NCBI GenBank assembly: GCA_963674745.2
Contig: CAXXDV010000001.1
Coordinates: 256,001-320,000, forward strand
DNA from: Desulfosudaceae bacterium
Lineage (GTDB): Bacteria > Desulfobacterota > Desulfobacteria > Desulfobacterales > Desulfosudaceae
DNA: 64,000 nt
Direction: 5' to 3'
In this document: piece by piece, positions 1-64,000 of the stretch
Layout of the letters: the number at the start of each line of letters is the position of its first letter
Position numbering within the stretch: position 1 is the first letter of the stretch
Notes under the pieces: generated by a model
The model's input: the letters and a program-made list of their open reading frames with translations, nothing else
The model's database searches: none
What the model was told of the DNA's origin: nothing
Program-made: the position numbers and the translations under genes

Positions 1-1084
1 TCGTTACATTATCCCCGGGCATTACCATCTCGACGCCTTCCGGAAGCGTCAGAATACCCGTTACATCCGTTGTCCGGAAATAAAACTGCGGACGGTACCC
101 GCTGAAAAACGGGGTGTGCCGACCGCCTTCTTCCTTGCTTAATATGTATACTTCCGCCTTGAACTTGGTGTGCGGTGTAATCGATTTGGGCTTGGCCGCA
201 ACCTGACCACGCTCGACCTCATCCCGCTTGGTTCCGCGCAGCAACAGCCCCACGTTGTCTCCGGCCCGGCCTTCGTCCAGAAGCTTGCGGAACATCTCCA
301 CGCCCGTGCACACCGTCTTGGCCGTATCACGGATACCCACCAGCTCAACCTCTTCACCGACCTTGATGATGCCGCGCTCGATACGACCGGTAACCACCGT
401 ACCACGTCCGGAAATACTGAACACGTCCTCGATGGGCATCAGGAAGGGCTTGTCGATATCACGCTCCGGCTCGGGAATATAAGAATCCAGGACTTCCAGC
501 AGCTCGAATATGCACTTGGCTTCATCGCTGTCCGGATCATCGCTCTCCAGCGCCTTCAACGCGCTGCCCCGGATAATCGGCGTGTCGTCACCGGGAAAAT
601 CATATTTGTCCAGAAGCTCCCGAAGTTCCAGCTCGACCAGCTCGATCAGTTCCTCGTCATCCACCATGTCGCATTTGTTCAAAAATACCACGATGCTCGG
701 AACACCAACCTGGCGGGCCAGGAGAATATGCTCACGCGTCTGCGGCATGGGACCGTCATCGGCACCGACCACCAGAATCGCGCCGTCCATCTGAGCGGCA
801 CCCGTAATCATGTTCTTGATATAGTCCGCGTGACCGGGGCAGTCCACGTGCGCGTAATGCCGTTTGGCTGTTTCATATTCAACATGCGCCGTCGCGATCG
901 TAATACCACGCTCACGTTCCTCGGGCGCCTTGTCGATCTGATCAAAGGCCACGTACTGCGCCAGGCCCTTCAAACCACTGTGCTTGGTAATGGCCGCCGT
1001 CAGCGTCGTTTTGCCATGGTCGATATGGCCAATCGTACCTACATTCACATGCGGCTTGGTCCGCTCAAATTTTGCTTTTGACAT
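1..1084 (-). CDS. tuf: Elongation factor Tu, copy 1 (3' end runs off the window)
   Basis: ATG at 1084 ([27 protein letters not shown]) with an AGGGGGA RBS; near-identical to 14598-15681. Confidence 0.98.
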
Positions 1085-1143
1085 CTTTTCCCCCTTTTAA
1101 TAAGGAACAATCGATATTTATTAATATTCTTATTTTATTAAGT

Positions 1144-1617
<474 letters not shown>

Positions 1618-1686
1618 TCACACCATCATTGTCTGTTAAATAAAATGTCGCATCCTCTGCGACAATTAGTATTTTAATTTATTCAA

Positions 1687-2058
1687 TTATTTAGGCTTCT
1701 TGGCACCGTACTTGGACCGGCCCTGACGCCTGTCATCCACGCCCAGCGTATCTAACGTACCCCGGACGATATGATAACGGACACCCGGAAGGTCCTTTAC
1801 ACGACCGCCCCTGACAAGCACCACCGAGTGCTCCTGCAGGTTGTGCCCCACACCCGGGATATAGGCCGTGACTTCCGTACCCGTCGTCAACCGCACCCTG
1901 GCCACCTTACGCAACGCGGAGTTGGGTTTTTTGGGCGTTGAAGTATAAACTCTAACGCACACCCCTCTTTTCTGAGGAGACCCTTTCAAGGCCGGGGTAG
2001 TCGTCTTCTTACTGACTTTCTTTCTGCCTTTGCGAACCAACTGATTGATTGTCGGCAT
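1687..2058 (-). CDS. rpsL: 30S ribosomal protein S12
   Basis: [34 protein letters not shown]. Confidence 0.99.
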
Positions 2059-2114
2059 ATTGTTTTCCTAAGTCTCGTGTTCAATTAATTTATATCAAGG
2101 TCTAAAATTTTTTT

Positions 2115-2143
2115 ATGTTATAGATCGCACTGCCTTCTGTCAA
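2115..2143 (-). promoter_or_regulatory. Sigma70-type promoter for rpsL-rpsG-tuf
   Basis: TTGACA-N17-TAACAT on the minus strand. Confidence 0.7.
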
Positions 2144-2201
2144 GATTTTTTATGATATAAAACATCTTTTTTTTATCGGCAACACCCGCCCGGCCATATT
2201 A

Positions 2202-5200
2202 TTATCGGGCAACTGCTTCATTGGCCTTCTTTTCCTTCTGATATTCCACGAATCCGGTTCCGGCCGGGATCAATCTGCCCATGACCAGGTTTTCCTTCAA
2301 GCCCCTTAAATTATCAACTTTTCCGGCGATACTGGCATCCGTCAGGACCTTAGTGGTTTCCTGGAATGAGGCCGCCGAGATGAAGCTGTCCGTCGCCAGG
2401 GAGGCCTTGGTAATACCGAGAATCAACGGTTCACCGACAGCCGGCCGACCGCCTTTTTCAACCGCCTCCCGGTTGGCTTCCTCGAATCTGATCTTATCCA
2501 CCTGTTCGTCGGTGATAAATTCCGTATCACCGGTTTGCTTGATTTTAATCCGGCGCATCATCTGGCGGACAATCACTTCGATGTGCTTGTCGTTGATCGA
2601 AACACCCTGCAACCGGTAAACCTCCTGGACTTCGTTCACCAGGTACCTTGCCAGTTCAACATCGCCCTTGATGCTCAGAACGTCCTGGGGATTGGCGGAT
2701 CCGGCCACGATCTCTTCGCCGGCTTTGATATAATCACCGTCATACAGGTTGATATGCTTGCCCCGGGGGATGAGATATTCTCTGGGCTCTCCGCCGTCAA
2801 TCGGTGTCACCGTCACCTTCTGCTTGCCCTTTTTCGTGGCTGCCCTGGCAATGGTGACATAACCGTTAATTTCGCTTAAGACCGCCGGTTCCTTGGGCTT
2901 CCGGACTTCGAAAAGCTCGGCCACACGCGGCAGACCACCGGTGATATCCTTGGTTTTGGTTGTCGACCGCGGCAGCTTGGCGATTACATCACCGGCCCGG
3001 ATTTCATCGTTCTCTTCAACCAGGATAACCGCGTCAACCGGCAGGGGATAACGGGAGAACCCTTTACCACCCGGCAAGGCCGCGGTTTTCCCATCTTTGT
3101 CCTTGATGGAAATTCTGGGTCGCACGTCATGGGCTTTACTGTCGACAATGGTACGGCTGGATTTTCCGGTTACCGGGTCAACCAGTTCCTGCATGGTTTT
3201 ACCGATAAGGATATCGCCGAACTTGACCACACCGCCGATTTCCGCGACAATCGGCGTCGTAAAAGGATCCCAGGTGGCCAGCAGGTCACCGGCTTTGATA
3301 CTTTCGCCTTCCTTGACGGTAACGGTAGCGCCGTAAATGACCGGACATTTTTCAACCTCTTTTCCGGACTTGCTCATAATGGTAAACTCACCGCCCCGGC
3401 GATCCATGACAACATTCTGGTTGTCAGCGTTCATAACCAGGTTGAGAGCGCCGAAACTGACGACGCCGTCCACGCGGGCCCTGATTTCGGCCTGGGCCAC
3501 CTTCCGGCTGGCCGCGCCGCCGATATGAAACGTCCGCATGGTCAGCTGGGTACCGGGCTCACCGATGGACTGGGCAGCCAGAATACCGACCGCCTGGCCC
3601 AGTTCGATCAGCTTGCCGTGGGCAAAATCCCGGCCATAACACTTGGCACAGATGCCTTTTCTGCTCTTACAGGTCAATACCGACCGGATCCTGATCTTGG
3701 TAATACCCGAATTCTGAATGGCATCCACGTGCTGCTCGGTGATTTCTTCACCCTGATGAACGATCAGTTCATCGGTAAAAGGATCGGAAATATCTTCCGT
3801 CGCGATACGGCCGAGGACCCGGTCAACCAGCCGCTCAATGACCTCGCCGCCTTCCACCAGGGACTCCACTTCAACCCCCATAATGGTGCCGCAGTCTTCT
3901 TCTTCAATCACGCAATCCTGGGCCACGTCCGCCAGTTTTCTGGTCAGATACCCGGAGTTGGCCGTTTTAAGCGCCGTATCCGCCAACCCTTTCCGTGCAC
4001 CGTGGGTCGAGATAAAATACTGCAGAACGCTCAGCCCCTCCCGGAAGTTGGCCGTAATCGGGGTTTCGATAATCTCGCCCGAAGGTTTGGCCATCAGCCC
4101 GCGCATACCCGCCAGCTGACGCATCTGGTCCTTACTGCCCCGGGCGCCGGAATCGGCCATGATGTAAATGGGGTTAAAACGGTTTTGTACACCTTCTTCT
4201 TCGGACGCCCGACCGGCATACCCGGATGTCTTCATGGCTTCCATCATCTCGTTGGCAATGTCATCGGTGGCTTTTGACCAGATATCAACCGCCTTGTTGT
4301 ATTTTTCACCGGCCGTAATCAGACCATCCCGGTACTGGGCGGCGATTTCATCGACTTTCGCTTCAGCTTCCCTGAGGATGGTCACCTTCTTTTCCGGAAC
4401 CACCATGGCGTCAATGGAAATGGAAAGCCCGCCGGCGGTTGAATATTTATAACCGACATCTTTGAGCCGGTCGGCAAAAATGACCGTGGCTTTTACACCG
4501 ATATTTCTGTAAGCGCAATCGACCAGCTCCCGGACCGCTTTTTTCCCCAGGGGCTTATTGACCAGCTCAAAAGGCACTTCGCTCCGCTGGCCTTCCATCA
4601 GGAACAACCGGTAACCGTGCCTGTCTTGTATCACGTCACTGCATTCACCCGGTTTGAGGGAGAACAGATACTCGGCATCGGTCTGGCTGATACCATAATT
4701 ATCTTCCAGAAGATACTGCCGCATGGACAGCTCCCTGACCTTGTCGCTGTCCTCGTGTTTTTCGGCCACCTCGTCAAAGGGCCGCCCTTTTTTGATTTCG
4801 GACAGTCCGGCATTGACATCTTTTTTCGTGGAAGCATGGAACGTACGGAAAACCGGGATATAATCCTGCGGGATAATTTCCCACAAAAACACCCGCCCCA
4901 CGGATGTGTCATAACGTTTACCATTAATACGAACCGTAATGGCCGCGTGCAGATCCACCTTGCCGGCGTCATAAGCCGCAATGACCTCTTCCGGGCCTGA
5001 AAAAATACCGCCCTGGCCCCTGGCACCTTCAAAAATAATCGTCATGTAATACAGGCCCAATACGATATCCTGGGTGGGGACGATAATCGGACTGCCGTTG
5101 GCCGGGGACAGAATATTATTGGATGACAGCATCAGCACCCGGGCTTCAATCTGCGCTTCGACCGAAAGCGGCACATGAACCGCCATCTGGTCACCGTCAA

Positions 5201-6581
5201 AATCGGCGTTAAAGGCCGTACATACCAACGGATGCAGCTGAATGGCCTTACCCTCGATTAAAACCGGTTCAAAGGCCTGGATACCCAGCCGGTGAAGTGT
5301 CGGCGCCCGGTTTAACATAACCGGATATTCTTTAACAACCTCTTCGAGGGTATCCCACACCTCGGGTGTTTCCCGCTCAACCATTTTCTTGGCGCTTTTG
5401 ACAGTCGAGACATAACCTTTCTGTTCCAACCGGTAATAAATAAACGGTTTGAACAACTCCAGGGCCATCTGCTTGGGCAGACCGCATTGATGGAGCCTCA
5501 GGTTGGGCCCGATGGTAATAACCGTACGACCGGAATAGTCGACACGTTTTCCCAGCAGGTTCTGACGGAAACGGCCCTGTTTACCCTTGAGGGTGTCGGT
5601 CAACGATTTCAACGGCCGTTTGTTGCTGCCGGTGACGGCCCTGCCATGGCGGCCGTTGTCAAACAGCACATCAACCGCTTCCTGCAGCATGCGTTTCTCA
5701 TTGCGCAGGATGATTTCCGGCGCCTTCAACTCGATCAGGCGTTTTAACCGGTTGTTGCGGTTGATCACCCGCCGGTAAAGGTCGTTCAGATCGGAAGTGG
5801 CAAACCGGCCGCCCTCCAGCGGGACCAGCGGTCTTAAGTCCGGCGGCAGCACCGGTATGACATCCATGATCATCCAGGCCGGTGATATTCTGCTTTTCCG
5901 GAAAGCGTCAACGATCTTCAACCGCTTGGACAGTTTTTTGCGCTTGGTCTCAACCGTGGTGGTCTCCAGGTCGGCCCGCAATTCCGCGCTCATGGCTTCA
6001 ATATCGCACCGGGAGAGCAGCTCACGAACCGCTTCGGCGCCCATGTCGGCCACAAAATTTGCGCCGTATTTTTCACGCGCTTCCTGGTACTCCTCTTCGG
6101 ACAGAATCTGCTGATAGCCCAGATCTGTCTCCTTGGGATCGGTCACGATATAGCTGTCGAAGTAAAGAACGCTTTCCAGCTCTTTCTGTGTCAGGTCCAG
6201 CACATTACCGATTTTCGTGGGCAGACTTTTCAAAAACCAGATATGAGAAACCGGTGTCGCCAGCTTGATATGCGCCATTCTTTCCCGCCGCACTTTTGAC
6301 TGAATCACTTCGACGCCGCATTTTTCACAAGTAACCCCACGGTGCTTCATGCGTTTGTATTTGCCGCAATTACACTCAAAATCCTTGATCGGACCGAATA
6401 TCTTGGCGCAGAACAACCCGTCCCGTTCCGGCCGGAAGGTCCTGTAATTAATCGTTTCAGGCTTGGTAATTTCCCCGAAAGACCAGTGCAGGATCTGTTC
6501 CGATGATGCCAGACCGATTTTGATACCTGAAAATGATTTGGGATTAACAGGTTTTGCAAAGAAATCGTATACCGTTTCCAA
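2202..6581 (-). CDS. rpoC: RNA polymerase beta' subunit, with a ~96-aa parvulin-like insertion
   Basis: NADFDGD catalytic motif, N-terminal Zn-binding Cys, QLTMRTFH trigger loop. Confidence 0.99.
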
Positions 6582-6584
6582 GAG

Positions 6585-9500
6585 CTACTCCTTACTGTTT
6601 TTCTCAATTAATTTAACGTCCAGCCCCAGCCCTTTCATTTCTTTCATCAACACTTTGAAAGACTCGGGAAGACCGGGGTCAAGGACATTCTGCCCCTTGA
6701 CAATTTTTTCATACATACGGGTACGCCCCGCGATGTCGTCGGATTTAACGGTCAGAAACTCCTGCAGGCCGTAAGCCGCGCCATATGCCTCCATGGCCCA
6801 GACCTCCATTTCACCGAGCCGCTGCCCGCCGAACTGAGCTTTACCGCCCAGGGGTTGCTGGGTAACCAGGGAATAGGGCCCGATTGATCTGGCATGCAGT
6901 TTATCATCAACCAGATGATGCAGCTTGAGCATATACATGGTACCCACCGTAATTTCCTGGTCGAAAGGCTCTCCGCTTCTGCCGTCATACAGTAATGCCT
7001 GACCGGTTTCAGCGACACCACCCTCCTTGAGCAGCTCTTTAATTTCCGCTTCTTTGGCGCCGTCGAACACGGGTGTTTCCATATGCACGCCCAGCCGGTA
7101 CTGTTTCGCAAACTCACACAGATGCGGATCATCCATTTTGTCAATGGCAGAGGGAGAAATGTCTTTAGCGCTGAATATGGCTTTTATTTTTTTCTTTAAC
7201 GCCTTGTAATTCTGCTCGGCGAGCAATTGTTCAATCTGGTATCCCAGGGCCCGGGCAGCCCGTCCCAGATGGATCTCAAGAATCTGACCGACATTCATAC
7301 GGGAAGGAACACCCAGGGGGTTCAAGACCATATCGACCGGCGTGCCGTCCGCGAAGTAGGGCAGATCTTCCTGGGGAAGAATTCTGGAGACAACACCCTT
7401 GTTGCCGTGTCGGCCGGCCATTTTATCCCCGGTTGACAGGACCCGCTTCATGGCCACATAGACCTTGACCATCTTGAACACACCCGGCGGCAGTTCTTCG
7501 CCCACACCGTAACGGTTCACGGCGTTTTCATATTTTTCCCGGCAGGCCTCTTTCTGCTCCCGGCACCATTCAAAAATGGCATAGGCCTTTTCGGCCACCG
7601 TCTCGGATTCAAAAGCGATTTTCTCAAGTTGTGAAAACGTCAGGGACTGCAAAGCATCAAGGGACATTTTGTCACCTTTGTCAAGCAGTGTCTTTTTCCC
7701 TTTTTTGATGGGTGCGGCACATTTTGCGCCATTGGCCAGCTTTTCAAATTCAGAACGGGTGATTTCTTCAATAACCGATATCTCATCATCCCGGTTCCGC
7801 TTGAAAACGGCAATTTCCTCATCCTCAATGGTCCTGGTGCGATCGTCTTTTTCAACACCCCGGCGGGTAAACACCTTGGCGTCTATAACCGTGCCGTTTA
7901 CGCCCGGCGGCACACGCAACGAGGTGTCCTTGACGTTACCACCTTTTTCACCAAAGATGGCCCGCAACAGTTTTTCTTCCGGTGACAGCTGGGTTTCGCC
8001 CTTGGGGGTGATCTTGCCGACCAGGATATCGCCGGGTTTGACTTGCGCACCGGCGCGGATGATACCGCTTTCATCCAGGTCACTCAATCTTTCCTCGCCC
8101 ACGTTTGGAATATCGCAGGTAATTTCTTCCTTACCCAGCTTGATATCCCTGGCGACGACCTCGAATTCCTCAATGTGAATCGAGGTAAACACACCATCCC
8201 GGACCAGGGTTTCGCCGACCAGGATCGAATCCTCAAAGTTGTACCCGCCCCAGGGCATAAAGGCCACCGTGACATTTTTTCCCAGTGCCAGGTCGCCTTT
8301 TTCCGTAGCCGGGCCATCGGCAATGACATCACCGGCTTGAACCACCTGACCTTTTTTTACGATCGGCCGCTGGTTAAAACAGGTGTTCTGATTGGAACGG
8401 ATAAATTTTGACAAATTATAAATGGTGACCGGCCCGGAATCTTTTTTACTTCCTTCCACTTCATGCCGGACGACAATCCGTGAGGCGTCCACATCCGTTA
8501 CCAGCCCGCCCCGCTTGACGACAATGGCGGCCCCGGAGTCCCTGGCCACGATTTTCTCCATGCCGGTGCCGATCAGCGGCGCGCTGGGATTGGCCACCGG
8601 TACCGCCTGGCGCTGCATGTTCGACCCCATCAGCGCCCGGTTGGCGTCATCATGCTCCAGAAAAGGAATCAGAGAGGTGGAGACACTCACCAGCTGAATG
8701 GGCGACACATCCATCAATTCAATATCCTCGGCGTTGACCAGAGAGAACTCGCCATCCACCCGGGAGATAACAACCGGATTGACGTAATGACCTTTCTCGT
8801 CTACAGGCGCATTGGCCTGGGCAATCGGATGATGGCCCTCTTCAAAAGCGGAAAGGGTTCTAAGCTCTTTGGTCACCGTGGAATCCTCGACCACACGATA
8901 CGGCGTTTCTATGAATCCGTAGTTGTTTACCTTGGCGTAAGCGCTGAGCGAAACGATCAAACCGATGTTCGGTCCTTCCGGCGTTTCAATGGGGCAGATC
9001 CGGCCGTAATGAGAGGGATGCACGTCCCTGACTTCAAACCCGGCCCGTTCACGGGTCAGCCCACCCGGACCGAGGGCGCTCAACCGCCGTTTGTGAGTGG
9101 TTTCCGAAAGGGGATTGGTCTGATCGAGAAACTGGGACAGCTGGCTGGTTCCGAAAAACTCCCGGACAACCGCTGAAACCGGCTTGGGATTGACCAGGTC
9201 ATGGGGCATCAGCACATCCACTTCCTGGAGGCTCATGCGTTCCTTGATGGCCCGTTCCATACGGATAAGCCCGATGCGGTACTGGTTTTCAAGCAGCTCG
9301 CCGACGGCACGCACCCGCCTGTTGCCCAGATGGTCGATATCATCGACCTGGCCCTGGACATTTTTCAGATCGATCAGCGTCTTTACCGCCAGGAGCAGGT
9401 CTTCTTTTCTCAATGTCGGCAAATCCACCCGGGCGTCTATGCCCAGACGATGATTCAGCTTCAACCGACCGACCGAGGAAAGATCATAATAGTCCGGTTT

Positions 9501-10694
9501 AAAAAACAAGTGATCAACGAAATCCTGGGCCACTTCAGGGGTGGCCGGATTCCCGGGACGCAGACGTTTGTAAATGTCGATCAGGGCGTCCTCGCGGGTT
9601 TCCACCTTGTCCAGCAGCAGGGTTTTAATAATGGAATCGGTGTGAATCGTTTCGTCGACAAACAGAATTTCAAAGGTGTCAATACCCGCGTCACGCATGG
9701 TATCAATCAGTTCTTCGGTCACAAAGTCACCGGCGTCGGCTAACATTTCACCGCTTTCAGGCGCATAAACCGTAACGCCGCACACTTTGCCGACAACATC
9801 TTCAAGGTTAATGGGTATCATATCGATACCGGCGGATTTGATGGCCCGCATCACCCGTGTACTGAACACCCGCCCTTTATCAACAATAATATCACCGGTT
9901 TCCGGATTTTTCAGGCGGGTCGACGCGCGCTGGCCCCGCAGCGCCTCTTCATTAAGCTGCTTGAAGATTTTCCTGCCTTTCAGGAAAACCTGTTCATTGG
10001 TATAAAAATAGTCCAGGATATCCTTGCGGCTGTAGCCCAGCGCTTTGAACAGGATGGTGGCCGGAAATTTCCGCCGCCGATCGATGCGCAGATAAACCAC
10101 ATCCTTGGGGTCAATCTCCATGTCGATCCATGAGCCTCTAACCGGAATGATACGGGCGCTGTAAATCACCCGGCCGCTGGAATAGGTTTTTCCCTGGTCG
10201 TGGCTGAAGAAAATACCGGATGAACGGTGCAACTGGCTGACCACCGCCCGCTCAGTGCCATTGATAATAAACGTGCCGTTATCCGTCATCAGGGGTATCG
10301 CGCCGAAGTAAATCTCCTGCTCCTTGATGTCCCGGATACTGGACGTCCCGGTTTCCGCTTCGACGTCATAAACAACCAGCCTGGCCCTGATTCGCACCGG
10401 TACCTCGTAGGTCATCCCTCGCTGGACACACTCTGAAACAGAATGTTTGACGGCACCAAAAGAATAGGCCACAAATTCCAGGGAAGCGCTTTCTGTAAAA
10501 TCCTTGATCGGAAAAACAGAATTAAAAATCGCCTGCAAACCGATATTCTCGCGATCTTCCGGTAACTTATCCAGCTGCAGAAAACGACTGTAGGACTCCT
10601 TCTGCATACCGATAAGATCCGGGATCTCCGCAATTCTCTCAAGCTTGCCAAAATTTTTTCTAACGCGCTTGCCGATGATTGATTCGCCTGACAT
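6585..10694 (-). CDS. rpoB: RNA polymerase beta subunit
   Basis: [40 protein letters not shown]. Confidence 0.99.
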
Positions 10695-10784
10695 GGCATC
10701 TCCGATAATGTTGTTTTAAGAAACAAAAACGCCCTTCACCGAACGGTCGTTTTTGTACTTTTGCTGATATTTTTTCCAATCCCA

Positions 10785-10821
10785 AAAAAAGAAATTACCC
10801 CCGACTTGACAGACGGGGGAT
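10785..10821 (-). terminator. Probable intrinsic terminator/attenuator between rplL and rpoB
   Basis: Hairpin CCCCCG..CGGGGG followed by a U-rich tract on the minus strand. Confidence 0.6.
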
Positions 10822-10852
10822 TTCCTGAGCCTGAATCGTCAACCAGCGCGGT

Positions 10853-11236
10853 TTATTTCAGTTCAACCTGTGCGCCGGCGCCTTCCAGCTGTGCTTTTAC
10901 TTTTTCAGCTTCGTCTTTTGCGATTCCTTCTTTGACGGCTTTTGGTGCTTCTTCAACCAGGGCCTTGGCTTCCTTGAGCCCCAGCCCGGTAATGGCCCGT
11001 ACTTCCTTGATGACCTGAATCTTCTGGTCACCAACAACGGTCAGCACGACATCAAATTCTGTCTTTTCTTCGGCCGCACCGGCATCACCGGCGGCAGGCA
11101 TGGCGCCGACCATGGCCACCGGGGCCGCGGCAGAGACGCCGAATTTTTCTTCAAGTTCGGAAACAAGCTCGGAAAGTTCGAGCACCGACATGTTTGCAAT
11201 AAAATCAATTACATCTTGTTTGGTTACTTCAGCCAT
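10853..11236 (-). CDS. rplL: 50S ribosomal protein L7/L12
   Basis: [26 protein letters not shown]; start moved to the ATG after GGAGGA. Confidence 0.97.
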
Positions 11237-11273
11237 TGATAAATCCTCCACACAATATATCTATATTTTTTCG

Positions 11274-11798
11274 TTAAGCCGCTTCTTTTTTGTCTTTAAT
11301 CGCGGATAAAACATTCACCAACTGCCCGGGAACGGCATTCAATACCCTGACCAGGGCGGTCGGTACACCAATAAGCACGGAAAGCAACTGCGAGAGTAAC
11401 TCTTCGCGGGAAGGCAGTTTCGAAAGCGCCACGATATTCTCCGGGGTCAACAGACTGCCGTTCATCGCGCCGGCTTTGATTTCCATTTTATCATTGCCCT
11501 TGGCGAACTCGGCCAGAATCTTGGCAGGCGCCACGGGATCATCATAACTGAAAACAACCGCCGTCGGACCTTTGTAATAGTCACCGACAACAGCCGTATC
11601 CGTATTTTCCGAGGCTCTTCGAAGAACCGTGTTTTTGACGACCCGGTATTCGGCTCCCGCTTCCTTTAGCTTGCCGCGCAGTTCATTAACGGATTCAACT
11701 GTAATTCCTTTATAATCCGCGAGAATGACAATGACAGCCTGCTGCATTTTTTCGTGCAGTTCTTCAACCTGCGCTTTTTTTTGATCAAGAGTCAGCAA
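11274..11798 (-). CDS. rplJ: 50S ribosomal protein L10
   Basis: VVKNTVLRRA, LSKLPSREELL; probable TTG start downstream of AGGAGGTG. Confidence 0.95.
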   Translation of the reverse strand: MLTLDQKKAQVEELHEKMQQAVIVILADYKGITVESVNELRGKLKEAGAEYRVVKNTVLRRASENTDTAVVGDYYKGPTAVVFSYDDPVAPAKILAEFAKGNDKMEIKAGAMNGSLLTPENIVALSKLPSREELLSQLLSVLIGVPTALVRVLNAVPGQLVNVLSAIKDKKEAA

Positions 11799-11864
11799 AG
11801 TGAACAACACCTCCTTTCTTTTTGTACAAAAACCGGAGGCATCAACCCGAAGTTGTCATCAATG

Positions 11865-11945
11865 GGGTTTACTGTCTCGGCAGGCAGGTAATCATACCCA
11901 ATTAAGCATACACGAAATCTGCGCCCGCGGTCTTTGACAGAATTA
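11865..11945 (-). promoter_or_regulatory. L10 leader (ribosomal-protein autoregulatory RNA)
   Basis: GTCAAAGACCGCGGG...TTAAT...CCTGCCGAGAC upstream of rplJ resembles L10 leaders. Confidence 0.65.
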
Positions 11946-11973
11946 TTTAAAATTCTTTAACAGTCTAATATCG

Positions 11974-12678
11974 TTACAGGATCAATTCCTTGACCTGATT
12001 GGTATCCAGTTTAACACCCGGTCCCATGGTAGTGGAGATCGACAGGGCCTTCATATAGGTCCCTTTACTGGCGACCGGTTTTAAAGCGACAATCGTTTTC
12101 AAAAAAGCAGCCAGGTTGTCCTTTAACTTATCTACGCCAAAGGAGACTTTGCCGACCGTCGTATGAACAATCCCCCCCTTTTCGACGCGAAAATCAATTT
12201 TTCCGGCCTTCAACTCGTTGATCGCCCTGGCAAGATCAAAGGTAACCGTGCCGGTTTTCGCGTTCGGCATCAGCCCTCTGGGCCCGAGCAGCTTTCCGAT
12301 TTTCCCGACCGAGCCCATCATGTCAGGCGTCGCCACGGCCTTGTCAAAGTCAAACCAGCCGCCCTTGATGTCTTCAATCAGATCATCGTTGCCGACAAAC
12401 TCGGCGCCGGCATCCAGCGCTTCCTTTTCTTTTTCACCTTTGGCGAAAACAAGCACCCGGACTTCTTTACCGATTCCGTGGGGCAGAACAACCGATCCAC
12501 GCACCATCTGATCGGCATGCCGAGGGTCAACACCCAGGTTAATGGCCACGTCAAGGCTCTCATCAAAGCCGGCATAAACCGAATCAATGGCCAGTTGGAT
12601 ACCTTCAACAATGTCATATCTTTTGCCCGGCTCCGCCTTCCCGGCGGCCGCTACATACTTTTTTCCTCTTTTCGGCAT
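11974..12678 (-). CDS. rplA: 50S ribosomal protein L1
   Basis: [24 protein letters not shown]. Confidence 0.99.
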
Positions 12679-12697
12679 TTTCTTTACCCTCTACTTT

Positions 12698-13120
12698 TTA
12701 GACAACATCTATACCCATGCTTCTGGCTGTACCCTTGATAATTCTGCAGGCGGCGTCAAGGTCAGTCGCATTCAGATCACACATCTTCACCTTGGCGATA
12801 TCTTCAACATCCTTCATTGTCACCTTGCCGACCTTCTCCTTGTTCGGCACCCCTGACCCCTTGGCGATCTTAGCGGCTTTTCTCAAAAGCACCGCCGCCG
12901 GAGGCGTTTTGGTAATAAATGAAAATGATTTATCCGCATAAATGGTAATCACAACCGGAATAATCATGCCTTCATCATCCGCCGTCCGGGAATTGAATGC
13001 TTTGCAAAAATCCATAATATTTACGCCATGCTGCCCCAGGGCCGGTCCGATAGGAGGCGAGGGATTGGCTTTGCCGGCCGTCACCTGCAGTTTCACTTGT
13101 CCGATAACTTTCTTTGCCAT
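12698..13120 (-). CDS. rplK: 50S ribosomal protein L11
   Basis: [20 protein letters not shown]. Confidence 0.99.
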
Positions 13121-13138
13121 TGTTACACTCCAAAATAT

Positions 13139-13669
13139 CTAAATTTTCGTAGCCTGCATAAAGTCCAGTTCAACCGGCGTGGAGCGGCCGAAAATACTGA
13201 CCAGCACCCGCAGCTTTCCCTTTTCATGATTAACGTTTTCAACCACACCGTTAAACGTCGCAAAAGGGCCTTCCGTAACCCGCACTTCATCTCCGATTTC
13301 AAATGAGTATTTCGGCTGCGGTTTTTCTTTTCCGGCCTCTATACGCTTTAAAATATTGGCGGCGTCTTCTTCAGAAATCGGCGTCGGTTTTTTCTTGCCA
13401 CCCAAAAAACCGGTCACCTTGGCCGTATTGGCGACCACATGCCATGTCTCATTATCAAGCTCCATCTGTACCAGAAGGTAGCCTGGATAAAACTTACGTG
13501 AAGATTGTTTCTTTTTCCCCTTAACCAGTTCTACTACCTGTTCGGTCGGCAGGACGATACGTCCGAATTTCTCCGAACAGCCGGAAATCGTGATTCGTTC
13601 TTCCAGGGTTCGCCGGACCTTATCCTCGAACCCGGAATACACATGAACTACGTACCATTGTAAGGCCAC
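13139..13669 (-). CDS. nusG: Transcription elongation factor NusG
   Basis: WYVVHVYSGFE, KOW motif, VSIFGRSTPVEL. Confidence 0.99.
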   Translation of the reverse strand: MALQWYVVHVYSGFEDKVRRTLEERITISGCSEKFGRIVLPTEQVVELVKGKKKQSSRKFYPGYLLVQMELDNETWHVVANTAKVTGFLGGKKKPTPISEEDAANILKRIEAGKEKPQPKYSFEIGDEVRVTEGPFATFNGVVENVNHEKGKLRVLVSIFGRSTPVELDFMQATKI

Positions 13670-13695
13670 AATTTTGCCCCTTGTCCTTTATGCGC

Positions 13696-14091
13696 TTAAC
13701 CAATCACCAGTCGAATCAGACTCGACAAACTAAAATCCACGATTCCGAGAAAAATAGAGACCATAATAACCATCAGCAGCACCACGGCGGTTGAGCCGAT
13801 TGTCTGCTTGCGGGAAGGCCAGGTTACCTTTCTCAACTCCACCCGGACCTCTCTTAAAAACTGCACGCTTTTCTCAAAGAGCCCGCTGATACCGGATGCC
13901 GCTTCTTTTTTTACCGGCTTGGCCGATTTTCGTGTCAACCCGGCAGTATTATTCTTTTTGGAAGAGGCGCCGGACTTAACGATGGAAGCAATGCCGCTTT
14001 TTTCCGGCTGCTTGTCGGCAACAGCCGCAGAGGCGGAATCCGTCACCTTTTTCCTTTTCTTGGGATCTTTTCTTTTTTGCTGGCGCCCCAT
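13696..14091 (-). CDS. secE: Preprotein translocase SecE (basic N-terminal extension)
   Basis: FLREVRVELRKVTWPSR plus a C-terminal TM helix; position before nusG. Confidence 0.96.
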   Translation of the reverse strand: MGRQQKRKDPKKRKKVTDSASAAVADKQPEKSGIASIVKSGASSKKNNTAGLTRKSAKPVKKEAASGISGLFEKSVQFLREVRVELRKVTWPSRKQTIGSTAVVLLMVIMVSIFLGIVDFSLSSLIRLVIG

Positions 14092-14165
14092 ATTTACCCT
14101 TCAAAAAATATTAAAAGCACTTTTCTGCCCTTGGAACAGACGCTGTGCTTTTCGTTGAAATTTAC

Positions 14166-14241
14166 TGGCAGGCCAGGAGGGATTTGAACCCCCAACCCCC
14201 GGATTTGGAGTCCGACGCTCTGCCGTTAGAGCTACTGGCCT
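14166..14241 (-). tRNA. tRNA-Trp(CCA)
   Basis: Cloverleaf with anticodon loop CTCCAAA and encoded CCA. Confidence 0.97.
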
Positions 14242-14314
14242 GCATTTCGTCTAAGCCTCGCGAAACATTAAAGAACCGTTCATAAGAGTTCCGTAATTTT
14301 GTCCGTTTAAAGCA

Positions 14315-14464
14315 CTATTTTGTCTCTTTGTGAAGACAGTGCTCCCGGCAAAATCTGCAGTATTTCTTCAACTCCAACTTATCCGGTGTTGTTCGCTTGT
14401 TCTTAGTCGTCGAATAATTTCGTCGTTTGCACTGGCTGCACGCGAGTAAAACTTTAACCCTCAC
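14315..14464 (-). CDS. rpmG: 50S ribosomal protein L33 (Cys-containing Zn-ribbon form), absent from the ORF track
   Basis: GTG start; [49 protein letters not shown]. Confidence 0.97.
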
Positions 14465-14487
14465 CGCTGCTCTCCCTCTGCTTGGAT

Positions 14488-15681
14488 CTATTCAATAATT
14501 TCGCTGACGACACCGGCGCCGACCGTACGGCCGCCTTCACGGACCGCGAACCGAAGCTCTTTTTCCATGGCGATCGGTGTAATCAACTCTCCGGTTATCG
14601 TTACATTATCCCCGGGCATTACCATCTCGACGCCTTCCGGAAGCGTCAGAATACCCGTTACATCCGTTGTCCGGAAATAAAACTGCGGACGGTACCCGCT
14701 GAAAAACGGGGTGTGCCGACCGCCTTCTTCCTTGCTTAATATGTATACTTCCGCCTTGAACTTGGTGTGCGGTGTAATCGATTTGGGCTTGGCCGCAACC
14801 TGACCACGCTCGACCTCATCCCGCTTGGTTCCGCGCAGCAACAGCCCCACGTTGTCTCCGGCCCGGCCTTCGTCCAGAAGCTTGCGGAACATCTCCACGC
14901 CCGTGCACACCGTCTTGGCCGTATCACGGATACCCACCAGCTCAACCTCTTCACCGACCTTGATGATGCCGCGCTCGATACGACCGGTAACCACCGTACC
15001 ACGTCCGGAAATACTGAACACGTCCTCGATGGGCATCAGGAAGGGCTTGTCGATATCACGCTCCGGCTCGGGAATATAAGAATCCAGGACTTCCAGCAGC
15101 TCGAATATGCACTTGGCTTCATCGCTGTCCGGATCATCGCTCTCCAGCGCCTTCAACGCGCTGCCCCGGATAATCGGCGTGTCGTCACCGGGAAAATCAT
15201 ATTTGTCCAGAAGCTCCCGAAGTTCCAGCTCGACCAGCTCGATCAGTTCCTCGTCATCCACCATGTCGCATTTGTTCAAAAATACCACGATGCTCGGAAC
15301 ACCAACCTGGCGGGCCAGGAGAATATGCTCACGCGTCTGCGGCATGGGACCGTCATCGGCACCGACCACCAGAATCGCGCCGTCCATCTGAGCGGCACCC
15401 GTAATCATGTTCTTGATATAGTCCGCGTGACCGGGGCAGTCCACGTGCGCGTAATGCCGTTTGGCTGTTTCATATTCAACATGCGCCGTCGCGATCGTAA
15501 TACCACGCTCACGTTCCTCGGGCGCCTTGTCGATCTGATCAAAGGCCACGTACTGCGCCAGGCCCTTCAAACCACTGTGCTTGGTAATGGCCGCCGTCAG
15601 CGTCGTTTTGCCATGGTCGATATGACCAATCGTACCTACATTCACATGCGGCTTGGTCCGCTCAAATTTTGCTTTTGACAT
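14488..15681 (-). CDS. tuf: Elongation factor Tu, copy 2
   Basis: Full 397-aa EF-Tu downstream of the tRNA cluster. Confidence 0.99.
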
Positions 15682-15738
15682 CTTACTGCCTCCCTGTTTG
15701 ATTTAAAATCAGTGACGGCTTACTTCTTCAATTATATA

Positions 15739-15815
15739 TGGAGCCCACGACCGGAATCGAACCGGTGAACCTCTTCCTTACCAAGGAAGCGCTCTACCGA
15801 CTGAGCTACGTGGGC
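15739..15815 (-). tRNA. tRNA-Thr(GGT)
   Basis: GCCCACGTAGCTCAG...TTGGTAA...CTCCA. Confidence 0.96.
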
Positions 15816-15831
15816 CTTAACAGTCCTTTTC

Positions 15832-15907
<76 letters not shown>

Positions 15908-15922
15908 AACCGCTAAAACAGG

Positions 15923-16008
15923 TGGTGGTGGGGGGAGGATTTGAACCTCCGAAGGCGAATGCCGACAGATTTACAGTCTGTTCCCTTTGGCCGCTCGGGA
16001 ACCCCACC
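15923..16008 (-). tRNA. tRNA-Tyr(GTA)
   Basis: GGTGGGGTTCCCGAGCGGCCAAAGGG...CTGTAAA, long variable arm. Confidence 0.96.
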
Positions 16009-16025
16009 ATCCGGGTATATCACTA

Positions 16026-16101
16026 TGGAGCCAGCGGAGGGACTCGAACCCCCGACCGACTGATTACAAATCAGTAGCTCTACCATCTGAGCTACGCTGG
16101 C
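16026..16101 (-). tRNA. tRNA-Thr(TGT)
   Basis: GCCAGCGTAGCTCAG...TTTGTAA...CTCCA. Confidence 0.96.
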
Positions 16102-16150
16102 CGCAGGTTACAAATGGTCATATGCCCTGATCTACTTATTAAATCAAAAG

Positions 16151-16179
16151 ATAATATTTTCAGCTTAATGAATTGTCAA
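16151..16179 (-). promoter_or_regulatory. Sigma70 promoter of the tRNA-tuf operon
   Basis: TTGACA-N17-TATTAT on the minus strand. Confidence 0.75.
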
Positions 16180-16419
16180 GACAATTTTTTTGTTTTTGAC
16201 GTTCAGCGGTAAATTTTTTATTCCCGGGACAAAACAAAAACGACTTTATCTGTCAGGTGAAATTTTAACGCTGGAGCATATCAGGGTGTCAAAATGAAAA
16301 TACCGACTTTTGCTTGACATATTGACAGATAAAATTTACATATTCAAGCTTAATAGAAAATTATTTTTTTACATATTCCTTTTTGGATTTTTTTTATCAG
16401 CATTTCAACTTATTAGAAG

Positions 16420-18195
16420 TTGCCAATGGCATTTAATATAAAAATTTTACCGGTTCTGGTCGGCTTGTTTCTGTACGGTTGCAGTCCGTTTCTGAATGAC
16501 GGTCATAAGCCTGTTGATCACAGCACACAATCCCCTTCAAAAATTACGGCCGGAGAAAACATTGCCCTCAACCATCCGGCATCCACCGGCATCGGGCAAA
16601 CCCCATCCCTCCCCCCGGACGATTACGCCGCCGGTGGAGATGACGGAACAGATAAAAAACAAAGCCAGGCGGCGCTGGATGAGTCCCTGGAACTGTGTAA
16701 CGTCTCACAGGAGTTCTGGCAAAAAGGGGACTTTGAAAACGCCTTGCATGCGCTTGATCAGGCCTATGCGTTGCTGTTAAAAACCGACGAGAACAGCACG
16801 GCGGAACTTATTCAACAAAAAGACGATATCCGCTTTCTGGTTTCCAAACGTATTCTGGAGATTTACGCTTCCCGGAACAGGGTTGTCAACGGTGACCATA
16901 ACGCCATCCCGCTGACCATCAACAAGGATGTTCAAAAAGAAATTGATCGGTTCACAAAAGGCAGAGACAAAAAGTTCTTCCGCGAAGCCTACCAGCGTTC
17001 CGGAAAATACCGGCCGTTTATCGTGGAAAAGCTTAAAGCGGCCGGCCTTCCGGTTGAGCTTTCCTGGCTGCCCTTAATTGAAAGCGGCTTTAAAACAAAA
17101 GCCTTATCGTCAGCCCGCGCTTTGGGGTTGTGGCAGTTTATCCCTTCAACAGGTTATAAATTCGGCCTGGAACGCAATGTTTATGTTGACGAACGACTTG
17201 ACCCGGAAAAATCAACCGAAGCCGCCATTAAATATTTAACCGCCCTGCACCAGATGTTCGGCGACTGGTCGACCGTTCTGGCCGCCTATAACAGCGGTGA
17301 AAACAGGGTGTTACGAACCATACGAACACAACAGATCAATTATCTCGATGATTTCTGGGATCTATACAAACAACTACCCTGGGAAACCGCCAGGTATGTG
17401 CCGAAATTCCTGGCCACCCTGCACATCGTATCCAAACCGCACAAATACGGGCTTGCCAACATAACCTTTGATCACCCGATAACGTATGAAAAGGTGACCG
17501 TATCCAGACAGGCCCACCTGAAAAAAATCGCCGAAGCCATCGGCGTGCCCGAGCAGACGCTCATTGAGTTAAACCCCGAACTCAGGCACCAGATACTGCC
17601 CGAGAACCAGTATACGTTAAACGTCCCCATCGGGAAAAAAGCGACCTTGCTGGCCGCAATCAAAACGATTCCGACTTCCTCTCCACCGGGTAACGCCTTT
17701 GTCTACCATCGGGTCCGCCAGGGAGAAAGCCTTTCCACCATCGCCCACAAATACCGCACCTCGGTCAGTAATATTGCCAGGGCCAACAATATTTACCGGC
17801 AAAACTTCATCAAAGCCGGACGGCTGCTTAAAATCCCGCTTGCCCGGAGCTGGGCGGGTGCACAAGCGTCTTCACCGGCGGTTGTATCCGGTGAAGCAAC
17901 AACACATACGGTAAGAAGAGGCGAATCCCTGTGGATCATCGCCCGGCGTTACGGCACAACCGTCAATATGATTCAGAACGCCAATAACCTTTCATCAACC
18001 ACCCTGAGCGTCGGCCAGGTGCTGAAAATTCCCGGCATAAGCGGCGCCGGACACAAGGTTTACCAGGTCAAACCCGGGGACAACCCCTCAATTATCGCCA
18101 AAAATCACGGTATGAGGCTGTATCGGTTTTTGATGCTGAATCATCTGACCAAATACAGTAAAATTTATCCCGGACAGTCCGTCTATGTCGAATAA
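16420..18195 (+). CDS. MltD-like lytic murein transglycosylase lipoprotein with LysM repeats
   Basis: Lipobox LYGC; SLT motifs IESG, GLWQF, AAYNSG; C-terminal LysM repeats (HRVRQGESL, HTVRRGESL, YQVKPGD). Confidence 0.9.
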   Translation: MPMAFNIKILPVLVGLFLYGCSPFLNDGHKPVDHSTQSPSKITAGENIALNHPASTGIGQTPSLPPDDYAAGGDDGTDKKQSQAALDESLELCNVSQEFWQKGDFENALHALDQAYALLLKTDENSTAELIQQKDDIRFLVSKRILEIYASRNRVVNGDHNAIPLTINKDVQKEIDRFTKGRDKKFFREAYQRSGKYRPFIVEKLKAAGLPVELSWLPLIESGFKTKALSSARALGLWQFIPSTGYKFGLERNVYVDERLDPEKSTEAAIKYLTALHQMFGDWSTVLAAYNSGENRVLRTIRTQQINYLDDFWDLYKQLPWETARYVPKFLATLHIVSKPHKYGLANITFDHPITYEKVTVSRQAHLKKIAEAIGVPEQTLIELNPELRHQILPENQYTLNVPIGKKATLLAAIKTIPTSSPPGNAFVYHRVRQGESLSTIAHKYRTSVSNIARANNIYRQNFIKAGRLLKIPLARSWAGAQASSPAVVSGEATTHTVRRGESLWIIARRYGTTVNMIQNANNLSSTTLSVGQVLKIPGISGAGHKVYQVKPGDNPSIIAKNHGMRLYRFLMLNHLTKYSKIYPGQSVYVE

Positions 18196-18204
18196 ACGAA
18201 GAAT

Positions 18205-18343
18205 GATGGCTTCGTAAAAGGCCCAATTATCGCGGGGCGGCCAGCTGCGTTGCGCTGCATCCTTCGGAATTTCACGTACAACTCAGTACGCTGCATTCCT
18301 CAGGATTTGCGCGCCTTGATCTTGAACCTTTTACGAAGCCATC
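18205..18343. mobile_element. 139-bp MITE/REP-like palindromic element
   Basis: Perfect 17-bp terminal inverted repeat GATGGCTTCGTAAAAGG / CCTTTTACGAAGCCATC; non-coding. Confidence 0.75.
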
Positions 18344-18400
18344 CAAATTTTAATTTTTAGTGCATCAAAGAATGGATATTCAGGCGAAAGGAGCCTGCTC

Positions 18401-20062
18401 ATGCCCGGATTTCAGTACCAGACCATGTTTCCCGTTGAAGAAGACAAGACAGAATACCGCCTTTTAACGGACCGGCACATCACCCCCGCCGTCTTTGAAG
18501 GTCATTCCATGGTCAAGATCGACCGCGAGGGGATGGTTCTGCTGGCCGAGACCGCATTTAAAGAGGTCGAGTTTCTGTTGCGCTCCAGCCATCTGCAGAA
18601 AATGGCCGCTATTCTGGATGACCCCGACAGTTCCGACAACGATCGATATGTGGCCCTGGAAATCATCAAAAACGCCGTTATCGCCGCCGACTTTGTGTTC
18701 CCCCTCTGCCAGGACACCGGCACGGCCACCATCATGGGTGAAAAAGGACATCGTATCTGGACCGACTTTTCCGACAAAGAAGCGCTCAGTGAAGGCGTCT
18801 TCAACGCTTATCAGAGATACAACCTGCGTTACTCTCAGAACGCGCCCCTGACCGTTTATGAAGAAGTCAACACCGGCACCAACCTTCCGGCGCAGATTGA
18901 TATTTACGCCACCCACGGTAATGAATATCATTTGCTGTTTATCGCCAAGGGCGGCGGATCAGCCAATAAAACCTTTCTGTTTCAGAAAACAAAAGCGATA
19001 TTAAACCCGAAATCTCTGGAAAGCTTCCTCAAAGAAGAACTGAGCCATATCGGAACGGCCGCCTGCCCGCCTTATCATCTGGCGGTTGTTATCGGCGGTA
19101 CATCGGCCGAAGCCAATTTAAAAACCGTGAAACTGGCTTCATCCGGTTACCTTGATGGCCTGCCCGACCGGGGCAGTGAGGCCGGACACGCCTTCAGGGA
19201 CAAAAAACTGGAAGCGGAGTTTTACCAGCTGGCCTGTGATTCGGGTATCGGCGCGCAATTCGGGGGAAAACACTTCTGTCTGGACACGAAAGTCATCCGC
19301 ATGCCCAGACACGGCGCCTCGTGCCCCATCGGCGTCGGCGTCAGCTGCAGCGCCGACCGAAACATGAAGGCCAAAATAACCGAAGCGGGTATCTTCGTCG
19401 AAAAACTGGAAACCGATCCGGCCCGGTTTTTGCCCGAACCCGGCCAACAGGTCGAAGAAGCCGTGCCGGTTGATCTTGACCGCGACATAGATGACATCAG
19501 AAACACCCTGACGAAATTTCCGGTCAGCACCCCGCTTTTATTGAACGGAAAAATCATCGTGGCCAGGGATATCGCCCACGCCAGAATCATGGAAGACCTG
19601 GAAAACGGGACGCCCCTGCCCTGGTACATGAAAAACCATATCATCCTTTATGCCGGTCCGGCCAAAACACCGGAGGGGTCGCCTTCCGGCAGTTTCGGTC
19701 CGACAACTGCGGCCCGCATGGACCCGTATGTGCCCATTTTTCAAAAACACGGCGGCTCACTGCTCATGCTGGGCAAAGGCAACCGATCGGCCGAAGTTAC
19801 CCGGGCCTGCAAAACCAACGGCGGTTTTTACCTGGGTGCGGTCGGCGGCATTTCCGCCAAGCTGGGCAAAGAGTGCGTGACCAGCGTTGAAGTCATCGCC
19901 TTTCCTGAACTGGGCATGGAAGCGGTACGAATGATCACCGTCAAGAATTTCCCCGCCTTTATTATTACGGACGACAAGGGCAACGACTTTTTTGACAAGC
20001 TTCGCATGCATGCCACTCAAAAAATGGTCGTCAAGGACTTTCCTGACTTTAAAGATCTTTAA
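18401..20062 (+). CDS. Class I (Fe-S) fumarate hydratase
   Basis: PLCQDTG, KGGGSAN, ACPPYH, GPTTAARMD. Confidence 0.95.
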   Translation: MPGFQYQTMFPVEEDKTEYRLLTDRHITPAVFEGHSMVKIDREGMVLLAETAFKEVEFLLRSSHLQKMAAILDDPDSSDNDRYVALEIIKNAVIAADFVFPLCQDTGTATIMGEKGHRIWTDFSDKEALSEGVFNAYQRYNLRYSQNAPLTVYEEVNTGTNLPAQIDIYATHGNEYHLLFIAKGGGSANKTFLFQKTKAILNPKSLESFLKEELSHIGTAACPPYHLAVVIGGTSAEANLKTVKLASSGYLDGLPDRGSEAGHAFRDKKLEAEFYQLACDSGIGAQFGGKHFCLDTKVIRMPRHGASCPIGVGVSCSADRNMKAKITEAGIFVEKLETDPARFLPEPGQQVEEAVPVDLDRDIDDIRNTLTKFPVSTPLLLNGKIIVARDIAHARIMEDLENGTPLPWYMKNHIILYAGPAKTPEGSPSGSFGPTTAARMDPYVPIFQKHGGSLLMLGKGNRSAEVTRACKTNGGFYLGAVGGISAKLGKECVTSVEVIAFPELGMEAVRMITVKNFPAFIITDDKGNDFFDKLRMHATQKMVVKDFPDFKDL

Positions 20063-20064
20063 AA

Positions 20065-20241
20065 GAGGTACGGGATTCGGGGTTCGGGGTTCGAGGTTCG
20101 AGGTTTCAGATCTTAGTAATGTATGGCCTCGTAGGGGCAACCCCCTGTGGTTGCCCTGCACCGGGCAGGCACAGGGGCCTGCCCCTACAATATTCATGAA
20201 CGCCCCTACACCCCGTACCTCGTACCCCGTACCCCGAACCT
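20065..20241. repeat. Composite repeat: inverted heptamer tandem arrays flanking a GTAG-type REP pair
   Basis: (GGTTCGR)n at 20065-20105 and complementary (CCCGTAC/CCCGAAC)n at 20210-20241; GTAGGGGCAACC..GGTTGCCC and GGGCAGGC..GCCTGCCCCTAC between them. Confidence 0.75.
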
Positions 20242-20245
20242 AACA

Positions 20246-20290
20246 AAAACGCCCCCGGCTTGTTTCATCCGGGGGCGTCTGTGTTTATTT
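20246..20290. terminator. Bidirectional intrinsic terminator between fumarase and groEL
   Basis: ACGCCCCCGG..CCGGGGGCGT stem with an A-tract on the left and a T-rich tail on the right. Confidence 0.7.
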
Positions 20291-20316
20291 TATGTCTTCA
20301 AAAAGCGGGGGACTGG

Positions 20317-21978
<1,662 letters not shown>

Positions 21979-22008
21979 TCACACTCCTTATATCTTATCG
22001 TATTTAAA

Positions 22009-22296
22009 TTATTCAACAATCCCAAGAACATCATCTTCACGCATAATAAGGAAATCTTCCCCGTTAATTTTCACTTCGGTTCCGCCATACTTTCCGAACA
22101 GAACGCGATCGTTCTTTTTGATCTCCAGGGGGATGACTTTGCCGTCTTCACCCACTCGGCCCTTACCCACGGCGGTGACTTTACCTTCAATCGGTTTTTC
22201 CTTGGCCGTATCGGGAATGATGATGCCACCTTTTGTCTTGGTTTCTTCCTCGACGCGTTTTACCAGAATTCGATCATGTAATGGTCTGAATTTCAT
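22009..22296 (-). CDS. groS: Co-chaperonin GroES
   Basis: [22 protein letters not shown]. Confidence 0.99.
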
Positions 22297-22491
22297 TGTT
22301 CTCCTCCTTAAATTGATAAATCTGACAAATTATTAATGCTTCTAAAAATTTCTGTAAATCCGCTTAAAACAAACCTCCGGGTGTCATAAATTTGTTTCTG
22401 CAGCGACATTTGACCCTTGTCAAAACTGATTTGCGTCCATGCCCGGCCGCCATAAAAAAAATATTAAAAATCAAATTGTTATATTTAACAG

Positions 22492-22785
22492 TTATTCAGA
22501 CTTAGGCCCGGCGGCATCCGCTTTTTTAGCCGTGGAATCCTTTTTTGCCTCAGTCTTTTTAGCGTTGTCTCCGGCCCCTGTCGTTCCGGCAGTTGAAGAC
22601 GGGTTTTTACCGGCATAATCGGTGGCATACCAACCGGAACCTTTTAAATGAAATGCACTGCGAGAAATCAGCTTGTGGACCTTTCCTGAGCAAAACTCAC
22701 ATTTTTTCAGAGGCTTATCTGACATCTGCTGCCAGGCTTCAAACACTTTCCCGCATTTTTCACATTCATATTCATAAATCGGCAT
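22492..22785 (-). CDS. FmdB-family zinc-ribbon protein
   Basis: MPIYEYECEKCG...CEFC...FHLKGSGWYATDY. Confidence 0.9.
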   Translation of the reverse strand: MPIYEYECEKCGKVFEAWQQMSDKPLKKCEFCSGKVHKLISRSAFHLKGSGWYATDYAGKNPSSTAGTTGAGDNAKKTEAKKDSTAKKADAAGPKSE

Positions 22786-23039
22786 AACCTTCATCCCCTT
22801 TGTGCTCCAAAAGCACCGCTTTTGTCTCAATCATCAAAAATTATAGAAAAATATTAAGACTGATTACTATTTTGTCAAGTGACAAAAAAGATGGCTTCGT
22901 AAAAATGGTCAAACCACTCGTTACCCCGCCATATCCGGGATCGACCCCGCCGGACGACCCGCCGGTCGCCCTACCCGGCCGGGATGACGACGCTTACCAC
23001 ATAATCACCTATCCACTTAAAACGCTAAAACATTAAAAC

Positions 23040-23570
23040 CTAAAACAGCTCCTGCGACGCCGCTTCCCATTGAGAATAAAACCGCATGACTTCCGGCATT
23101 CCTTCGATGCCGTGCCCAGAGAGGATCTCACGGGTCATGCCATGAACGCGATCTTCCTCGCTTGTCCGTTCTTCGGGCAGGGCATCAAAGTTCTGATAAA
23201 ATTTTGCAAACCGCACGATATGAATCAACTCGTGAACAATAATATAAACGACAAACGGGAACAGCTTAATTTCCGGGTATTTTTCAATCGCGGCCAGGAC
23301 CGCCTGATCCTGCAGGCAGATCTTGTACAAATCATAACTTGAAGAGCAAAGCGAATCGCCTTCTTTCTGGGCCGAATAACGAACAAGCTGGGCAAATGGC
23401 CCGTCCACTTTTTCATGTGAAGACAGTTCCGCGGACGTTTTCACATCGTACCGGTGGCGCAGCCACTGCGTCGCGGACATCTTGAAAAAATTGCAGACCA
23501 GTTCTTCCGCCAGGGAAACGGACTGGTTGACAATCTTGATCTGCGGCCTGGAAAACGATTTCATGCCCAT
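23040..23570 (-). CDS. Conserved hypothetical protein with an HExxH metallopeptidase-like motif
   Basis: VHELIHIVRF followed by a downstream EE; 176-aa ORF. Confidence 0.7.
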   Translation of the reverse strand: MGMKSFSRPQIKIVNQSVSLAEELVCNFFKMSATQWLRHRYDVKTSAELSSHEKVDGPFAQLVRYSAQKEGDSLCSSSYDLYKICLQDQAVLAAIEKYPEIKLFPFVVYIIVHELIHIVRFAKFYQNFDALPEERTSEEDRVHGMTREILSGHGIEGMPEVMRFYSQWEAASQELF

Positions 23571-23607
23571 AATTGACGGTGTCGTAAAAATGTCTTAAAA
23601 AAAATAC

Positions 23608-23636
23608 TTGCAAACATCAAAATATACCCCTATAGT
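23608..23636 (+). promoter_or_regulatory. Sigma70 promoter for the small basic protein
   Basis: TTGCAA-N17-TATAGT. Confidence 0.6.
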
Positions 23637-23703
23637 ATCTGGATGGCAATATAAAAGCATTTATAGAGCAAAAAATACAATAAATCTGTAAGGAGGTGTT
23701 TTT

Positions 23704-23799
23704 TTGGGTTCGGTAATCAAAAAGAGAAGAAAAAAGATGCGCAAGCATAAACACCGGAAGTTACTGGCCAAGACGCGCCATCAAAGAAATAAGAAGTAG
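23704..23799 (+). CDS. 31-aa AURKAIP1/COX24 (bS22/mS38-like) small basic ribosomal protein, absent from the ORF track
   Basis: AAGGAGGT RBS, TTG start, MGSVIKKRRKKMRKHKHRKLLAKTRHQRNKK. Confidence 0.9.
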   Translation: MGSVIKKRRKKMRKHKHRKLLAKTRHQRNKK

Positions 23800-23847
23800 T
23801 CATTTTTTATTTATAATTTGTGCCGTACTGACACAACGCTCAAAATC

Positions 23848-23888
23848 AAACGCCTTTGCCATGCCGATCGCATGACAAAGGCGTTCTT
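23848..23888. terminator. Hairpin terminator between the small gene and hflC
   Basis: AACGCCTTTG(C)CATG...CATG(A)CAAAGGCGTT inverted repeat. Confidence 0.65.
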
Positions 23889-23914
23889 GATATCTTCCGG
23901 TTCTTGATCGGTTC

Positions 23915-24910
23915 TTACCGTTTGTCGGGCGAATACCCTTTCAGGTATTTGAAAAAATCGCTGTCAGTGGAAAGAATGACCGAGTTGCTTTGGTCCAGGG
24001 CCTCCGAATAGACCGACAGGGTCTTGACAAAAGAATAGAATTCCGGATCTTTTGAGTACGCGTCAGCAAAAATTTTGGTCACCTGGGCATCTGCTTCACC
24101 TTTGATAATCTGGGACTTTTTATAAGCGCCGGACTCGATTTCCTTCAATTTTTTATCTTTCTCACCCAGAATCTTTTCTGCTTCTCCCTTCCCCTCGGAA
24201 CGGAACTGTTCGACAATCTGGGTGCGCTCGGCAATCATCCGGTCATATATCGATTCCTGAACATCCTCCCGGTAGTTAATCCGCTTGATCTTGACATCAA
24301 CCAGTTCTATACCGATCTCAGCAATTTTAGGGCGGGCCCGTTCCAGAATTGTCCTGGTGATCTGGTCCCGACCGATCTTAATTTCACTGCTTTTGACTTT
24401 ACCCTTTGCGGTTGTTTCACCCTCTTCCGCTGAAATTTCTTCTAGTGACGGCAACTTGCGGTTGCTGTTCCGGACCGCCTCAATCAAATCCTGGTTGGCA
24501 ATCGCGTTTTTTACTTCCGAATCAATAACATCCCCCATTAATTGCTCCGCTTTCTTCATATTCGCCTTCATATTAGCGGCGCCCTTATCAACGGCCCGTT
24601 GATAAAACAGGATCGGATCTTTGATCCGCCAGCGGGCAAAGGTATCCACCCAGATATAGGTTTTGTTCTGGGTCGGCAACTCGCCCTTCTCACCGTCCCA
24701 TTCCTGTAAATTTTTCTTAAACTTGTATACTTTCTCAATTCCCGGAATTCTAAACTTCAACCCGGGCTCCATTATGGGGTCTCGCGTCACCTTACCAAAA
24801 CGGGCGACAATAGCCAGCTCGGTTTCATCCACGGTAAATGCTGAAAGCACAAAAACCGCTAAACCGATGACCAGAAATACGACAATAACTGATAGTCCTT
24901 TTGTTTTCAC
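23915..24910 (-). CDS. hflC: FtsH modulator HflC
   Basis: SPFH domain, RMIAER, FRSEGKGEA, DPEFYSF. Confidence 0.93.
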   Translation of the reverse strand: MKTKGLSVIVVFLVIGLAVFVLSAFTVDETELAIVARFGKVTRDPIMEPGLKFRIPGIEKVYKFKKNLQEWDGEKGELPTQNKTYIWVDTFARWRIKDPILFYQRAVDKGAANMKANMKKAEQLMGDVIDSEVKNAIANQDLIEAVRNSNRKLPSLEEISAEEGETTAKGKVKSSEIKIGRDQITRTILERARPKIAEIGIELVDVKIKRINYREDVQESIYDRMIAERTQIVEQFRSEGKGEAEKILGEKDKKLKEIESGAYKKSQIIKGEADAQVTKIFADAYSKDPEFYSFVKTLSVYSEALDQSNSVILSTDSDFFKYLKGYSPDKR

Positions 24911-24922
24911 CTTATCACACCT

Positions 24923-25999
24923 TTAGTTCTTATTTTCTAAGTTCAACAGCGGCAAAAGGCCTTTCTGATCTGGATCAATGATGTACTTTTTGCCGAGTTT
25001 GGGAAAAACATCTTTGGCCATCTCAAGATAAAGACGTCGCCGGGTCACATCCTTTGCTTTGGAATATTCTTCATACAGGGCCAGAAATTTGGCAGCATCA
25101 CCCTCAGCCCGGTTGATCCTGTCCAGAGCATAACCTTCCGCCACCCGGATCATTTTTTCAGCCTCCCCCTTGGCCGCGGGTATGGCCTGGTTATACTCTT
25201 TTCTGGCAGTAAAAATCATGGTCTCTTTTTCCTGTTCCGCCTTGTTGACCTCATTGAAGGAAGGCTGCACCTTGGGCGGCACATTTGTCTTTTTAAGCTC
25301 CAGGTTCGTAATCCGAATACCCGTCTCAGCGTCTTTCAGCTCCTTCTGGAGCAGTTTCCGGCATTCAGAAGCGATCTCTTCACGTTCAAAAAGCACCTCA
25401 TTAACACTGCGGTCTCCGACAATCAGACGCATGGAGGCTTCGGCCAGGTCCCGGAGCAGCATTTCAGCCCCTTCAACTTTGAATAAAAATTTTACGGGAT
25501 CTTTAATATTGTATTGCACCACCCAGGGCACAACCGCCACATTCAGGTCTCCGGTCAGCATCAGGGATTCATCATACTGACTTACCTGGGCGCGATTCGT
25601 TGAGTATGACGTCACCTCAGTCAGACCAAAAACCTCCCGCCGGTAATCTTCGACATTAACAATATTCAAGGTGTCAATCCCTTTGGGCAGCTTAAAATGC
25701 AGGCCGGGATAAGTCGTTTTTATATGTTCGCCAAACCGCCGGATAACGCCCACTTCCCGTTCTTCAACCTTATATGCCATGGTAGACACAAAAAAGACGG
25801 CCAGTATCGCCAGAACAATCAGCAGAATGGGCAGCCAGGAAAAGTTAAAATCCTTGAGTTTGTTCATCATATCATCCATCTGCGGCGGCATACCGCCATT
25901 GCCCCCATGGCCGCCATCGTCGGACCGCTGACCCGATCTTTTTTTCTGCTGCTGCTGGAGCTTTTCCCAGTCCCAGTTCATTGTCTTGCCTGTTTCCAT
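24923..25999 (-). CDS. hflK: FtsH modulator HflK
   Basis: MLTGDLN, VTRRRLYLE; paired with hflC. Confidence 0.93.
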   Translation of the reverse strand: METGKTMNWDWEKLQQQQKKRSGQRSDDGGHGGNGGMPPQMDDMMNKLKDFNFSWLPILLIVLAILAVFFVSTMAYKVEEREVGVIRRFGEHIKTTYPGLHFKLPKGIDTLNIVNVEDYRREVFGLTEVTSYSTNRAQVSQYDESLMLTGDLNVAVVPWVVQYNIKDPVKFLFKVEGAEMLLRDLAEASMRLIVGDRSVNEVLFEREEIASECRKLLQKELKDAETGIRITNLELKKTNVPPKVQPSFNEVNKAEQEKETMIFTARKEYNQAIPAAKGEAEKMIRVAEGYALDRINRAEGDAAKFLALYEEYSKAKDVTRRRLYLEMAKDVFPKLGKKYIIDPDQKGLLPLLNLENKN

Positions 26000-26226
26000 A
26001 ATAAAAATTCCCTGAAAAACATTTCAGTCGTCGACAGACGCACTTGATTGTATGGTAAGTATGTTGGCTTTCTGTGCCTTTAAACCATACCGGGTGAGAA
26101 TTGTCAACCGGCTGCCTTTCAATATCTTTTGATTTTTATTTTGTTTTCCTTTATGACGATACCATTGAACACAATACGCCCCGTCAGACGTTTACACGTT
26201 TTTGGGGCACCTCTGCGGAAGGCAAA

Positions 26227-26538
26227 ATGACCGGCAAAAACAAAAAAAAAGAACTTGAACACATCGGCGACATTATCAAGATCACGCTGGAAAACTGGGT
26301 CAACACCGCCGGCGAACCGATTACCCGGATATGGCAGGTATGGGATGCGGCCGTGGGCAGCCAGATCGCGGAAAGCGCCCGTCCCGCCTACCTGAAAAAC
26401 AAACTGCTCGTTGTTCACGTGCCCAGCTCGGTATGGATACAGCAGCTTCAATTTTCAAAAAAAAATATTATTGAAAATCTAAACGGCGCCGCCGGAAAAC
26501 ATCTTGTGTCCGAAATTAAATTTAAAGTTGAGTCCTGA
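26227..26538 (+). CDS. DUF721/DciA-family protein
   Basis: WDAAVGSQIA...LVVHVPSSVWIQQL...IKFKV. Confidence 0.8.
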   Translation: MTGKNKKKELEHIGDIIKITLENWVNTAGEPITRIWQVWDAAVGSQIAESARPAYLKNKLLVVHVPSSVWIQQLQFSKKNIIENLNGAAGKHLVSEIKFKVES

Positions 26539-27271
26539 ATATCCCCCAAGCCAGCGTTATACGGAAGACGCATTTTTTGACGGTCGACTGCGTGTCAGGC
26601 AGAGCGCCGACGGCTACCGTTTTTCGCTGGATGCCGTTATTCTGGCCTGGCATGTCGCCCCGGCAGCCGGGGCCAAAGTGGTGGACATCGGCACCGGCTG
26701 CGGCATTATCCCGCTGATCCTGGCCTACCGGCACCAGGGCATCACCATTGAAGGATTGGAAATCCAGCCCCAACTGGCAACCCTGGCCAGAGAAAATGTG
26801 ACCGCTAACCGGATGGAAGACCGCATTACGATCCATTGCGAAGATATTACCCGGGCGGCCGCGAAAATGCCGGCCGGAAAAACCGATCTGGTCATCTGCA
26901 ACCCGCCATTTCGAAAAACCGATGACGGGCGGCTCAACCCCAACCCGGAACGGGCCATTGCCAGGCATGAAATAACCGCCACCCTGGCCGAAATCATCGC
27001 CGCTGCCGGAAGACTGCTGCGAACCGCCGGAGATTTCGCAGCCGTTTATCCCGCCACCCGCCTGGTTGACATGGTTTCTGCTCTCCGGCAGGAAAACATC
27101 GAGCCCAAAGAGCTCAGGATGATCCATTCCCGGACGAACGAGCCGGCTAAACTGATACTGGTAAAGGGTAAAAAAAACGGGCGTCCGGGTATCGCCGTAC
27201 CCGCCCCCCTGATCATCTACCATGATGACGGGACGTACACCGCTGAAGCCAAAAAAATGTTCGAACCCTGA
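26528..27271 (+). CDS. tRNA1(Val) A37 N6-methyltransferase (TrmN6/YfiC-like)
   Basis: GYRFSLDAVIL, VDIGTGCG SAM motif, CNPPF, AIARHE. Confidence 0.85.
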   Translation: MSPEYPPSQRYTEDAFFDGRLRVRQSADGYRFSLDAVILAWHVAPAAGAKVVDIGTGCGIIPLILAYRHQGITIEGLEIQPQLATLARENVTANRMEDRITIHCEDITRAAAKMPAGKTDLVICNPPFRKTDDGRLNPNPERAIARHEITATLAEIIAAAGRLLRTAGDFAAVYPATRLVDMVSALRQENIEPKELRMIHSRTNEPAKLILVKGKKNGRPGIAVPAPLIIYHDDGTYTAEAKKMFEP

Positions 27272-27361
27272 AAAAAGCGCCTTTTTAAATTGACAGGGGT
27301 TTACCCGGGAGATTAGTATAATTTCGTCTGCGCCGACATACCGTGCGCAGGTGAAGACGCC

Positions 27362-27451
27362 GGAGAGGTGGCCGAGAGGCTGAAGGCTCCGCTCTCGAAA
27401 AGCGGTATCCTGCTTGCGGGATCGGGGGTTCGAATCCCCCCCTCTCCGCCA
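27362..27451 (+). tRNA. tRNA-Ser(CGA)
   Basis: GGAGAGGTGGCCGAG...CTCGAAA...long variable arm...CCGCCA. Confidence 0.95.
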
Positions 27452-27524
27452 GCGCTTCTTCGAAACGCCGCGTTACATCTCCATCCCCGCCGGCCCCGGA
27501 AAACGCCGCAACAAAATGTACGTA

Positions 27525-29048
27525 CTATTTGTCGTCCGGCTCCGGACACGGCAGGCCGGTCGGATCAACGAAAAGGCGAAACGGCCGTCGGATATGCCAG
27601 TTTTCTCTCAGCGGATCATAATGTCCGATCACCCGGTCTTTTAATATCAGCTTGAAAAAAGATTGCCGCCGCGCCGTAAAGACGAACACGCGCGGCCGGA
27701 ATCCGGGCGGCAGCATTTTCTGAAAAAGTCCGGTATCGGCCAGGCGGTTATAAACAGACCTCACCGGCCACAGGGCAAGGGGCCGGGCAAAGACCCGAAA
27801 CCGGCACCAGGCAGCAATCATTCTTCCCGACCTTCCCCCGGCAACACACCGCCGTCGATTTCTCCGCCGGGCGGACACCACCCGACCCATGACCGCTTCC
27901 GGCTGAACCAGGCCGGGATCTTCCTGACGGTTATTATCACCCCGGGTCCGGATACCCGCCGCTGTTACGCTGATCACACGATGCACCACCGGGCCGGACC
28001 GTTCAGGGCATTGGTAGCAAATGACATCACCGACCTGGACAGGGCCTTTATATGGCAACACCGTCAGCAAATCCGGCTCTCGCAGGGTGGGGTTCATACT
28101 GGGGCCGGTATAGGCAACAAACAGCGTCTCGGCGCTGCTGGCGGAACTGTCTTTGGGTCCTGTCTCTATCGACTGCGCGGGCGGCTGCACCGGCAGATGA
28201 TCGCTCCTGGCAACAGACGGATCCTTATTTTCAAGGACGCGATCGATTTCATTCCAGAAAGCGCCGGTCAGGCTGATGCCAAACCTGAACACCGGAACAG
28301 CCCGCACAAGGTCCTCCACGGCGGTCAATTGCTGTTGATGAAGCGAATGGATTTGGACATCGGTCAGATGGCGCCGCATAGTATGGGATACATGCTGCAC
28401 CACGTCCATGAGCATGGCCGTAGCCGGCGCGGGAGCCAAAGACACGGCGCTGTCTTCCGGTGACCGGGACAGGATAAAGACGCCCCGCAAAGGAACAGGC
28501 CGCTGGACATCCCAGCTGCCGCCGGGCCCGGGAACGCCCTTGTCCGTGTAAAACCGGCTCCAGGTGGGCCAGGCATGCGCCCAATACCGGCCGCTGCGGT
28601 CCCGTACGATCAGGGCGGCGTCATCGCTTAAAGCGCGCCAGGGGTCGGACAGTCGACGACTGGCGGTGGTTTTGCCCACGCCGCCGACACCGGCCAGAAT
28701 AACGCCCTCGCCTTTTGGGTCCGCCACCAGTGCCCCGTGAACCAGCAGGCCGCCGCGGGACTGGATCTCTTGCCCTATGGCCAGGCCGATCTGAAGCATA
28801 CCGCTGGTAAGCAGGTTGACATTCGTAGGTGGCAAAATGGTAATGACGGCCGGTCCGGGCCCGGACAGGTTGGCCGGCGGACTTTCCGCCCGGCCGATGG
28901 TGACCAGCAGTTCCCGCCCCGATGTTCCCGGCTGCAACCGCATGGCCGCACCCAGGGCCTTGACCACGTCCGCAGCCAGCGGATGGCCGGCCCGAATGCA
29001 CCAGCGGGCACCGTCCGCCAGCCGGATCATCATTGGAAATGAGGTCAT
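27525..29048 (-). CDS. ScmC-like (HPr-kinase-like P-loop) protein fused to an S26-family peptidase domain
   Basis: LVHGAL, GVGGVGKTT, LSDD, WPTWS in the N-terminal part; GPSMNPTL...HRV...RGDNN..DP in the C-terminal part; start trimmed to avoid overlap with the precursor gene. Confidence 0.75.
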   Translation of the reverse strand: MTSFPMMIRLADGARWCIRAGHPLAADVVKALGAAMRLQPGTSGRELLVTIGRAESPPANLSGPGPAVITILPPTNVNLLTSGMLQIGLAIGQEIQSRGGLLVHGALVADPKGEGVILAGVGGVGKTTASRRLSDPWRALSDDAALIVRDRSGRYWAHAWPTWSRFYTDKGVPGPGGSWDVQRPVPLRGVFILSRSPEDSAVSLAPAPATAMLMDVVQHVSHTMRRHLTDVQIHSLHQQQLTAVEDLVRAVPVFRFGISLTGAFWNEIDRVLENKDPSVARSDHLPVQPPAQSIETGPKDSSASSAETLFVAYTGPSMNPTLREPDLLTVLPYKGPVQVGDVICYQCPERSGPVVHRVISVTAAGIRTRGDNNRQEDPGLVQPEAVMGRVVSARRRNRRRCVAGGRSGRMIAAWCRFRVFARPLALWPVRSVYNRLADTGLFQKMLPPGFRPRVFVFTARRQSFFKLILKDRVIGHYDPLRENWHIRRPFRLFVDPTGLPCPEPDDK

Positions 29049-29118
29049 TGTTTTATCTGCCGGCGATCGGGCAGTCCGAATGCCCTGCCGAAGGGGATAA
29101 GAAATTGAACCGGAAATT

Positions 29119-29403
29119 TTAAAAACCGCTTCCTGAATTACATTGCCCGCCGGGAAAATTCCCTGATAAACATTGCCCGCCGGCCGCATCTCCTATTTGA
29201 CATTTCGCCCCCGTGGCCGCGTTTCCGGTTTGACATTTACTGGATCCCGGGTTAAAGCCGGTTGAGCAACCGCCTCCCGTGGTATCTCCGGAACCGGGAC
29301 TGCAGGCCCCGGCCCCCTGATCTAAGGCATCCAGCCGGATCGCCCGGGGCGGCTCGTAGGTCAGGCGTTTGTTCTTTTTTGGGGCGGCATCGCTGTCGGT
29401 CAT
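29119..29403 (-). CDS. Putative RiPP precursor peptide (ScmA-like) with a YEPP leader and six CxxG repeats
   Basis: AGAGGAAG RBS-like sequence; leader TYEPPRAIRL; Gly/Ser-rich core with CSPG, CSTG, CQTG, CQIG, CLSG, CNSG. Confidence 0.75.
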   Translation of the reverse strand: MTDSDAAPKKNKRLTYEPPRAIRLDALDQGAGACSPGSGDTTGGGCSTGFNPGSSKCQTGNAATGAKCQIGDAAGGQCLSGNFPGGQCNSGSGF

Positions 29404-29643
29404 CTGACCTGCTTCCTCTCAGATAAAACTTTTATTACCATCGCCGACTTTAGGCAAAGAACCGCTTTTGAGAAGCAATTGGAAAAAACGTTGGTTTGTC
29501 AGCGTATAAAAAAGCTATTATGTCTTCAATATAATAATAAACTAATACATAATACCCGTTCGTCAAACATTTTAACAGCTTTTTCATAAAGATAGACACA
29601 TGCAGCCGCCCTGTGATCACTCTCCGGATTATTAAGGACACCG

Positions 29644-29961
29644 CTAAAAATTGCCTTTGGGCCCGAAATACGTGCCGCCCGCATGCCATTCGAAGCCGAT
29701 AAAACCGTCCGCTGCCAGTTCTTCCAGCATGGAGACGACGTCCTGGGCGGCATTGACCGGCGCATCCGGAAATTGCTTGCTGACCGCGGTGATAATCCCG
29801 GCAACCGTACGCCGGCCGTCCACCAGTTGCCAGACAGCAAAACCCGTATGATTGAGGGCGATGGAGGCGGCCGTGTCCATGTTGACCAGCACGGACTCCC
29901 CATCAGGGAGCCTGTGACAGATGACTGCCGGATTGGCCAGTGGTATTGCCGTCTGTTTCAT
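29644..29961 (-). CDS. PqqD-family RiPP recognition element (ScmD-like)
   Basis: ANPAV...LNHTGFAVWQLVDGRRTV...DVVSMLEELAADGFI, typical PqqD pattern. Confidence 0.85.
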   Translation of the reverse strand: MKQTAIPLANPAVICHRLPDGESVLVNMDTAASIALNHTGFAVWQLVDGRRTVAGIITAVSKQFPDAPVNAAQDVVSMLEELAADGFIGFEWHAGGTYFGPKGNF

Positions 29962-30253
29962 TGCGAATCTTTTGGGAAAATAAAACGCCTGTTAAATAAT
30001 CACCCTTTATCGCAAAACAATTCCCGGCTCAACAGTTCTTTAGCCCGATATTTCATAAATTTTCTTGACCTGAACACCAGAAAATGGTTTAACGACTTTC
30101 GACATGATACCGGTCAACGCTTTGGGCGGCTGGTATTTTGTACTTATATGTTATAAAAACGGGTTGTTGGGATCTTGCGGAATGCAAATAGATTTTTAAT
30201 TCAAACATATGGCATTTCCCGGGTTCATACCGGCCCTAAAGTTCCGATAATGC

Positions 30254-30344
30254 GGAGAGATGGCCGAGCTGGCTGAAGGTGCACGACTGGAAATCGTGTG
30301 TGCTGTAACAGGCACCGAGGGTTCGAATCCCTCTCTCTCCGCCA
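30254..30344 (+). tRNA. tRNA-Ser(GGA)
   Basis: GGAGAGATGGCCGAG...CTGGAAA...CTCCGCCA. Confidence 0.95.
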
Positions 30345-30401
30345 CCTGATTTCGGACATTCACCGTAATCAAGGCGCTTGATTGCGTAAGGCGATTTTCC
30401 C

Positions 30402-32126
30402 ATGGCATACCTTGTTCTGGCCCGCAAATATCGTCCCCAGACGTTTGCGGAGGTAATCGAACAAACGCAGACGACACAGACCCTGACCAATGCGATTACC
30501 GGCGGTCGTGTCGCGCATGCCCTCCTTTTTTCAGGCCCCCGGGGCACCGGGAAAACGACCATTGCCCGTATCATGGCCAAAGCCATGAACTGTGAACAGG
30601 GCCCGACACCGACCCCGTGCAACCAGTGCCGGTCCTGCCGGGAGATCACATCCGGAAACGCGACGGACGTGTACGAGATCGACGGCGCCTCCAACAACAG
30701 TGTCGACCAGATACGTGAACTCCGCAGCAACATCAAATTCATGCCGGCTCACAGCCCGCACAAAATTTACATTATCGATGAAGTTCACATGCTGACGGCT
30801 TCGGCTTTCAACGCACTGTTAAAAACCTTAGAAGAGCCGCCGCCCCACGTCATGTTTGAGTTCGCCACCACCGAACCCCACAAGATTCCGATCACCATTC
30901 TTTCCCGCTGCCAGCGATATGACCTCTCGTACGTTTCCCTGGCGTCGATTGTGGCCCACCTGGCCCACCTCTGCGAAGCAGAAGGCTACCAGGTTGAAAA
31001 CCGGAGCCTGGAACTGATCGCCCGGGAAGCCGGCGGCAGCATCCGGGATGCCTTGAGCCTGCTCGACCAGGTCATGAGCTGTACCGGCAACGAGCTGGCA
31101 CATGATCATGTGGTCGACATCCTGGGCGTGACCAACCGGGACAGCCTGTTTTCCCTTTCCGGGGCCGCGCTTTCGGGGAACCTGCCGCAGATCCTGGACA
31201 TGATAGAAGACATGTACCGCAGCGGCATGGATATCAAAAAAATTTATGCCGACCTGATCGCCCATTTCAGGGACCTGTTGATCGTCAAGCTGGGAAAGAA
31301 CATGGAGACGTCGGCCGCCCTTCCCGCCCATGAGATTGAACGAATCGGAAAACAGGTCGAAAAAACGGCGGAAACCCATTTACACCAGGTCCTGACCATT
31401 CTTCTAAACGAAGAAAAAACCATCCGCTGGTCCAGCCAGCCGAAAATCGCCATGGAAATGGCGTTGATCAAAATCTGCCGGTTACAACCGCCGCTGCCTG
31501 TGGACACCCTGATTGAAAAGATCGAGTCGTTAAAGGACCGGTTTCTGGAACTGTCCGCCGGGGCCGGGGATGCCGCCGGCCCGACATCCGAGACGGCCGC
31601 GCCCACAGCCGGTGATCAATTTTCCGGTCCGGCACCGGCAGCACCGGAGCCGGCAAAAACAGAACCGGGCACATTCTCCGGCGCGCCTGTTACGACCGAC
31701 ACGAAGCCGGATACTATTGCCCCCCCCGCAGATGAAACCAGGCCGAAAAAGGCCCGGGTGGCCACGGAAAACATCCGCCCTGAAGAAGCCTGGACCGCCA
31801 TACGCGCCATCATTAACGATGGACATCCCATGCTGGCGGCGAATTTAAGAAACAGCGTCCTGTCAGGCATCCATGGCAACACAATTGAAGTCGATATCAA
31901 AGACTCCAAAATCGTCGTCGGCCTGCTCCAGCAGGAAGACAACCTGGCCGCCCTGAAGAAAATCTGCTCGACCTTCTATGAAAAAGAAATGAACGTCCGG
32001 CTGAGGCACATCGCCACTCCCGCCGCCAGAAAACAGCCGCCGCCCCGGCAACAGCCGGGCATACATCCGCTTGTTCGGGATGCCCTGGATATATTCGGCG
32101 GCGATATCGTAACCAACAGGACTTGA
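30402..32126 (+). CDS. dnaX: DNA polymerase III subunit gamma/tau
   Basis: LARKYRPQTF, GPRGTGKT, IIDEVHML, SRC. Confidence 0.98.
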   Translation: MAYLVLARKYRPQTFAEVIEQTQTTQTLTNAITGGRVAHALLFSGPRGTGKTTIARIMAKAMNCEQGPTPTPCNQCRSCREITSGNATDVYEIDGASNNSVDQIRELRSNIKFMPAHSPHKIYIIDEVHMLTASAFNALLKTLEEPPPHVMFEFATTEPHKIPITILSRCQRYDLSYVSLASIVAHLAHLCEAEGYQVENRSLELIAREAGGSIRDALSLLDQVMSCTGNELAHDHVVDILGVTNRDSLFSLSGAALSGNLPQILDMIEDMYRSGMDIKKIYADLIAHFRDLLIVKLGKNMETSAALPAHEIERIGKQVEKTAETHLHQVLTILLNEEKTIRWSSQPKIAMEMALIKICRLQPPLPVDTLIEKIESLKDRFLELSAGAGDAAGPTSETAAPTAGDQFSGPAPAAPEPAKTEPGTFSGAPVTTDTKPDTIAPPADETRPKKARVATENIRPEEAWTAIRAIINDGHPMLAANLRNSVLSGIHGNTIEVDIKDSKIVVGLLQQEDNLAALKKICSTFYEKEMNVRLRHIATPAARKQPPPRQQPGIHPLVRDALDIFGGDIVTNRT

Positions 32127-32150
32127 GTATTATCAAGCAGGAGGACAAAA

Positions 32151-32462
32151 ATGAAAAATATGGGCAATATGATGAAGCAGGCACAGAAGCTTCAGGCCAA
32201 AATGATGAAAATGCAGGAAGAGCTTGCGGACAAAACAATTGAAGCCAGTGTCGGCGGCGGTATGGTCAAAGTGGTTGCCAATGGCCGGCAGCAGATCGTC
32301 TCACTGACCATCGAAAAAGAAGTCGTCGATCCCGAAGACGTGGAAATGCTTCAGGACCTGGTCCTTTCGGCCGTCAATGACGCACTGGCCCGATCACAGG
32401 AGATGGTATCATCGGAAATGAGCAAGCTGACCGGCGGCATGAACATCCCCGGCCTGATGTAG
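32151..32462 (+). CDS. ybaB: YbaB/EbfC nucleoid-associated protein
   Basis: [24 protein letters not shown]. Confidence 0.95.
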
Positions 32463-32469
32463 CCCGCGT

Positions 32470-33069
32470 ATGAACCAATACCCGCAATCCATCCGCAATG
32501 CCATCAACCAGCTGGTCCGCCTGCCGGGCATCGGCCAGCGAACCGCCGAGCGACTGGCCATGCACCTGCTGCGCACAAGTGAAAAAGACATTAACAACCT
32601 CGCCCGGAGCCTGGTCGACCTGAAAAAGCAGACCGTATTGTGTTCAAAATGTTTTACCTTGAGTGACAGCCCCCTTTGCCGGATATGCCGGGATCCTTCA
32701 CGGACCCAAACGTTGTTGTGCGTTGTCGAAGGGCCGGCGGAAATGATGGCCGTTGAAAATACCGGCGCCTATAACGGTATTTATCATGTCCTTCACGGCG
32801 TGCTGTCGCCCATGGACGGCATCGGGCCTGACGACATCAGAATTAACGAGCTGATCAAGCGGGTCGGGCAGGGGGAGGCCACCGAAATCGTTCTGGCCAC
32901 CAGCACCCAGGTTGAAGGCGAGGCGACCGCCGCCTATCTGGCCGAACGATTGAAGCCATATAATATCACCGTCACCCGCATCGCCTCCGGCATGCCGGTC
33001 GGCGGCGACTTGAAATACACCGATCCGGTTACACTTAAAAACGCCATGGAAAAACGCCATGCCATATAA
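32470..33069 (+). CDS. recR: Recombination mediator RecR
   Basis: LPGIGQRTAERLA, Zn finger, Toprim EGEATA. Confidence 0.97.
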   Translation: MNQYPQSIRNAINQLVRLPGIGQRTAERLAMHLLRTSEKDINNLARSLVDLKKQTVLCSKCFTLSDSPLCRICRDPSRTQTLLCVVEGPAEMMAVENTGAYNGIYHVLHGVLSPMDGIGPDDIRINELIKRVGQGEATEIVLATSTQVEGEATAAYLAERLKPYNITVTRIASGMPVGGDLKYTDPVTLKNAMEKRHAI

Positions 33070-33478
33070 AAGTATTACGGCCGAAGATATATTCCAGTGC
33101 CAGATGTGCGGCGAGTGCTGCCGCGGTTACGGCGGTACCTACCTGACGGAAAAAGACGTCACCGCCATTTCCGCTTATCTCAAAATTGATGAGGCATCTT
33201 TTTTGAAAACATATTGCACCTATTCCGGAAGCCGTCCCATCCTGGCCCAGAAAGAAGACGGATTCTGCATGTTCTGGGAGGACAAGATGTGTTCTATCCA
33301 TCCGGTCAAACCCCGCATGTGCAAAGCCTGGCCGTTCATCGAAAGCGTGCTGGCGGATATCGGGAACTGGGAAATCATGTCCGCCTTCTGCCCGGGCATC
33401 CGGACTGAATTTCCGCCGGAAGTGATTCAGTCCTGCGTCCGAAAAGAACTGGAGAAATCCCGTGATCGGCATTTTTGA
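33059..33478 (+). CDS. YkgJ-family cysteine-cluster protein
   Basis: FQCQMCGECC...CMF...CSIHPVKPRMCKAWPF. Confidence 0.85.
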   Translation: MPYKSITAEDIFQCQMCGECCRGYGGTYLTEKDVTAISAYLKIDEASFLKTYCTYSGSRPILAQKEDGFCMFWEDKMCSIHPVKPRMCKAWPFIESVLADIGNWEIMSAFCPGIRTEFPPEVIQSCVRKELEKSRDRHF

Positions 33479-34247
33479 CTCAGGCCTGGGCGGGCTGACC
33501 GTGGCCCGTGCCATTATGGACGCCCTTCCCGGCTACGATATCGTCTATTTCGGCGATACGGCCCGCACCCCCTACGGCGCGAAAAGCGCCAGCACGGTTG
33601 AAAAATACGCCCTCGAAGATACGGACCTGCTGCTTGACCGGGGCGCCAAAATCATCGTCATAGCCTGCAACAGCGCCGCCAGCGTGGCCACCGACAGTAT
33701 CGTAAAGACCTTCCATGTGCCCGTATTTGAAGTCATCACCCCGGCGGTTGAAACAGCTATTTCAATGACGAAAACCGGCGCCTTCGGCGTTATCGGCACC
33801 CGCGCCACCATCGCCAGCGGTATATACGAAAAGAAAATCATCGAGCAGCGTCCCGATGCCAGGGTCTATTCCCTGGCCTGCCCCCTGCTGGTGCCGCTGG
33901 TGGAAGAAGGGTGGATGAAAAAGCCGGAAACCGCCATGATCGTCAAAAAATACCTGCACCCCTTAAAGACAAAGCCCATTGACGCCCTGATTCTGGGCTG
34001 CACCCATTATCCTATCTTAAAAAAAACCATCCAGCAGAAAATCGGCAAGGGGGTAAAAGCCATTGACTCGGCCACGGTGGTGGCGCAAAGCGTCAAACAG
34101 CACATCGACACCCATCCCGAAACCGCAGCCATGCTGTCAACCGGCGGCGAAACCCGTTTCCTGGTTTCCGATGTCACCGATCAGTTCAAAAAAACGGCCC
34201 AGATGATCCTGAACCGGAACGTCCGGCTGGAGCATATCAGTCTTTAA
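33462..34247 (+). CDS. murI: Glutamate racemase
   Basis: IGIFDSGLGGL, IACNSA, LGCTHYP. Confidence 0.97.
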   Translation: MIGIFDSGLGGLTVARAIMDALPGYDIVYFGDTARTPYGAKSASTVEKYALEDTDLLLDRGAKIIVIACNSAASVATDSIVKTFHVPVFEVITPAVETAISMTKTGAFGVIGTRATIASGIYEKKIIEQRPDARVYSLACPLLVPLVEEGWMKKPETAMIVKKYLHPLKTKPIDALILGCTHYPILKKTIQQKIGKGVKAIDSATVVAQSVKQHIDTHPETAAMLSTGGETRFLVSDVTDQFKKTAQMILNRNVRLEHISL

Positions 34248-34250
34248 TTT

Positions 34251-34631
34251 TTATTTCAGCAGATCTCTGATGGACATCAGTTCGGCGGTGATTTCTTCTA
34301 AAAAATCCGTACTCTCTTTTGACTTCTTTCTTGATTTCAAGTACTTTCTGGCGCCTTTTAAGGTGAATTTCTTTTGATAAAGCAGGTACTTGATTTTTAA
34401 TACCTGCTCGATGTCGGACCGGCTGTAAAGGCGCTGACCGGCCTCGGTTCGACCGGGCGAAAGCTGCGGGAATTCGGATTCCCAGAAGCGCAGTACATGG
34501 GCGGCCACACCGGTCAGCCCGCAGACCTCCCCGATCCTGAAATACAGCTTGTCGGGAATAGGTGGCAGGTCTTCAAATTCCTGGGGAATCAATGAAATGG
34601 TGGTATCGCCTTTTTTTTCCGGCATGGGCAT
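34251..34631 (-). CDS. MerR-family HTH regulator
   Basis: KLYFRIGEV, VLRFWESEF, GQRLY. Confidence 0.9.
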   Translation of the reverse strand: MPMPEKKGDTTISLIPQEFEDLPPIPDKLYFRIGEVCGLTGVAAHVLRFWESEFPQLSPGRTEAGQRLYSRSDIEQVLKIKYLLYQKKFTLKGARKYLKSRKKSKESTDFLEEITAELMSIRDLLK

Positions 34632-34670
34632 CCATCCGTCACGTTGGCCTGAATAACCGTCAACCGGGGT

Positions 34671-37088
34671 TCAGGCAGGCAACTGTGCTGAAAATGCCTC
34701 GATGAGCCTGCCAGCGATCTCGCTGTGAATCCGGTTGACGAATTTGTCTTTCAGTGTTGCGTCCTGCGAACGATATACAACCCTGAAGGAGAGACTCTTT
34801 TTTCCGGCCGGTATGTTCCCCCCCTCATAAACATCGAGCACCTCAATATTTTCTATCAGATTTCCCCCGTCTTCTTCAAGAAAATTCAAAATCCGCTGTG
34901 CTTCGACGGTCAAATCGACAATAACCGTAATATCCCTTGAGACCGACGGGAATCTGGATAACCGGCCGGCCTCAAGCAGGTCGGACAACAACGGCACCAC
35001 CGCCGACATGTTCAGTTCAAAGACAAAGGCCGGCTTTTTTAGATCAAATTTTTCCAGCAGCCCGGCGGCCACCTCTCCGACCATCCCCACTTCCACACCG
35101 GAAACGTCGACCCGCGCCGTATATCCCGGCCGGGTAATAAGACAACGTTCTTTCGGCATGGCGGTAAAACCGCACGTCGGCGCGCCGAGTTCTTTCAACA
35201 GAGACTCCAGAGCGCCCTTGATGTCAAAAAAGTCACACGGTTCTTCAGGCAAATGCCACGATTTTCGCCTGACGGCCCCGGCCATCAAGGCGGTGATCAT
35301 TTCCGGCTCCTCGGGCAGGTCTTCATCAGCGTTGTTTTTCCAGAACACCCGCCCGGTTTCGAACAGCTTCATATCACTGATCTGTTGTGACAGGTTATGC
35401 CGCATGGTTGAAAGAAGCCCCGGGATCAATGACGTCCGCATGACCGATTGATCGGCCGCCAGGGGATTTAAAATATTAATCGGTTCAACCGGCCCGGCCG
35501 TATTGAGTACGTCCATCCGCTCACAGGCCGTTTCACTGATAAAAGCGTAAGACACGATCTCCGAAAAGCCGAACCCCCTCATCGCCCCCCGGAAACGCTG
35601 CCGCCAGTCGAACATCAAGGCCGGATTGCCGCTGTCGCCGCTGATGACGGGAAAGGTAACCGGTATCTTGTTATATCCCCAGAGCCGGGCGACCTCTTCC
35701 GAGATATCCTCCGGCCGTTCCACGTCCACCCGGAAAGAAGGGACCGTAATCGACATCAGGTCATCATCCGTTTTATCGACACCAAATCCCACAGACCCTA
35801 GAAGATCGGACATTTCATTAATATTAAGGCCGGTGCCCAGCCGTCGATTGATGGCGTCAACGCTGACCGTTATGTTTTTTTCTTCGGCCGGCCGGGGATG
35901 GTTGTCAATCACGCCTTTGGCCATCGTTCCGCCCGCGATCTCGACCATCAGCTGCGTGGCCCGATCAGCCGCCAAAAGGGTCCCCAGCGGGTCCACACCC
36001 CGTTCAAAACGATGGGCGGCATCACTGCCAAGGCCCAGGAGCTTGGCCGTTTTTCGAATACTGGTGGGATTAAAGCAGGCGCTTTCAAGCAGAACGCGGG
36101 TAGTCTGTTCGGTGATCTCGGAATTCATGCCGCCCATGACACCGCCCACGGCAACCGGTTTTTGGGCATCACAGATCATCAGCATGTCCGAAGAGAGCGG
36201 CCGCTCCTTTTCGTCCAGCGTTACAAAAGATGAAACGGAACCGGCCCGCTGGACCACAATCCGGTTCTCAGCCAGCCGGTCAAGGTCAAAGGCATGCAAC
36301 GGCTGCCCGGTTTCCATCATCACAAAATTGGTAATATCAACAATGTTATTGATGGGCTTCAGGCCGACCGACAGCAAACGATCCTTCAACCAGAACGGCG
36401 ATTCAGCAACCTTTATATCCAGCACCACCCGGGCGACATAGCGCGTGCACAGTTCCGGGTCCTTGATCTCAACCGACGAGTAGTCGCTGATATTATCGAC
36501 GCCTTCGGGCAGTTCAAATTCGGGTAAAGTCAGTTTCTGACCGGTAAAACCGGCCACCTCCCGCGCCACCCCGATAATGCTGAGGCAATCGGGACGATTC
36601 GGGGTCAGGTCGATTTCCAGCACCCAATCGGACAAAGACAAGGCCTCGGCCAGCGGTGTCCCGGGGTTTACGGCTTGTTGAATTTCCATAATCCCGTCGC
36701 TGTCCGGACCAACGGCCAACTCGACTGCGCTGCAAAGCATGCCCCGGGACACAACCCCCCGGATCTTGCTTTTCTTGATCGTCATGCCGTTGGGCAGAAC
36801 AAAACCGGGCCGCACCAGCGCGGTCAGCATGTCTTTCTTGACGTTCGGCGCCCCGCAAACCACGGCGACCTCCCCGTCCCCGGCATCTACCCGGCAAACC
36901 GTCAGATGATCGGCGTCAGGATGGGCATCGACGCTGATGACTTTGCCGACAACGGCACCGTCCAGATACGCGAATCGATCAAAAACCCCGTCGACCTCGA
37001 GCCCGGCCATGGTCAGGGCATCGGCTATCTCGGACACGGGCAGAGAAACCGGCACATATTGATTTAACCAGCTTAAACTGACTTGCAT
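34671..37088 (-). CDS. pheT: Phenylalanyl-tRNA synthetase beta subunit
   Basis: DLTPNRPDCLS, RFERGVD, C-terminal anticodon-binding domain. Confidence 0.98.
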   Translation of the reverse strand: MQVSLSWLNQYVPVSLPVSEIADALTMAGLEVDGVFDRFAYLDGAVVGKVISVDAHPDADHLTVCRVDAGDGEVAVVCGAPNVKKDMLTALVRPGFVLPNGMTIKKSKIRGVVSRGMLCSAVELAVGPDSDGIMEIQQAVNPGTPLAEALSLSDWVLEIDLTPNRPDCLSIIGVAREVAGFTGQKLTLPEFELPEGVDNISDYSSVEIKDPELCTRYVARVVLDIKVAESPFWLKDRLLSVGLKPINNIVDITNFVMMETGQPLHAFDLDRLAENRIVVQRAGSVSSFVTLDEKERPLSSDMLMICDAQKPVAVGGVMGGMNSEITEQTTRVLLESACFNPTSIRKTAKLLGLGSDAAHRFERGVDPLGTLLAADRATQLMVEIAGGTMAKGVIDNHPRPAEEKNITVSVDAINRRLGTGLNINEMSDLLGSVGFGVDKTDDDLMSITVPSFRVDVERPEDISEEVARLWGYNKIPVTFPVISGDSGNPALMFDWRQRFRGAMRGFGFSEIVSYAFISETACERMDVLNTAGPVEPINILNPLAADQSVMRTSLIPGLLSTMRHNLSQQISDMKLFETGRVFWKNNADEDLPEEPEMITALMAGAVRRKSWHLPEEPCDFFDIKGALESLLKELGAPTCGFTAMPKERCLITRPGYTARVDVSGVEVGMVGEVAAGLLEKFDLKKPAFVFELNMSAVVPLLSDLLEAGRLSRFPSVSRDITVIVDLTVEAQRILNFLEEDGGNLIENIEVLDVYEGGNIPAGKKSLSFRVVYRSQDATLKDKFVNRIHSEIAGRLIEAFSAQLPA

Positions 37089-37089
37089 A

Positions 37090-38094
37090 TCAAAACTGCC
37101 TTAAAAACCTTATATCGTTCTCAAAAAACTTCCGGGTATCGTCAATATTGTACTTCAGCATGGCAATGCGCTCCACCCCCATTCCAAAGGCAAACCCCGT
37201 GTATTTTGACGTGTCATAGCCGATATTTTCAAACACGGCCGGATGGACCATACCGGCACCGAGAATTTCCAGCCAGCCCGTTTGGGAACAGATCCGGCAG
37301 CCCCTGCCCTTACAGGCGACACAACGGATATCGACTTCGGCACTCGGCTCGGTAAAAGGAAAATAACTGGGGCGGAACCGCAGGGCGGTTTCCTTGCTGA
37401 ACATTTTATGAACAAACACCGTGAGCGTACCCTTGAGATCTCCAAAAGAGACATTCCGGTCGACCATCAGACCTTCGACCTGATGAAACATCGGCGTGTG
37501 CGTCACATCAGAGTCACACCGGAAAACCTTGCCGGGAGCAAGAATACGAACAGGGGGAGACTGCTTTTCCATGGCCCTGGGTTGCGATGGTGATGTGTGC
37601 GTCCTTAAAACAACATTATCGGAAATGTAGAAGGTGTCCTGCATGTCCCTGGCAGGGTGGTGTTTGGGAATATTCAGGGCCTCGAAATTATAATAATCTG
37701 ATTCGATCTCCGGGCCTTCGACAATATCAAAGCCCATTTTCGAAAAGATATCACATATCTGTCGGGTAATACGGGTGATGGGATGGAGGGTGCCCCTTTC
37801 AAAGCAGCGCCCCGGAAGAGACACGTCGATAGCCCCGCCGGCCTCTTTTTCCGCCGACAACGCCGCCTGGGCGTCGGCTATGCGGTCTTTTAAAAAAACT
37901 TTTACTTCATTGGCCTGTTGGCCGGCTAAAGGTCTTTCTTCAACGGGCAGGTCGGAGATACTTCTTAAAAAACGTGTCACCACGCCCTTCCTGCCCAGAT
38001 ATTTTACAGACACCGCTTCAAGACGCTCCACATCACCGGCATCCAATATGTCGTTTAAAGCCCTCGCCTTTATCTCATCAATTGATTCTGCCAC
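37090..38094 (-). CDS. pheS: Phenylalanyl-tRNA synthetase alpha subunit
   Basis: HHPARDMQDTF, RPSYFPFTEPS, GFAFGMG. Confidence 0.98.
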   Translation of the reverse strand: MAESIDEIKARALNDILDAGDVERLEAVSVKYLGRKGVVTRFLRSISDLPVEERPLAGQQANEVKVFLKDRIADAQAALSAEKEAGGAIDVSLPGRCFERGTLHPITRITRQICDIFSKMGFDIVEGPEIESDYYNFEALNIPKHHPARDMQDTFYISDNVVLRTHTSPSQPRAMEKQSPPVRILAPGKVFRCDSDVTHTPMFHQVEGLMVDRNVSFGDLKGTLTVFVHKMFSKETALRFRPSYFPFTEPSAEVDIRCVACKGRGCRICSQTGWLEILGAGMVHPAVFENIGYDTSKYTGFAFGMGVERIAMLKYNIDDTRKFFENDIRFLRQF

Positions 38095-38223
38095 TTGTCA
38101 TCAAGCCTGTTTGCCAACACAAATTCTTTTGATCGCAGGGCCAAAAATGTTTCTGGTCCACCTCTTAATTTAATTGGGAAAAACGGTCTCCAGACCCGGG
38201 GAAAATGCTGCCTGCCAGCCGGA

Positions 38224-38574
38224 TCAGGCGTTCTCGGCGGCCAGGCCGACAACCTTGGCGAAACCGGTAGGATCCGAAATGGCCAGCTCGGCCAGCACTT
38301 TACGGTCCAGTTCCACACCTGCTTTTTTAAGGCCGCTCATGAACCGGCTGTAGGTCATGTCATGCATCCGCACGGCCGCGTTGATCCGGACAATCCAGAT
38401 CCGCCGGAGTTCCCGCTTGCGCTGTTTTCTGTCACGATAGGCATAGGCCAGAGCCCTGTCGACCGTGCTGGCGGCAGTCCGAAACAGCTTGCTGTGTCCG
38501 CCGCGAAAACCTCTGGCCAGTTTTAATACCTTTTTTCTTCTTCTTCGGGCTTTAAAGCCTCTCTTCACTCGCAT
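38224..38574 (-). CDS. rplT: 50S ribosomal protein L20
   Basis: [23 protein letters not shown]. Confidence 0.98.
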
Positions 38575-38663
38575 AATACGCCTCCTGATACAACTCCGCC
38601 GCCATCAAACGACGGAATAAGAATAAACGAATCAAAGCTGTCGCAAAACAGCCGCCGGCAGGA

Positions 38664-38861
38664 TTACATCCCGGGCAACAGTCTTTTCAACGCCTTGGTA
38701 TTGGTTGTGTCACAAATATGTGATTTTCTCAACGACCGTTTACGTTTACGTGTCTTTTTGGTCAGAATGTGGCTGCCATGTGATTTAGAATAGACAAACT
38801 TGCCGGTTTTGGTGCGTTTAAAACGCTTGGCAGCAGCCCGGTTGGTTTTTATTTTCGGCAT
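38664..38861 (-). CDS. rpmI: 50S ribosomal protein L35
   Basis: [14 protein letters not shown]. Confidence 0.98.
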
Positions 38862-38994
38862 TACGGTACTCCTCTTTAATCTTTAAAAATTTATAATATC
38901 ATTTAACGGCTTAACACAGATACCCGGCAGGCGCCTTTCCCTGCCCTTTAAACCCATCATTTACAACCAATACAAAGTATCAAGCCGGCTCCTG

Positions 38995-39516
38995 TCAGGA
39001 CTTCGGGGCCAGTATCATAAAAAGATGCCGCCCTTCAAATTTAGGAGCGAATTCAACATTAGAGATATCTTCAACTTCCTCGGCTATCTGTTCCAGCAGG
39101 GCCTCGCCCTTTTCCGAAAGGGCGATTTCTCTACCCCGGAAAAAAACACTGACCTTGACCTTATCCTTACGCTCCAAAAACCGCCTGATCGACCTGATTT
39201 TTGTGTCCAGATCGTGTCTGTCGGTTTTGGGGCTGACCTTGACCTCTTTAAGGTGAACGATTACCTGCTTTTTCTTGGCCTCCTGCTGTTTTTTGGCCTG
39301 CTCATATTTATACCGCCCGTAATCCATGATTTTGCATACCGGCGGATCAGCGTGAGGTGACACTTCAACCAGATCCAGGCTTGCCTCGGCTGCTTCGGCA
39401 AGGGCTTGCTGTATGGATAAAATACCCAGCTGATCTCCAGTCGCGCTGATCACCCGTACTTCCTTTGCCTTGATGTCACTGTTGACATTGGTCCGTTGCT
39501 GTTTTGACTTAGCTAT
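38995..39516 (-). CDS. infC: Translation initiation factor IF-3 (probable ATA start)
   Basis: DLVEVSP..PPVCKIMDYG, FRGRE; the frame extends 21 codons past the GTG to an ATA preceded by AAGGAGG. Confidence 0.95.
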   Translation of the reverse strand: MAKSKQQRTNVNSDIKAKEVRVISATGDQLGILSIQQALAEAAEASLDLVEVSPHADPPVCKIMDYGRYKYEQAKKQQEAKKKQVIVHLKEVKVSPKTDRHDLDTKIRSIRRFLERKDKVKVSVFFRGREIALSEKGEALLEQIAEEVEDISNVEFAPKFEGRHLFMILAPKS

Positions 39517-39818
39517 GCCTGCCTCCTTATTTTAATGTTATCATCTCTTAAGCAAACAACAATTCTGCCAGTCGAAGCCTATCTTACTAACTAAATTTTT
39601 TTGTTTTATAAAAATACAAACCCAAAAGCAAGAAAAATATGATTCACCCCCTTGATTTTAACCCAAAAAAGAACAACTATAGAATCAAAGCCGTCAGGTC
39701 GCCCGAAATACGGCGATCTGTTTTTTCTTGCCTTTTAGACGACACGGGTTATATTTTAAAACCAGCAATCACAAAAGCCATCTTTCGATCTGAATAAAAT
39801 AATCAAAAGGAGTTTTTT

Positions 39819-41723
39819 TTGAACAACCAGTTTACAAAAAATATGGCCTTATGGCTTGTCATCATTCTGATGATGGTAATGCTCTATAATATTTTCAATC
39901 AGCCCAATAACAGGGAGAACCCCATTGCCTACACCGAATTCCTGACCCAGGTGGAAAGCAACAGCATCAAGAAAGTCATTATACAGGGGCGGAATCTTTA
40001 CGCCACCAGCGTCAGCGGCGAAAAATTCAAGGTATATACACCGGAGGACGACGAACTGATCAAAATCCTCCGGGAAAAAAATATTTCCATCGAAGCGCAG
40101 CCGCCGGCCGAAGCCCCCTGGTTCATGTCGGCCCTGATATCATGGCTGCCGATGATTCTGCTGATCGGCATCTGGGTCTATTTTATGCGGCAGATGCAGG
40201 CCGGCGGCGGCAAAGCACTGTCATTTGGTAAAAGCAGGGCCCGCCTTCTGTCTGACGAATCCAACAAGGTGACGTTTGACGATGTCGCCGGGATCGATGA
40301 GGCGAAAGAAGAAGTTGGTGAAATAATTGAGTTTTTAAGGGACCCCAAAAAATTCACCCGTCTGGGTGGTCGCATCCCCAAAGGCGTTTTACTGGTAGGG
40401 TCACCCGGTACCGGCAAAACCCTCCTGGCCCGTGCGATTGCCGGCGAGGCCGGGGTGCCTTTTTTCAGCATCAGCGGTTCGGACTTTGTGGAAATGTTTG
40501 TCGGCGTGGGTGCTTCCCGTGTCAGGGACCTTTTCGTTCAAGGGAAAAAAAATGCCCCCTGTATCATCTATATTGATGAAATTGACGCCGTAGGAAGGCA
40601 CCGGGGTGCCGGCCTTGGCGGTGGGCATGATGAAAGAGAACAGACATTAAACCAGCTTCTGGTGGAAATGGATGGCTTCGAGTCCAACGAAGGCGTCATT
40701 CTGATATCTTCAACCAACCGGCCGGATGTACTCGACCCCGCACTTTTGCGGCCGGGTCGGTTTGACCGCCAGGTGGTGGTTCCGCTCCCCGATATCAGGG
40801 GCCGCCGGGCCATCCTTGACGTTTATATTAAAAAAATCCCCGCTGCGCCGGATATCAGCATCATCAATCTGGCCAAAGGGACCCCGGGCTTTTCGGGCGC
40901 CGACCTGGAGAACCTGGTCAATGAAGCCGCCCTGTATGCCGCCAAACGGAACCAGGAACAGGTCACCATGAAAGATTTTGAAGATGCCAAAGATAAAGTG
41001 TACATGGGCCTGGAGCGGAAATCAAAAGTCATCCGCGAAGAAGACCGCAAGATTACGGCTTATCATGAAAGCGGGCACGCTTTGGTGGCCCGGATGCTGC
41101 CGGATACGGACGCCGTCAACAAGGTCACCATTATTCCCCGGGGTCGCGCCGCCGGGGTCACCTGGTTTCTGCCCGAAGAGCGGGATTTTAAATTCAAGGA
41201 TCAACTTGAAAGTGAACTGGCCATATCCCTGGGCGGCAGAGTGGCGGAAGAAATTATTTTTAACCGCGTCAGCACGGGAGCGGCCAACGACATCATGCAG
41301 GCCACGGAACTGGCCCAAAAGATGGTCCGCAACTGGGGCATGAGCGAAAAACTGGGACTGTTGTCCTACTCCAAAAATGATGAACAGATTTTTCTGGGCC
41401 GGGAAATCGCCCAGCACAGAGACTATTCTGAAGCCACCGCCCAGAAAATCGACGAGGAAATCGAGCGCCTCATCAAGGAAAGCCATTCCAAAGCCAGGGC
41501 TATTCTTAACGAGAACCTGGACATTCTTCATAAATTATCGGCGTTACTGCTTGAACAGGAGACCGTCCTTGGCGCCGAACTGGATGATCTGATCCGTTCC
41601 ATGCGGCCCGGCATCCAGCTCTCTGTTCCGGAAGCAGACGACCCCCCGGATGTTGAAGCGCCGGCCGAAGGCGCACCTGAGGCGCCCGGCCCATCTGCTG
41701 AAAATCAAACAAGCGCTGAATAA
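39819..41723 (+). CDS. ftsH: ATP-dependent zinc metalloprotease FtsH
   Basis: Two TM segments, [13 protein letters not shown]. Confidence 0.98.
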
Positions 41724-41731
41724 AATAACGT

Positions 41732-42604
41732 ATGAAACCTTACACGCTGAACTGGGGCGACCATTCCCTTGAACTGGGGAAACGTGCCCTGATAATGGGA
41801 ATATTGAACACCACGCCGGACTCATTTTCCGATGGCGGCAGATTTGAAACCTTCTCCGACGCCATAACCCATGCCCGGCAAATGATCGCCGACGGTGCCG
41901 ACCTGATTGATATCGGCGGAGAATCCACCCGCCCTTTTTCCGATCCGGTATCCGAAACAATGGAGATAAAACGAACCATACCCGTCATCAAACAACTTGT
42001 GCAGGAGACGGGTATCCCGCTGTCCATTGACACCAACAAAGCGGCTGTGGCCGAAGCCGCCCTGGCGGCAGGCGCGTCCATCATCAACGACATCAGCGCC
42101 CTGCGCAATGACCCGAAAATGGCATCACTGGCGGCCGAGACCGGCGTTCCCGTCATTCTCATGCATATGCAGGGGACACCCAAAACCATGCAACAGGAAC
42201 CGACGTATAAAAACGTTACGGCGGAAGTAATGGCCTTTTTAGAATCAGCCGCGGCCGAAGCAGAAGCGCAAGGCATATCTCCATCAAAAATTTTCATCGA
42301 CCCGGGCATTGGCTTCGGTAAAACAACCGACCATAACCTGACCCTGATAAAACATTTATCCCGCTTTCAATCCCTTGGCTTGCCCGTTGTGATCGGCACG
42401 TCAAGAAAAGCCTTCATCCGTAAAATCCTGGCCGGAAAATCAGCAGAACCGATTGCACCCCATATGCCGGTCGTGGAAACCGGTACCCAGGCCACGGTGG
42501 CCGCATCGATTCTGGCCGGCGCCCATATCATCCGTGTACATGACGTGGCCGGCGCAGTCGCCGTTGCTAAGATAACCGAAGCGATCAAAACCGCACCGGA
42601 TTAA
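41732..42604 (+). CDS. folP: Dihydropteroate synthase
   Basis: GILNTTPDSFSDGG, DPGIGFGK, RVHDV. Confidence 0.97.
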   Translation: MKPYTLNWGDHSLELGKRALIMGILNTTPDSFSDGGRFETFSDAITHARQMIADGADLIDIGGESTRPFSDPVSETMEIKRTIPVIKQLVQETGIPLSIDTNKAAVAEAALAAGASIINDISALRNDPKMASLAAETGVPVILMHMQGTPKTMQQEPTYKNVTAEVMAFLESAAAEAEAQGISPSKIFIDPGIGFGKTTDHNLTLIKHLSRFQSLGLPVVIGTSRKAFIRKILAGKSAEPIAPHMPVVETGTQATVAASILAGAHIIRVHDVAGAVAVAKITEAIKTAPD

Positions 42605-42633
42605 CCAACATCCATATATACAAGGAGTTCACC

Positions 42634-43401
42634 GTGCTGCTCGTCATCGATATCGGCAATACCAACACTGTCCTGGGACTTTTCAAGGGGAACACGCTGG
42701 TGTGTGACTGGCGTATCCGGACCGAAAAAGATACCACAGCCGACGAACTGGGCGTGCTTGTGGCGCACCTGTTCACCGCCGCAGAAGTATCACTGACCGA
42801 TGTTGAAAAAACGGTCATCTCCTCCGTCGTGCCGCCGGTCGACCGGATATATGATGCCTTCTGCACAAAATACCTGAAGCATAGGCCCCGCTGGATAGAT
42901 GCCCTCGCCGCCCAGGAGATACGTATAGACTATCTCAATCCATCGGAGATCGGCGCGGACCGGATCGTCAATGCCGTGGCGGCTTACAAAAAATACAAAA
43001 CCGCCCTGATTGTCATCGATTTCGGCACGGCCATTACCTTTGACCTGATATCCGCCGAAGGGGTCTATACCGGCGGTATTATTTCACCCGGTATCGCCAT
43101 CGCCGCCGAAGCCCTGTTTCAGAAAGCTTCCAAGCTGCCCCGGGTCGACTTGTTAACGCCGCCGGAAAATCTGGTCGGGCATGATACGGAAAGTGCCATA
43201 AAATCCGGTATTATTTTCGGTTATGCCGGGCTTGTGGACGGAATTGTTGGTCGCATTAAATCAGAAAAAGGGGGGGGGCAATGGAAAGTCATTGCAACCG
43301 GTGGGCTGGCAACACTGATCGCGGATGTGTCGGAAACGATTGAATGCGTTGAACCGAATCTCACCCTGGAGGGGTTGCGAATCATCGGCACGGACGCCTG
43401 A
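42634..43401 (+). CDS. coaX: Type III pantothenate kinase
   Basis: IDIGNTN, GADR, DFGTA. Confidence 0.95.
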   Translation: MLLVIDIGNTNTVLGLFKGNTLVCDWRIRTEKDTTADELGVLVAHLFTAAEVSLTDVEKTVISSVVPPVDRIYDAFCTKYLKHRPRWIDALAAQEIRIDYLNPSEIGADRIVNAVAAYKKYKTALIVIDFGTAITFDLISAEGVYTGGIISPGIAIAAEALFQKASKLPRVDLLTPPENLVGHDTESAIKSGIIFGYAGLVDGIVGRIKSEKGGGQWKVIATGGLATLIADVSETIECVEPNLTLEGLRIIGTDA

Positions 43402-43410
43402 GCAAGGCGG

Positions 43411-43572
43411 TCACTCCATATCCATTTCTCTGGTCAACCGGTCAAGGGTTTCACTGATTTGCTTTTTTTCCTCTTCAGACAAATCAGCCCGGGACAACTG
43501 TCGCCGCAGGTTAAGCAACATCATCTCTTCCCGGTATTCCTTACAGGTATATCGACCTCCCGTATTTTTCAT
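43411..43572 (-). CDS. Small hypothetical helical protein (53 aa), absent from the ORF track
   Basis: MKNTGGRYTCKEYREEMMLLNLRRQLSRADLSEEEKKQISETLDRLTREMDME; fills the gap at the end of the pilT run. Confidence 0.6.
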   Translation of the reverse strand: MKNTGGRYTCKEYREEMMLLNLRRQLSRADLSEEEKKQISETLDRLTREMDME

Positions 43573-43612
43573 CGATCCGCTCTTATCATCATCCGACAGC
43601 GCCGGCGGCGAG

Positions 43613-44284
43613 TTAAATCATGCCCAGTGCTTTTTGTTCTTCCATATAAATGCGATAAAACTGGTCGTGATCCGTCAGGGCACGCTTTAATATTTTTTCA
43701 AAGTGCTCAACATCATTAACGTTGACGATCAATTCAACACTTCTTTCAAAACTGGTCATGGCGTCCATGGTTTTAAAACGTTTGGTCAGCAAAACCACGA
43801 AAATCTTACGCCGGGTTTTCATCTTCAGCCGTTCAAGATAAATAAGCACCCCGTTGGAATCCGGCGACCGCGAAGAGAAAGACTCGTTGACCACAATCAG
43901 ATCATAGTCATGGTAACGCATTTTTTTAAGGGCGTCCCGGGTATCAGCGGTTTCGGAAATATGGTACTCCATAAAATCAAGCACCTCCTTGACCTTATTC
44001 TTAATACCGCCGTCGGCCTCACATATCAGAGCGGTTTCGCCTTCTTCTTCAATAAAATCAAATGGTTTTTCCGAGGCGTCGTACGTGCTTTCATCCGGCC
44101 TTTCATCAAAGCCGAAAGCACCGCCGCCACCGAATGATGGGGCGGATGATGGCTCAGGTGCGGGGCCGGTTACAGAAATCTTGTTTTTACACTTGGGGCA
44201 TTTAACCACCGCACTTTTTCCCGCGGGAAGCTTCTCATCCGGAATTTTAAAACTGCCGCCACATTGGTCGCAACTGATATCCAT
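43613..44284 (-). CDS. Zinc-ribbon (MJ0042-type) protein with a receiver-like C-terminal domain
   Basis: CDQC...F.IPDEKLP...CPKC; C-terminal alpha/beta region ALICE..YDLIVVNE. Confidence 0.75.
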   Translation of the reverse strand: MDISCDQCGGSFKIPDEKLPAGKSAVVKCPKCKNKISVTGPAPEPSSAPSFGGGGAFGFDERPDESTYDASEKPFDFIEEEGETALICEADGGIKNKVKEVLDFMEYHISETADTRDALKKMRYHDYDLIVVNESFSSRSPDSNGVLIYLERLKMKTRRKIFVVLLTKRFKTMDAMTSFERSVELIVNVNDVEHFEKILKRALTDHDQFYRIYMEEQKALGMI

Positions 44285-44321
44285 TTGAATGCCTGTGCCT
44301 TTTTTTGAATTAATCTGCCGT

Positions 44322-45485
44322 TTAAGCTTTCTCGATCTTGGTGGCCATCTCCAACCGTTCTATTTCCGTCGTGGCTTCACCTCGAGCACTTTTTACACCA
44401 TCAATGCCTCTGCCCACGATTCCTTTGCGGGAGGCATACATTCTGGCTGTTTCTTCGGTAATCAGCCCCTCGGCGAAAAGCGTTACGATATAGTCATCAA
44501 AAGTCGTCATGCCGAAGGGCTTACCCTGCTGGATCATTTCATAAAAAGTCCGCCCCTCACCTTCACCGTTAAGAATGGCATCCTTGACACGCAGGTTGGC
44601 GCCCATGATCTCAAAAGCGGCGATTCTGCCGCCTCCGATTTTGGGCAGAAGTCGCTGGCAGACCGCCCACCGGAATGTTTCCGCCAGACGGATCCGGATC
44701 TGATGCTCCTCATCTACATCAAACATACCCATAATACGATTGATGGTGGACCCGGCATCAACGGTATGGAGCGTTGTAAAAACCAGATGGCCGGTTTCTG
44801 CGGCCCGCAATCCGATTTCGATGGATTCTTTGTCCCGCATTTCGCCCACCAGAATCACCTTGGGTGCCTGCCTCAAGGCCGCCCGCAGTCCGTTGCTGAA
44901 GTTGTCAAAATCCGTTCCCATCTCCCGCTGGTTAAAGGTGGCTTTTTTATGGGGGTGCTGATATTCAACCGGATCTTCCAGGGTAATGACATGCACCGAT
45001 TTATTGGCATTGATGTTATCCAGGATGGCGGCCAGAGACGTGGTTTTACCTGTTCCGGTGGCACCGGTAAAAAACACAATACCGTTTTTCTCCAGGGCGA
45101 TATTGTAAAAAACCTCCGGCAGGTTCATATCATCGATGGTCGGAATCGTCGACTCAAGACGCCGCAGGACAATGGAGTACTGGCCTGACTGCTGGAAAAT
45201 ATTCACCCTGAACCGGGCTTTCCCGGGAAGGCTGTAGGAAAGGTCGCATGAGCCGGTAGACAAAAGCGTTTCCGTCAACCGGCGGTCATGGTCGATCAAT
45301 GACAGTGCAAATGTTTCCGTCTGAAACGGTGTCAGGGTCTTTAAACCGTAACCGATATCCACATGGATAAGTTCTCCCGAGCTTTCCACCTGAAAGGGCT
45401 TACCGGCTGTCAGGTTAAGATCCGACACGTTTTCATAGGAATCAAGCAACTTGGTTAATACATGATCTATTTCTGTCCGTTGCAT
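44322..45485 (-). CDS. PilT/PilU-family type IV pilus retraction ATPase
   Basis: GATGTGKTT, TLEDPVE, ALRQAP, GEMRD, GHLVFTTLH. Confidence 0.9.
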   Translation of the reverse strand: MQRTEIDHVLTKLLDSYENVSDLNLTAGKPFQVESSGELIHVDIGYGLKTLTPFQTETFALSLIDHDRRLTETLLSTGSCDLSYSLPGKARFRVNIFQQSGQYSIVLRRLESTIPTIDDMNLPEVFYNIALEKNGIVFFTGATGTGKTTSLAAILDNINANKSVHVITLEDPVEYQHPHKKATFNQREMGTDFDNFSNGLRAALRQAPKVILVGEMRDKESIEIGLRAAETGHLVFTTLHTVDAGSTINRIMGMFDVDEEHQIRIRLAETFRWAVCQRLLPKIGGGRIAAFEIMGANLRVKDAILNGEGEGRTFYEMIQQGKPFGMTTFDDYIVTLFAEGLITEETARMYASRKGIVGRGIDGVKSARGEATTEIERLEMATKIEKA

Positions 45486-45517
45486 AACAAACCACCCCTC
45501 ACCGCTTGTCCATGTTC

Positions 45518-46600
45518 TTAAGCCTCCGTAAAATCCATCGGCGGCGTTCTCAAAAACGCTCTGAACTGGGATTTATCGTTGGCCTTATTGTACGCCTCCT
45601 CGGCGCTGATCCATCCTTTCTGGTACAACCCCATAATAGCGTCATCGAGAAGCTGCATGCCATATTTTTTCCCGGTCTGCATGGATGAAGGCAATTGATG
45701 GGTTTTGGCCTCCCGGATCAGGTTACGAACCGCCGGGGTGGCGATCATGATCTCCGGTGCCACGCACCGGCCCGGCTTGTCTACCCGCTTGAAAAGCACC
45801 TGAGACACCACCGCCCGGATACCGTCGGACAGGGTCGACCGGACCTGTTCCTGTTGCTCGGAAGGAAAAATTTCAATAACGCGATCCACGGTCTTGGCGG
45901 CGCTGCTGGTATGGACCGTCCCGAAAACCAGATGCCCTGTCGAGGCGGCTTCAATGGCCAGAGAGGTCGTTTCCAGGTCCCGCATCTCGCCGACCAGAAT
46001 AATGTCCGGGTCCTCACGCAAAGCCCCCCGAAGGGCCGCAGAGAAGGACTTGGTATGAACGCCCACTTCACGATGACTGACCGTGCACAACTTGGGCTCA
46101 TGCACAAATTCGATAGGGTCTTCAACGGTAATGATATTGTCTTTACGGGTTCTGTTGGCCTCGTCAATGATCGCGGCCAGCGTGGTTGATTTGCCGCTGC
46201 CGGTCGGTCCGGTGACCAGGACAAGCCCTCTCGGCAGGGAAGCCAGCTTGCCGATAACCTTTGGCAGGCCCAGTTGATCCGTTGTCAGGATCGTACTGGG
46301 AATTTCCCGGAATACAGCGCCGATGCCGCCGCGATGCATATAGAAATTGGCCCGGTACCTGGCCAGGCCCTGAATTTCATAACCGAAATCGACGTCGCCG
46401 GTTTCTTCAAACACCTTGGTCTTTTCTTCCGGTGTGATTTCATACAGCATCCCGCGCAGGCCATCCTCATCCAGGACATCGTAGTTTACACGCTCAATAT
46501 CCCCCCTGATTCTAAGGGCCGGCTTCAAACCACTGACCAGATGCAAGTCCGATGCGCCCTGCTCGTGCATCAATTTAAAAAACGCGTCAATCTTCGCCAT
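45518..46600 (-). CDS. pilT: Type IV pilus retraction ATPase PilT
   Basis: ASDLHL, GPTGSGKST, ALREDPD, AVRNLIRE; ATG after GGAGG. Confidence 0.93.
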   Translation of the reverse strand: MAKIDAFFKLMHEQGASDLHLVSGLKPALRIRGDIERVNYDVLDEDGLRGMLYEITPEEKTKVFEETGDVDFGYEIQGLARYRANFYMHRGGIGAVFREIPSTILTTDQLGLPKVIGKLASLPRGLVLVTGPTGSGKSTTLAAIIDEANRTRKDNIITVEDPIEFVHEPKLCTVSHREVGVHTKSFSAALRGALREDPDIILVGEMRDLETTSLAIEAASTGHLVFGTVHTSSAAKTVDRVIEIFPSEQQEQVRSTLSDGIRAVVSQVLFKRVDKPGRCVAPEIMIATPAVRNLIREAKTHQLPSSMQTGKKYGMQLLDDAIMGLYQKGWISAEEAYNKANDKSQFRAFLRTPPMDFTEA

Positions 46601-46667
46601 ACGCAACCTCCGGCCGTTTTACAACCGCCATCCACATTAATTTGATTATAATCACAAGCCGGCCGGG

Positions 46668-46967
46668 CTATACCAGCCGCTGTGCCAGCATCACCATGCT
46701 GTTAACGACAAACCGCTGAAGAAAAACAATCCCAAGGATCACAATAATCGGGGAAAAATCGATCCCCCCGTAAATCACGGGCAGCTTCGACCGGATCTGA
46801 TATAACACAGGCTCCGTAATATTCCGGATAAAGCGAACAATCGGGTTATATGGATCCGGGCTGACCCATGACAGAACCGCCTGGGCGATAATGATATACA
46901 TATACAATGTCAACACCATCTGCAGCACTTCAGCCGCCGCTATCAAGAAATTTGCCAGAATAAACAT
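46668..46967 (-). CDS. YggT-family membrane protein
   Basis: LSWVSPDPYNPIV...TEP...GIDFSP. Confidence 0.9.
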   Translation of the reverse strand: MFILANFLIAAAEVLQMVLTLYMYIIIAQAVLSWVSPDPYNPIVRFIRNITEPVLYQIRSKLPVIYGGIDFSPIIVILGIVFLQRFVVNSMVMLAQRLV

Positions 46968-47084
46968 AGGGTTAAACCGTATCGAAATATATTTTAATGA
47001 TTTAGATCAATTATCAGGTCATCTTTATGCAGCATGTAATAATGTAAATGTACCCTGACAAATAGTCAAGCATTCAATGATATC

Positions 47085-47366
47085 TCATATGACGACCGTG
47101 CGTCCGTCGATGATAAGCGAAAGCGGGCCGGTGCCGTCTCCCATCAGAACCACTTCATGGGCCTGGCCACCGGCAAGCTCCCGGTAATCGGCCCGGAGCC
47201 TTGAAAAATCGCAGGTTTCAAGGGCCTTTCTCAAAAGTTCAAGTTTTTTCTCAGCACTGTCGTCCCCGGCAGCCGATTTAAGGCAGGTTGAAAGAAGACG
47301 GTTATATTGCCGCCGGGTCTCGGTCTGGATGCAGTGTTTCGAAAGGTCAAGCGGAATGCGTATCAT
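47085..47366 (-). CDS. Hypothetical protein
   Basis: ORF in an operon-like run (IPLDLSKHCIQTE...DFSRLR). Confidence 0.6.
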   Translation of the reverse strand: MIRIPLDLSKHCIQTETRRQYNRLLSTCLKSAAGDDSAEKKLELLRKALETCDFSRLRADYRELAGGQAHEVVLMGDGTGPLSLIIDGRTVVI

Positions 47367-47436
47367 GGCTGCCCGGCAAGAGAAGATACGATTAAAAAAC
47401 ATGCCTGCCAAAACATGTGTTCAGGCAATGGCAACG

Positions 47437-47895
47437 TTACCAGGCGAGGGAGCTGTGAATCCAGCCTGCATCTCCGTCGGCATGCTGGATGTTGATCCAT
47501 GCCCCCTTACTTTTTAAACATCTGAAGGGCACGCCCTGCTTGGCCCGAAAAACAACCGGGAAATCCGTTCCCGGTCCTGAACGGACATTACAGTTTTTCT
47601 TTTTAACCACAACGGTTTTGGTTTTATCCAGCAATGAATTGTGTACCCAGCCCTTGTCACCTTCAAAATCTTCAACTTTATACCACTTTTCTTTTTTTTC
47701 GAGCACGGTGAAGGGATAATAACGTTCCACTTTCCAGATAACGTCAAAATCTGTTCCCGGACCACTGCGGATGTTGGCAATCGCACCGGAGACGGCATAA
47801 CGCTCCGCGCCCGATGCGATGTCCGGAAGGGAAAACGCAGCCAGACATAAAATCAGCGCCAGAATGATTTTTTCTGTTTTTGTATTTGATATCAT
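47437..47895 (-). CDS. Exported tandem bacterial SH3-domain protein
   Basis: Signal peptide; two NI/VRSGPGT...GWV/IH repeats. Confidence 0.85.
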   Translation of the reverse strand: MISNTKTEKIILALILCLAAFSLPDIASGAERYAVSGAIANIRSGPGTDFDVIWKVERYYPFTVLEKKEKWYKVEDFEGDKGWVHNSLLDKTKTVVVKKKNCNVRSGPGTDFPVVFRAKQGVPFRCLKSKGAWINIQHADGDAGWIHSSLAW

Positions 47896-47935
47896 GGCCA
47901 AATTAAATGGTGTACGCCTAAAAAGTCAAAATTGT

Positions 47936-47982
47936 AATGGTTTCGTAAAAAGTTCAAAAATTATTTTTTTTACGGAACCATC
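47936..47982. repeat. Minimal palindromic element of the GATGGCTTCGTAAAA family
   Basis: ATGGTTTCGTAAAAA...TTTTTACGGAACCAT. Confidence 0.65.
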
Positions 47983-47985
47983 AGG

Positions 47986-48612
47986 CTATACCTGATGAAA
48001 AATCATGCCCGGTAATTCCAGGCAGGTCAACTGATAGCCATAAACGGCTCCCGTATCAATTCCGATCTTATTGTCTTGAATCAGCACTTCAGTATACGGT
48101 GTATGCCCGAAAACAACAAGCTTGCCGAAATCATAGCTCGAATCAATGAACGACTTACGGATCCACAACAGATCCTCAGCTTTCTGATGTTCGAGGGGGA
48201 TACCTTCCCGCAGGCCGGCATGAACAAAAATATAATCATCGGTCTCATAATACAGCTGAAGACAATTAAAAAAATCAAGATGTGCCTGAGGAACCGAGAC
48301 ATTCCCCTTGTCATTCGTATAGGCTTTAAGGGTCTGTTCGCCACCGTTAAACAAAAAAGTGATTTCATCTTCTCCGGAAAGGTAATTGAAGAACATCTCC
48401 TCATGATTGCCTTTTAAGAAAACAATGTTGCTGTGTTGTTTTCTCAACCCGGCCAGATAATCAACAACCTGGTAGGAGTCCTCACCCCGATCAATATAAT
48501 CTCCCAGAAAAACCAGTGTGTCTTTATCATAACTGATCTTGAGCTTTCCCATAAGCTCTTTCAGCTTTTGATAACTTCCATGTATATCGCCGACCGCAAA
48601 AATTTTCCCCAT
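47986..48612 (-). CDS. Calcineurin-like Ser/Thr phosphatase (metallophosphoesterase)
   Basis: GDIHG, GDYIDRG, GNHE, HAG, GHT, IDTG. Confidence 0.93.
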   Translation of the reverse strand: MGKIFAVGDIHGSYQKLKELMGKLKISYDKDTLVFLGDYIDRGEDSYQVVDYLAGLRKQHSNIVFLKGNHEEMFFNYLSGEDEITFLFNGGEQTLKAYTNDKGNVSVPQAHLDFFNCLQLYYETDDYIFVHAGLREGIPLEHQKAEDLLWIRKSFIDSSYDFGKLVVFGHTPYTEVLIQDNKIGIDTGAVYGYQLTCLELPGMIFHQV

Positions 48613-48719
48613 GATCCTACTTACATCGCTAAAGGTTTTATGCCTGCCAAAGCATTAATTGTCTGGTAACATCAATATATTATCTCAATTAAAATTCATA
48701 CCTTTTTTAAGAAAAAAAA

Positions 48720-50903
48720 TCAACCGCCAAAAAATAAAAGCCCCGTCCGATAAACCGCAAAGGAGACACACCAGGCGACAAGAGTGGAATATAGGATATT
48801 GAAAAACGCCCATTTAATTGAAGCGGTTTCCCGCATGATCATCAGGACCGTGGCCAGACAGGGAACGTAAAGCAGCACAAAAACCATCATCGACAGGGCC
48901 GACAGCGGTGTCATTCCTGAATTAATAAGGGCCTTGCCCAGGGCCGCCCGGCTATCTTCCTGGCCTTCAACCGCATGCAGGATCCCCATGGTACTGACCA
49001 CAATTTCCTTGGCCACAAAACCCGTCAACAGGGCCACGCTGCCACGCCAGTCAATGCCGATCGGCGCAAACACCGGCTCAATAAACCGGCCGATTTTTCC
49101 CATGTAAACGTTCTGTGTACGTTCTTTTTCCCGATCACGCAGGACGCGGTCTATGGCCCTATCCCGCCTGTCCATCAACAGTTTACGCCGGTTCTGGTCT
49201 GATTCCCGGGACAGTTCGGTATTATAATGCGTATGGATATCAGCCAGCATGCTTTCATAATCGGTTGAAAACCGGATATCCTGAGGGAATACGGTCAACA
49301 CCCAGATAATGATGGAACCGAAAAGAATGACCCCACCCATTTTTTTTAAAAATTGCCTGGCCCGATCCCACATGTGGATCAACAACCCCTTTATCATGGG
49401 GGCCCGATAAGGCGGCAGTTCCATGACGAAAGGGGCGTCCTCACCACGCAGCAGGGTCGACCGGAAAATCCTTCCGGAGACCATGGCGACAAGAATACCG
49501 GTCAAATAAATGAAAAAAATTACCGTTCCGGCACTGTTGGGGAAAAATGTCCCGGCCAGCACAATATAAACCGGCAGCCGGGCGGAACAGGACATGAACG
49601 GTGTAATCAGAATGGTCAGTATGCGATCCTTTCTGTTTTCCAGCGTACGGGTGGCCATTATAGCCGGAACACTGCAGCCGAACCCCATCAGCATGGGAAT
49701 AAAGGACTTACCGTGAAGGCCGATAATATGCATTATTCTGTCCATCAGGAAGGCTGCCCGGGCCATATAACCGGTGTCTTCGAAAAGCGCGATGCAGAAG
49801 AAAAGAATCAATATATTCGGCAGGAACACGGCCACACTGCCGACTCCGGCCATCACGCCGTTTACCAGAAAGTCCTTAAACAGACCGTCAGCAAGGAAAT
49901 GATTCATGAACAGCGACAGGAGCGCAAACCCCTTGTCAATCACCTCCATGGGAAAAGCGCCAATGGAAAACGTCAGCTGAAACATGAGCCAGATAAAAAA
50001 TATAAAAATCGGGAAACCCAGAAATTTGTTGGTCAGTAAAAGATCGATATTGCGGGACATATCGACACGATTTTTTTTGGTGACGGAGACGACCTCCCGG
50101 GTAATTCCGGCGATAAAGCCGTATCGTTCATCCGTCATAACGATTTCAATATCGTCATCATAAATGTCCGCCAGACGATTACGATGGGCTTCAGCCTTCT
50201 CCAGGATGGCCGTTCCCCAGGTCCCGGCCTCATTTCTGACCCGTTCGCAGATAATCTGGTCATGCTCGAGAAGCTTGATGGCAATCCAGCGGGTGCTGTA
50301 AAAAAGCCCGCCCTGATCGTCGATCATGGATTGAAGGTCTGCCAGGGCCCCTTCTATATCCCGATTATAGTGGACCCGTCTTTCGGGCAGCGCGGGCTTA
50401 CCCTCCTCGGCCAGAAGGATGGCCTTTTCCAGAATATCGGTGACGCCCTCTCCGCGGTTCCCGACGGTATAAACAATTTCAACGTCAAGCAACTCGGACA
50501 GTTTCCCGGCGTCAATGCGGACCCCTTTGGACTCGGCCAGGTCGGCCATGTTCAGAACAAACAGAACCTTGCAGTCCAGTTCCCTGATCTGGGTTGCCAG
50601 GTAAAGATTCCGTTCAATATTGGAAGCGTCTATAATATTAACGACCACATCCGGCGATTCATTAACAATAAAATCCCTGGCGATCACCTCTTCCACTGAA
50701 AAAGGCGTCAGGCTGTAAGTACCCGGCAGATCAATGATATGAATCTCACGCTCATCATGGTGTATAACCCCCTCTTTTTTTTCAACGGTCACACCCGGCC
50801 AGTTGCCGACTTTCTGTCGCGTACCTGTCAGAACGTTAAAAATGGTGGTCTTGCCGGCATTGGGGTTTCCGGTCAGCGCGATTTTAATATGCTTTTTACT
50901 CAT
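48720..50903 (-). CDS. feoB: Ferrous iron transporter FeoB
   Basis: GNPNAGKT, VGNWPGVTVE, DLPGTYSL, many TM segments. Confidence 0.97.
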   Translation of the reverse strand: MSKKHIKIALTGNPNAGKTTIFNVLTGTRQKVGNWPGVTVEKKEGVIHHDEREIHIIDLPGTYSLTPFSVEEVIARDFIVNESPDVVVNIIDASNIERNLYLATQIRELDCKVLFVLNMADLAESKGVRIDAGKLSELLDVEIVYTVGNRGEGVTDILEKAILLAEEGKPALPERRVHYNRDIEGALADLQSMIDDQGGLFYSTRWIAIKLLEHDQIICERVRNEAGTWGTAILEKAEAHRNRLADIYDDDIEIVMTDERYGFIAGITREVVSVTKKNRVDMSRNIDLLLTNKFLGFPIFIFFIWLMFQLTFSIGAFPMEVIDKGFALLSLFMNHFLADGLFKDFLVNGVMAGVGSVAVFLPNILILFFCIALFEDTGYMARAAFLMDRIMHIIGLHGKSFIPMLMGFGCSVPAIMATRTLENRKDRILTILITPFMSCSARLPVYIVLAGTFFPNSAGTVIFFIYLTGILVAMVSGRIFRSTLLRGEDAPFVMELPPYRAPMIKGLLIHMWDRARQFLKKMGGVILFGSIIIWVLTVFPQDIRFSTDYESMLADIHTHYNTELSRESDQNRRKLLMDRRDRAIDRVLRDREKERTQNVYMGKIGRFIEPVFAPIGIDWRGSVALLTGFVAKEIVVSTMGILHAVEGQEDSRAALGKALINSGMTPLSALSMMVFVLLYVPCLATVLMIMRETASIKWAFFNILYSTLVAWCVSFAVYRTGLLFFGG

Positions 50904-50906
50904 GCG

Positions 50907-51158
50907 CTATGCTTTATGGCTGTCTGTCACGTCTGTAACCGTTATCAGAGCAGCCTCCTCCACGCGAAGTGAAATGGAATATCCTTTAATGAAAAGCTCA
51001 ATAGGGTCCTTGAGGGGGGCGTATTTTTCCACGTAAACGACAGTGCCTTTAACCAGCCCCATCTCAAGCAACCGCCTGCGGAAAGCGCCTTTACCGCCTA
51101 CCCGGAAAATGGTGGCTGACTGACCTTCTTTAATTTCGTTCAGCTGCATCGACGTCAC
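50907..51158 (-). CDS. feoA: FeoA-family protein
   Basis: RRLLEMGLVKG, APLKDPI, SLRVEEA. Confidence 0.93.
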   Translation of the reverse strand: MTSMQLNEIKEGQSATIFRVGGKGAFRRRLLEMGLVKGTVVYVEKYAPLKDPIELFIKGYSISLRVEEAALITVTDVTDSHKA

Positions 51159-51248
51159 TTCTCACAACGTTAATAAAACCATAGTAAAACTTTATATATT
51201 TATCAAAATTCTTAACCGATCACAAGAGAATATAATGAAGAGCGGCGC

Positions 51249-51929
51249 TTATTTGCCGGCGGGCTTGACCTGAATTTTTTTTGCCAGCCCCCGGCCGATG
51301 GCATATCGTTTATTTCCGGTGGCCACGACCAGCTGCCCGGTGGGGTCGCTGGTGATGACATCCAGGACATCCCCCACCCGGAGCCCCATGGACATCAAAC
51401 GCATACGCGCGTTGGAACCGCCGGTAAAATCATCGATTGAGACTTTTTCGCCCTGCTTGGCGCGAACCAGGGGAACAATCATATCCCGCTTGTTCAGACA
51501 GTCGGCACAGATGCCGTATATTTCCATGCGGTGCTGAAGCATATGAAATCCATGAGTCGCCGCCACCTCTTCCTGAAGCTGCTCCAGCTGATCATCCACA
51601 AACTCCAGAATTTTTCCGCATTTCATACAAATCATATGGTCATGATGGTCTTCCAGATGCCGTTTTTCATAACGAATGGCACCGTCCTCAAACCGATGCT
51701 TGTATGCGAATCCGTAATGGCAAAGCATCTTGAGCGTATCCCGGATAAAAGCCGTGTCAAAATCATACCCGTTTTCCGCTAAAATCACTTTTAATTCCGA
51801 TACGGTTAAATGGCAATCGGTTTGCAAAAAAACTTCCAGGATGGCCAGGCGGCCATCAAAATCCTTGAGTTCTTCTTCATTAAACAGCTTTTTAAACTGT
51901 TTTTTTTCCCGCTCGTGTAATCTTTTCAT
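51249..51929 (-). CDS. Fur-family regulator fused to a C-terminal FeoA domain
   Basis: HHDHMICMKCG...YGICADC followed by RLMSMGLRVGD...AIGRGLAKKI. Confidence 0.88.
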   Translation of the reverse strand: MKRLHEREKKQFKKLFNEEELKDFDGRLAILEVFLQTDCHLTVSELKVILAENGYDFDTAFIRDTLKMLCHYGFAYKHRFEDGAIRYEKRHLEDHHDHMICMKCGKILEFVDDQLEQLQEEVAATHGFHMLQHRMEIYGICADCLNKRDMIVPLVRAKQGEKVSIDDFTGGSNARMRLMSMGLRVGDVLDVITSDPTGQLVVATGNKRYAIGRGLAKKIQVKPAGK

Positions 51930-52277
51930 ATCCGTTTTCTTCCTGATCGTCCCTAAAAAAACGCCTGCCCGACGATTGTCTCTGCGAGGCATATTACAGC
52001 CGGCAGCACAAGTCAACCCACCGCCGGGGACGCCTTTTTCTACTTGTTTAGTATATTATTTTCTGATATTATAATTAAATTTGTAAAATTGTAAACTATC
52101 GAATAATATTGTTTCGAGTCTCAACCGGGCACTGCTCGGAACCAAACTCGTAAGTAACACGAGTCCTTTTGTAACTTTAAGGGTTTTAAGGTTTTAAAGT
52201 GTTAAAGTTTTAGGTTGTTATGTGATTAGCGGTTTTAACCGTTAATACAATTTTGTTATCAAAATCGAAGATATATC

Positions 52278-53135
52278 ATGGATAAGCTTACTCAGAAAAT
52301 CGGTTTTATCGGTGGCGGTAACATGGCCGAAGCCATTGCTGGGGCGCTGATCAACGCCGGCATCAGCTCCCCGGCACAATTGATGGCCAGTGACCTCAGT
52401 CCCGATCGGCAGGCATACCTGAGAAATACTTACGGCATTAATGCCGTTGCGGATAACAGCGAGGTGTTTCTTGACTGCGATGTGGTGATTCTGGCGGTCA
52501 AACCCCAGGTGATAGACGCTGTTCTGACACAACTGGGCGATCTGCTGGCTGAGAATAAGCCTCTTGATGCCAGAAAACTGATCATCTCCGTGGCCGCCGG
52601 CATTCCCATTCAAAAAATTGAAGACCGGCTGTACGCCGGAATTGATGATATGGCAGCAGCCGGGCTTCCCATTATCCGTGTCATGCCCAATACACCCGCC
52701 CTGGTAATGGCCGGCATGAGCGGCATCAGTGTTAACCGTAACGTAACCCCCGGCGACAAAGCCGTTGCCATGGCCATCCTGACTGCGATCGGCAATGTCC
52801 TGGAATTTAAAGAAGATGATCTTAACGCGGTCACGGCGGTATCCGGTTCTGGCCCGGCTTACGTGTTTTACCTGATTGAAGCCATGATTGAAGCCGGCGT
52901 TTCCCTGGGACTTTCGGAATCCGACGCTTCCGCCCTGACCCTGCAGACGGTCAAGGGCGCCGTGAAGCTGCTTGAGGAGCGGCAGGAGCCCCCGCAGGAA
53001 TTACGCCGCAAGGTCACGTCTCCCGGAGGGACAACCGAGGCTGCCATTTCGGTCCTGGACGACGAAAAAGTCAAAAAACATATTATCGCCGCCTTGACGG
53101 CGGCCTGCCGTCGGGCACATGAACTCAGCGGCTGA
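52278..53135 (+). CDS. proC: Pyrroline-5-carboxylate reductase
   Basis: GFIGGGNMA, RVMPNTP, SGSGPAY, VTSPGGTT. Confidence 0.97.
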   Translation: MDKLTQKIGFIGGGNMAEAIAGALINAGISSPAQLMASDLSPDRQAYLRNTYGINAVADNSEVFLDCDVVILAVKPQVIDAVLTQLGDLLAENKPLDARKLIISVAAGIPIQKIEDRLYAGIDDMAAAGLPIIRVMPNTPALVMAGMSGISVNRNVTPGDKAVAMAILTAIGNVLEFKEDDLNAVTAVSGSGPAYVFYLIEAMIEAGVSLGLSESDASALTLQTVKGAVKLLEERQEPPQELRRKVTSPGGTTEAAISVLDDEKVKKHIIAALTAACRRAHELSG

Positions 53136-53186
53136 TCCGCAGTCATCAGCTTACATTTTCCGCCGGCAGCGAAAAGGAAAAATTTA

Positions 53187-53891
53187 GTGTTTGGAGATAC
53201 CGTTACAATGTCGGCCGCTTTTGGCGCCGGCCTGCTTTCTTTTCTGACACCCTGTGTGTTCCCTTTGATTCCGGTCTATTTTACTTTAATTACCGGCCTG
53301 TCTTTAGAGGACCTGACCACTGAAACCCGGGCCCAGCTTCGACTGAAGGTGTTCATTTCAACCCTGGCCTTTGTCCTGGGTTTTTCAACCATTTTTGTTC
53401 TTCTGGGCGGTCTGGCCTCATTTCTGGGTGGTCATATTGTTAAATATCGTATGGGGCTGCAAATCACAGGCGGTATCCTGATCATTGTGCTTGGCGTCCA
53501 TCTGACCGGTATTATTCGTCTTCCCTGGCTTGAAACCGAAAAGCGGCTACAGATCAAAAAAAGCAAGGTCCACTTTCTTGAAGCCGTGATCGGGGCCTTC
53601 ATCGCGGGTATGGCTTTTTCAGCCGGCTGGACCCCCTGCATCGGTCCCATCCTGGGGTCCATCCTGATCGTTGCCGGCAACGAGACCACCGTTTTAAGGG
53701 GCATGTTGCTGCTGTCCGTATTTTCAGCCGGCCTTGCCCTCCCATTTCTATTACTATCCGTTTTTATTGATTTTTTACTTGAAGTCATCAAGAGAGGCCG
53801 CCGTGTGATCCAATTTATCAACCCCGTGGCAGGGGCCTTAATGATTGCCGTGGGGTTATATTTACTCATCGGTGTTTTAAAAACCATCTAA
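53187..53891 (+). CDS. ccdA: Cytochrome c biogenesis thiol-disulfide transporter CcdA
   Basis: SFLTPCVFPL, GWTPCIGPIL. Confidence 0.9.
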   Translation: MFGDTVTMSAAFGAGLLSFLTPCVFPLIPVYFTLITGLSLEDLTTETRAQLRLKVFISTLAFVLGFSTIFVLLGGLASFLGGHIVKYRMGLQITGGILIIVLGVHLTGIIRLPWLETEKRLQIKKSKVHFLEAVIGAFIAGMAFSAGWTPCIGPILGSILIVAGNETTVLRGMLLLSVFSAGLALPFLLLSVFIDFLLEVIKRGRRVIQFINPVAGALMIAVGLYLLIGVLKTI

Positions 53892-53908
53892 ACGCGATTG
53901 GATTTGAT

Positions 53909-54373
53909 ATGCAGTATTCAATATTTTACCGTTGTCTGTGCACCCTGCTGACATGTGTTCTTTTGTTCTGTATTAGCGGGGCTGATTCTGCTGCGGCCGA
54001 ACAGAAAGAATCAACCGCCGGCCTCAAAACCATTGAGTGGTTGTCTTATGAAAACGGACTGGCCCGGGCCAAAGCGCAAAACAAAAAAACGTTTATCTAT
54101 TTTTATACCGGCAGATGCCCTTACTGCACCATGATGGAGAAAAAAACACTTTCTGACGAAAGTGTGATTGCGCTTTTGAAAGAAAAATTTGCCTGCGTCA
54201 GGGTAAATCTGAACGAATCACCGTCACTGGGCGCCATATACCCGGTCAGTGGTGTACCCACAGCATGGTTTCTGGAGAGCAACGGCAATAAAATCGGCGG
54301 CCGCCCCGGATTCATCCCGGCGAAAAATTTTCTTGAAATGCTGAATTTCATCATTGATGAAAAATACAAATAA
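53909..54373 (+). CDS. Exported thioredoxin-fold protein
   Basis: Signal peptide, CPYC, cis-Pro VPT. Confidence 0.85.
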   Translation: MQYSIFYRCLCTLLTCVLLFCISGADSAAAEQKESTAGLKTIEWLSYENGLARAKAQNKKTFIYFYTGRCPYCTMMEKKTLSDESVIALLKEKFACVRVNLNESPSLGAIYPVSGVPTAWFLESNGNKIGGRPGFIPAKNFLEMLNFIIDEKYK

Positions 54374-54379
54374 CGGATC

Positions 54380-54979
54380 ATGTTGAAAATTGAAAAGCCG
54401 ACAATTAAAAGAGCCCTCCGGTCAACAAGTGGTCCACCGGCACCGTCATGGGCCCATCGGCCGGCAAGTGTCTCTCTGTTATTATTCGGTGAAGAAACAA
54501 CCCATATTCTGGCGATTTTAAAGGCCGATAACCAGGGATACGTCTGGCGGAATCAGATCGCCTTACCCGGCGGGCGAATAGAGGAAGACGATCCGGACGC
54601 ACTGTCCACGGCTGTCCGTGAATTAAAAGAAGAGCTGAATATCTCTGCGGAAAATGTGGAATACATCGGTTCCATGGGACATTTTGTGACCCTGCAGGAC
54701 ACGGTTATCGAAGTTTTTGTGGGCATCTGGAACCAGCGGGACACAATCTACTTTGACTCCCGTGAAATATCTAAAGTCCTTGAGATTCCTTTGGAATCAA
54801 TTGTCAGCACGCACCTTGACAAACAGTTGAACGGTCGTCTCCCGGCCATGGAAGAGTTGCTCTATCCCTTCGAGGGCATGGTCGTCTGGGGCGTTACCGC
54901 AAAAATTCTGCATCATTTTATCGAGCGGTTGTATCCCGAGCTGAACATCTCAACTGCACGGAACGTGGTTGACGGCTGA
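54380..54979 (+). CDS. Nudix CoA-pyrophosphatase-like hydrolase
   Basis: ALPGG...AVRELKEEL Nudix box, VWGVTA. Confidence 0.85.
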   Translation: MLKIEKPTIKRALRSTSGPPAPSWAHRPASVSLLLFGEETTHILAILKADNQGYVWRNQIALPGGRIEEDDPDALSTAVRELKEELNISAENVEYIGSMGHFVTLQDTVIEVFVGIWNQRDTIYFDSREISKVLEIPLESIVSTHLDKQLNGRLPAMEELLYPFEGMVVWGVTAKILHHFIERLYPELNISTARNVVDG

Positions 54980-55070
54980 TTTAACATGAAGGGTCAAGCG
55001 TTCGAGAGCCTGTCCCCAACAGTTTTTATCAGTGCATGCAACAGAAAAACATTTAGGAGGGCAGCCAGGC

Positions 55071-55341
55071 TAACCCGAATATTTCATGAATTTTTTTGAT
55101 ATTGAATTTATTATGATTACATTTCAATCTGTTATGACATATTTTATCCGTTTTGACAAAAGACAAACTGTAATTGTTGTTTTGAAGGAATCCGGTCAAT
55201 TTATATCAAAAAATTTCACCCTCCGGGCGAGCCGATTTCACCGCACCTGCTTTGTTGCAGCATACTCGCAGTAGTTCACTACAGCTTCACATGCTGCGCC
55301 TCGCATCTGCGGCAAACTCGACTCGTGAAATAACCGGGCTA
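55071..55341. mobile_element. ~270-bp MITE-like element
   Basis: Imperfect TIRs TAACCCGAATATTTCATGA / TCGTGAAATAACCGGGCTA; internal hairpin-rich segment ~55218-55327. Confidence 0.6.
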
Positions 55342-55611
55342 AAAGGAGCGGTATTTGTCGACTACCCTTTTCAACAAGCGGACACAACTGAACGTAATCA
55401 AGACAGCGCTCATGATCAGCAACAATCTGGGTACCCAGGCATAACCGCTGAATTTCGGCACATCTTTGGCCACCTGAATCCCGACCAGGGAAAAAACCGC
55501 TGTCCCCAGAGAGAACAATGCCAGGCAGATATAGACCGCCGTGGTGTCATACCAGGCCAGAATCTGTTTTTTTTCCAGAATCAGGCCGCTTGGGCGCATG
55601 TTTAAAGCCAT
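55339..55611 (-). CDS. Small two-TM membrane protein
   Basis: Two hydrophobic helices, WYD motif. Confidence 0.7.
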   Translation of the reverse strand: MALNMRPSGLILEKKQILAWYDTTAVYICLALFSLGTAVFSLVGIQVAKDVPKFSGYAWVPRLLLIMSAVLITFSCVRLLKRVVDKYRSF

Positions 55612-55666
55612 GATAATCAGGTTTTAAAGTTTTAGCGTTTTAGGTTTTAAAGTTTTAGGTTCAGGG

Positions 55667-56125
55667 TTATTCAATCGTCTTGGCCATGGCGGTCTCATCA
55701 CAGTCGGGAAATTTAACGCAGGTAATACAGTCCGACCAGATTTTAATCGGCAATTCGTTCTTATCAATAACCGAAAAACCAAAGCGGGCAAAAAAATCAA
55801 CCTTGTATGTCAGCACAAAAACTTTTCTGATTTCAAATTCGCCGGCCTCAGCCATGCACTTTTCAACCAGCTGTTTGCCGATTCCCCTGCCCCAGGAATC
55901 GGCGCGGACCGCCAGTGAACGGATTTCCGCCAGGTCTTTCCAGCAGATGGCCAATGCGCAACAGCCCAACACCTTACCACCGGGCTCATCCACGTAGACC
56001 GAAAAATTCCGGATATTGTCGTAAAGTTTGGACAACGGCCGGGACAATAAATAGCCTTCTGCCGCAAAATCGGTCAGCAGGTGATAAATGGTTTCAACAT
56101 CCTTGACAGTCGCTTTTCTGATCAT
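55667..56125 (-). CDS. GNAT N-acetyltransferase (short ArgA-like amino-acid acetyltransferase)
   Basis: LAEIRSLAV, GRGIG, KIWSDCITC.KFP.CDE. Confidence 0.85.
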   Translation of the reverse strand: MIRKATVKDVETIYHLLTDFAAEGYLLSRPLSKLYDNIRNFSVYVDEPGGKVLGCCALAICWKDLAEIRSLAVRADSWGRGIGKQLVEKCMAEAGEFEIRKVFVLTYKVDFFARFGFSVIDKNELPIKIWSDCITCVKFPDCDETAMAKTIE

Positions 56126-56189
56126 TGTTTACCCGCCTTTTCCAGGATTTCCAAAAACACGACGAAAATTCATTCATGAAGCATCCAGA

Positions 56190-58157
56190 CTAATACGTTA
56201 TATTACCCGAAGCATGGTCCTGTCTGACTAATGAAGAGACACCCGACGCCTCATCCGAAACGGCAGCACCGGTCACAGGATCAAACCGGACCCGGATCAA
56301 TCCTTCGGGTATGTCAAATCCCTCACAACCGACCTGCCTGATCGCTTCGCCCATAAACGCCTTCCATATGGGCAATGCCGCCATGGCCCCGGTTTCATGC
56401 TTACCTAATGTAGAGTAATTGTCTGTTCCTGTCCATACCCCGACCGCTATTTCTTGTGAATAACCGATAAAAAGCGCGTCCTTACAGTTATCCGTGGTAC
56501 CGGTTTTCCCGGCCACAGGGCAGGGCAGGTCTCTCGCCCGCCGGCCGGTACCTTCCTGGATCACGGCCCTTAAGAGATCCGTCATGACAGCGGCATCAGC
56601 CGCTGAAAGCACATTTTTAGAAACCGGTCGGGCTTGCCACAGAATCCGTCCGTTACTGTCCACAACCCTGTTGACACCGTATGGTTTGATAAAATTGCCC
56701 AGCCTGGGAAAAACCGAGTAAGCAGCGGTCATTTCCAGCAGGGTTGTCTCAGAGGTTCCCAGGGCCAACGACAGATAAGGTGACAGGGGCGAAGAGACCC
56801 CCAGGTTGGTGGCAAAATCGGCCACAGAGGCCGGCCCCAGACGATTAATAACCCGGGCGGCCGGAAGATTCAGGGAATGCACCAGTGCTTCTCTTAAAGT
56901 GACTTCACTCGAGTAGGTCTTGGAAAAATTTTCAGGTTCCCAGGGCTCATTTTTAATCGCCCCCGGAAAAACCGCCGGCGTGTTTAAAATAGGGGTTGCC
57001 GGTGAAAAACCATGGCTGATGGCATAAGCGTAAAGAATCGGTTTAAAGGCTGATCCGGGTTGTCGCCTGGCGCTGGTTGCCCGATTAAAAGCTGACGCCG
57101 CGAAATCCCCGCCGCCGACCATGGCCAGGATACCACCGGTTTTTATGTCAAGGGCGACCAGGGCGGCCTGGGGTTTGTCGGACAACTGTTTCTGTTTCAT
57201 ACGTTCTGCCAGATCCATCAGCCCTTTATTCACGGCCTGTTCAGCCGCCTGCTGCAAAGGATAAGACAGCGTCGTGTAAACCGAAAGACGGCCCCGGTAT
57301 AACTGTCCGGCTCCCACGGTATTCTCCAGAAAGGGCTTGATGTATTCAATAAAATAAGACGCTTTGGCGACATTCCCGCCGGAAGGGATGCCGGTCAGGG
57401 GTTCCTTGATATATTTTTCATATTCCTTTGGGGAAATGATATTATGGCGCCTCATCTGAAGCAAAACCGTGTTCCTGCGGTCAGTCGACAGGTCTTTGTT
57501 GACCAGCGGAGAAAGACGGGACGGGGCTTGGGGCAGGCCCGCAATCAGCGCGCACTCGGCCACGGTCAACTGGTCCGGTCTTTTATTAAAAAATTTTCTG
57601 GCGGCCGCCTTTACGCCATAAGCGCCGCTGCCCAGATACACCTGGTTCAGGTACAGTTCGAGTATTTCCTCCTTGGTATAACGGCGCTCCAATTGGATAG
57701 CCAACAAGGCTTCTTTCAACTTGCGCAGCAGGTTTTTCTTACGGGTTAAAAACAATGTTTTGGCCAGCTGCTGGGTAATGGTGCTGCCGCCTTCGACAAA
57801 TTCACCGGCCGCGATATCTTTTACGGCAGCCCGCAAAATACCTTTTAAATCGATACCGCTGTGTGCGTAAAAACGGCGGTCCTCGGTAACGACCAGGGCG
57901 GAAACGAGTACCGCTGGAATCTGGTCGTAGGAAATCGGGTCTCGTTTTTCCGCATACAGCTCCGCCAGAGGGGTACCATCGCTTCCAAAAATCCGGGTTA
58001 CCCCGGAGGGGGAAAAATCCTCCAGACGTCGGATCTGGGGTAAATCATGGGCCAGTGCCAGATACACCCCGGCGGCGGCTCCGACAAAGGCGGCCGCAAC
58101 CAGTAGCGATAAAATGATCATCCGGCTTTTAAGCCGGCGTTTCCTTGATTGATCCAT
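56190..58157 (-). CDS. Penicillin-binding protein 1A family (transglycosylase/transpeptidase)
   Basis: EDRRF, GGSTITQQL, SAFK, SLN, KTG. Confidence 0.95.
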   Translation of the reverse strand: MDQSRKRRLKSRMIILSLLVAAAFVGAAAGVYLALAHDLPQIRRLEDFSPSGVTRIFGSDGTPLAELYAEKRDPISYDQIPAVLVSALVVTEDRRFYAHSGIDLKGILRAAVKDIAAGEFVEGGSTITQQLAKTLFLTRKKNLLRKLKEALLAIQLERRYTKEEILELYLNQVYLGSGAYGVKAAARKFFNKRPDQLTVAECALIAGLPQAPSRLSPLVNKDLSTDRRNTVLLQMRRHNIISPKEYEKYIKEPLTGIPSGGNVAKASYFIEYIKPFLENTVGAGQLYRGRLSVYTTLSYPLQQAAEQAVNKGLMDLAERMKQKQLSDKPQAALVALDIKTGGILAMVGGGDFAASAFNRATSARRQPGSAFKPILYAYAISHGFSPATPILNTPAVFPGAIKNEPWEPENFSKTYSSEVTLREALVHSLNLPAARVINRLGPASVADFATNLGVSSPLSPYLSLALGTSETTLLEMTAAYSVFPRLGNFIKPYGVNRVVDSNGRILWQARPVSKNVLSAADAAVMTDLLRAVIQEGTGRRARDLPCPVAGKTGTTDNCKDALFIGYSQEIAVGVWTGTDNYSTLGKHETGAMAALPIWKAFMGEAIRQVGCEGFDIPEGLIRVRFDPVTGAAVSDEASGVSSLVRQDHASGNITY

Positions 58158-58249
58158 ATCTTGGCGATTGTATACCGATAATTTGCTTGACGCGTTTATT
58201 ATATCGACTATAGGGTAATACAAACGCAAAAACAACAGGAGAAGCGCCC

Positions 58250-58519
58250 ATGAGCAGCCATCACGACCATCACCATCATCATAGCCATGATCATCATCAT
58301 GAAGAAACCGGAGAACTCTCTTTTGAGGAAAAGCTGATCAAAATCTTTGATCACTGGATCAAACACAACGAAAGCCACGCCCAGACCTACCTCGACTGGG
58401 GTGAAAAAGCCAAAGCGCACGGACGGGAAGACATCGCCGCCCTGCTGGACGATATCGCCGGGTTAAGCGACCAACTCACGGAAAAACTGCAGGCCGGCCT
58501 GAGCAAAGCCAAAAATTAA
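58250..58519 (+). CDS. His-rich small putative metal-binding protein
   Basis: AGGAGA RBS; 11 His in the N-terminal tract; HWIKHNESH motif. Confidence 0.8.
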   Translation: MSSHHDHHHHHSHDHHHEETGELSFEEKLIKIFDHWIKHNESHAQTYLDWGEKAKAHGREDIAALLDDIAGLSDQLTEKLQAGLSKAKN

Positions 58520-58664
58520 GGGTATCTCTAAAAATTAGAATTTTGGTTCGAGGTCAAGGCGTACGAAAATTTTAACCAGAGGAATACATTGACGTATTTC
58601 GAGGATTAAAATTTGAGCACAACGCCGAGATCGGGCCAAAAGGCAATTTTTAGAGGTGCCCTTA
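58517..58664. mobile_element. 148-bp MITE-like element
   Basis: TIRs TAAGGGTATCTCTAAAAATT / AATTTTTAGAGGTGCCCTTA (two mismatches). Confidence 0.7.
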
Positions 58665-58806
58665 AATGAAAAATGGTCTAAGCCTTCCCCCCCTGGTGCA
58701 GGCCCGGAAAGGTTCTACCGTTCCGGCGAGAAAGGTAATAGGTTCTTCTTCCAGGTAAGTCTTTTATGGCGAGAATCACTATCAATTCTTTTTTGTTTTT
58801 ATCAAA

Positions 58807-60804
58807 TTAACGGCTATGGTGATGATACAAACAATATGCCGACTGAATCAGCGACAGGCAATCATTCTCCATATCAGCGCGTATCTTTTGATACCCAAGG
58901 GTATTTTGCTCTAGCGCAATCAATTTGCCAGGAGATTGGAAACGATATAATTGAGTTGTTTTTTGATGCGGCGCGACTCTGACCGCATATTTTTTTCCAT
59001 CAATTAGCCACAATACCCCCTCAGTGTTTTGCAGCAAAGCCATCCCCTGTTCATCGGAGCGAGATAAAACACTTGATCCGAAAAAACTGTGCTCATATTT
59101 TCCGCCTAACAAATCCATAATCGTAGGCGCTATATCTGTTTGGCTGCATATTTGAGAAAGGCTTTTACCCTTCTCACCAATGATGGCAGGCGCATAAATT
59201 AAAAACGGAATATGATGGCCGGTCGGCTCGGGTCTTAAGCTTAAAAAGCCTCCGCAGTTATCTGCCGTTATGACGAATATGGTATTGTCAAAATAATTCG
59301 AATGCCGCGCTTTCTCAAAGAACTGACCAAGCGCCCAATCACCATACTGCAGCGCATTGATCTGATCGGAATGTGGATGATCCGTATACGCCGGATGAAT
59401 TTTCCCCTCCGGAACGATATAGTCCCGGTGAAACGCTAACGTTAAGAGGACTGCAAAAAACGGTTTTTTCTGCTCGGTAAAGGTTTTGTGAGCAGCCATA
59501 AACAAATCTTCATCACACCACCCCAAATGATTTCTGAATGTTTTCTCCGGAAACTTGTTTTCAAAAACAAAACTGGTAAATCCGTTGCTGGCCAGAAATG
59601 ATTGCCGGTGATCATAATACGGCTGCCCTGCGTAAACAAATATGGTGTTGTAACCCCGATCCTTAAGAATTGTACCAATGGTTAAAGTATTCCCAACGCT
59701 TGCCTCTCTTATCGTTATACTTGGACCGTGCAAATCCGGAAAACCGGCAATAAGGCCGCTGAATGACCGTGTTGTACGGGTGCCGACGGAAAAACAATTA
59801 TTCATAAACAGACTATGACTGGCCAATCGGTTAAGATTGGGGGTTAACTTCTGCATTTTACCCACAGGCTCACCCACAGGCTCAATATATGACCGGCAAG
59901 TACTTTCCAAAATTATGAGCACTACATTGTAGTTTTTCCTTTCCCGGCCGGTATCTGTCATCCGCCATAATGGGTTACCGTTCCGGTTTACGAATTGATC
60001 TTGAGGGGTTTGCAATATTTTTTTGACTTGGTTAAAGGCCATGTCTTCCTGCGGCAAACGATAATAAAACTGATCAATATCCCAATTGCTGATAATGTTG
60101 GACCAAAAGGCCTCCCTGAACGCAAATATGCCGTTTAATGTCAACTGAGCCAATAGGTTGGACTGGCTGAAATATGCCGGTCCTGTATTTATGGGCATGG
60201 GCCCGAGGGTGCCGCGGATGCCGATAAAGAGCATGATATTTATTGTCAGAAAGCCGACAAGGTTAACTACCCATGAGGGCGGAAGGTCCGGCGGTAGAAT
60301 TATTTTTTTATAAAAAAAGACGCTAAGTCCGCAAAATGTCCAAAAACATCCGATGAGAATGGGAATTATATAAAAATCATGAACGAGAATTTTGATAATA
60401 TAATCATAATGAAAATATTGAATCACATTGCCGTTTAATCTGGAGCCGAACTCAAGAAAGAAAAAATAATCTGCGATGCAAACAAATAATACCATTACGA
60501 GTATAAATCCGGCATAGGCAGCTATTAGTGACCTGAATAGCGGATGGCGATCAAAAGACGGCGGAATAAAAAGAAAAACAAGAGATATGGGAGCAAGCAG
60601 CATAGCGGCTACCACCAAATCAAAACGCATCCCTACGATAAAGGATGTAATTATTCCTGACATATCACAATCGTAAAAATTCTCCCACGCACTGAGATAA
60701 ACAGCCATGCGCTGCAAAAAAAATAAGGTCATCAGAACAACGAAAAGTAGTATAATTATTTCATATCTAATATGTTTTACATGTCGCCATATCCAGTGCA
60801 TCAC
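58807..60804 (-). CDS. LTA synthase/OpgB-family membrane sulfatase-fold phosphoglycerol/phosphoethanolamine transferase
   Basis: N-terminal TM helices with RFD; NVVLIILES, NTIFVITAD, SQTDIAPT. Confidence 0.85.
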   Translation of the reverse strand: MMHWIWRHVKHIRYEIIILLFVVLMTLFFLQRMAVYLSAWENFYDCDMSGIITSFIVGMRFDLVVAAMLLAPISLVFLFIPPSFDRHPLFRSLIAAYAGFILVMVLFVCIADYFFFLEFGSRLNGNVIQYFHYDYIIKILVHDFYIIPILIGCFWTFCGLSVFFYKKIILPPDLPPSWVVNLVGFLTINIMLFIGIRGTLGPMPINTGPAYFSQSNLLAQLTLNGIFAFREAFWSNIISNWDIDQFYYRLPQEDMAFNQVKKILQTPQDQFVNRNGNPLWRMTDTGRERKNYNVVLIILESTCRSYIEPVGEPVGKMQKLTPNLNRLASHSLFMNNCFSVGTRTTRSFSGLIAGFPDLHGPSITIREASVGNTLTIGTILKDRGYNTIFVYAGQPYYDHRQSFLASNGFTSFVFENKFPEKTFRNHLGWCDEDLFMAAHKTFTEQKKPFFAVLLTLAFHRDYIVPEGKIHPAYTDHPHSDQINALQYGDWALGQFFEKARHSNYFDNTIFVITADNCGGFLSLRPEPTGHHIPFLIYAPAIIGEKGKSLSQICSQTDIAPTIMDLLGGKYEHSFFGSSVLSRSDEQGMALLQNTEGVLWLIDGKKYAVRVAPHQKTTQLYRFQSPGKLIALEQNTLGYQKIRADMENDCLSLIQSAYCLYHHHSR

Positions 60805-60819
60805 ATGGTCACCTTTTGC

Positions 60820-61440
60820 CTAAAATCGATATTTCACACCTGCCCCCACGATGTTCGACCCCCTGATTACGTCGTTGAATGTGCCCCACGCCCCGGAACG
60901 GTGATGAACGCGTACGATAAAGCGCCATCGGCTCCGTTCCGGCGGGGCGAATTCCAGCTCGTACATCATGTAGTTGAGCAAGTGCGATGTCTTGTCAGGC
61001 GACCTTTCCCGCTCAATGGTGGGAATGGAAGAGGCGTAGGAAATCCCTTCGCCGATAGCGAAGCTGGTGCGGACGCGGTTGTTCCACGGGAACTTCATCC
61101 AGCGGGCCACCATCAACAAATTGGTTTCGAAGTGATCCTGTTTTTTGAAATGTTGCGCTACCTGGACCTCGACCTCCAGCGCCAGCCGATCCTGCCACCA
61201 CCGTGACACCTCCCGGCTGCAGGCCACATCCAACATGTAGGCGTTGTTGAATTCAGCGGTTAAGCTGGGGATATCGGCGATTCCGCCGTCGATACCGATG
61301 CCGCCATAAACCGTCAGCGCCCACTTGCCAGGCGTCGTGGTGGCCACGGGTGCTTCAGTCTTCGTATCGACTGCGAGAGCTAAGCACGGCCATATTGTGA
61401 CCGCCAGCCAAAGGGATACTGCGACGAAAACGCTACGCAT
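60820..61440 (-). CDS. Small outer-membrane beta-barrel (PagL/acyloxyacyl-hydrolase-like)
   Basis: Signal peptide, RVHHRSG, GSN, C-terminal YRF; start set at ATG 61440 after AGGAGA. Confidence 0.6.
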   Translation of the reverse strand: MRSVFVAVSLWLAVTIWPCLALAVDTKTEAPVATTTPGKWALTVYGGIGIDGGIADIPSLTAEFNNAYMLDVACSREVSRWWQDRLALEVEVQVAQHFKKQDHFETNLLMVARWMKFPWNNRVRTSFAIGEGISYASSIPTIERERSPDKTSHLLNYMMYELEFAPPERSRWRFIVRVHHRSGAWGTFNDVIRGSNIVGAGVKYRF

Positions 61441-61608
61441 TTGTTTCTCCTGGGGCGACGGGCTGAAAAAACGCCAAGGGTTGATAAGGACCGCTTGTTT
61501 TTGATTCTCGACTCGTATCATTTGATATGCAAAAATATTGAAGAATTTATGCCACAAGAGGCGATGGGCATTGGCTGTTAATACCGCACATAACTTTTTA
61601 CGAGATCA

Positions 61609-62628
61609 TCAGTATTGAAATGAGAAACTGATTGACCCGTACACCTCCGGATCGGGCTGGGTATCAAAAGACTTTGTCCTGACCACATAGGCGAAAACCG
61701 TTTTCGTTCTTTTTACCACCAGGCCGATACCACCCGTAAATATACCGACCAGCGGTTTCTTATCCACGCTGTGGCTGTCTCGAAAGGTATTTCCGTCAAG
61801 GAAAATATTATGAAAAACCAACTGACTGCCGGCGGACAGAAAAAAATGGGCTCCGAAACGATCTTTATTCAGACGACAGCTCGCCTGCCTGAGTTCGGCA
61901 TTAAAACAGGTTGCCGGTTGAATGGGAAAATTTCCGCAATCAAAGGGAATATTCCATCCATACCGGCCCATAATTCCGGCGTTTAAGTATGTCTGCGACG
62001 TGCCCAGTCCGCCGCCGGCATTTACAACAACATCCCCCCCGAACCCAATGTTGATATTCTTTTGAAAAATTTTCCTTTTGTAATCATAAATCAAACAGAA
62101 CACCGGCTCATCTTCCAGCTGGTTATCCCACCCATTTATTTCATCATTGTTCAGCAGCGCATGAGTCTCAGTCTGAATTTGTTCGGCATAGGAATGAGGG
62201 CCAACGATTCCCAAGCAAAGCCCCAGCGTATACATCCGATACTCTAGTTTTCTGTGAAAGCCGATTTCAACATATGTCACCCCGGCATAAGGCCGGTCAT
62301 CCCGGATCAGGTCAGATGATTCTACATCTCTTGGCGTATAGATATTCTGGCCCACGGAGAAGGTCAGCGCTTTTTCTGCGTCAGGGTCGTCAAATCCCAA
62401 ACGCCGGACAACCGGATAAAACCAGTGGTGAATCCAGGCGTCATCCGGCAGTTCGGCCAGGCCATAACGGCTCCAGGTCAGCTTCAACCCGTTGGTGTAC
62501 TGATCATCATCACCGGCAAACACATCGTTTTCGACATATAGGCTGAATGTCCGGAAATCATGGTCCTGGCAGACAGGCTCAGCATACAAGTCAGCCGGCA
62601 TTATCCAGAATGCACAAATGGCCAACAA
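61609..62628 (-). CDS. LpxR-family lipid A 3-O-deacylase
   Basis: ENDVF..DDQYTNG, GQNIYTP, DRPYAG, GWDNQL, FLDGNTF. Confidence 0.85.
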   Translation of the reverse strand: MLAICAFWIMPADLYAEPVCQDHDFRTFSLYVENDVFAGDDDQYTNGLKLTWSRYGLAELPDDAWIHHWFYPVVRRLGFDDPDAEKALTFSVGQNIYTPRDVESSDLIRDDRPYAGVTYVEIGFHRKLEYRMYTLGLCLGIVGPHSYAEQIQTETHALLNNDEINGWDNQLEDEPVFCLIYDYKRKIFQKNINIGFGGDVVVNAGGGLGTSQTYLNAGIMGRYGWNIPFDCGNFPIQPATCFNAELRQASCRLNKDRFGAHFFLSAGSQLVFHNIFLDGNTFRDSHSVDKKPLVGIFTGGIGLVVKRTKTVFAYVVRTKSFDTQPDPEVYGSISFSFQY

Positions 62629-62652
62629 TGTTATGAATAGATGAACGCCGAT

Positions 62653-63228
62653 TTACTCACCCTTTTTCATCTCTGCGTCCGGGTGTACCCGAAACGTATG
62701 AGAACTGTGGGGAAAAATCTTTTTAACTTTGATGTTGTCCCCCTTGGGCGGCAGTTTTTTATCCTTGACCAGGACAAACTCATCCATACCATCGACACGC
62801 ATATGGCATTCCCAGCAGTTTCTGCCAAGGCTCTCACCCTCCCGGTCCGTATGACATCTTAAGCAGACATCATTGCCGCTGGTTTCCATCCATTTTTCGT
62901 GGCCGTCATAATAACCAAGATGATAGAAACTGCGTTCCTTGGATTCGTACTTGTTAGCCTGGGCTTTGCCGGGCACATGACATTCCAGGCAACTCATATC
63001 TTCATGCGACGAACCTGAGAGCTCGTCATAAATTCTGGGCACATTATGGCAGACCGCACAATCCTTTGTATCAGGAAGAACTCCCGGCTCAGGGCCTTTA
63101 ACAGGGCCCGCACACTTTTCACTCATAGCAAAGGCTTTCGGGTCGGCGCTATTGGATTGATCTTGTCCAAAAACAAAAAGAGATCCCGTAAAAAAGAATA
63201 CCAGCGTAATCAAAACCATTCGTTTCAT
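62653..63228 (-). CDS. Exported tetraheme c-type cytochrome
   Basis: Signal peptide; CAVCH, CLECH, CLRCH, CWECH. Confidence 0.88.
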   Translation of the reverse strand: MKRMVLITLVFFFTGSLFVFGQDQSNSADPKAFAMSEKCAGPVKGPEPGVLPDTKDCAVCHNVPRIYDELSGSSHEDMSCLECHVPGKAQANKYESKERSFYHLGYYDGHEKWMETSGNDVCLRCHTDREGESLGRNCWECHMRVDGMDEFVLVKDKKLPPKGDNIKVKKIFPHSSHTFRVHPDAEMKKGE

Positions 63229-63321
63229 GTTTTTGCTCCTGTTGATTGCGTTTAAATGTTAATTATTGCGTCACTATTTAAACCCTTAAACGGGCACTTA
63301 CAATAGTTTATCCGGCACGAC

Positions 63322-64000
63322 TCAACACCGCCGTTTATGAATGATGGCTTCGGCCGCCTTGACCAGGGGCGGGATGATAGGCGTCGCTGTCAGCAACGGA
63401 TGGGTACCGATTTGCGAGGTAAACAGGGCGTCCACGGACATCCTGTTCTGGACGATAAACCCGATCATGTTGGTCAGCTCACCGACCGATTTCCCACCCA
63501 TTACCTCACCGCCCAAAATAATGCCAGACTCCCTGGAAACAATCAATTTAATAATCAGTTTGTGGGTATCCGCCAATGTCCCCGGATGGCGGTCAACACC
63601 TTCAAAGGTGGCGGTTACGATATCAAATCCCCGTTCCCTGGCCAGGCCCTCCGTCACCCCTGCCGCCCCAAAACCGTCTTCACCGAGACAGGTGCAAAAA
63701 ATTGAAATGGTTCCGCCGAACATGCGGACCGTGGACACTTTATACAGATTCGTGCCCGCGATTCTTGCTTCCGCGCAAGCCGTCGAGGCCAGCATGGTCG
63801 GTTTAATGGTACGGGTGACAAAGCTGGTTTTCTGAGCGCAGTCACCGACCGCGAAAATATTCGGGTTTTCCGTGCGCATGTATTCATTGACGACGATAAA
63901 CCCCATTTTATTGACCTGCAGTCCGGCCTGCCGGGCCAGAGCGGAGTTGGGACGATACCCGACCGAAAGGATAACAGCATCCGCTTCCAGCACCTCGCCA
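63322..64000 (-). CDS. FAD-dependent pyridine nucleotide-disulfide oxidoreductase (NADH oxidase/CoA-disulfide reductase-like), 5' part outside the window
   Basis: GYRPN, T..PNIFAVGDC, C-terminal dimerisation domain. Confidence 0.85.
   Translation of the reverse strand, partial: GEVLEADAVILSVGYRPNSALARQAGLQVNKMGFIVVNEYMRTENPNIFAVGDCAQKTSFVTRTIKPTMLASTACAEARIAGTNLYKVSTVRMFGGTISIFCTCLGEDGFGAAGVTEGLARERGFDIVTATFEGVDRHPGTLADTHKLIIKLIVSRESGIILGGEVMGGKSVGELTNMIGFIVQNRMSVDALFTSQIGTHPLLTATPIIPPLVKAAEAIIHKRRC

Follow-up and report, generated by a model that had tools for sequence, protein, structure and literature searches.

We analyzed a 64,000-nucleotide stretch of genomic DNA from a Desulfosudaceae bacterium (the window) and identified on its minus strand, at 2202..6581, an rpoC gene for the 1,459-residue beta' subunit of RNA polymerase. 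The assignment is based on the open reading frame list, the translation, and Pfam matches to Rpb1 domains 1 to 5, with E values of 2.6e-81 to 1.1e-19. Translation begins at a TTG codon 3 nt past the stop codon of the gene directly upstream (6585..10694, minus strand), which encodes 1,369 residues and which we named rpoB by its position and size; this is the usual rpoB-rpoC operon context. RpoC carries 96 extra residues, 573 to 668, as the first-pass annotation had proposed, and these map exactly to 4578..4865 on the minus strand. A plus-strand reading of 4578..4865 was rejected because its translation yields no meaningful protein.

When we aligned RpoC to E. coli beta' chains with phmmer, the alignment split into two stretches, ...[11 protein letters not shown], which ends at RpoC residue 572, and [13 protein letters not shown]..., which starts at residue 669 and covers E. 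coli L587 to 678 (query 189 to 280 against chain residues 587 to 678 in full-length numbering), with the 96 residues unmatched between them. The insert falls between E. coli K585 and L587, and these flanking residues are one apart, which agrees with the earlier claim that the two segments are contiguous in E. coli beta'. The insert begins right after the last residue of beta'-bD4 (RpoC residues 518 to 572; 4866..5030, minus strand), a bacteria-specific subdomain (Alvarez-Carreno et al. 2024, PMC11515920, Table 2) nested in Pfam Rpb1_3. The best Rpb1_3 stretch covers RpoC residues 489 to 574 (profile positions 1 to 82 of 162), with a second stretch past the insert, and conserved beta' sequence resumes at residues 669 to 697 (4491..4577, minus strand; E. 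coli L587 to K615 by the phmmer alignment and translation). The reading frame is open across both insert junctions. RpoCs from other orders have only 1 to 5 residues at this site (16 of 16 usable outgroup sequences), and the host loop measures 1 to 6 residues in insert-less RpoCs overall.

The RpoC insert is a true parvulin homolog. A profile built from 30 orthologous inserts matched 38 PDB sequences at an E value of ≤0.01, all of them parvulin type by name, with PrsA as the best match (E value of 3.8e-12), and 26 of the 30 inserts individually matched Pfam Rotamase (PF00639) at an E value of ≤0.01. This significant profile similarity places the insert within the Pfam Rotamase clan. The Pfam comparison that had been suggested for residues 573 to 668 gave a divided answer, since Rotamase was the family matched but the window copy alone scored 1 bit under the cutoff (20.7 bits versus 21.7; E value of 8.4e-4); its single-sequence match to PrsA (1zk6) had an E value of 1.1e-3. 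Three of five copies scored from the window's family passed the Rotamase cutoff (24.5, 25.6, and 27.9 bits) and two fell below it, while all six tested inserts from other families scored 32.6 to 50.1 bits. Searching the window insert against a library of 1.84 billion representative proteins returned 24 matches at an E value of ≤1e-3, and 11 of the 12 that we scanned were Rotamase proteins. No RpoC appeared in that single-sequence search, only free parvulins and one low-complexity protein, and the search is therefore uninformative on how widely RpoC carries the insert. The best free relatives of the insert are frames of 318 to 335 amino acids when the window copy is the query and PpiD-like proteins of 635 to 662 amino acids when the profile is used.

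The predicted structure supported this assignment. The AlphaFold2 (AF2) model of the insert (pLDDT of 81.5; pTM of 0.72) has strands at model residues 8 to 17, 50 to 53, 85 to 87, and 90 to 101 and helices at 20 to 31, 36 to 43, 56 to 63, and 67 to 74, which gives the predicted domain the four-stranded antiparallel sheet packed on four helices that characterizes parvulins. All eight Foldseek matches to the model at an E value of ≤1e-3 were parvulins, and so were the best 50 matches from VIA-align, with Z scores of 9.7 to 12.7 over 84 to 105 aligned residues; 1zk6, for example, aligned with a Z score of 11.1 and a root mean square deviation of 1.9 Å over 87 residues. In the profile alignment, the stretch linking strand 2 to the last helix is 5 residues longer in the insert than in PrsA, and AF2 models it as an extra helix. 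No barrel-sandwich, HABAS, or BEAN chain was among the Foldseek or VIA-align matches listed for the model, and the weak barrel-sandwich-type Pfam matches in this protein (Biotin_lipoyl_2, RnfC_N, and RPOC_hybrid) lie outside the insert at RpoC residues 1071 to 1120. Given the positive parvulin assignment, a HABAS, BEAN, or sLC fold for the insert is very unlikely. The first-pass annotation had called the segment parvulin-like and had pointed to Foldseek on an AlphaFold model as a check; sequence profiles and the predicted structure both bear it out, with only parvulins matched and no cataloged beta' insertion fold among the matches listed.

We examined the catalytic positions in 10 inserts from the window's family and 20 from other families. 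The parvulin catalytic network consists of Pin1 H59, C113, T152, and H157, equivalent to PrsA H123, D155, T195, and H200. We took the residue equivalences from Table 3 of PMC12524980 and a hidden Markov model alignment of the inserts to 4wo7, which together put the Cys/Asp position at a Ser-x-Asp motif upstream of GGDLG. By column counts, the first parvulin histidine (Pin1 His59, PrsA His123) is replaced by Thr580 in the window copy (4842..4844, minus strand); histidine is present here in none of the 10 window-family inserts and in 15 of the 20 others. The second histidine (Pin1 His157, PrsA His200) is replaced by Arg658 (4608..4610, minus strand), and the window's family has Arg in 8 of 10 inserts and Gly in the other 2 at this column, while 13 of 20 other families retain the histidine and 12 of 20 retain both. 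The Cys113/Asp loop is lost in the window's family and shortened in the window copy; of the 20 other families, 14 have Ser at this position, 1 has Asp, and none has Cys. At the Thr152 position, just 6 of the 20 have Thr or Ser, and the Pin1 Leu122 and Phe125 positions are hydrophobic in 18 and 20 of them, respectively. The window's family has an invariant cysteine of its own, Cys647 in a GECSD motif (4641..4643, minus strand; 10 of 10), where other families have Ile or Val (13 of 20) and never Cys, and 6 of its 10 inserts have a histidine two residues past the lost first one.

The His-Cys/Asp-Thr/Ser-His network is thus absent from the window copy. Because both histidines are replaced and the Cys/Asp loop is shortened, the canonical parvulin network for catalysis is not available to this copy, which, judging from these sequence columns, most likely has a noncatalytic role. 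That the catalytic motifs are degenerate had been noted from the sequence at the outset, and the substitutions at Thr580 and Arg658 and the shortened loop account for it. Beyond that single-sequence view, most related families have a parvulin far closer to the canonical form, with both histidines present.

The insert is widespread in the order Desulfobacterales, which we delimited by record titles. Its profile matched in 222 of 251 sampled genomes at an E value of ≤1e-12 (171 of the 184 of high quality), covering 126 of 141 genera in an order of more than 160 families; a number of families, f3, f16, f21, and f149 among them, gave no match. The 150 matches listed all lie in frames open for 681 to 1,604 amino acids. 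When we sampled the phylum, all six genomes of the same order gave a continuous match through the insert, while in the matches listed from outside the order, the flanks alone were covered, as two abutting pieces. This comparison across Desulfobacterota, which the first-pass annotation had called for, thus separates Desulfobacterales from the other orders among the matches listed. All 30 RpoCs that we extracted from independent genomes have an insert of 94 to 108 amino acids at the same site. Sequence identity of the insert follows the host lineage, at 69% and 66% within the genus, 49 to 50% within the family, and 22 to 30% across the order.

In an RpoC tree built without the insert, from which genome G153 was left out, the insert-bearing sequences formed one clade (support of 0.942). 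One insert-less sequence, G032, was nested in this clade, and another, G019, fell outside it. This topology points to a single gain of the insert, followed by at least one loss. In G032, the insert was lost, with a 6-residue remnant at the site, and the rpoC frame is intact at 1,378 amino acids, showing that at least one lineage can do without the domain. The catalytic motifs have decayed independently in several lineages, namely, the window's family, G039, G036, G021, and G024.

We considered whether the insert could be an assembly artifact or a chimera with a free parvulin gene. The same genome has such genes, in 352- and 633-amino-acid frames separate from rpoC, and these could in principle have been a source. 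However, the insert occupies the same codon position in all 30 RpoCs from independent genomes, most genomes of the order match it, its sequence follows the host lineage from genus to order, and the frame is open through both junctions. These results refute an artifact, to which we give almost no credence, and with it the misassembly that the first-pass annotation had named among the findings that would overturn its reading.

Insert length is nearly constant, with 29 of 30 copies at 94 to 101 amino acids. The dN/dS ratio was 0.08 to 0.29 for the insert versus 0.02 to 0.10 for the rest of the gene, values that are rough because dS exceeded 1 (saturation) in most pairs and could not be computed for 3 of the 10. 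From these ratios, the insert evolves faster than the RpoC core and yet appears to be under purifying selection. The dN of the insert was about 4-fold that of the rest of the gene, a difference also compatible with a weakly constrained spacer. Net charge was negative in 29 of 30 inserts (−5 for the window copy, with a pI of 5.19), and nucleic-acid binding by the insert in the manner of Par14 is unlikely given this acidity. We also rejected compensation for a missing factor in three cases, as the genome encodes GreA, omega, and a DksA/TraR-type protein.

We favor, with reasonable though far from complete confidence, the explanation that this is a lineage-specific parvulin insertion, inherited vertically, that is noncatalytic in this genome and serves as an acidic docking module on the polymerase surface. 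A PrsA/SurA/PpiD-type parvulin domain would have entered a variable beta' loop in frame in the ancestor of most Desulfobacterales, at the end of beta'-bD4 within the Pfam Rpb1_3 ("pore 1") domain (E. coli K585/L587), and would have been inherited vertically ever since. In the enterococcal PrsA-family foldase PpiC, as described in part of PMC12524980, another domain is split into N- and C-terminal parts with the parvulin domain between them, and a parvulin domain already nested in this way suggests that the fold is suited to insertion. Most families have kept both histidines along with hydrophobic residues in the pocket and have Ser at the Cys/Asp position, and the window's family would have lost catalysis with the replacement of its histidines and the shortening of the Cys/Asp loop. 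The insert would then form a folded acidic protrusion that is probably exposed on the polymerase surface, offering a docking or peptide-binding face to some partner. It presumably lies near the secondary channel, a placement that we take from the description of the Rpb1 "pore 1" domain. Our inference, like that drawn earlier from the single sequence, is that RNA polymerase has recruited this fold as a module for protein interactions at its surface.

The insert could instead be a tolerated passenger without a function of its own, persisting because clean removal is rare or because it now supports local beta' folding. Its elevated nonsynonymous rate relative to the rest of RpoC is in keeping with this, as are the independent decay of the catalytic motifs in the five lineages named above, the loss of the insert in G032, and the variability of the host loop where the insert is absent. 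Retention in 222 of 251 genomes, spread over 126 of 141 genera in an order of more than 160 families, argues the other way, however, as do the near-constant length and a dN/dS below 0.3, and the family-specific invariant residues (GECSD) would be unexpected if an essential gene with high expression carried the insert as a neutral passenger. On balance, we think a passenger unlikely. Somewhat less probable still is that the insert is a working prolyl isomerase acting on polymerase-bound factors or on the polymerase itself, with the window's family either a degenerate offshoot or using a changed mechanism, for example, via Cys647 and His582. The paired histidines in 12 of 20 other families, the hydrophobic Leu122 and Phe125 positions, and Rotamase scores of up to 50.1 bits in those families are what an isomerase would show, and the window's family does have its invariant Cys (10 of 10) and nearby His (6 of 10). 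But the Cys113/Asp position is mostly Ser and in a single family Asp, Thr or Ser is found at the Thr152 position in only 6 of 20, and the link that in Pin1 bears proline-pocket residues is 5 residues longer than that of PrsA, with a predicted extra helix. The histidines and the Cys/Asp loop are gone altogether in the window's family, and an intact-looking parvulin may be inactive, as the portion of PMC6468809 on TbPar42 illustrates.

A bolder proposal, which we regard as a long shot, is that beta' of most Desulfobacterales contains, next to the secondary channel, an isomerase site that works or can at least bind peptides, that this site remodels or holds proline-containing stretches of regulators bound to the polymerase (sigma factors, Gre/DksA-type factors, or termination factors), and that the window's family kept the binding face after catalysis was lost. 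If this were true, isomerization would be a control step of bacterial transcription and the insert a covalent counterpart of Pin1/Ess1 on RNA polymerase II.

To our knowledge, the bacterial RNA polymerase inserts described so far have very few folds (sandwich-barrel hybrid/HABAS, BBM2/BEAN, and sLC). Where they have been studied, such inserts tune pausing, factor binding, and open-complex stability. In the literature that we covered, to which the Lane and Darst 2010 catalogs do not belong, we found no description of a parvulin fold among them, and a chaperone/isomerase fold fixed in the catalytic subunit across an order would add a new class of insert. The hosts are abundant marine and sediment sulfate reducers, and the finding raises the question of whether a polymerase-borne peptide-binding or isomerase module recruits or remodels transcription factors. 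The order provides a natural comparison series, with families that have both histidines, families with decayed sites such as the window's, and one lineage in which the domain was lost. In practical terms less is at stake: the clade gains a clean molecular marker, and homology modeling of its polymerase is affected by the insert.

Among known parvulins, those of PrsA, SurA, and PpiD (PF00639, PF13145, and PF13616) are homologous to the insert by profile, and their chains have the same fold as the insert model, with Z scores of 9.8 to 12.7. Descriptions of SurA domain 1 and of the PpiD domain present both as inactive modules for peptide binding, and the window copy, which lacks the catalytic residues, resembles them. 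However, PrsA, SurA, and PpiD are periplasmic or extracytoplasmic folding helpers, whereas the host of the insert is the catalytic subunit of a cytoplasmic RNA polymerase, and in place of a SurA_N or NC chaperone architecture, Pfam finds only Rpb1 domains in the host. The link before the last helix also sets the insert apart from PrsA. The Cys113 position is usually Asp in the bacterial parvulins of PMC12524980 Table 3, in contrast to the Ser of most insert families and the lost loop of the window's family.

The Pin1/Ess1 proteins that act on RNA polymerase II's C-terminal domain also tie a parvulin to the transcription machinery, but the likeness is one of theme only. They are separate, catalytically active proteins that have a WW domain and bind phosphate through a long basic loop, while the insert is a covalent part of beta', is acidic, and lacks its catalytic residues in this genome. 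The AF2 model leaves two residues between strand 8 to 17 and helix 20 to 31, where such a loop would lie, and a Pfam scan of RpoC found no WW domain. For TbPar42, the portion of PMC6468809 on its PPIase domain describes a parvulin fold within a larger protein that has no isomerase activity and binds peptide weakly; TbPar42 keeps its histidines and cysteine, however, unlike the window insert, and is a eukaryotic two-domain protein.

Among polymerase inserts, beta'-bD4 is one of seven places with lineage-specific insertions (PMC11515920, section 2.4), and HABAS predominates among beta' insertions, BEAN and sLC being seen in rarer variants (PMC11515920). The words parvulin, PPIase, rotamase, and isomerase are all absent from that survey, and its supplementary spreadsheet contains neither "Desulfo" nor "Rotamase." The insert described here has the properties of a lineage-specific large-subunit insertion, being in frame, at a variable site, and absent from relatives. 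Like SI3 of E. coli and cyanobacteria and like the HABAS, BEAN, and sLC inserts, it lies in a variable loop of a large subunit and is confined to one lineage in which it is inherited vertically, but in contrast to the beta' inserts that the survey describes, its fold is that of a parvulin.

The rpoC gene of the window occupies 2202-6581 of the minus strand as an open frame of 1459 codons, and its product, RNA polymerase beta', matches Pfam Rpb1 domains 1 to 5 (E 2.6e-81 to 1.1e-19). The ORF of rpoB lies directly upstream (6585-10694), and the TTG start of rpoC is three bases past the rpoB stop codon (6581-6587). Positions 4578-4865 of the minus strand encode exactly the 96 residues between 572 and 669, bounded by an 11-residue flank that runs up to residue 572 and a 13-residue flank that starts at residue 669; translation of the same span on the plus strand gave no meaningful reading. 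Alignment with the solved E. coli beta' chains produced two blocks with 96 unmatched residues between them. The second block begins at E. coli L587, and therefore the insertion point lies between K585 and L587. Outgroup RpoCs from other orders of Desulfobacterota carry 1 to 5 residues at this site in 16 of 16 usable sequences. These results confirm the roughly 96 extra residues noticed in the first-pass annotation, and the insertion in RpoC is real.

The insert interrupts Pfam Rpb1 domain 3, whose best stretch (residues 489-574) spans positions 1-82 of the 162-position profile and whose second stretch follows the insert. We take this domain to be the 'pore 1' domain, which lines the secondary channel, and E. 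coli beta' K615, I619, D622, and Y626 are presumably part of ppGpp site 1, the first of them 28 residues past the insertion point. Residues 518-572 of the window RpoC are the counterpart of beta'-bD4, and the parvulin starts right after the last of these. In a survey of polymerase insertions, beta'-bD4 is a bacteria-specific subdomain nested in the universal domain uD3 (residues 518-571 in the type 4 example), and its middle is one of seven sites of lineage-specific insertions (Alvarez-Carreno et al. 2024, PMC11515920). Farther along RpoC and apart from the insert, residues 1071-1207 gave weak Pfam matches to Biotin_lipoyl_2, Peptidase_M23, RnfC_N, and RPOC_hybrid; the barrel-sandwich hybrid domain of beta' normally lies in this region.

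Taken alone, the window copy is by its sequence only a borderline parvulin, with 20.7 bits (E 8.4e-4) against Pfam Rotamase PF00639, which has a curated cut-off of 21.7, and E 1.1e-3 against B. subtilis PrsA (1zk6). Searching 1.84 billion representative proteins with it returned 24 matches at E <= 1e-3, and the 12 of these that were scanned comprised 11 Rotamase-domain proteins and one low-complexity protein. The decisive sequence evidence for homology is the set of orthologous RpoC inserts from related genomes (n=30; 10 from the window's family, Desulfosudaceae, and one from each of 20 other families of Desulfobacterales). Among these, 26 of 30 matched Rotamase in Pfam at E <= 0.01 (best 5.6e-13), and the inserts tested from other families scored 32.6-50.1 bits in six of six cases. 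At E <= 0.01, a profile of the 30 inserts picked up 38 different sequences in the PDB, with PrsA first (3.8e-12); all 38 are parvulin type as judged by their sequence names. We modelled the window insert in AlphaFold2 from the alignment of the 30 inserts; the model has four strands and four helices (mean pLDDT 81.5, pTM 0.72). Parvulins made up eight of the eight Foldseek matches to this model at E <= 1e-3, including PrsA, the PpiD parvulin domain, Par14, and a PpiC-type domain, and VIA-align gave Z 12.7 to 9.7 in the best 50 rows (for example, 1zk6: Z 11.1, rmsd 1.9 A over 87 residues). The profile matches and the predicted-structure matches together identify the insert as a homologue of parvulins whose predicted fold is also that of a parvulin, an assignment that is well supported; the domain proposed in the first-pass annotation stood up to both the Pfam and the Foldseek comparisons. 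Automatic annotation already detects the domain, with a precomputed PF00639 label on 12 of 23 RpoC-sized matches.

We mapped the insert across Desulfobacterota, as the first-pass annotation had suggested. The profile of inserts matched 222 of 251 sampled genomes of Desulfobacterales at E <= 1e-12 (171 of 184 high-quality genomes and 126 of 141 genera), and all 150 listed matches lay within open frames of 681-1604 residues, and so in RpoC, either whole or truncated at the end of a contig. When a 200-residue RpoC piece was searched against a 201-genome sample of the phylum, 190 genomes matched. The same-order genomes in this sample each gave one continuous match of 603-627 bases (6/6), whereas the matches listed from outside the order were flanks only, limited to query residues 1-53 or 147-200, with three rows extending up to about 20 residues more; wherever both flank pieces were listed outside the order, the two are directly adjacent in the DNA. 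Querying the phylum sample with the insert alone gave RpoC-sized matches in three same-order genomes only, and the other 62 matching genomes had frames of 181-766 aa, which we read as free parvulins. Carriers were labelled Desulfobacterales, Candidatus Desulfatibia, and Desulfobacteraceae. Among 52 loci, 18 had a full-length match and 34 lacked the insert or matched in one flank only; the Desulfobacteraceae label also occurs among the 34, and the boundary therefore cannot be drawn sharply by name. Within the order, rpoC lacks the insert in two genomes, G019 and G032, and no rpoC match to the 200-residue query was found in G014 and G027. In one further genome (G013; L113 / L116, G013:C12:26778-27394), the rpoC match is split inside the insert over two frames, open for 236 and 187 aa, for which indel errors seem likelier than a pseudogene, since the gene is essential and the assembly has 20 contigs.

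We excluded the insert columns and built an RpoC tree from 52 sequences and 1051 columns with FastTree (LG+gamma), rooted at the midpoint and without G153, whose frame was wrong; all insert-bearing RpoCs fell in one clade with support 0.942. The insert-less G019 grouped with the outgroups, and the insert-less G032 lay deep within the insert-bearing clade beside G021. The G032 site (L114 / L118, G032:C343, about 11164-11475) keeps the order-typical flank LLWEIIPK with six residues, DEVGPP, and this state looks like a secondary deletion because of its nested position next to G021. A second genome of the same family had no insert-profile match in the 251-genome search. Identity to the window copy is 69% and 66% within the genus, 49-50% within the family, and 22-30% across the order, a drop with distance as expected under vertical descent. 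The simplest reading is a single gain after the G019 lineage had branched off, followed by vertical inheritance and by one or more losses.

A working isomerase is one rival reading of the insert. We transferred Pin1 and PrsA positions to the inserts through an HMM alignment to 4wo7; in Table 3 of PMC12524980, PrsA H123, D155, L164, F167, M173, F177, T195, Y197, and H200 equal Pin1 H59, C113, L122, F125, M130, F134, T152, S154, and H157. In the 20 other families (one insert each), the His59 position holds His in 15 and the His157 position in 13, with both present in 12, and the Cys113 position holds Ser in 14, Asp in 1, and Cys in none. In the 10 sequences of the window's family, the His59 position holds Thr, Ala, Ser, or Gln, the His157 position holds Arg (8) or Gly (2), and the loop at Cys113 is about four residues shorter and lacks the motif. 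The degenerate catalytic histidines reported for the window copy are thus borne out in 10 of 10 family members, and with both histidines and the Cys113 loop lost, the window copy cannot use the canonical network. Thr152 is Thr/Ser in 6 of 20 other families and Thr in 3 of 10 in the window's family (else Glu, Ile, Arg, or Asp); Leu122 is hydrophobic in 18 of 20 versus Glu 7, Gly 2, and Val 1; and Phe125 is hydrophobic in 20 of 20 and 10 of 10. Compared with PrsA, the HMM alignment gives the inserts 5 additional residues in the stretch bearing the proline-pocket residues, and the AlphaFold2 model predicts an extra helix there. The Cys of GECSD (Cys647, 4641-4643) is present in 10 of 10 sequences of the window's family, where other families have Ile or Val. 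A His two residues past the lost first histidine (His582, 4836-4838; 6/10 in the family) would face the same strand side, and the pair could be chance or a re-formed site. Isomerase activity would be more plausible for the other families than for the window's family; even there, TbPar42 is a caution, a parvulin described as inactive, yet weakly peptide binding, despite intact-looking residues (PMC6468809).

The insert might also be a tolerated passenger, a reading that we keep alive. In its favor, the insert evolves faster than the rest of RpoC and was lost in G032: within the window's family the insert has roughly fourfold the dN of the remaining gene, and its dN/dS is 0.08-0.29 versus 0.02-0.10 elsewhere, rough values since dS is >1 in most pairs and 3 of 10 were not computable. 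In 29 of 30 inserts the length stays within 94-101 residues. Net charge is negative in 29 of 30 (-1 to -13; window copy -5, pI 5.19), which argues against a Par14-like binding of nucleic acids. The sole net-positive insert (L060, G021:C40; +3, pI 9.35) is the longest of the 30 at 108 aa, has lost both histidines, and carries an 11-residue Arg-rich extension in the hairpin joining the last two strands. An RpoC-sized protein of 1505 aa, P0049, has an insert of 136 residues, with about 36 extra low-complexity, acidic, Ser/Asn-rich residues in the loop preceding the parvulin's second strand, an insertion within an insertion. The genome of the window encodes GreA, omega, and a DksA/TraR-type protein, and we rejected the insert as a substitute for any of the three. 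Outside the window, on the minus strand of contig C3 (784366-784785), the omega (129-aa frame) and GreA (160-aa frame) matches share an orientation and are separated by about 50 bases, and rpoZ and greA are thus apparently neighbours. Free parvulins occur in this genome in frames of 352 and 633 aa.

Taken together, the results show that a parvulin domain entered a variable loop of beta' a single time and was kept across the order, with its catalytic residues lost in the window's family. Most likely the insert now serves as a folded acidic protrusion with a docking or peptide-binding surface for a partner, and it probably sits close to the secondary channel.

Full-text literature searches found no published description of a parvulin in RpoC. 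Lane and Darst 2010a and 2010b, reportedly the reference catalogue of polymerase insertions, may list the site with its fold unknown. The words parvulin, PPIase, rotamase, and isomerase are absent from the available text of the 2024 survey, and 'Desulfo' and 'Rotamase' are absent from its spreadsheet supplement (PMC11515920). The insert is of a known kind, a lineage-specific polymerase insert, with a fold for which we found no published description among such inserts. The PrsA-family foldase PpiC has its parvulin domain natively embedded within another domain, between the two halves of the latter (PMC12524980).

Follow-up and report, generated by a model that had tools for sequence, protein, structure and literature searches.

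A three-gene SynChlorMet-type cassette between two tRNA-Ser genes is probably a deletion remnant of a two-RRE cluster

The window, a 64,000-nucleotide stretch of a Desulfosudaceae chromosome, contains a 2.8-kb insertion bounded on the left by tRNA-Ser(CGA) (27362..27451, plus strand) and on the right by tRNA-Ser(GGA) (30254..30344, plus strand), both identified with ARAGORN. Three minus-strand ORFs, each uninterrupted and free of frameshifts, were confirmed within it. They encode a discrete RRE, a 94-aa CxxG-repeat precursor, and a protein in which an ScmC kinase is fused to an S26 peptidase. The initial annotation had described such a co-oriented set of an RRE protein, a 94-aa precursor, and a P-loop protein fused to an S26 peptidase, which matches to PF05402 and TIGR04249 support; its ORF layout is also present, with the correction that the maximal fusion ORF (27525-29189) overlaps the precursor gene by 71 nt and that its start is uncertain. 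The further claim that no radical SAM, cyclase, or transporter gene lies between the flanking tRNAs held up, as neither an ORF of these kinds nor a protein remnant was found there. Nucleotidyltransferase and MsbA-like transporter genes were also absent from the insert, and searches of the gaps with 246 query proteins for remnants of ScmE, ScmF, or RRE-B gave only short, chance-level matches. A promoter and terminator scan returned five promoter-like sites (shuffled sequences average 1.9), and none of the five had a convincing position upstream of the genes.

The fusion gene (27525..29048, minus strand) encodes an HprK/PEPCK-like P-loop kinase of the ScmC family joined to a Sec11/SipW-type S26 peptidase. 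The protein scores 144.9-146 bits on the ScmC model TIGR04249 (cut-off 125), consistent with the likeness to SynChlorMet (SCM) systems proposed earlier (144.9 bits), and 49.2 bits on the archaeal-type signal peptidase I model TIGR02228 (cut-off 51.85); its profile also matches the structures of SEC11A/C (E = 5e-13). Translation may begin at 29189, which has a better ribosome-binding signal than the alternative starts, or at 29048 or 29033, given that the alignment with homologues starts only around residue 48-53; the database version of the protein has 502 aa. In this 502-aa form, the kinase occupies approximately residues 1-272 and is followed by a disordered linker, the S26 peptidase, and a conserved C-terminal domain. 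The structure model (pLDDT 83.8, with linker residues 272-300 below 50) has PEPCKs as its top fold matches. Walker A residues K121 and T122, D137 and D138, and the peptidase residues S312, H351, and D372 are all present, and K121, D137, D138, S312, H351, and D372 are invariant in a 40-sequence alignment. That the fusion itself is novel could be ruled out: a homologue search gave 660 matches of 279-889 residues, and all of the best 120, the protein itself included, carry both domains (69 kinase-first and 51 peptidase-first).

The precursor gene (29119..29403, minus strand) has a good ribosome-binding signal and encodes a leader containing YEPPRAIRL, followed by a core of 61 aa containing six CxxG repeats, eight Ser, and five Thr. 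All six Cys belong to CxxG motifs, with spacings of 12, 11, 11, 10, and 10, a pattern that never arose when the core was shuffled 20,000 times; the residue after CxxG is mostly Gly, Ser, Thr, or Asn, not Asp. The peptide was tentatively placed in the ScmA type: no other protein of the genome matches TIGR04252 better, and the match spans the whole model, at 14.5 bits (cut-off 35). A profile that combines 42 precursors from related (ScmC) loci also recovers it (E = 1e-11). Its leader scores 36.3 compared to a median of 28.7. A direct search with the precursor returned a single match besides itself.

The RRE gene (29644..29961, minus strand), which has a weak ribosome-binding signal, encodes a PqqD-family protein (PF05402, 55 bits; cut-off 23.4). 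ScmD is its best NCBIfam match, yet it falls below the cut-off of that model (TIGR04248, 41.1 bits vs 100). Class profiles and a tree assign it to the first type, class A (100.7 bits vs 53.2 for class B), and not to the ScmE-adjacent class, with tree supports of 83/80 and 93/86, which are below the starred level. This division has an exception in one locus (L059), where the RRE before the kinase is of class B and the one before ScmF of class A. The RREs that are fused to kinase–peptidase proteins belong to class A (four of four), which argues for a module acting in cis. The protein retains an Asn37/Asp74 pair that, by its spacing, we would equate with N33/D70 of LppB, the residues that capture YxxP leaders (PMC13381572).

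Between the precursor and RRE genes lies an AT-rich spacer (29404..29628, unstranded) that is unique in the genome and occupies the site of RRE-B, ScmE, and ScmF in related clusters; GC content is 38% across 29404-29643. Adjoining it is the end fragment of a MITE-like repeat (29629..29666, plus strand; blastn E = 1e-6 to 7e-3), which provides the final codons and stop of the RRE gene. The repeat has 28 matches genome-wide, this fragment included; the 27 other copies all extend into the body of the element, whereas this fragment stops short of it. The location of a repeat end at the presumed deletion junction argues for an origin by deletion and makes the fragment a candidate deletion scar.

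In five of five relatives, the two tRNA-Ser genes are adjacent and the spacer between them is empty (71-96 bp in four, and approximately 30 bp by BLAST coordinates in the fifth), indicating that the cassette arrived by insertion. No orthologous insert was found among 12 other genomes of the family. With the relatives' spacers, the insert aligns no better than with shuffled sequence, and therefore no target duplication can be placed; the insert contains no integrase. Searches found no relative in viral contigs and only a partial signal-peptidase match in plasmids; a homologue search of genome contigs with one protein query returned one locus. Short-read contigs from two runs of one sample cross the insert with zero differences, ruling out an assembly artefact; this sample is probably the source of the assembly, and the test therefore excludes assembly error only.

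SCM systems are represented by the NCBIfam models TIGR04248-TIGR04252 (ScmD, ScmC, ScmE, ScmF, and ScmA). The cassette shares with them an ScmC above cut-off, an RRE closest to ScmD, and a Cys-repeat precursor that matches TIGR04252 better than any other protein of the genome; its genes are also arranged as in the branch that has two RREs and a fused kinase–S26 protein. It differs in lacking RRE-B, ScmE, ScmF, nucleotidyltransferase, and ABC genes in cis, in an RRE and precursor that score under the ScmD and ScmA cut-offs, and in occupying a tRNA-Ser spacer and bearing a candidate repeat scar. The usual order in related clusters is RRE-A, RRE-B, ScmE, ScmF, precursor, ScmC–S26, from which precisely RRE-B–ScmE–ScmF is missing here; the order RRE-RRE-ScmE-ScmF-(precursor)-kinase–S26 occurs in 16 of 80 metagenome loci, some of them near-duplicates. 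Of the metagenome loci, 30 had 3 kb or more of upstream sequence, and 27 of these carried ScmE and/or ScmF, leaving three kinase–peptidase loci with wide flanks that are free of radical SAM genes when counted at the locus level (L078, L089, and L091). Among ScmC genomes, 27 of 29 encode ScmE or ScmF and 23 encode both; the exceptions are G152, where the gene is at a contig edge, and G576, where ScmC has a degenerate Walker A motif. Among the loci examined, this is the only one in which RRE, precursor, and kinase–S26 follow one another and no radical SAM gene is present. The initial annotation had offered a satellite, a decayed cassette, or a stand-alone pathway, and had reasoned that orthologous loci always including radical SAM genes would make this a deletion remnant. 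Such genes accompany 27 of the 30 informative loci, a large majority but not all. Because orthologous loci nearly always carry them, we regard the cassette as a deletion remnant by origin and not as a minimal pathway type, and very probably as what is left of a two-RRE SynChlorMet cluster after loss of its two radical SAM enzymes. As regards origin, 'satellite' and 'decayed' are not alternatives.

A complete SynChlorMet-type cluster is located on the same chromosome, 114 kb from the cassette; the genome scan for ScmE- and ScmF-like genes suggested earlier thus finds both, near the cut-off (387 and 367 bits vs 400). Both enzymes keep the CxxxCxxC and SPASM Cys motifs, and against a cut-off of 340, the PapB model gives them only 80 bits (ScmE) and 56 bits (ScmF). 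The cluster also has its own kinase, S26 peptidase, precursor, nucleotidyltransferase, and ABC genes, and all three of its RREs keep an Asn/Asp pair aligned with Asn37/Asp74 of the cassette RRE. The resident ScmF and its counterparts in cassette-like clusters are sister lineages (SH-like support 100). Sequence comparison nevertheless indicates that the resident enzymes are not the original partners of the cassette: its kinase is 63% identical to that of the nearest linked cluster (L034), and pairs with 58-70% kinase identity show 71-87% ScmF identity (n = 28), while the resident and L034 ScmFs are only 53% identical. The leader of the resident precursor is likewise divergent, scoring 7.7 bits compared to 36.3 for the cassette leader on a profile that is biased towards the cassette's clade. 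The resident-type cluster is conserved as a unit in another genome (G003; ScmE 89% and ScmF 79% identical) that has no ScmC above cut-off, and therefore the satellite is not needed by the resident cluster. A predicted complex of the resident ScmD RRE with the cassette leader scored 0.59 vs 0.00 for the best control, with 98% or more of contacts shared between runs and partner pLDDT of at least 55. The mark used was reached by 51 of 78 solved pairs and by 2 of 108 mismatches; at scores of 0.60 or less, however, just 5 of the 78 solved pairs reached it, along with all 4 passing mismatches of 180. The prediction lends weak support, and likeness to solved RRE-leader complexes may be a cause of the score.

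The retained genes can be compared with those for linear polyphosphorylated peptides (LPP) of Bacillota (LppA/B/K/S/N/D; Popov et al. 2026, PMC13381572), a pathway in which an RRE, an HprK-like kinase, and a signal-peptidase-like protease have been shown experimentally to act (PMC13381572). The cassette likewise has a discrete RRE, a kinase of HprK-like type, an SpI-like (archaeal-type) leader peptidase, and a YxxP leader, and the peptidases share a Ser/His/Asp triad with a Ser-His spacing of 39. The ScmC model TIGR04249 is recorded in 67 LPP neighborhoods in the supplement of that study, again in favor of a module acting in cis. In contrast with LPP, the cassette has its kinase and peptidase in a single protein and six CxxG repeats in the core, and the leader shares only YxxP of the consensus YxxPxVLxHQxIxFETxxS, lacking HQxIxFETxxS. 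The NTP transferase and ABC genes of LPP are also missing in cis, both being found at the resident locus, and a pair of radical SAM/SPASM enzymes is normal in SCM systems, whereas a search of LPP supplement files found none. Hallmarks of a paeninodin-type lasso peptide were not seen in the cassette: none of the three proteins matched a macrolactam cyclase or B2 cysteine peptidase, and the peptidase is S26.

Based on these comparisons, we propose that a two-RRE SynChlorMet cluster would have been acquired horizontally and reduced by deletion of RRE-B–ScmE–ScmF to a three-gene satellite. By analogy with LPP biochemistry (PMC13381572), the cassette RRE would bind the YxxP leader of the precursor, the fused kinase would phosphorylate a Ser or Thr of the core, and the S26 domain would remove the leader in an RRE-dependent cleavage, while Cys cross-linking and export would have to be supplied in trans by the resident ScmE/ScmF/ABC cluster. 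The repeat pattern hints at a Cys-carbon thioether of the ranthipeptide or sactipeptide type installed by a radical SAM enzyme. Our best guess is Cys-to-carbon thioethers at or near the residue following CxxG, by comparison with PapB. PapB, acting on PapA (freyrasin), is described as an RRE-dependent radical SAM/SPASM enzyme forming Cys/Asp or Cys/Glu thioethers (PMC9413430, PMC10739248), and the repeated Cys motif of its precursor offers an analogy only. The two differ in that the cassette repeats mostly lack the following Asp. To our knowledge, PapB systems contain no kinase. We assign a probability of roughly 0.45 to the mechanism as a whole, that is, a deletion-derived satellite with kinase and peptidase in cis and cross-linking in trans. 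It builds on direct observations of gene content, insertion into an otherwise empty spacer, canonical order minus RRE-B–ScmE–ScmF, intact catalytic residues, and the distant cluster.

A somewhat unlikely alternative is that the cassette shares this deletion origin but is silent or in early decay, making no useful product and not yet having accumulated a frameshift. The kinase domain has 9 deviations in 97 highly conserved columns, joint worst of the 40 sequences, and at the most conserved columns 7 deviations vs 0 in the nearest relative (p = 0.016, uncorrected and from one of several splits). The non-cognate resident enzymes and divergent resident leader, an architecture unique among the loci examined, the weak ribosome-binding signal of the RRE gene, and the degenerate Walker A of ScmC in G576 point in the same direction. 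On the other hand, the three frames are open, none of the checked catalytic residues is lost, and the overall rate is not raised (20 vs 24 private changes relative to P0005, the nearest relative at 70% identity; p = 0.65). The S26 and tail domains show no deviations at conserved columns, and the six CxxG repeats and near-consensus leader are all retained. If the cassette is merely a decaying remnant, its value is limited to the comparative picture.

It is also conceivable, but rather improbable, that the three genes act entirely in cis as an LPP-like pathway and that resident ScmE and ScmF ignore the precursor, in which case the product would be leaderless, phosphorylated, and linear or disulfide-bonded. 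The retained set equals the LPP core, which phosphorylates and cleaves without a radical SAM enzyme (PMC13381572), the three loci mentioned above, judged at the locus only, lack such enzymes, and six Cys could give three disulfides after export. RREs, moreover, are able to discriminate similar leaders (PMC13381572), which counts against use of the resident enzymes in trans. However, all ScmC genomes but the contig-edge and degenerate exceptions have ScmE or ScmF, and the cassette lacks both a transporter in cis and the LPP leader motif. Finally, fission of the resident cluster, with the cassette as its missing ScmC part relocated on the chromosome, is highly improbable and largely refuted: the cassette gene is the sole ScmC above cut-off in the genome and the resident kinase is short (197 aa, 16.6 bits on the ScmC model), but a kinase, an S26 peptidase, and a precursor already belong to the main locus, in a unit conserved in G003; shared descent is rejected by the calibration of kinase against ScmF identity; identity between the S26 domains is only about 30%; and GC3 is 0.69 in the cassette vs 0.40-0.60 for most resident-locus genes.

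The SCM family is widespread in anaerobe genomes and metagenomes. Our literature search found no paper naming the family or its models, and the six SCM-related terms looked for are absent from PMC12710340; the cassette is thus an unusual arrangement of a named family that is unstudied as far as the literature was searched. Since it isolates the RRE–kinase–peptidase unit, three genes suffice to test the roles of ScmC and the S26 domain, making it a natural dissection of the SCM pathway and a natural minimal test system. Together with the resident cluster, it also allows a test of RiPP enzymes acting across clusters on a non-cognate leader, a question raised by Popov et al. for LPP and lasso peptides (PMC13381572). 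Returning to the satellite mechanism, a more speculative and doubtful extension is that SCM systems are modular and genome-distributed, with a class A RRE/precursor/kinase–peptidase unit that may detach from the class B RRE/ScmE/ScmF module and join a non-cognate resident set in trans, the two RREs dividing phosphorylation and cleavage from cross-linking, and LPP and SCM being two forms of one pathway family. A cell serving the detached module in trans would therefore gain a new cross-linked phosphopeptide by keeping three genes. In favor of supply in trans under the satellite mechanism, dispersed SCM systems occur among the genomes compared: in G737, three contigs carry precursor–kinase–S26, RRE–ScmF, and ScmE, respectively, and G649 has a lone ScmC, both being fragmented assemblies (460 and 210 contigs, respectively). 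Tandem precursor–kinase–peptidase modules without an intervening radical SAM gene, which point the same way, were observed in L106 (modules 59% identical) and apparently in L047.

Of the readings first proposed for the cassette (a satellite locus, a decayed cassette or a stand-alone pathway), the satellite is favoured: the cassette is a real locus, probably a deletion-derived satellite of the SynChlorMet (SCM) family, with a kinase that may be in early decay. Its three minus-strand genes were found where the initial annotation had placed them, in the order RRE (29644-29961), spacer, precursor (29119-29403) and ScmC kinase–S26 peptidase fusion (from 27525), between tRNA-Ser(CGA) on the left (27362-27451) and tRNA-Ser(GGA) on the right (30254-30344). 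The PqqD/RRE identity of the 105-aa protein was confirmed with PF05402 (55 bits), and its top NCBIfam match is ScmD TIGR04248, at 41 bits and under the cut-off of 100. The 94-aa precursor combines a YEPP leader with six CxxG units spaced 10-12 residues apart, a pattern reproduced in none of 20,000 shuffles of the core. Where the fusion gene starts is uncertain: its longest ORF, beginning at 29189, runs into the precursor and offers the stronger ribosome-binding signal, while homologues align only from ~29048-29033, and the protein is 502 aa long in its database form.

Judged from sequence comparison, the cassette in all probability arose by deletion from an SCM cluster with two RREs. A metagenome scan confirmed 417 relatives, and the locus figures rest on the best 80 of these. 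The order RRE, RRE, ScmE, ScmF, (precursor), kinase–S26 was present in 16 of the 80, with some near-duplicates, so that counts are not independent, and the cassette corresponds to this order without its second RRE, ScmE and ScmF. Its exact architecture was seen at no other locus examined. Radical SAM genes, whose invariable presence at orthologous loci had been proposed as the mark of a deletion remnant, are present at the great majority, with ScmE and/or ScmF in 27 of the 30 loci having ≥3 kb upstream of the kinase (the exceptions being L078, L089 and L091; the 50 loci with <3 kb were left out). At E ≤ 1e-45, ScmE or ScmF was present in 15/16 ScmC genomes from the relative and class searches and in 12/13 from the phylum search, and both in 23 of these 29; neither was found in G152, where the gene is at a contig edge, or in G576, where Walker A is degenerate. 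Since the ScmC genomes mostly have linked clusters, this count shows that ScmC is rarely without radical SAM enzymes, not that these act in trans.

Two RRE profiles, one built from 16 'first' and the other from 33 'ScmE/F-adjacent' RREs, assign the cassette RRE to the 'first' type (100.7 vs 53.2 bits), as they do 4/4 kinase–peptidase-fused RREs. The RRE tree agrees with this assignment, without starred support (83/80 with the fusion protein P0010; 93/86 for a clade excluding the cassette RRE), and at one locus, L059, the two classes are in swapped positions. The end of a MITE-like repeat, which occurs 27 more times in the source genome, occupies the junction (29629-29666); those other copies run on into the element, and the junction copy stops, providing the last codons of the RRE gene. 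The repeat may have caused the deletion, and no protein remnants of the lost second RRE, ScmE or ScmF are left at the cassette. The repeat itself is intergenic, ~150 bp long, with inverted-repeat-like ends, and has matches in two other genomes (G001 and G002).

The cassette proteins look intact in sequence. In the fusion (numbered by the 502-aa form), the kinase part retains H99, G120-K121-T122 and D137-D138 and the peptidase part S312, H351, D366 and D372, all invariant in a 40-sequence alignment except T122, in place of which T123 is nearly invariant. The fusion profile matches SEC11A/SEC11C structures (E 5e-13). In the AlphaFold2 model (pLDDT 83.8), a low-confidence linker (272-300) connects two ordered parts, and Foldseek matches the model best to PEPCKs, the fold family that includes the HprK kinases. 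Such fusions are common, numbering 660 at E ≤ 1e-10 among proteins 279-889 residues long; among the best 120, the cassette's own included, the kinase comes first in 69 and the peptidase in 51, and four carry an extra C-terminal RRE. Early decay of the cassette kinase could be under way, as its domain has departures at 9 of 97 highly conserved columns, the joint highest of the 40 sequences, and at the strictest columns 7 departures against 0 in the nearest homologue (p 0.016, uncorrected). However, the overall change count shows no acceleration relative to that homologue (20 vs 24), and in the same comparison the peptidase and tail domains have no departures at conserved columns.

The source genome (G000) also carries a complete SCM-type cluster at C1:162048-172811 (L006, L007), whose ScmE lies 114,021 bp from the cassette. 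This resident cluster comprises a PF14907 nucleotidyltransferase, RRE–ScmE (387 bits), RRE–RRE, ScmF (367 bits), a 197-aa HprK-like protein, a paralogous precursor, an S26 peptidase and an ABC exporter, and adjoins an exopolysaccharide locus. The ScmE/ScmF-like genes and extra precursors to be sought elsewhere in the genome are therefore present here, with a single further precursor, 33% identical to that of the cassette; the two are the only ones of their type in the genome. The cluster appears self-contained, because G003, another genome, carries the same unit (ScmE 89%, ScmF 79%) without an ScmC over the cut-off. Descent of the cassette from this cluster is made very unlikely by calibration: locus pairs at 58-70% kinase identity have ScmF identities of 71-87% (n=28), and the cassette kinase is 63% identical to that of locus L034 while the resident ScmF is 53% identical to the L034 ScmF, below that range, implying a different parent. 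The resident RREs favour the 'adjacent' class (88.8/52.6, 53.6/33.0, marginally 32.4/28.4), and the resident ScmF is sister to the ScmFs of cassette-like clusters. Between the resident nucleotidyltransferase and ScmE, two identical GIY-YIG-like 101-aa ORFs lie in repeated DNA (170101-171313).

The cassette is an insertion into a tRNA-Ser spacer. The tRNA-Ser pair is adjacent in 5/5 relatives examined, with gaps of 71-96 bp in G001, G002, G003 and G007 and ~30 bp in G009 (BLAST coordinates), and is separated by 2,802 bp in G000. A fusion orthologue was found in 0/12 other genomes of the family, of whose 13 genomes only 6 combine completeness ≥90% with contamination ≤5%. Neither an integrase nor a target duplication was found at the insert, nor a viral or plasmid carrier. 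An assembly error is excluded: one sample, run twice, gave contigs that cover the insert without differences, although it is probably the source sample and shows nothing beyond that.

A literature search that stopped short of subscription journals and bioRxiv supplements, where a description may exist, found no paper on SynChlorMet, its models or this gene combination. The steps proposed in cis are modelled on the pathway to linear polyphosphorylated peptides (LPPs) of Bacillota (Popov et al. 2026, PMC13381572); the cassette resembles the LPP core, yet is not an LPP member. According to the LPP supplementary domain table, 67 neighbourhoods contain TIGR04249; TIGR04250, PF04055 and SPASM were not found in six LPP supplementary files (PMC13381572). 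Asn37/Asp74 of the cassette RRE, equated by spacing rather than alignment, match the spacing of N33/D70 in the LPP RRE, LppB, which capture a YxxP motif (PMC13381572). The retained genes therefore correspond to an LPP-like core, and we infer by analogy that the cassette works like one in cis. As to a putative phosphorylation site, Cys+4 of the first repeat is Ser in 45% and Thr in 12% of 87 precursors, and the cassette precursor has Ser.

In a further step of the favoured, though far from certain, reading, the resident ScmE and ScmF would act on the cassette precursor in trans; the broader view of SCM systems as modular and served in trans is rather less likely. The CxxxCxxC and SPASM Cys motifs of the resident ScmE and ScmF are preserved, and the resident RREs retain the Asn/Asp pair. 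For the resident ScmD RRE and the cassette leader, complex prediction lent weak support (0.59 vs 0.00 for the best control). In the fragmented assembly G737, precursor–kinase–S26, RRE–ScmF and ScmE are dispersed over three contigs, with no other parts in the 7.7 kb after ScmF or ~7-8 kb either side of ScmE; G649, also fragmented, has a lone ScmC, and L106 has two tandem precursor/kinase–peptidase modules with no radical SAM gene in between. Against trans service, the resident leader is divergent (7.7 vs 36.3 bits for the cassette leader, on a profile biased to the cassette's clade), and RREs can discriminate close leaders, yet FusB1 is promiscuous (PMC13381572). Gly occupies Cys+3 in 71% of 408 repeats, and any cross-link chemistry would be a guess from this repeat pattern and PapB.

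Several other loci of the family were also observed. At L091:423-4618, four precursors alternate with repeated alpha/beta-hydrolase-like ORFs of the opposite strand; a kinase–S26 fusion lies downstream, and 12 kb contain no intact radical SAM gene. At L046:6973-9916, two ScmF-like frames and five precursors precede a single fusion. RRE–ScmF–kinase–S26 clusters without adjacent ScmE occur at L126 (G133, 95% complete, with no ScmE match anywhere) and L127 (G190, with a second cluster elsewhere in the genome). Unusual forms include a precursor-like leader with Cys repeats that runs on into a long C-terminal extension, its frame open to the contig end (L099:4093-5018), and a precursor with a long Gly-Thr dipeptide repeat ahead of the Cys repeats (L148:13905-14390, G663). 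Two SCM loci are apparently decaying, L116 (G247), where stops split ScmF, and L149, the G576 locus with degenerate ScmC and without ScmE/ScmF. SCM parts lie beside exopolysaccharide export genes at L078, L089, L142 and L006, as in LPP and paeninodin clusters. A third cassette in G000 (L008, C3:1929833-1934103), with RRE, radical SAM, kinase, S26 and nucleotidyltransferase genes and a different RRE type, gives this genome three S26/kinase RiPP modules.
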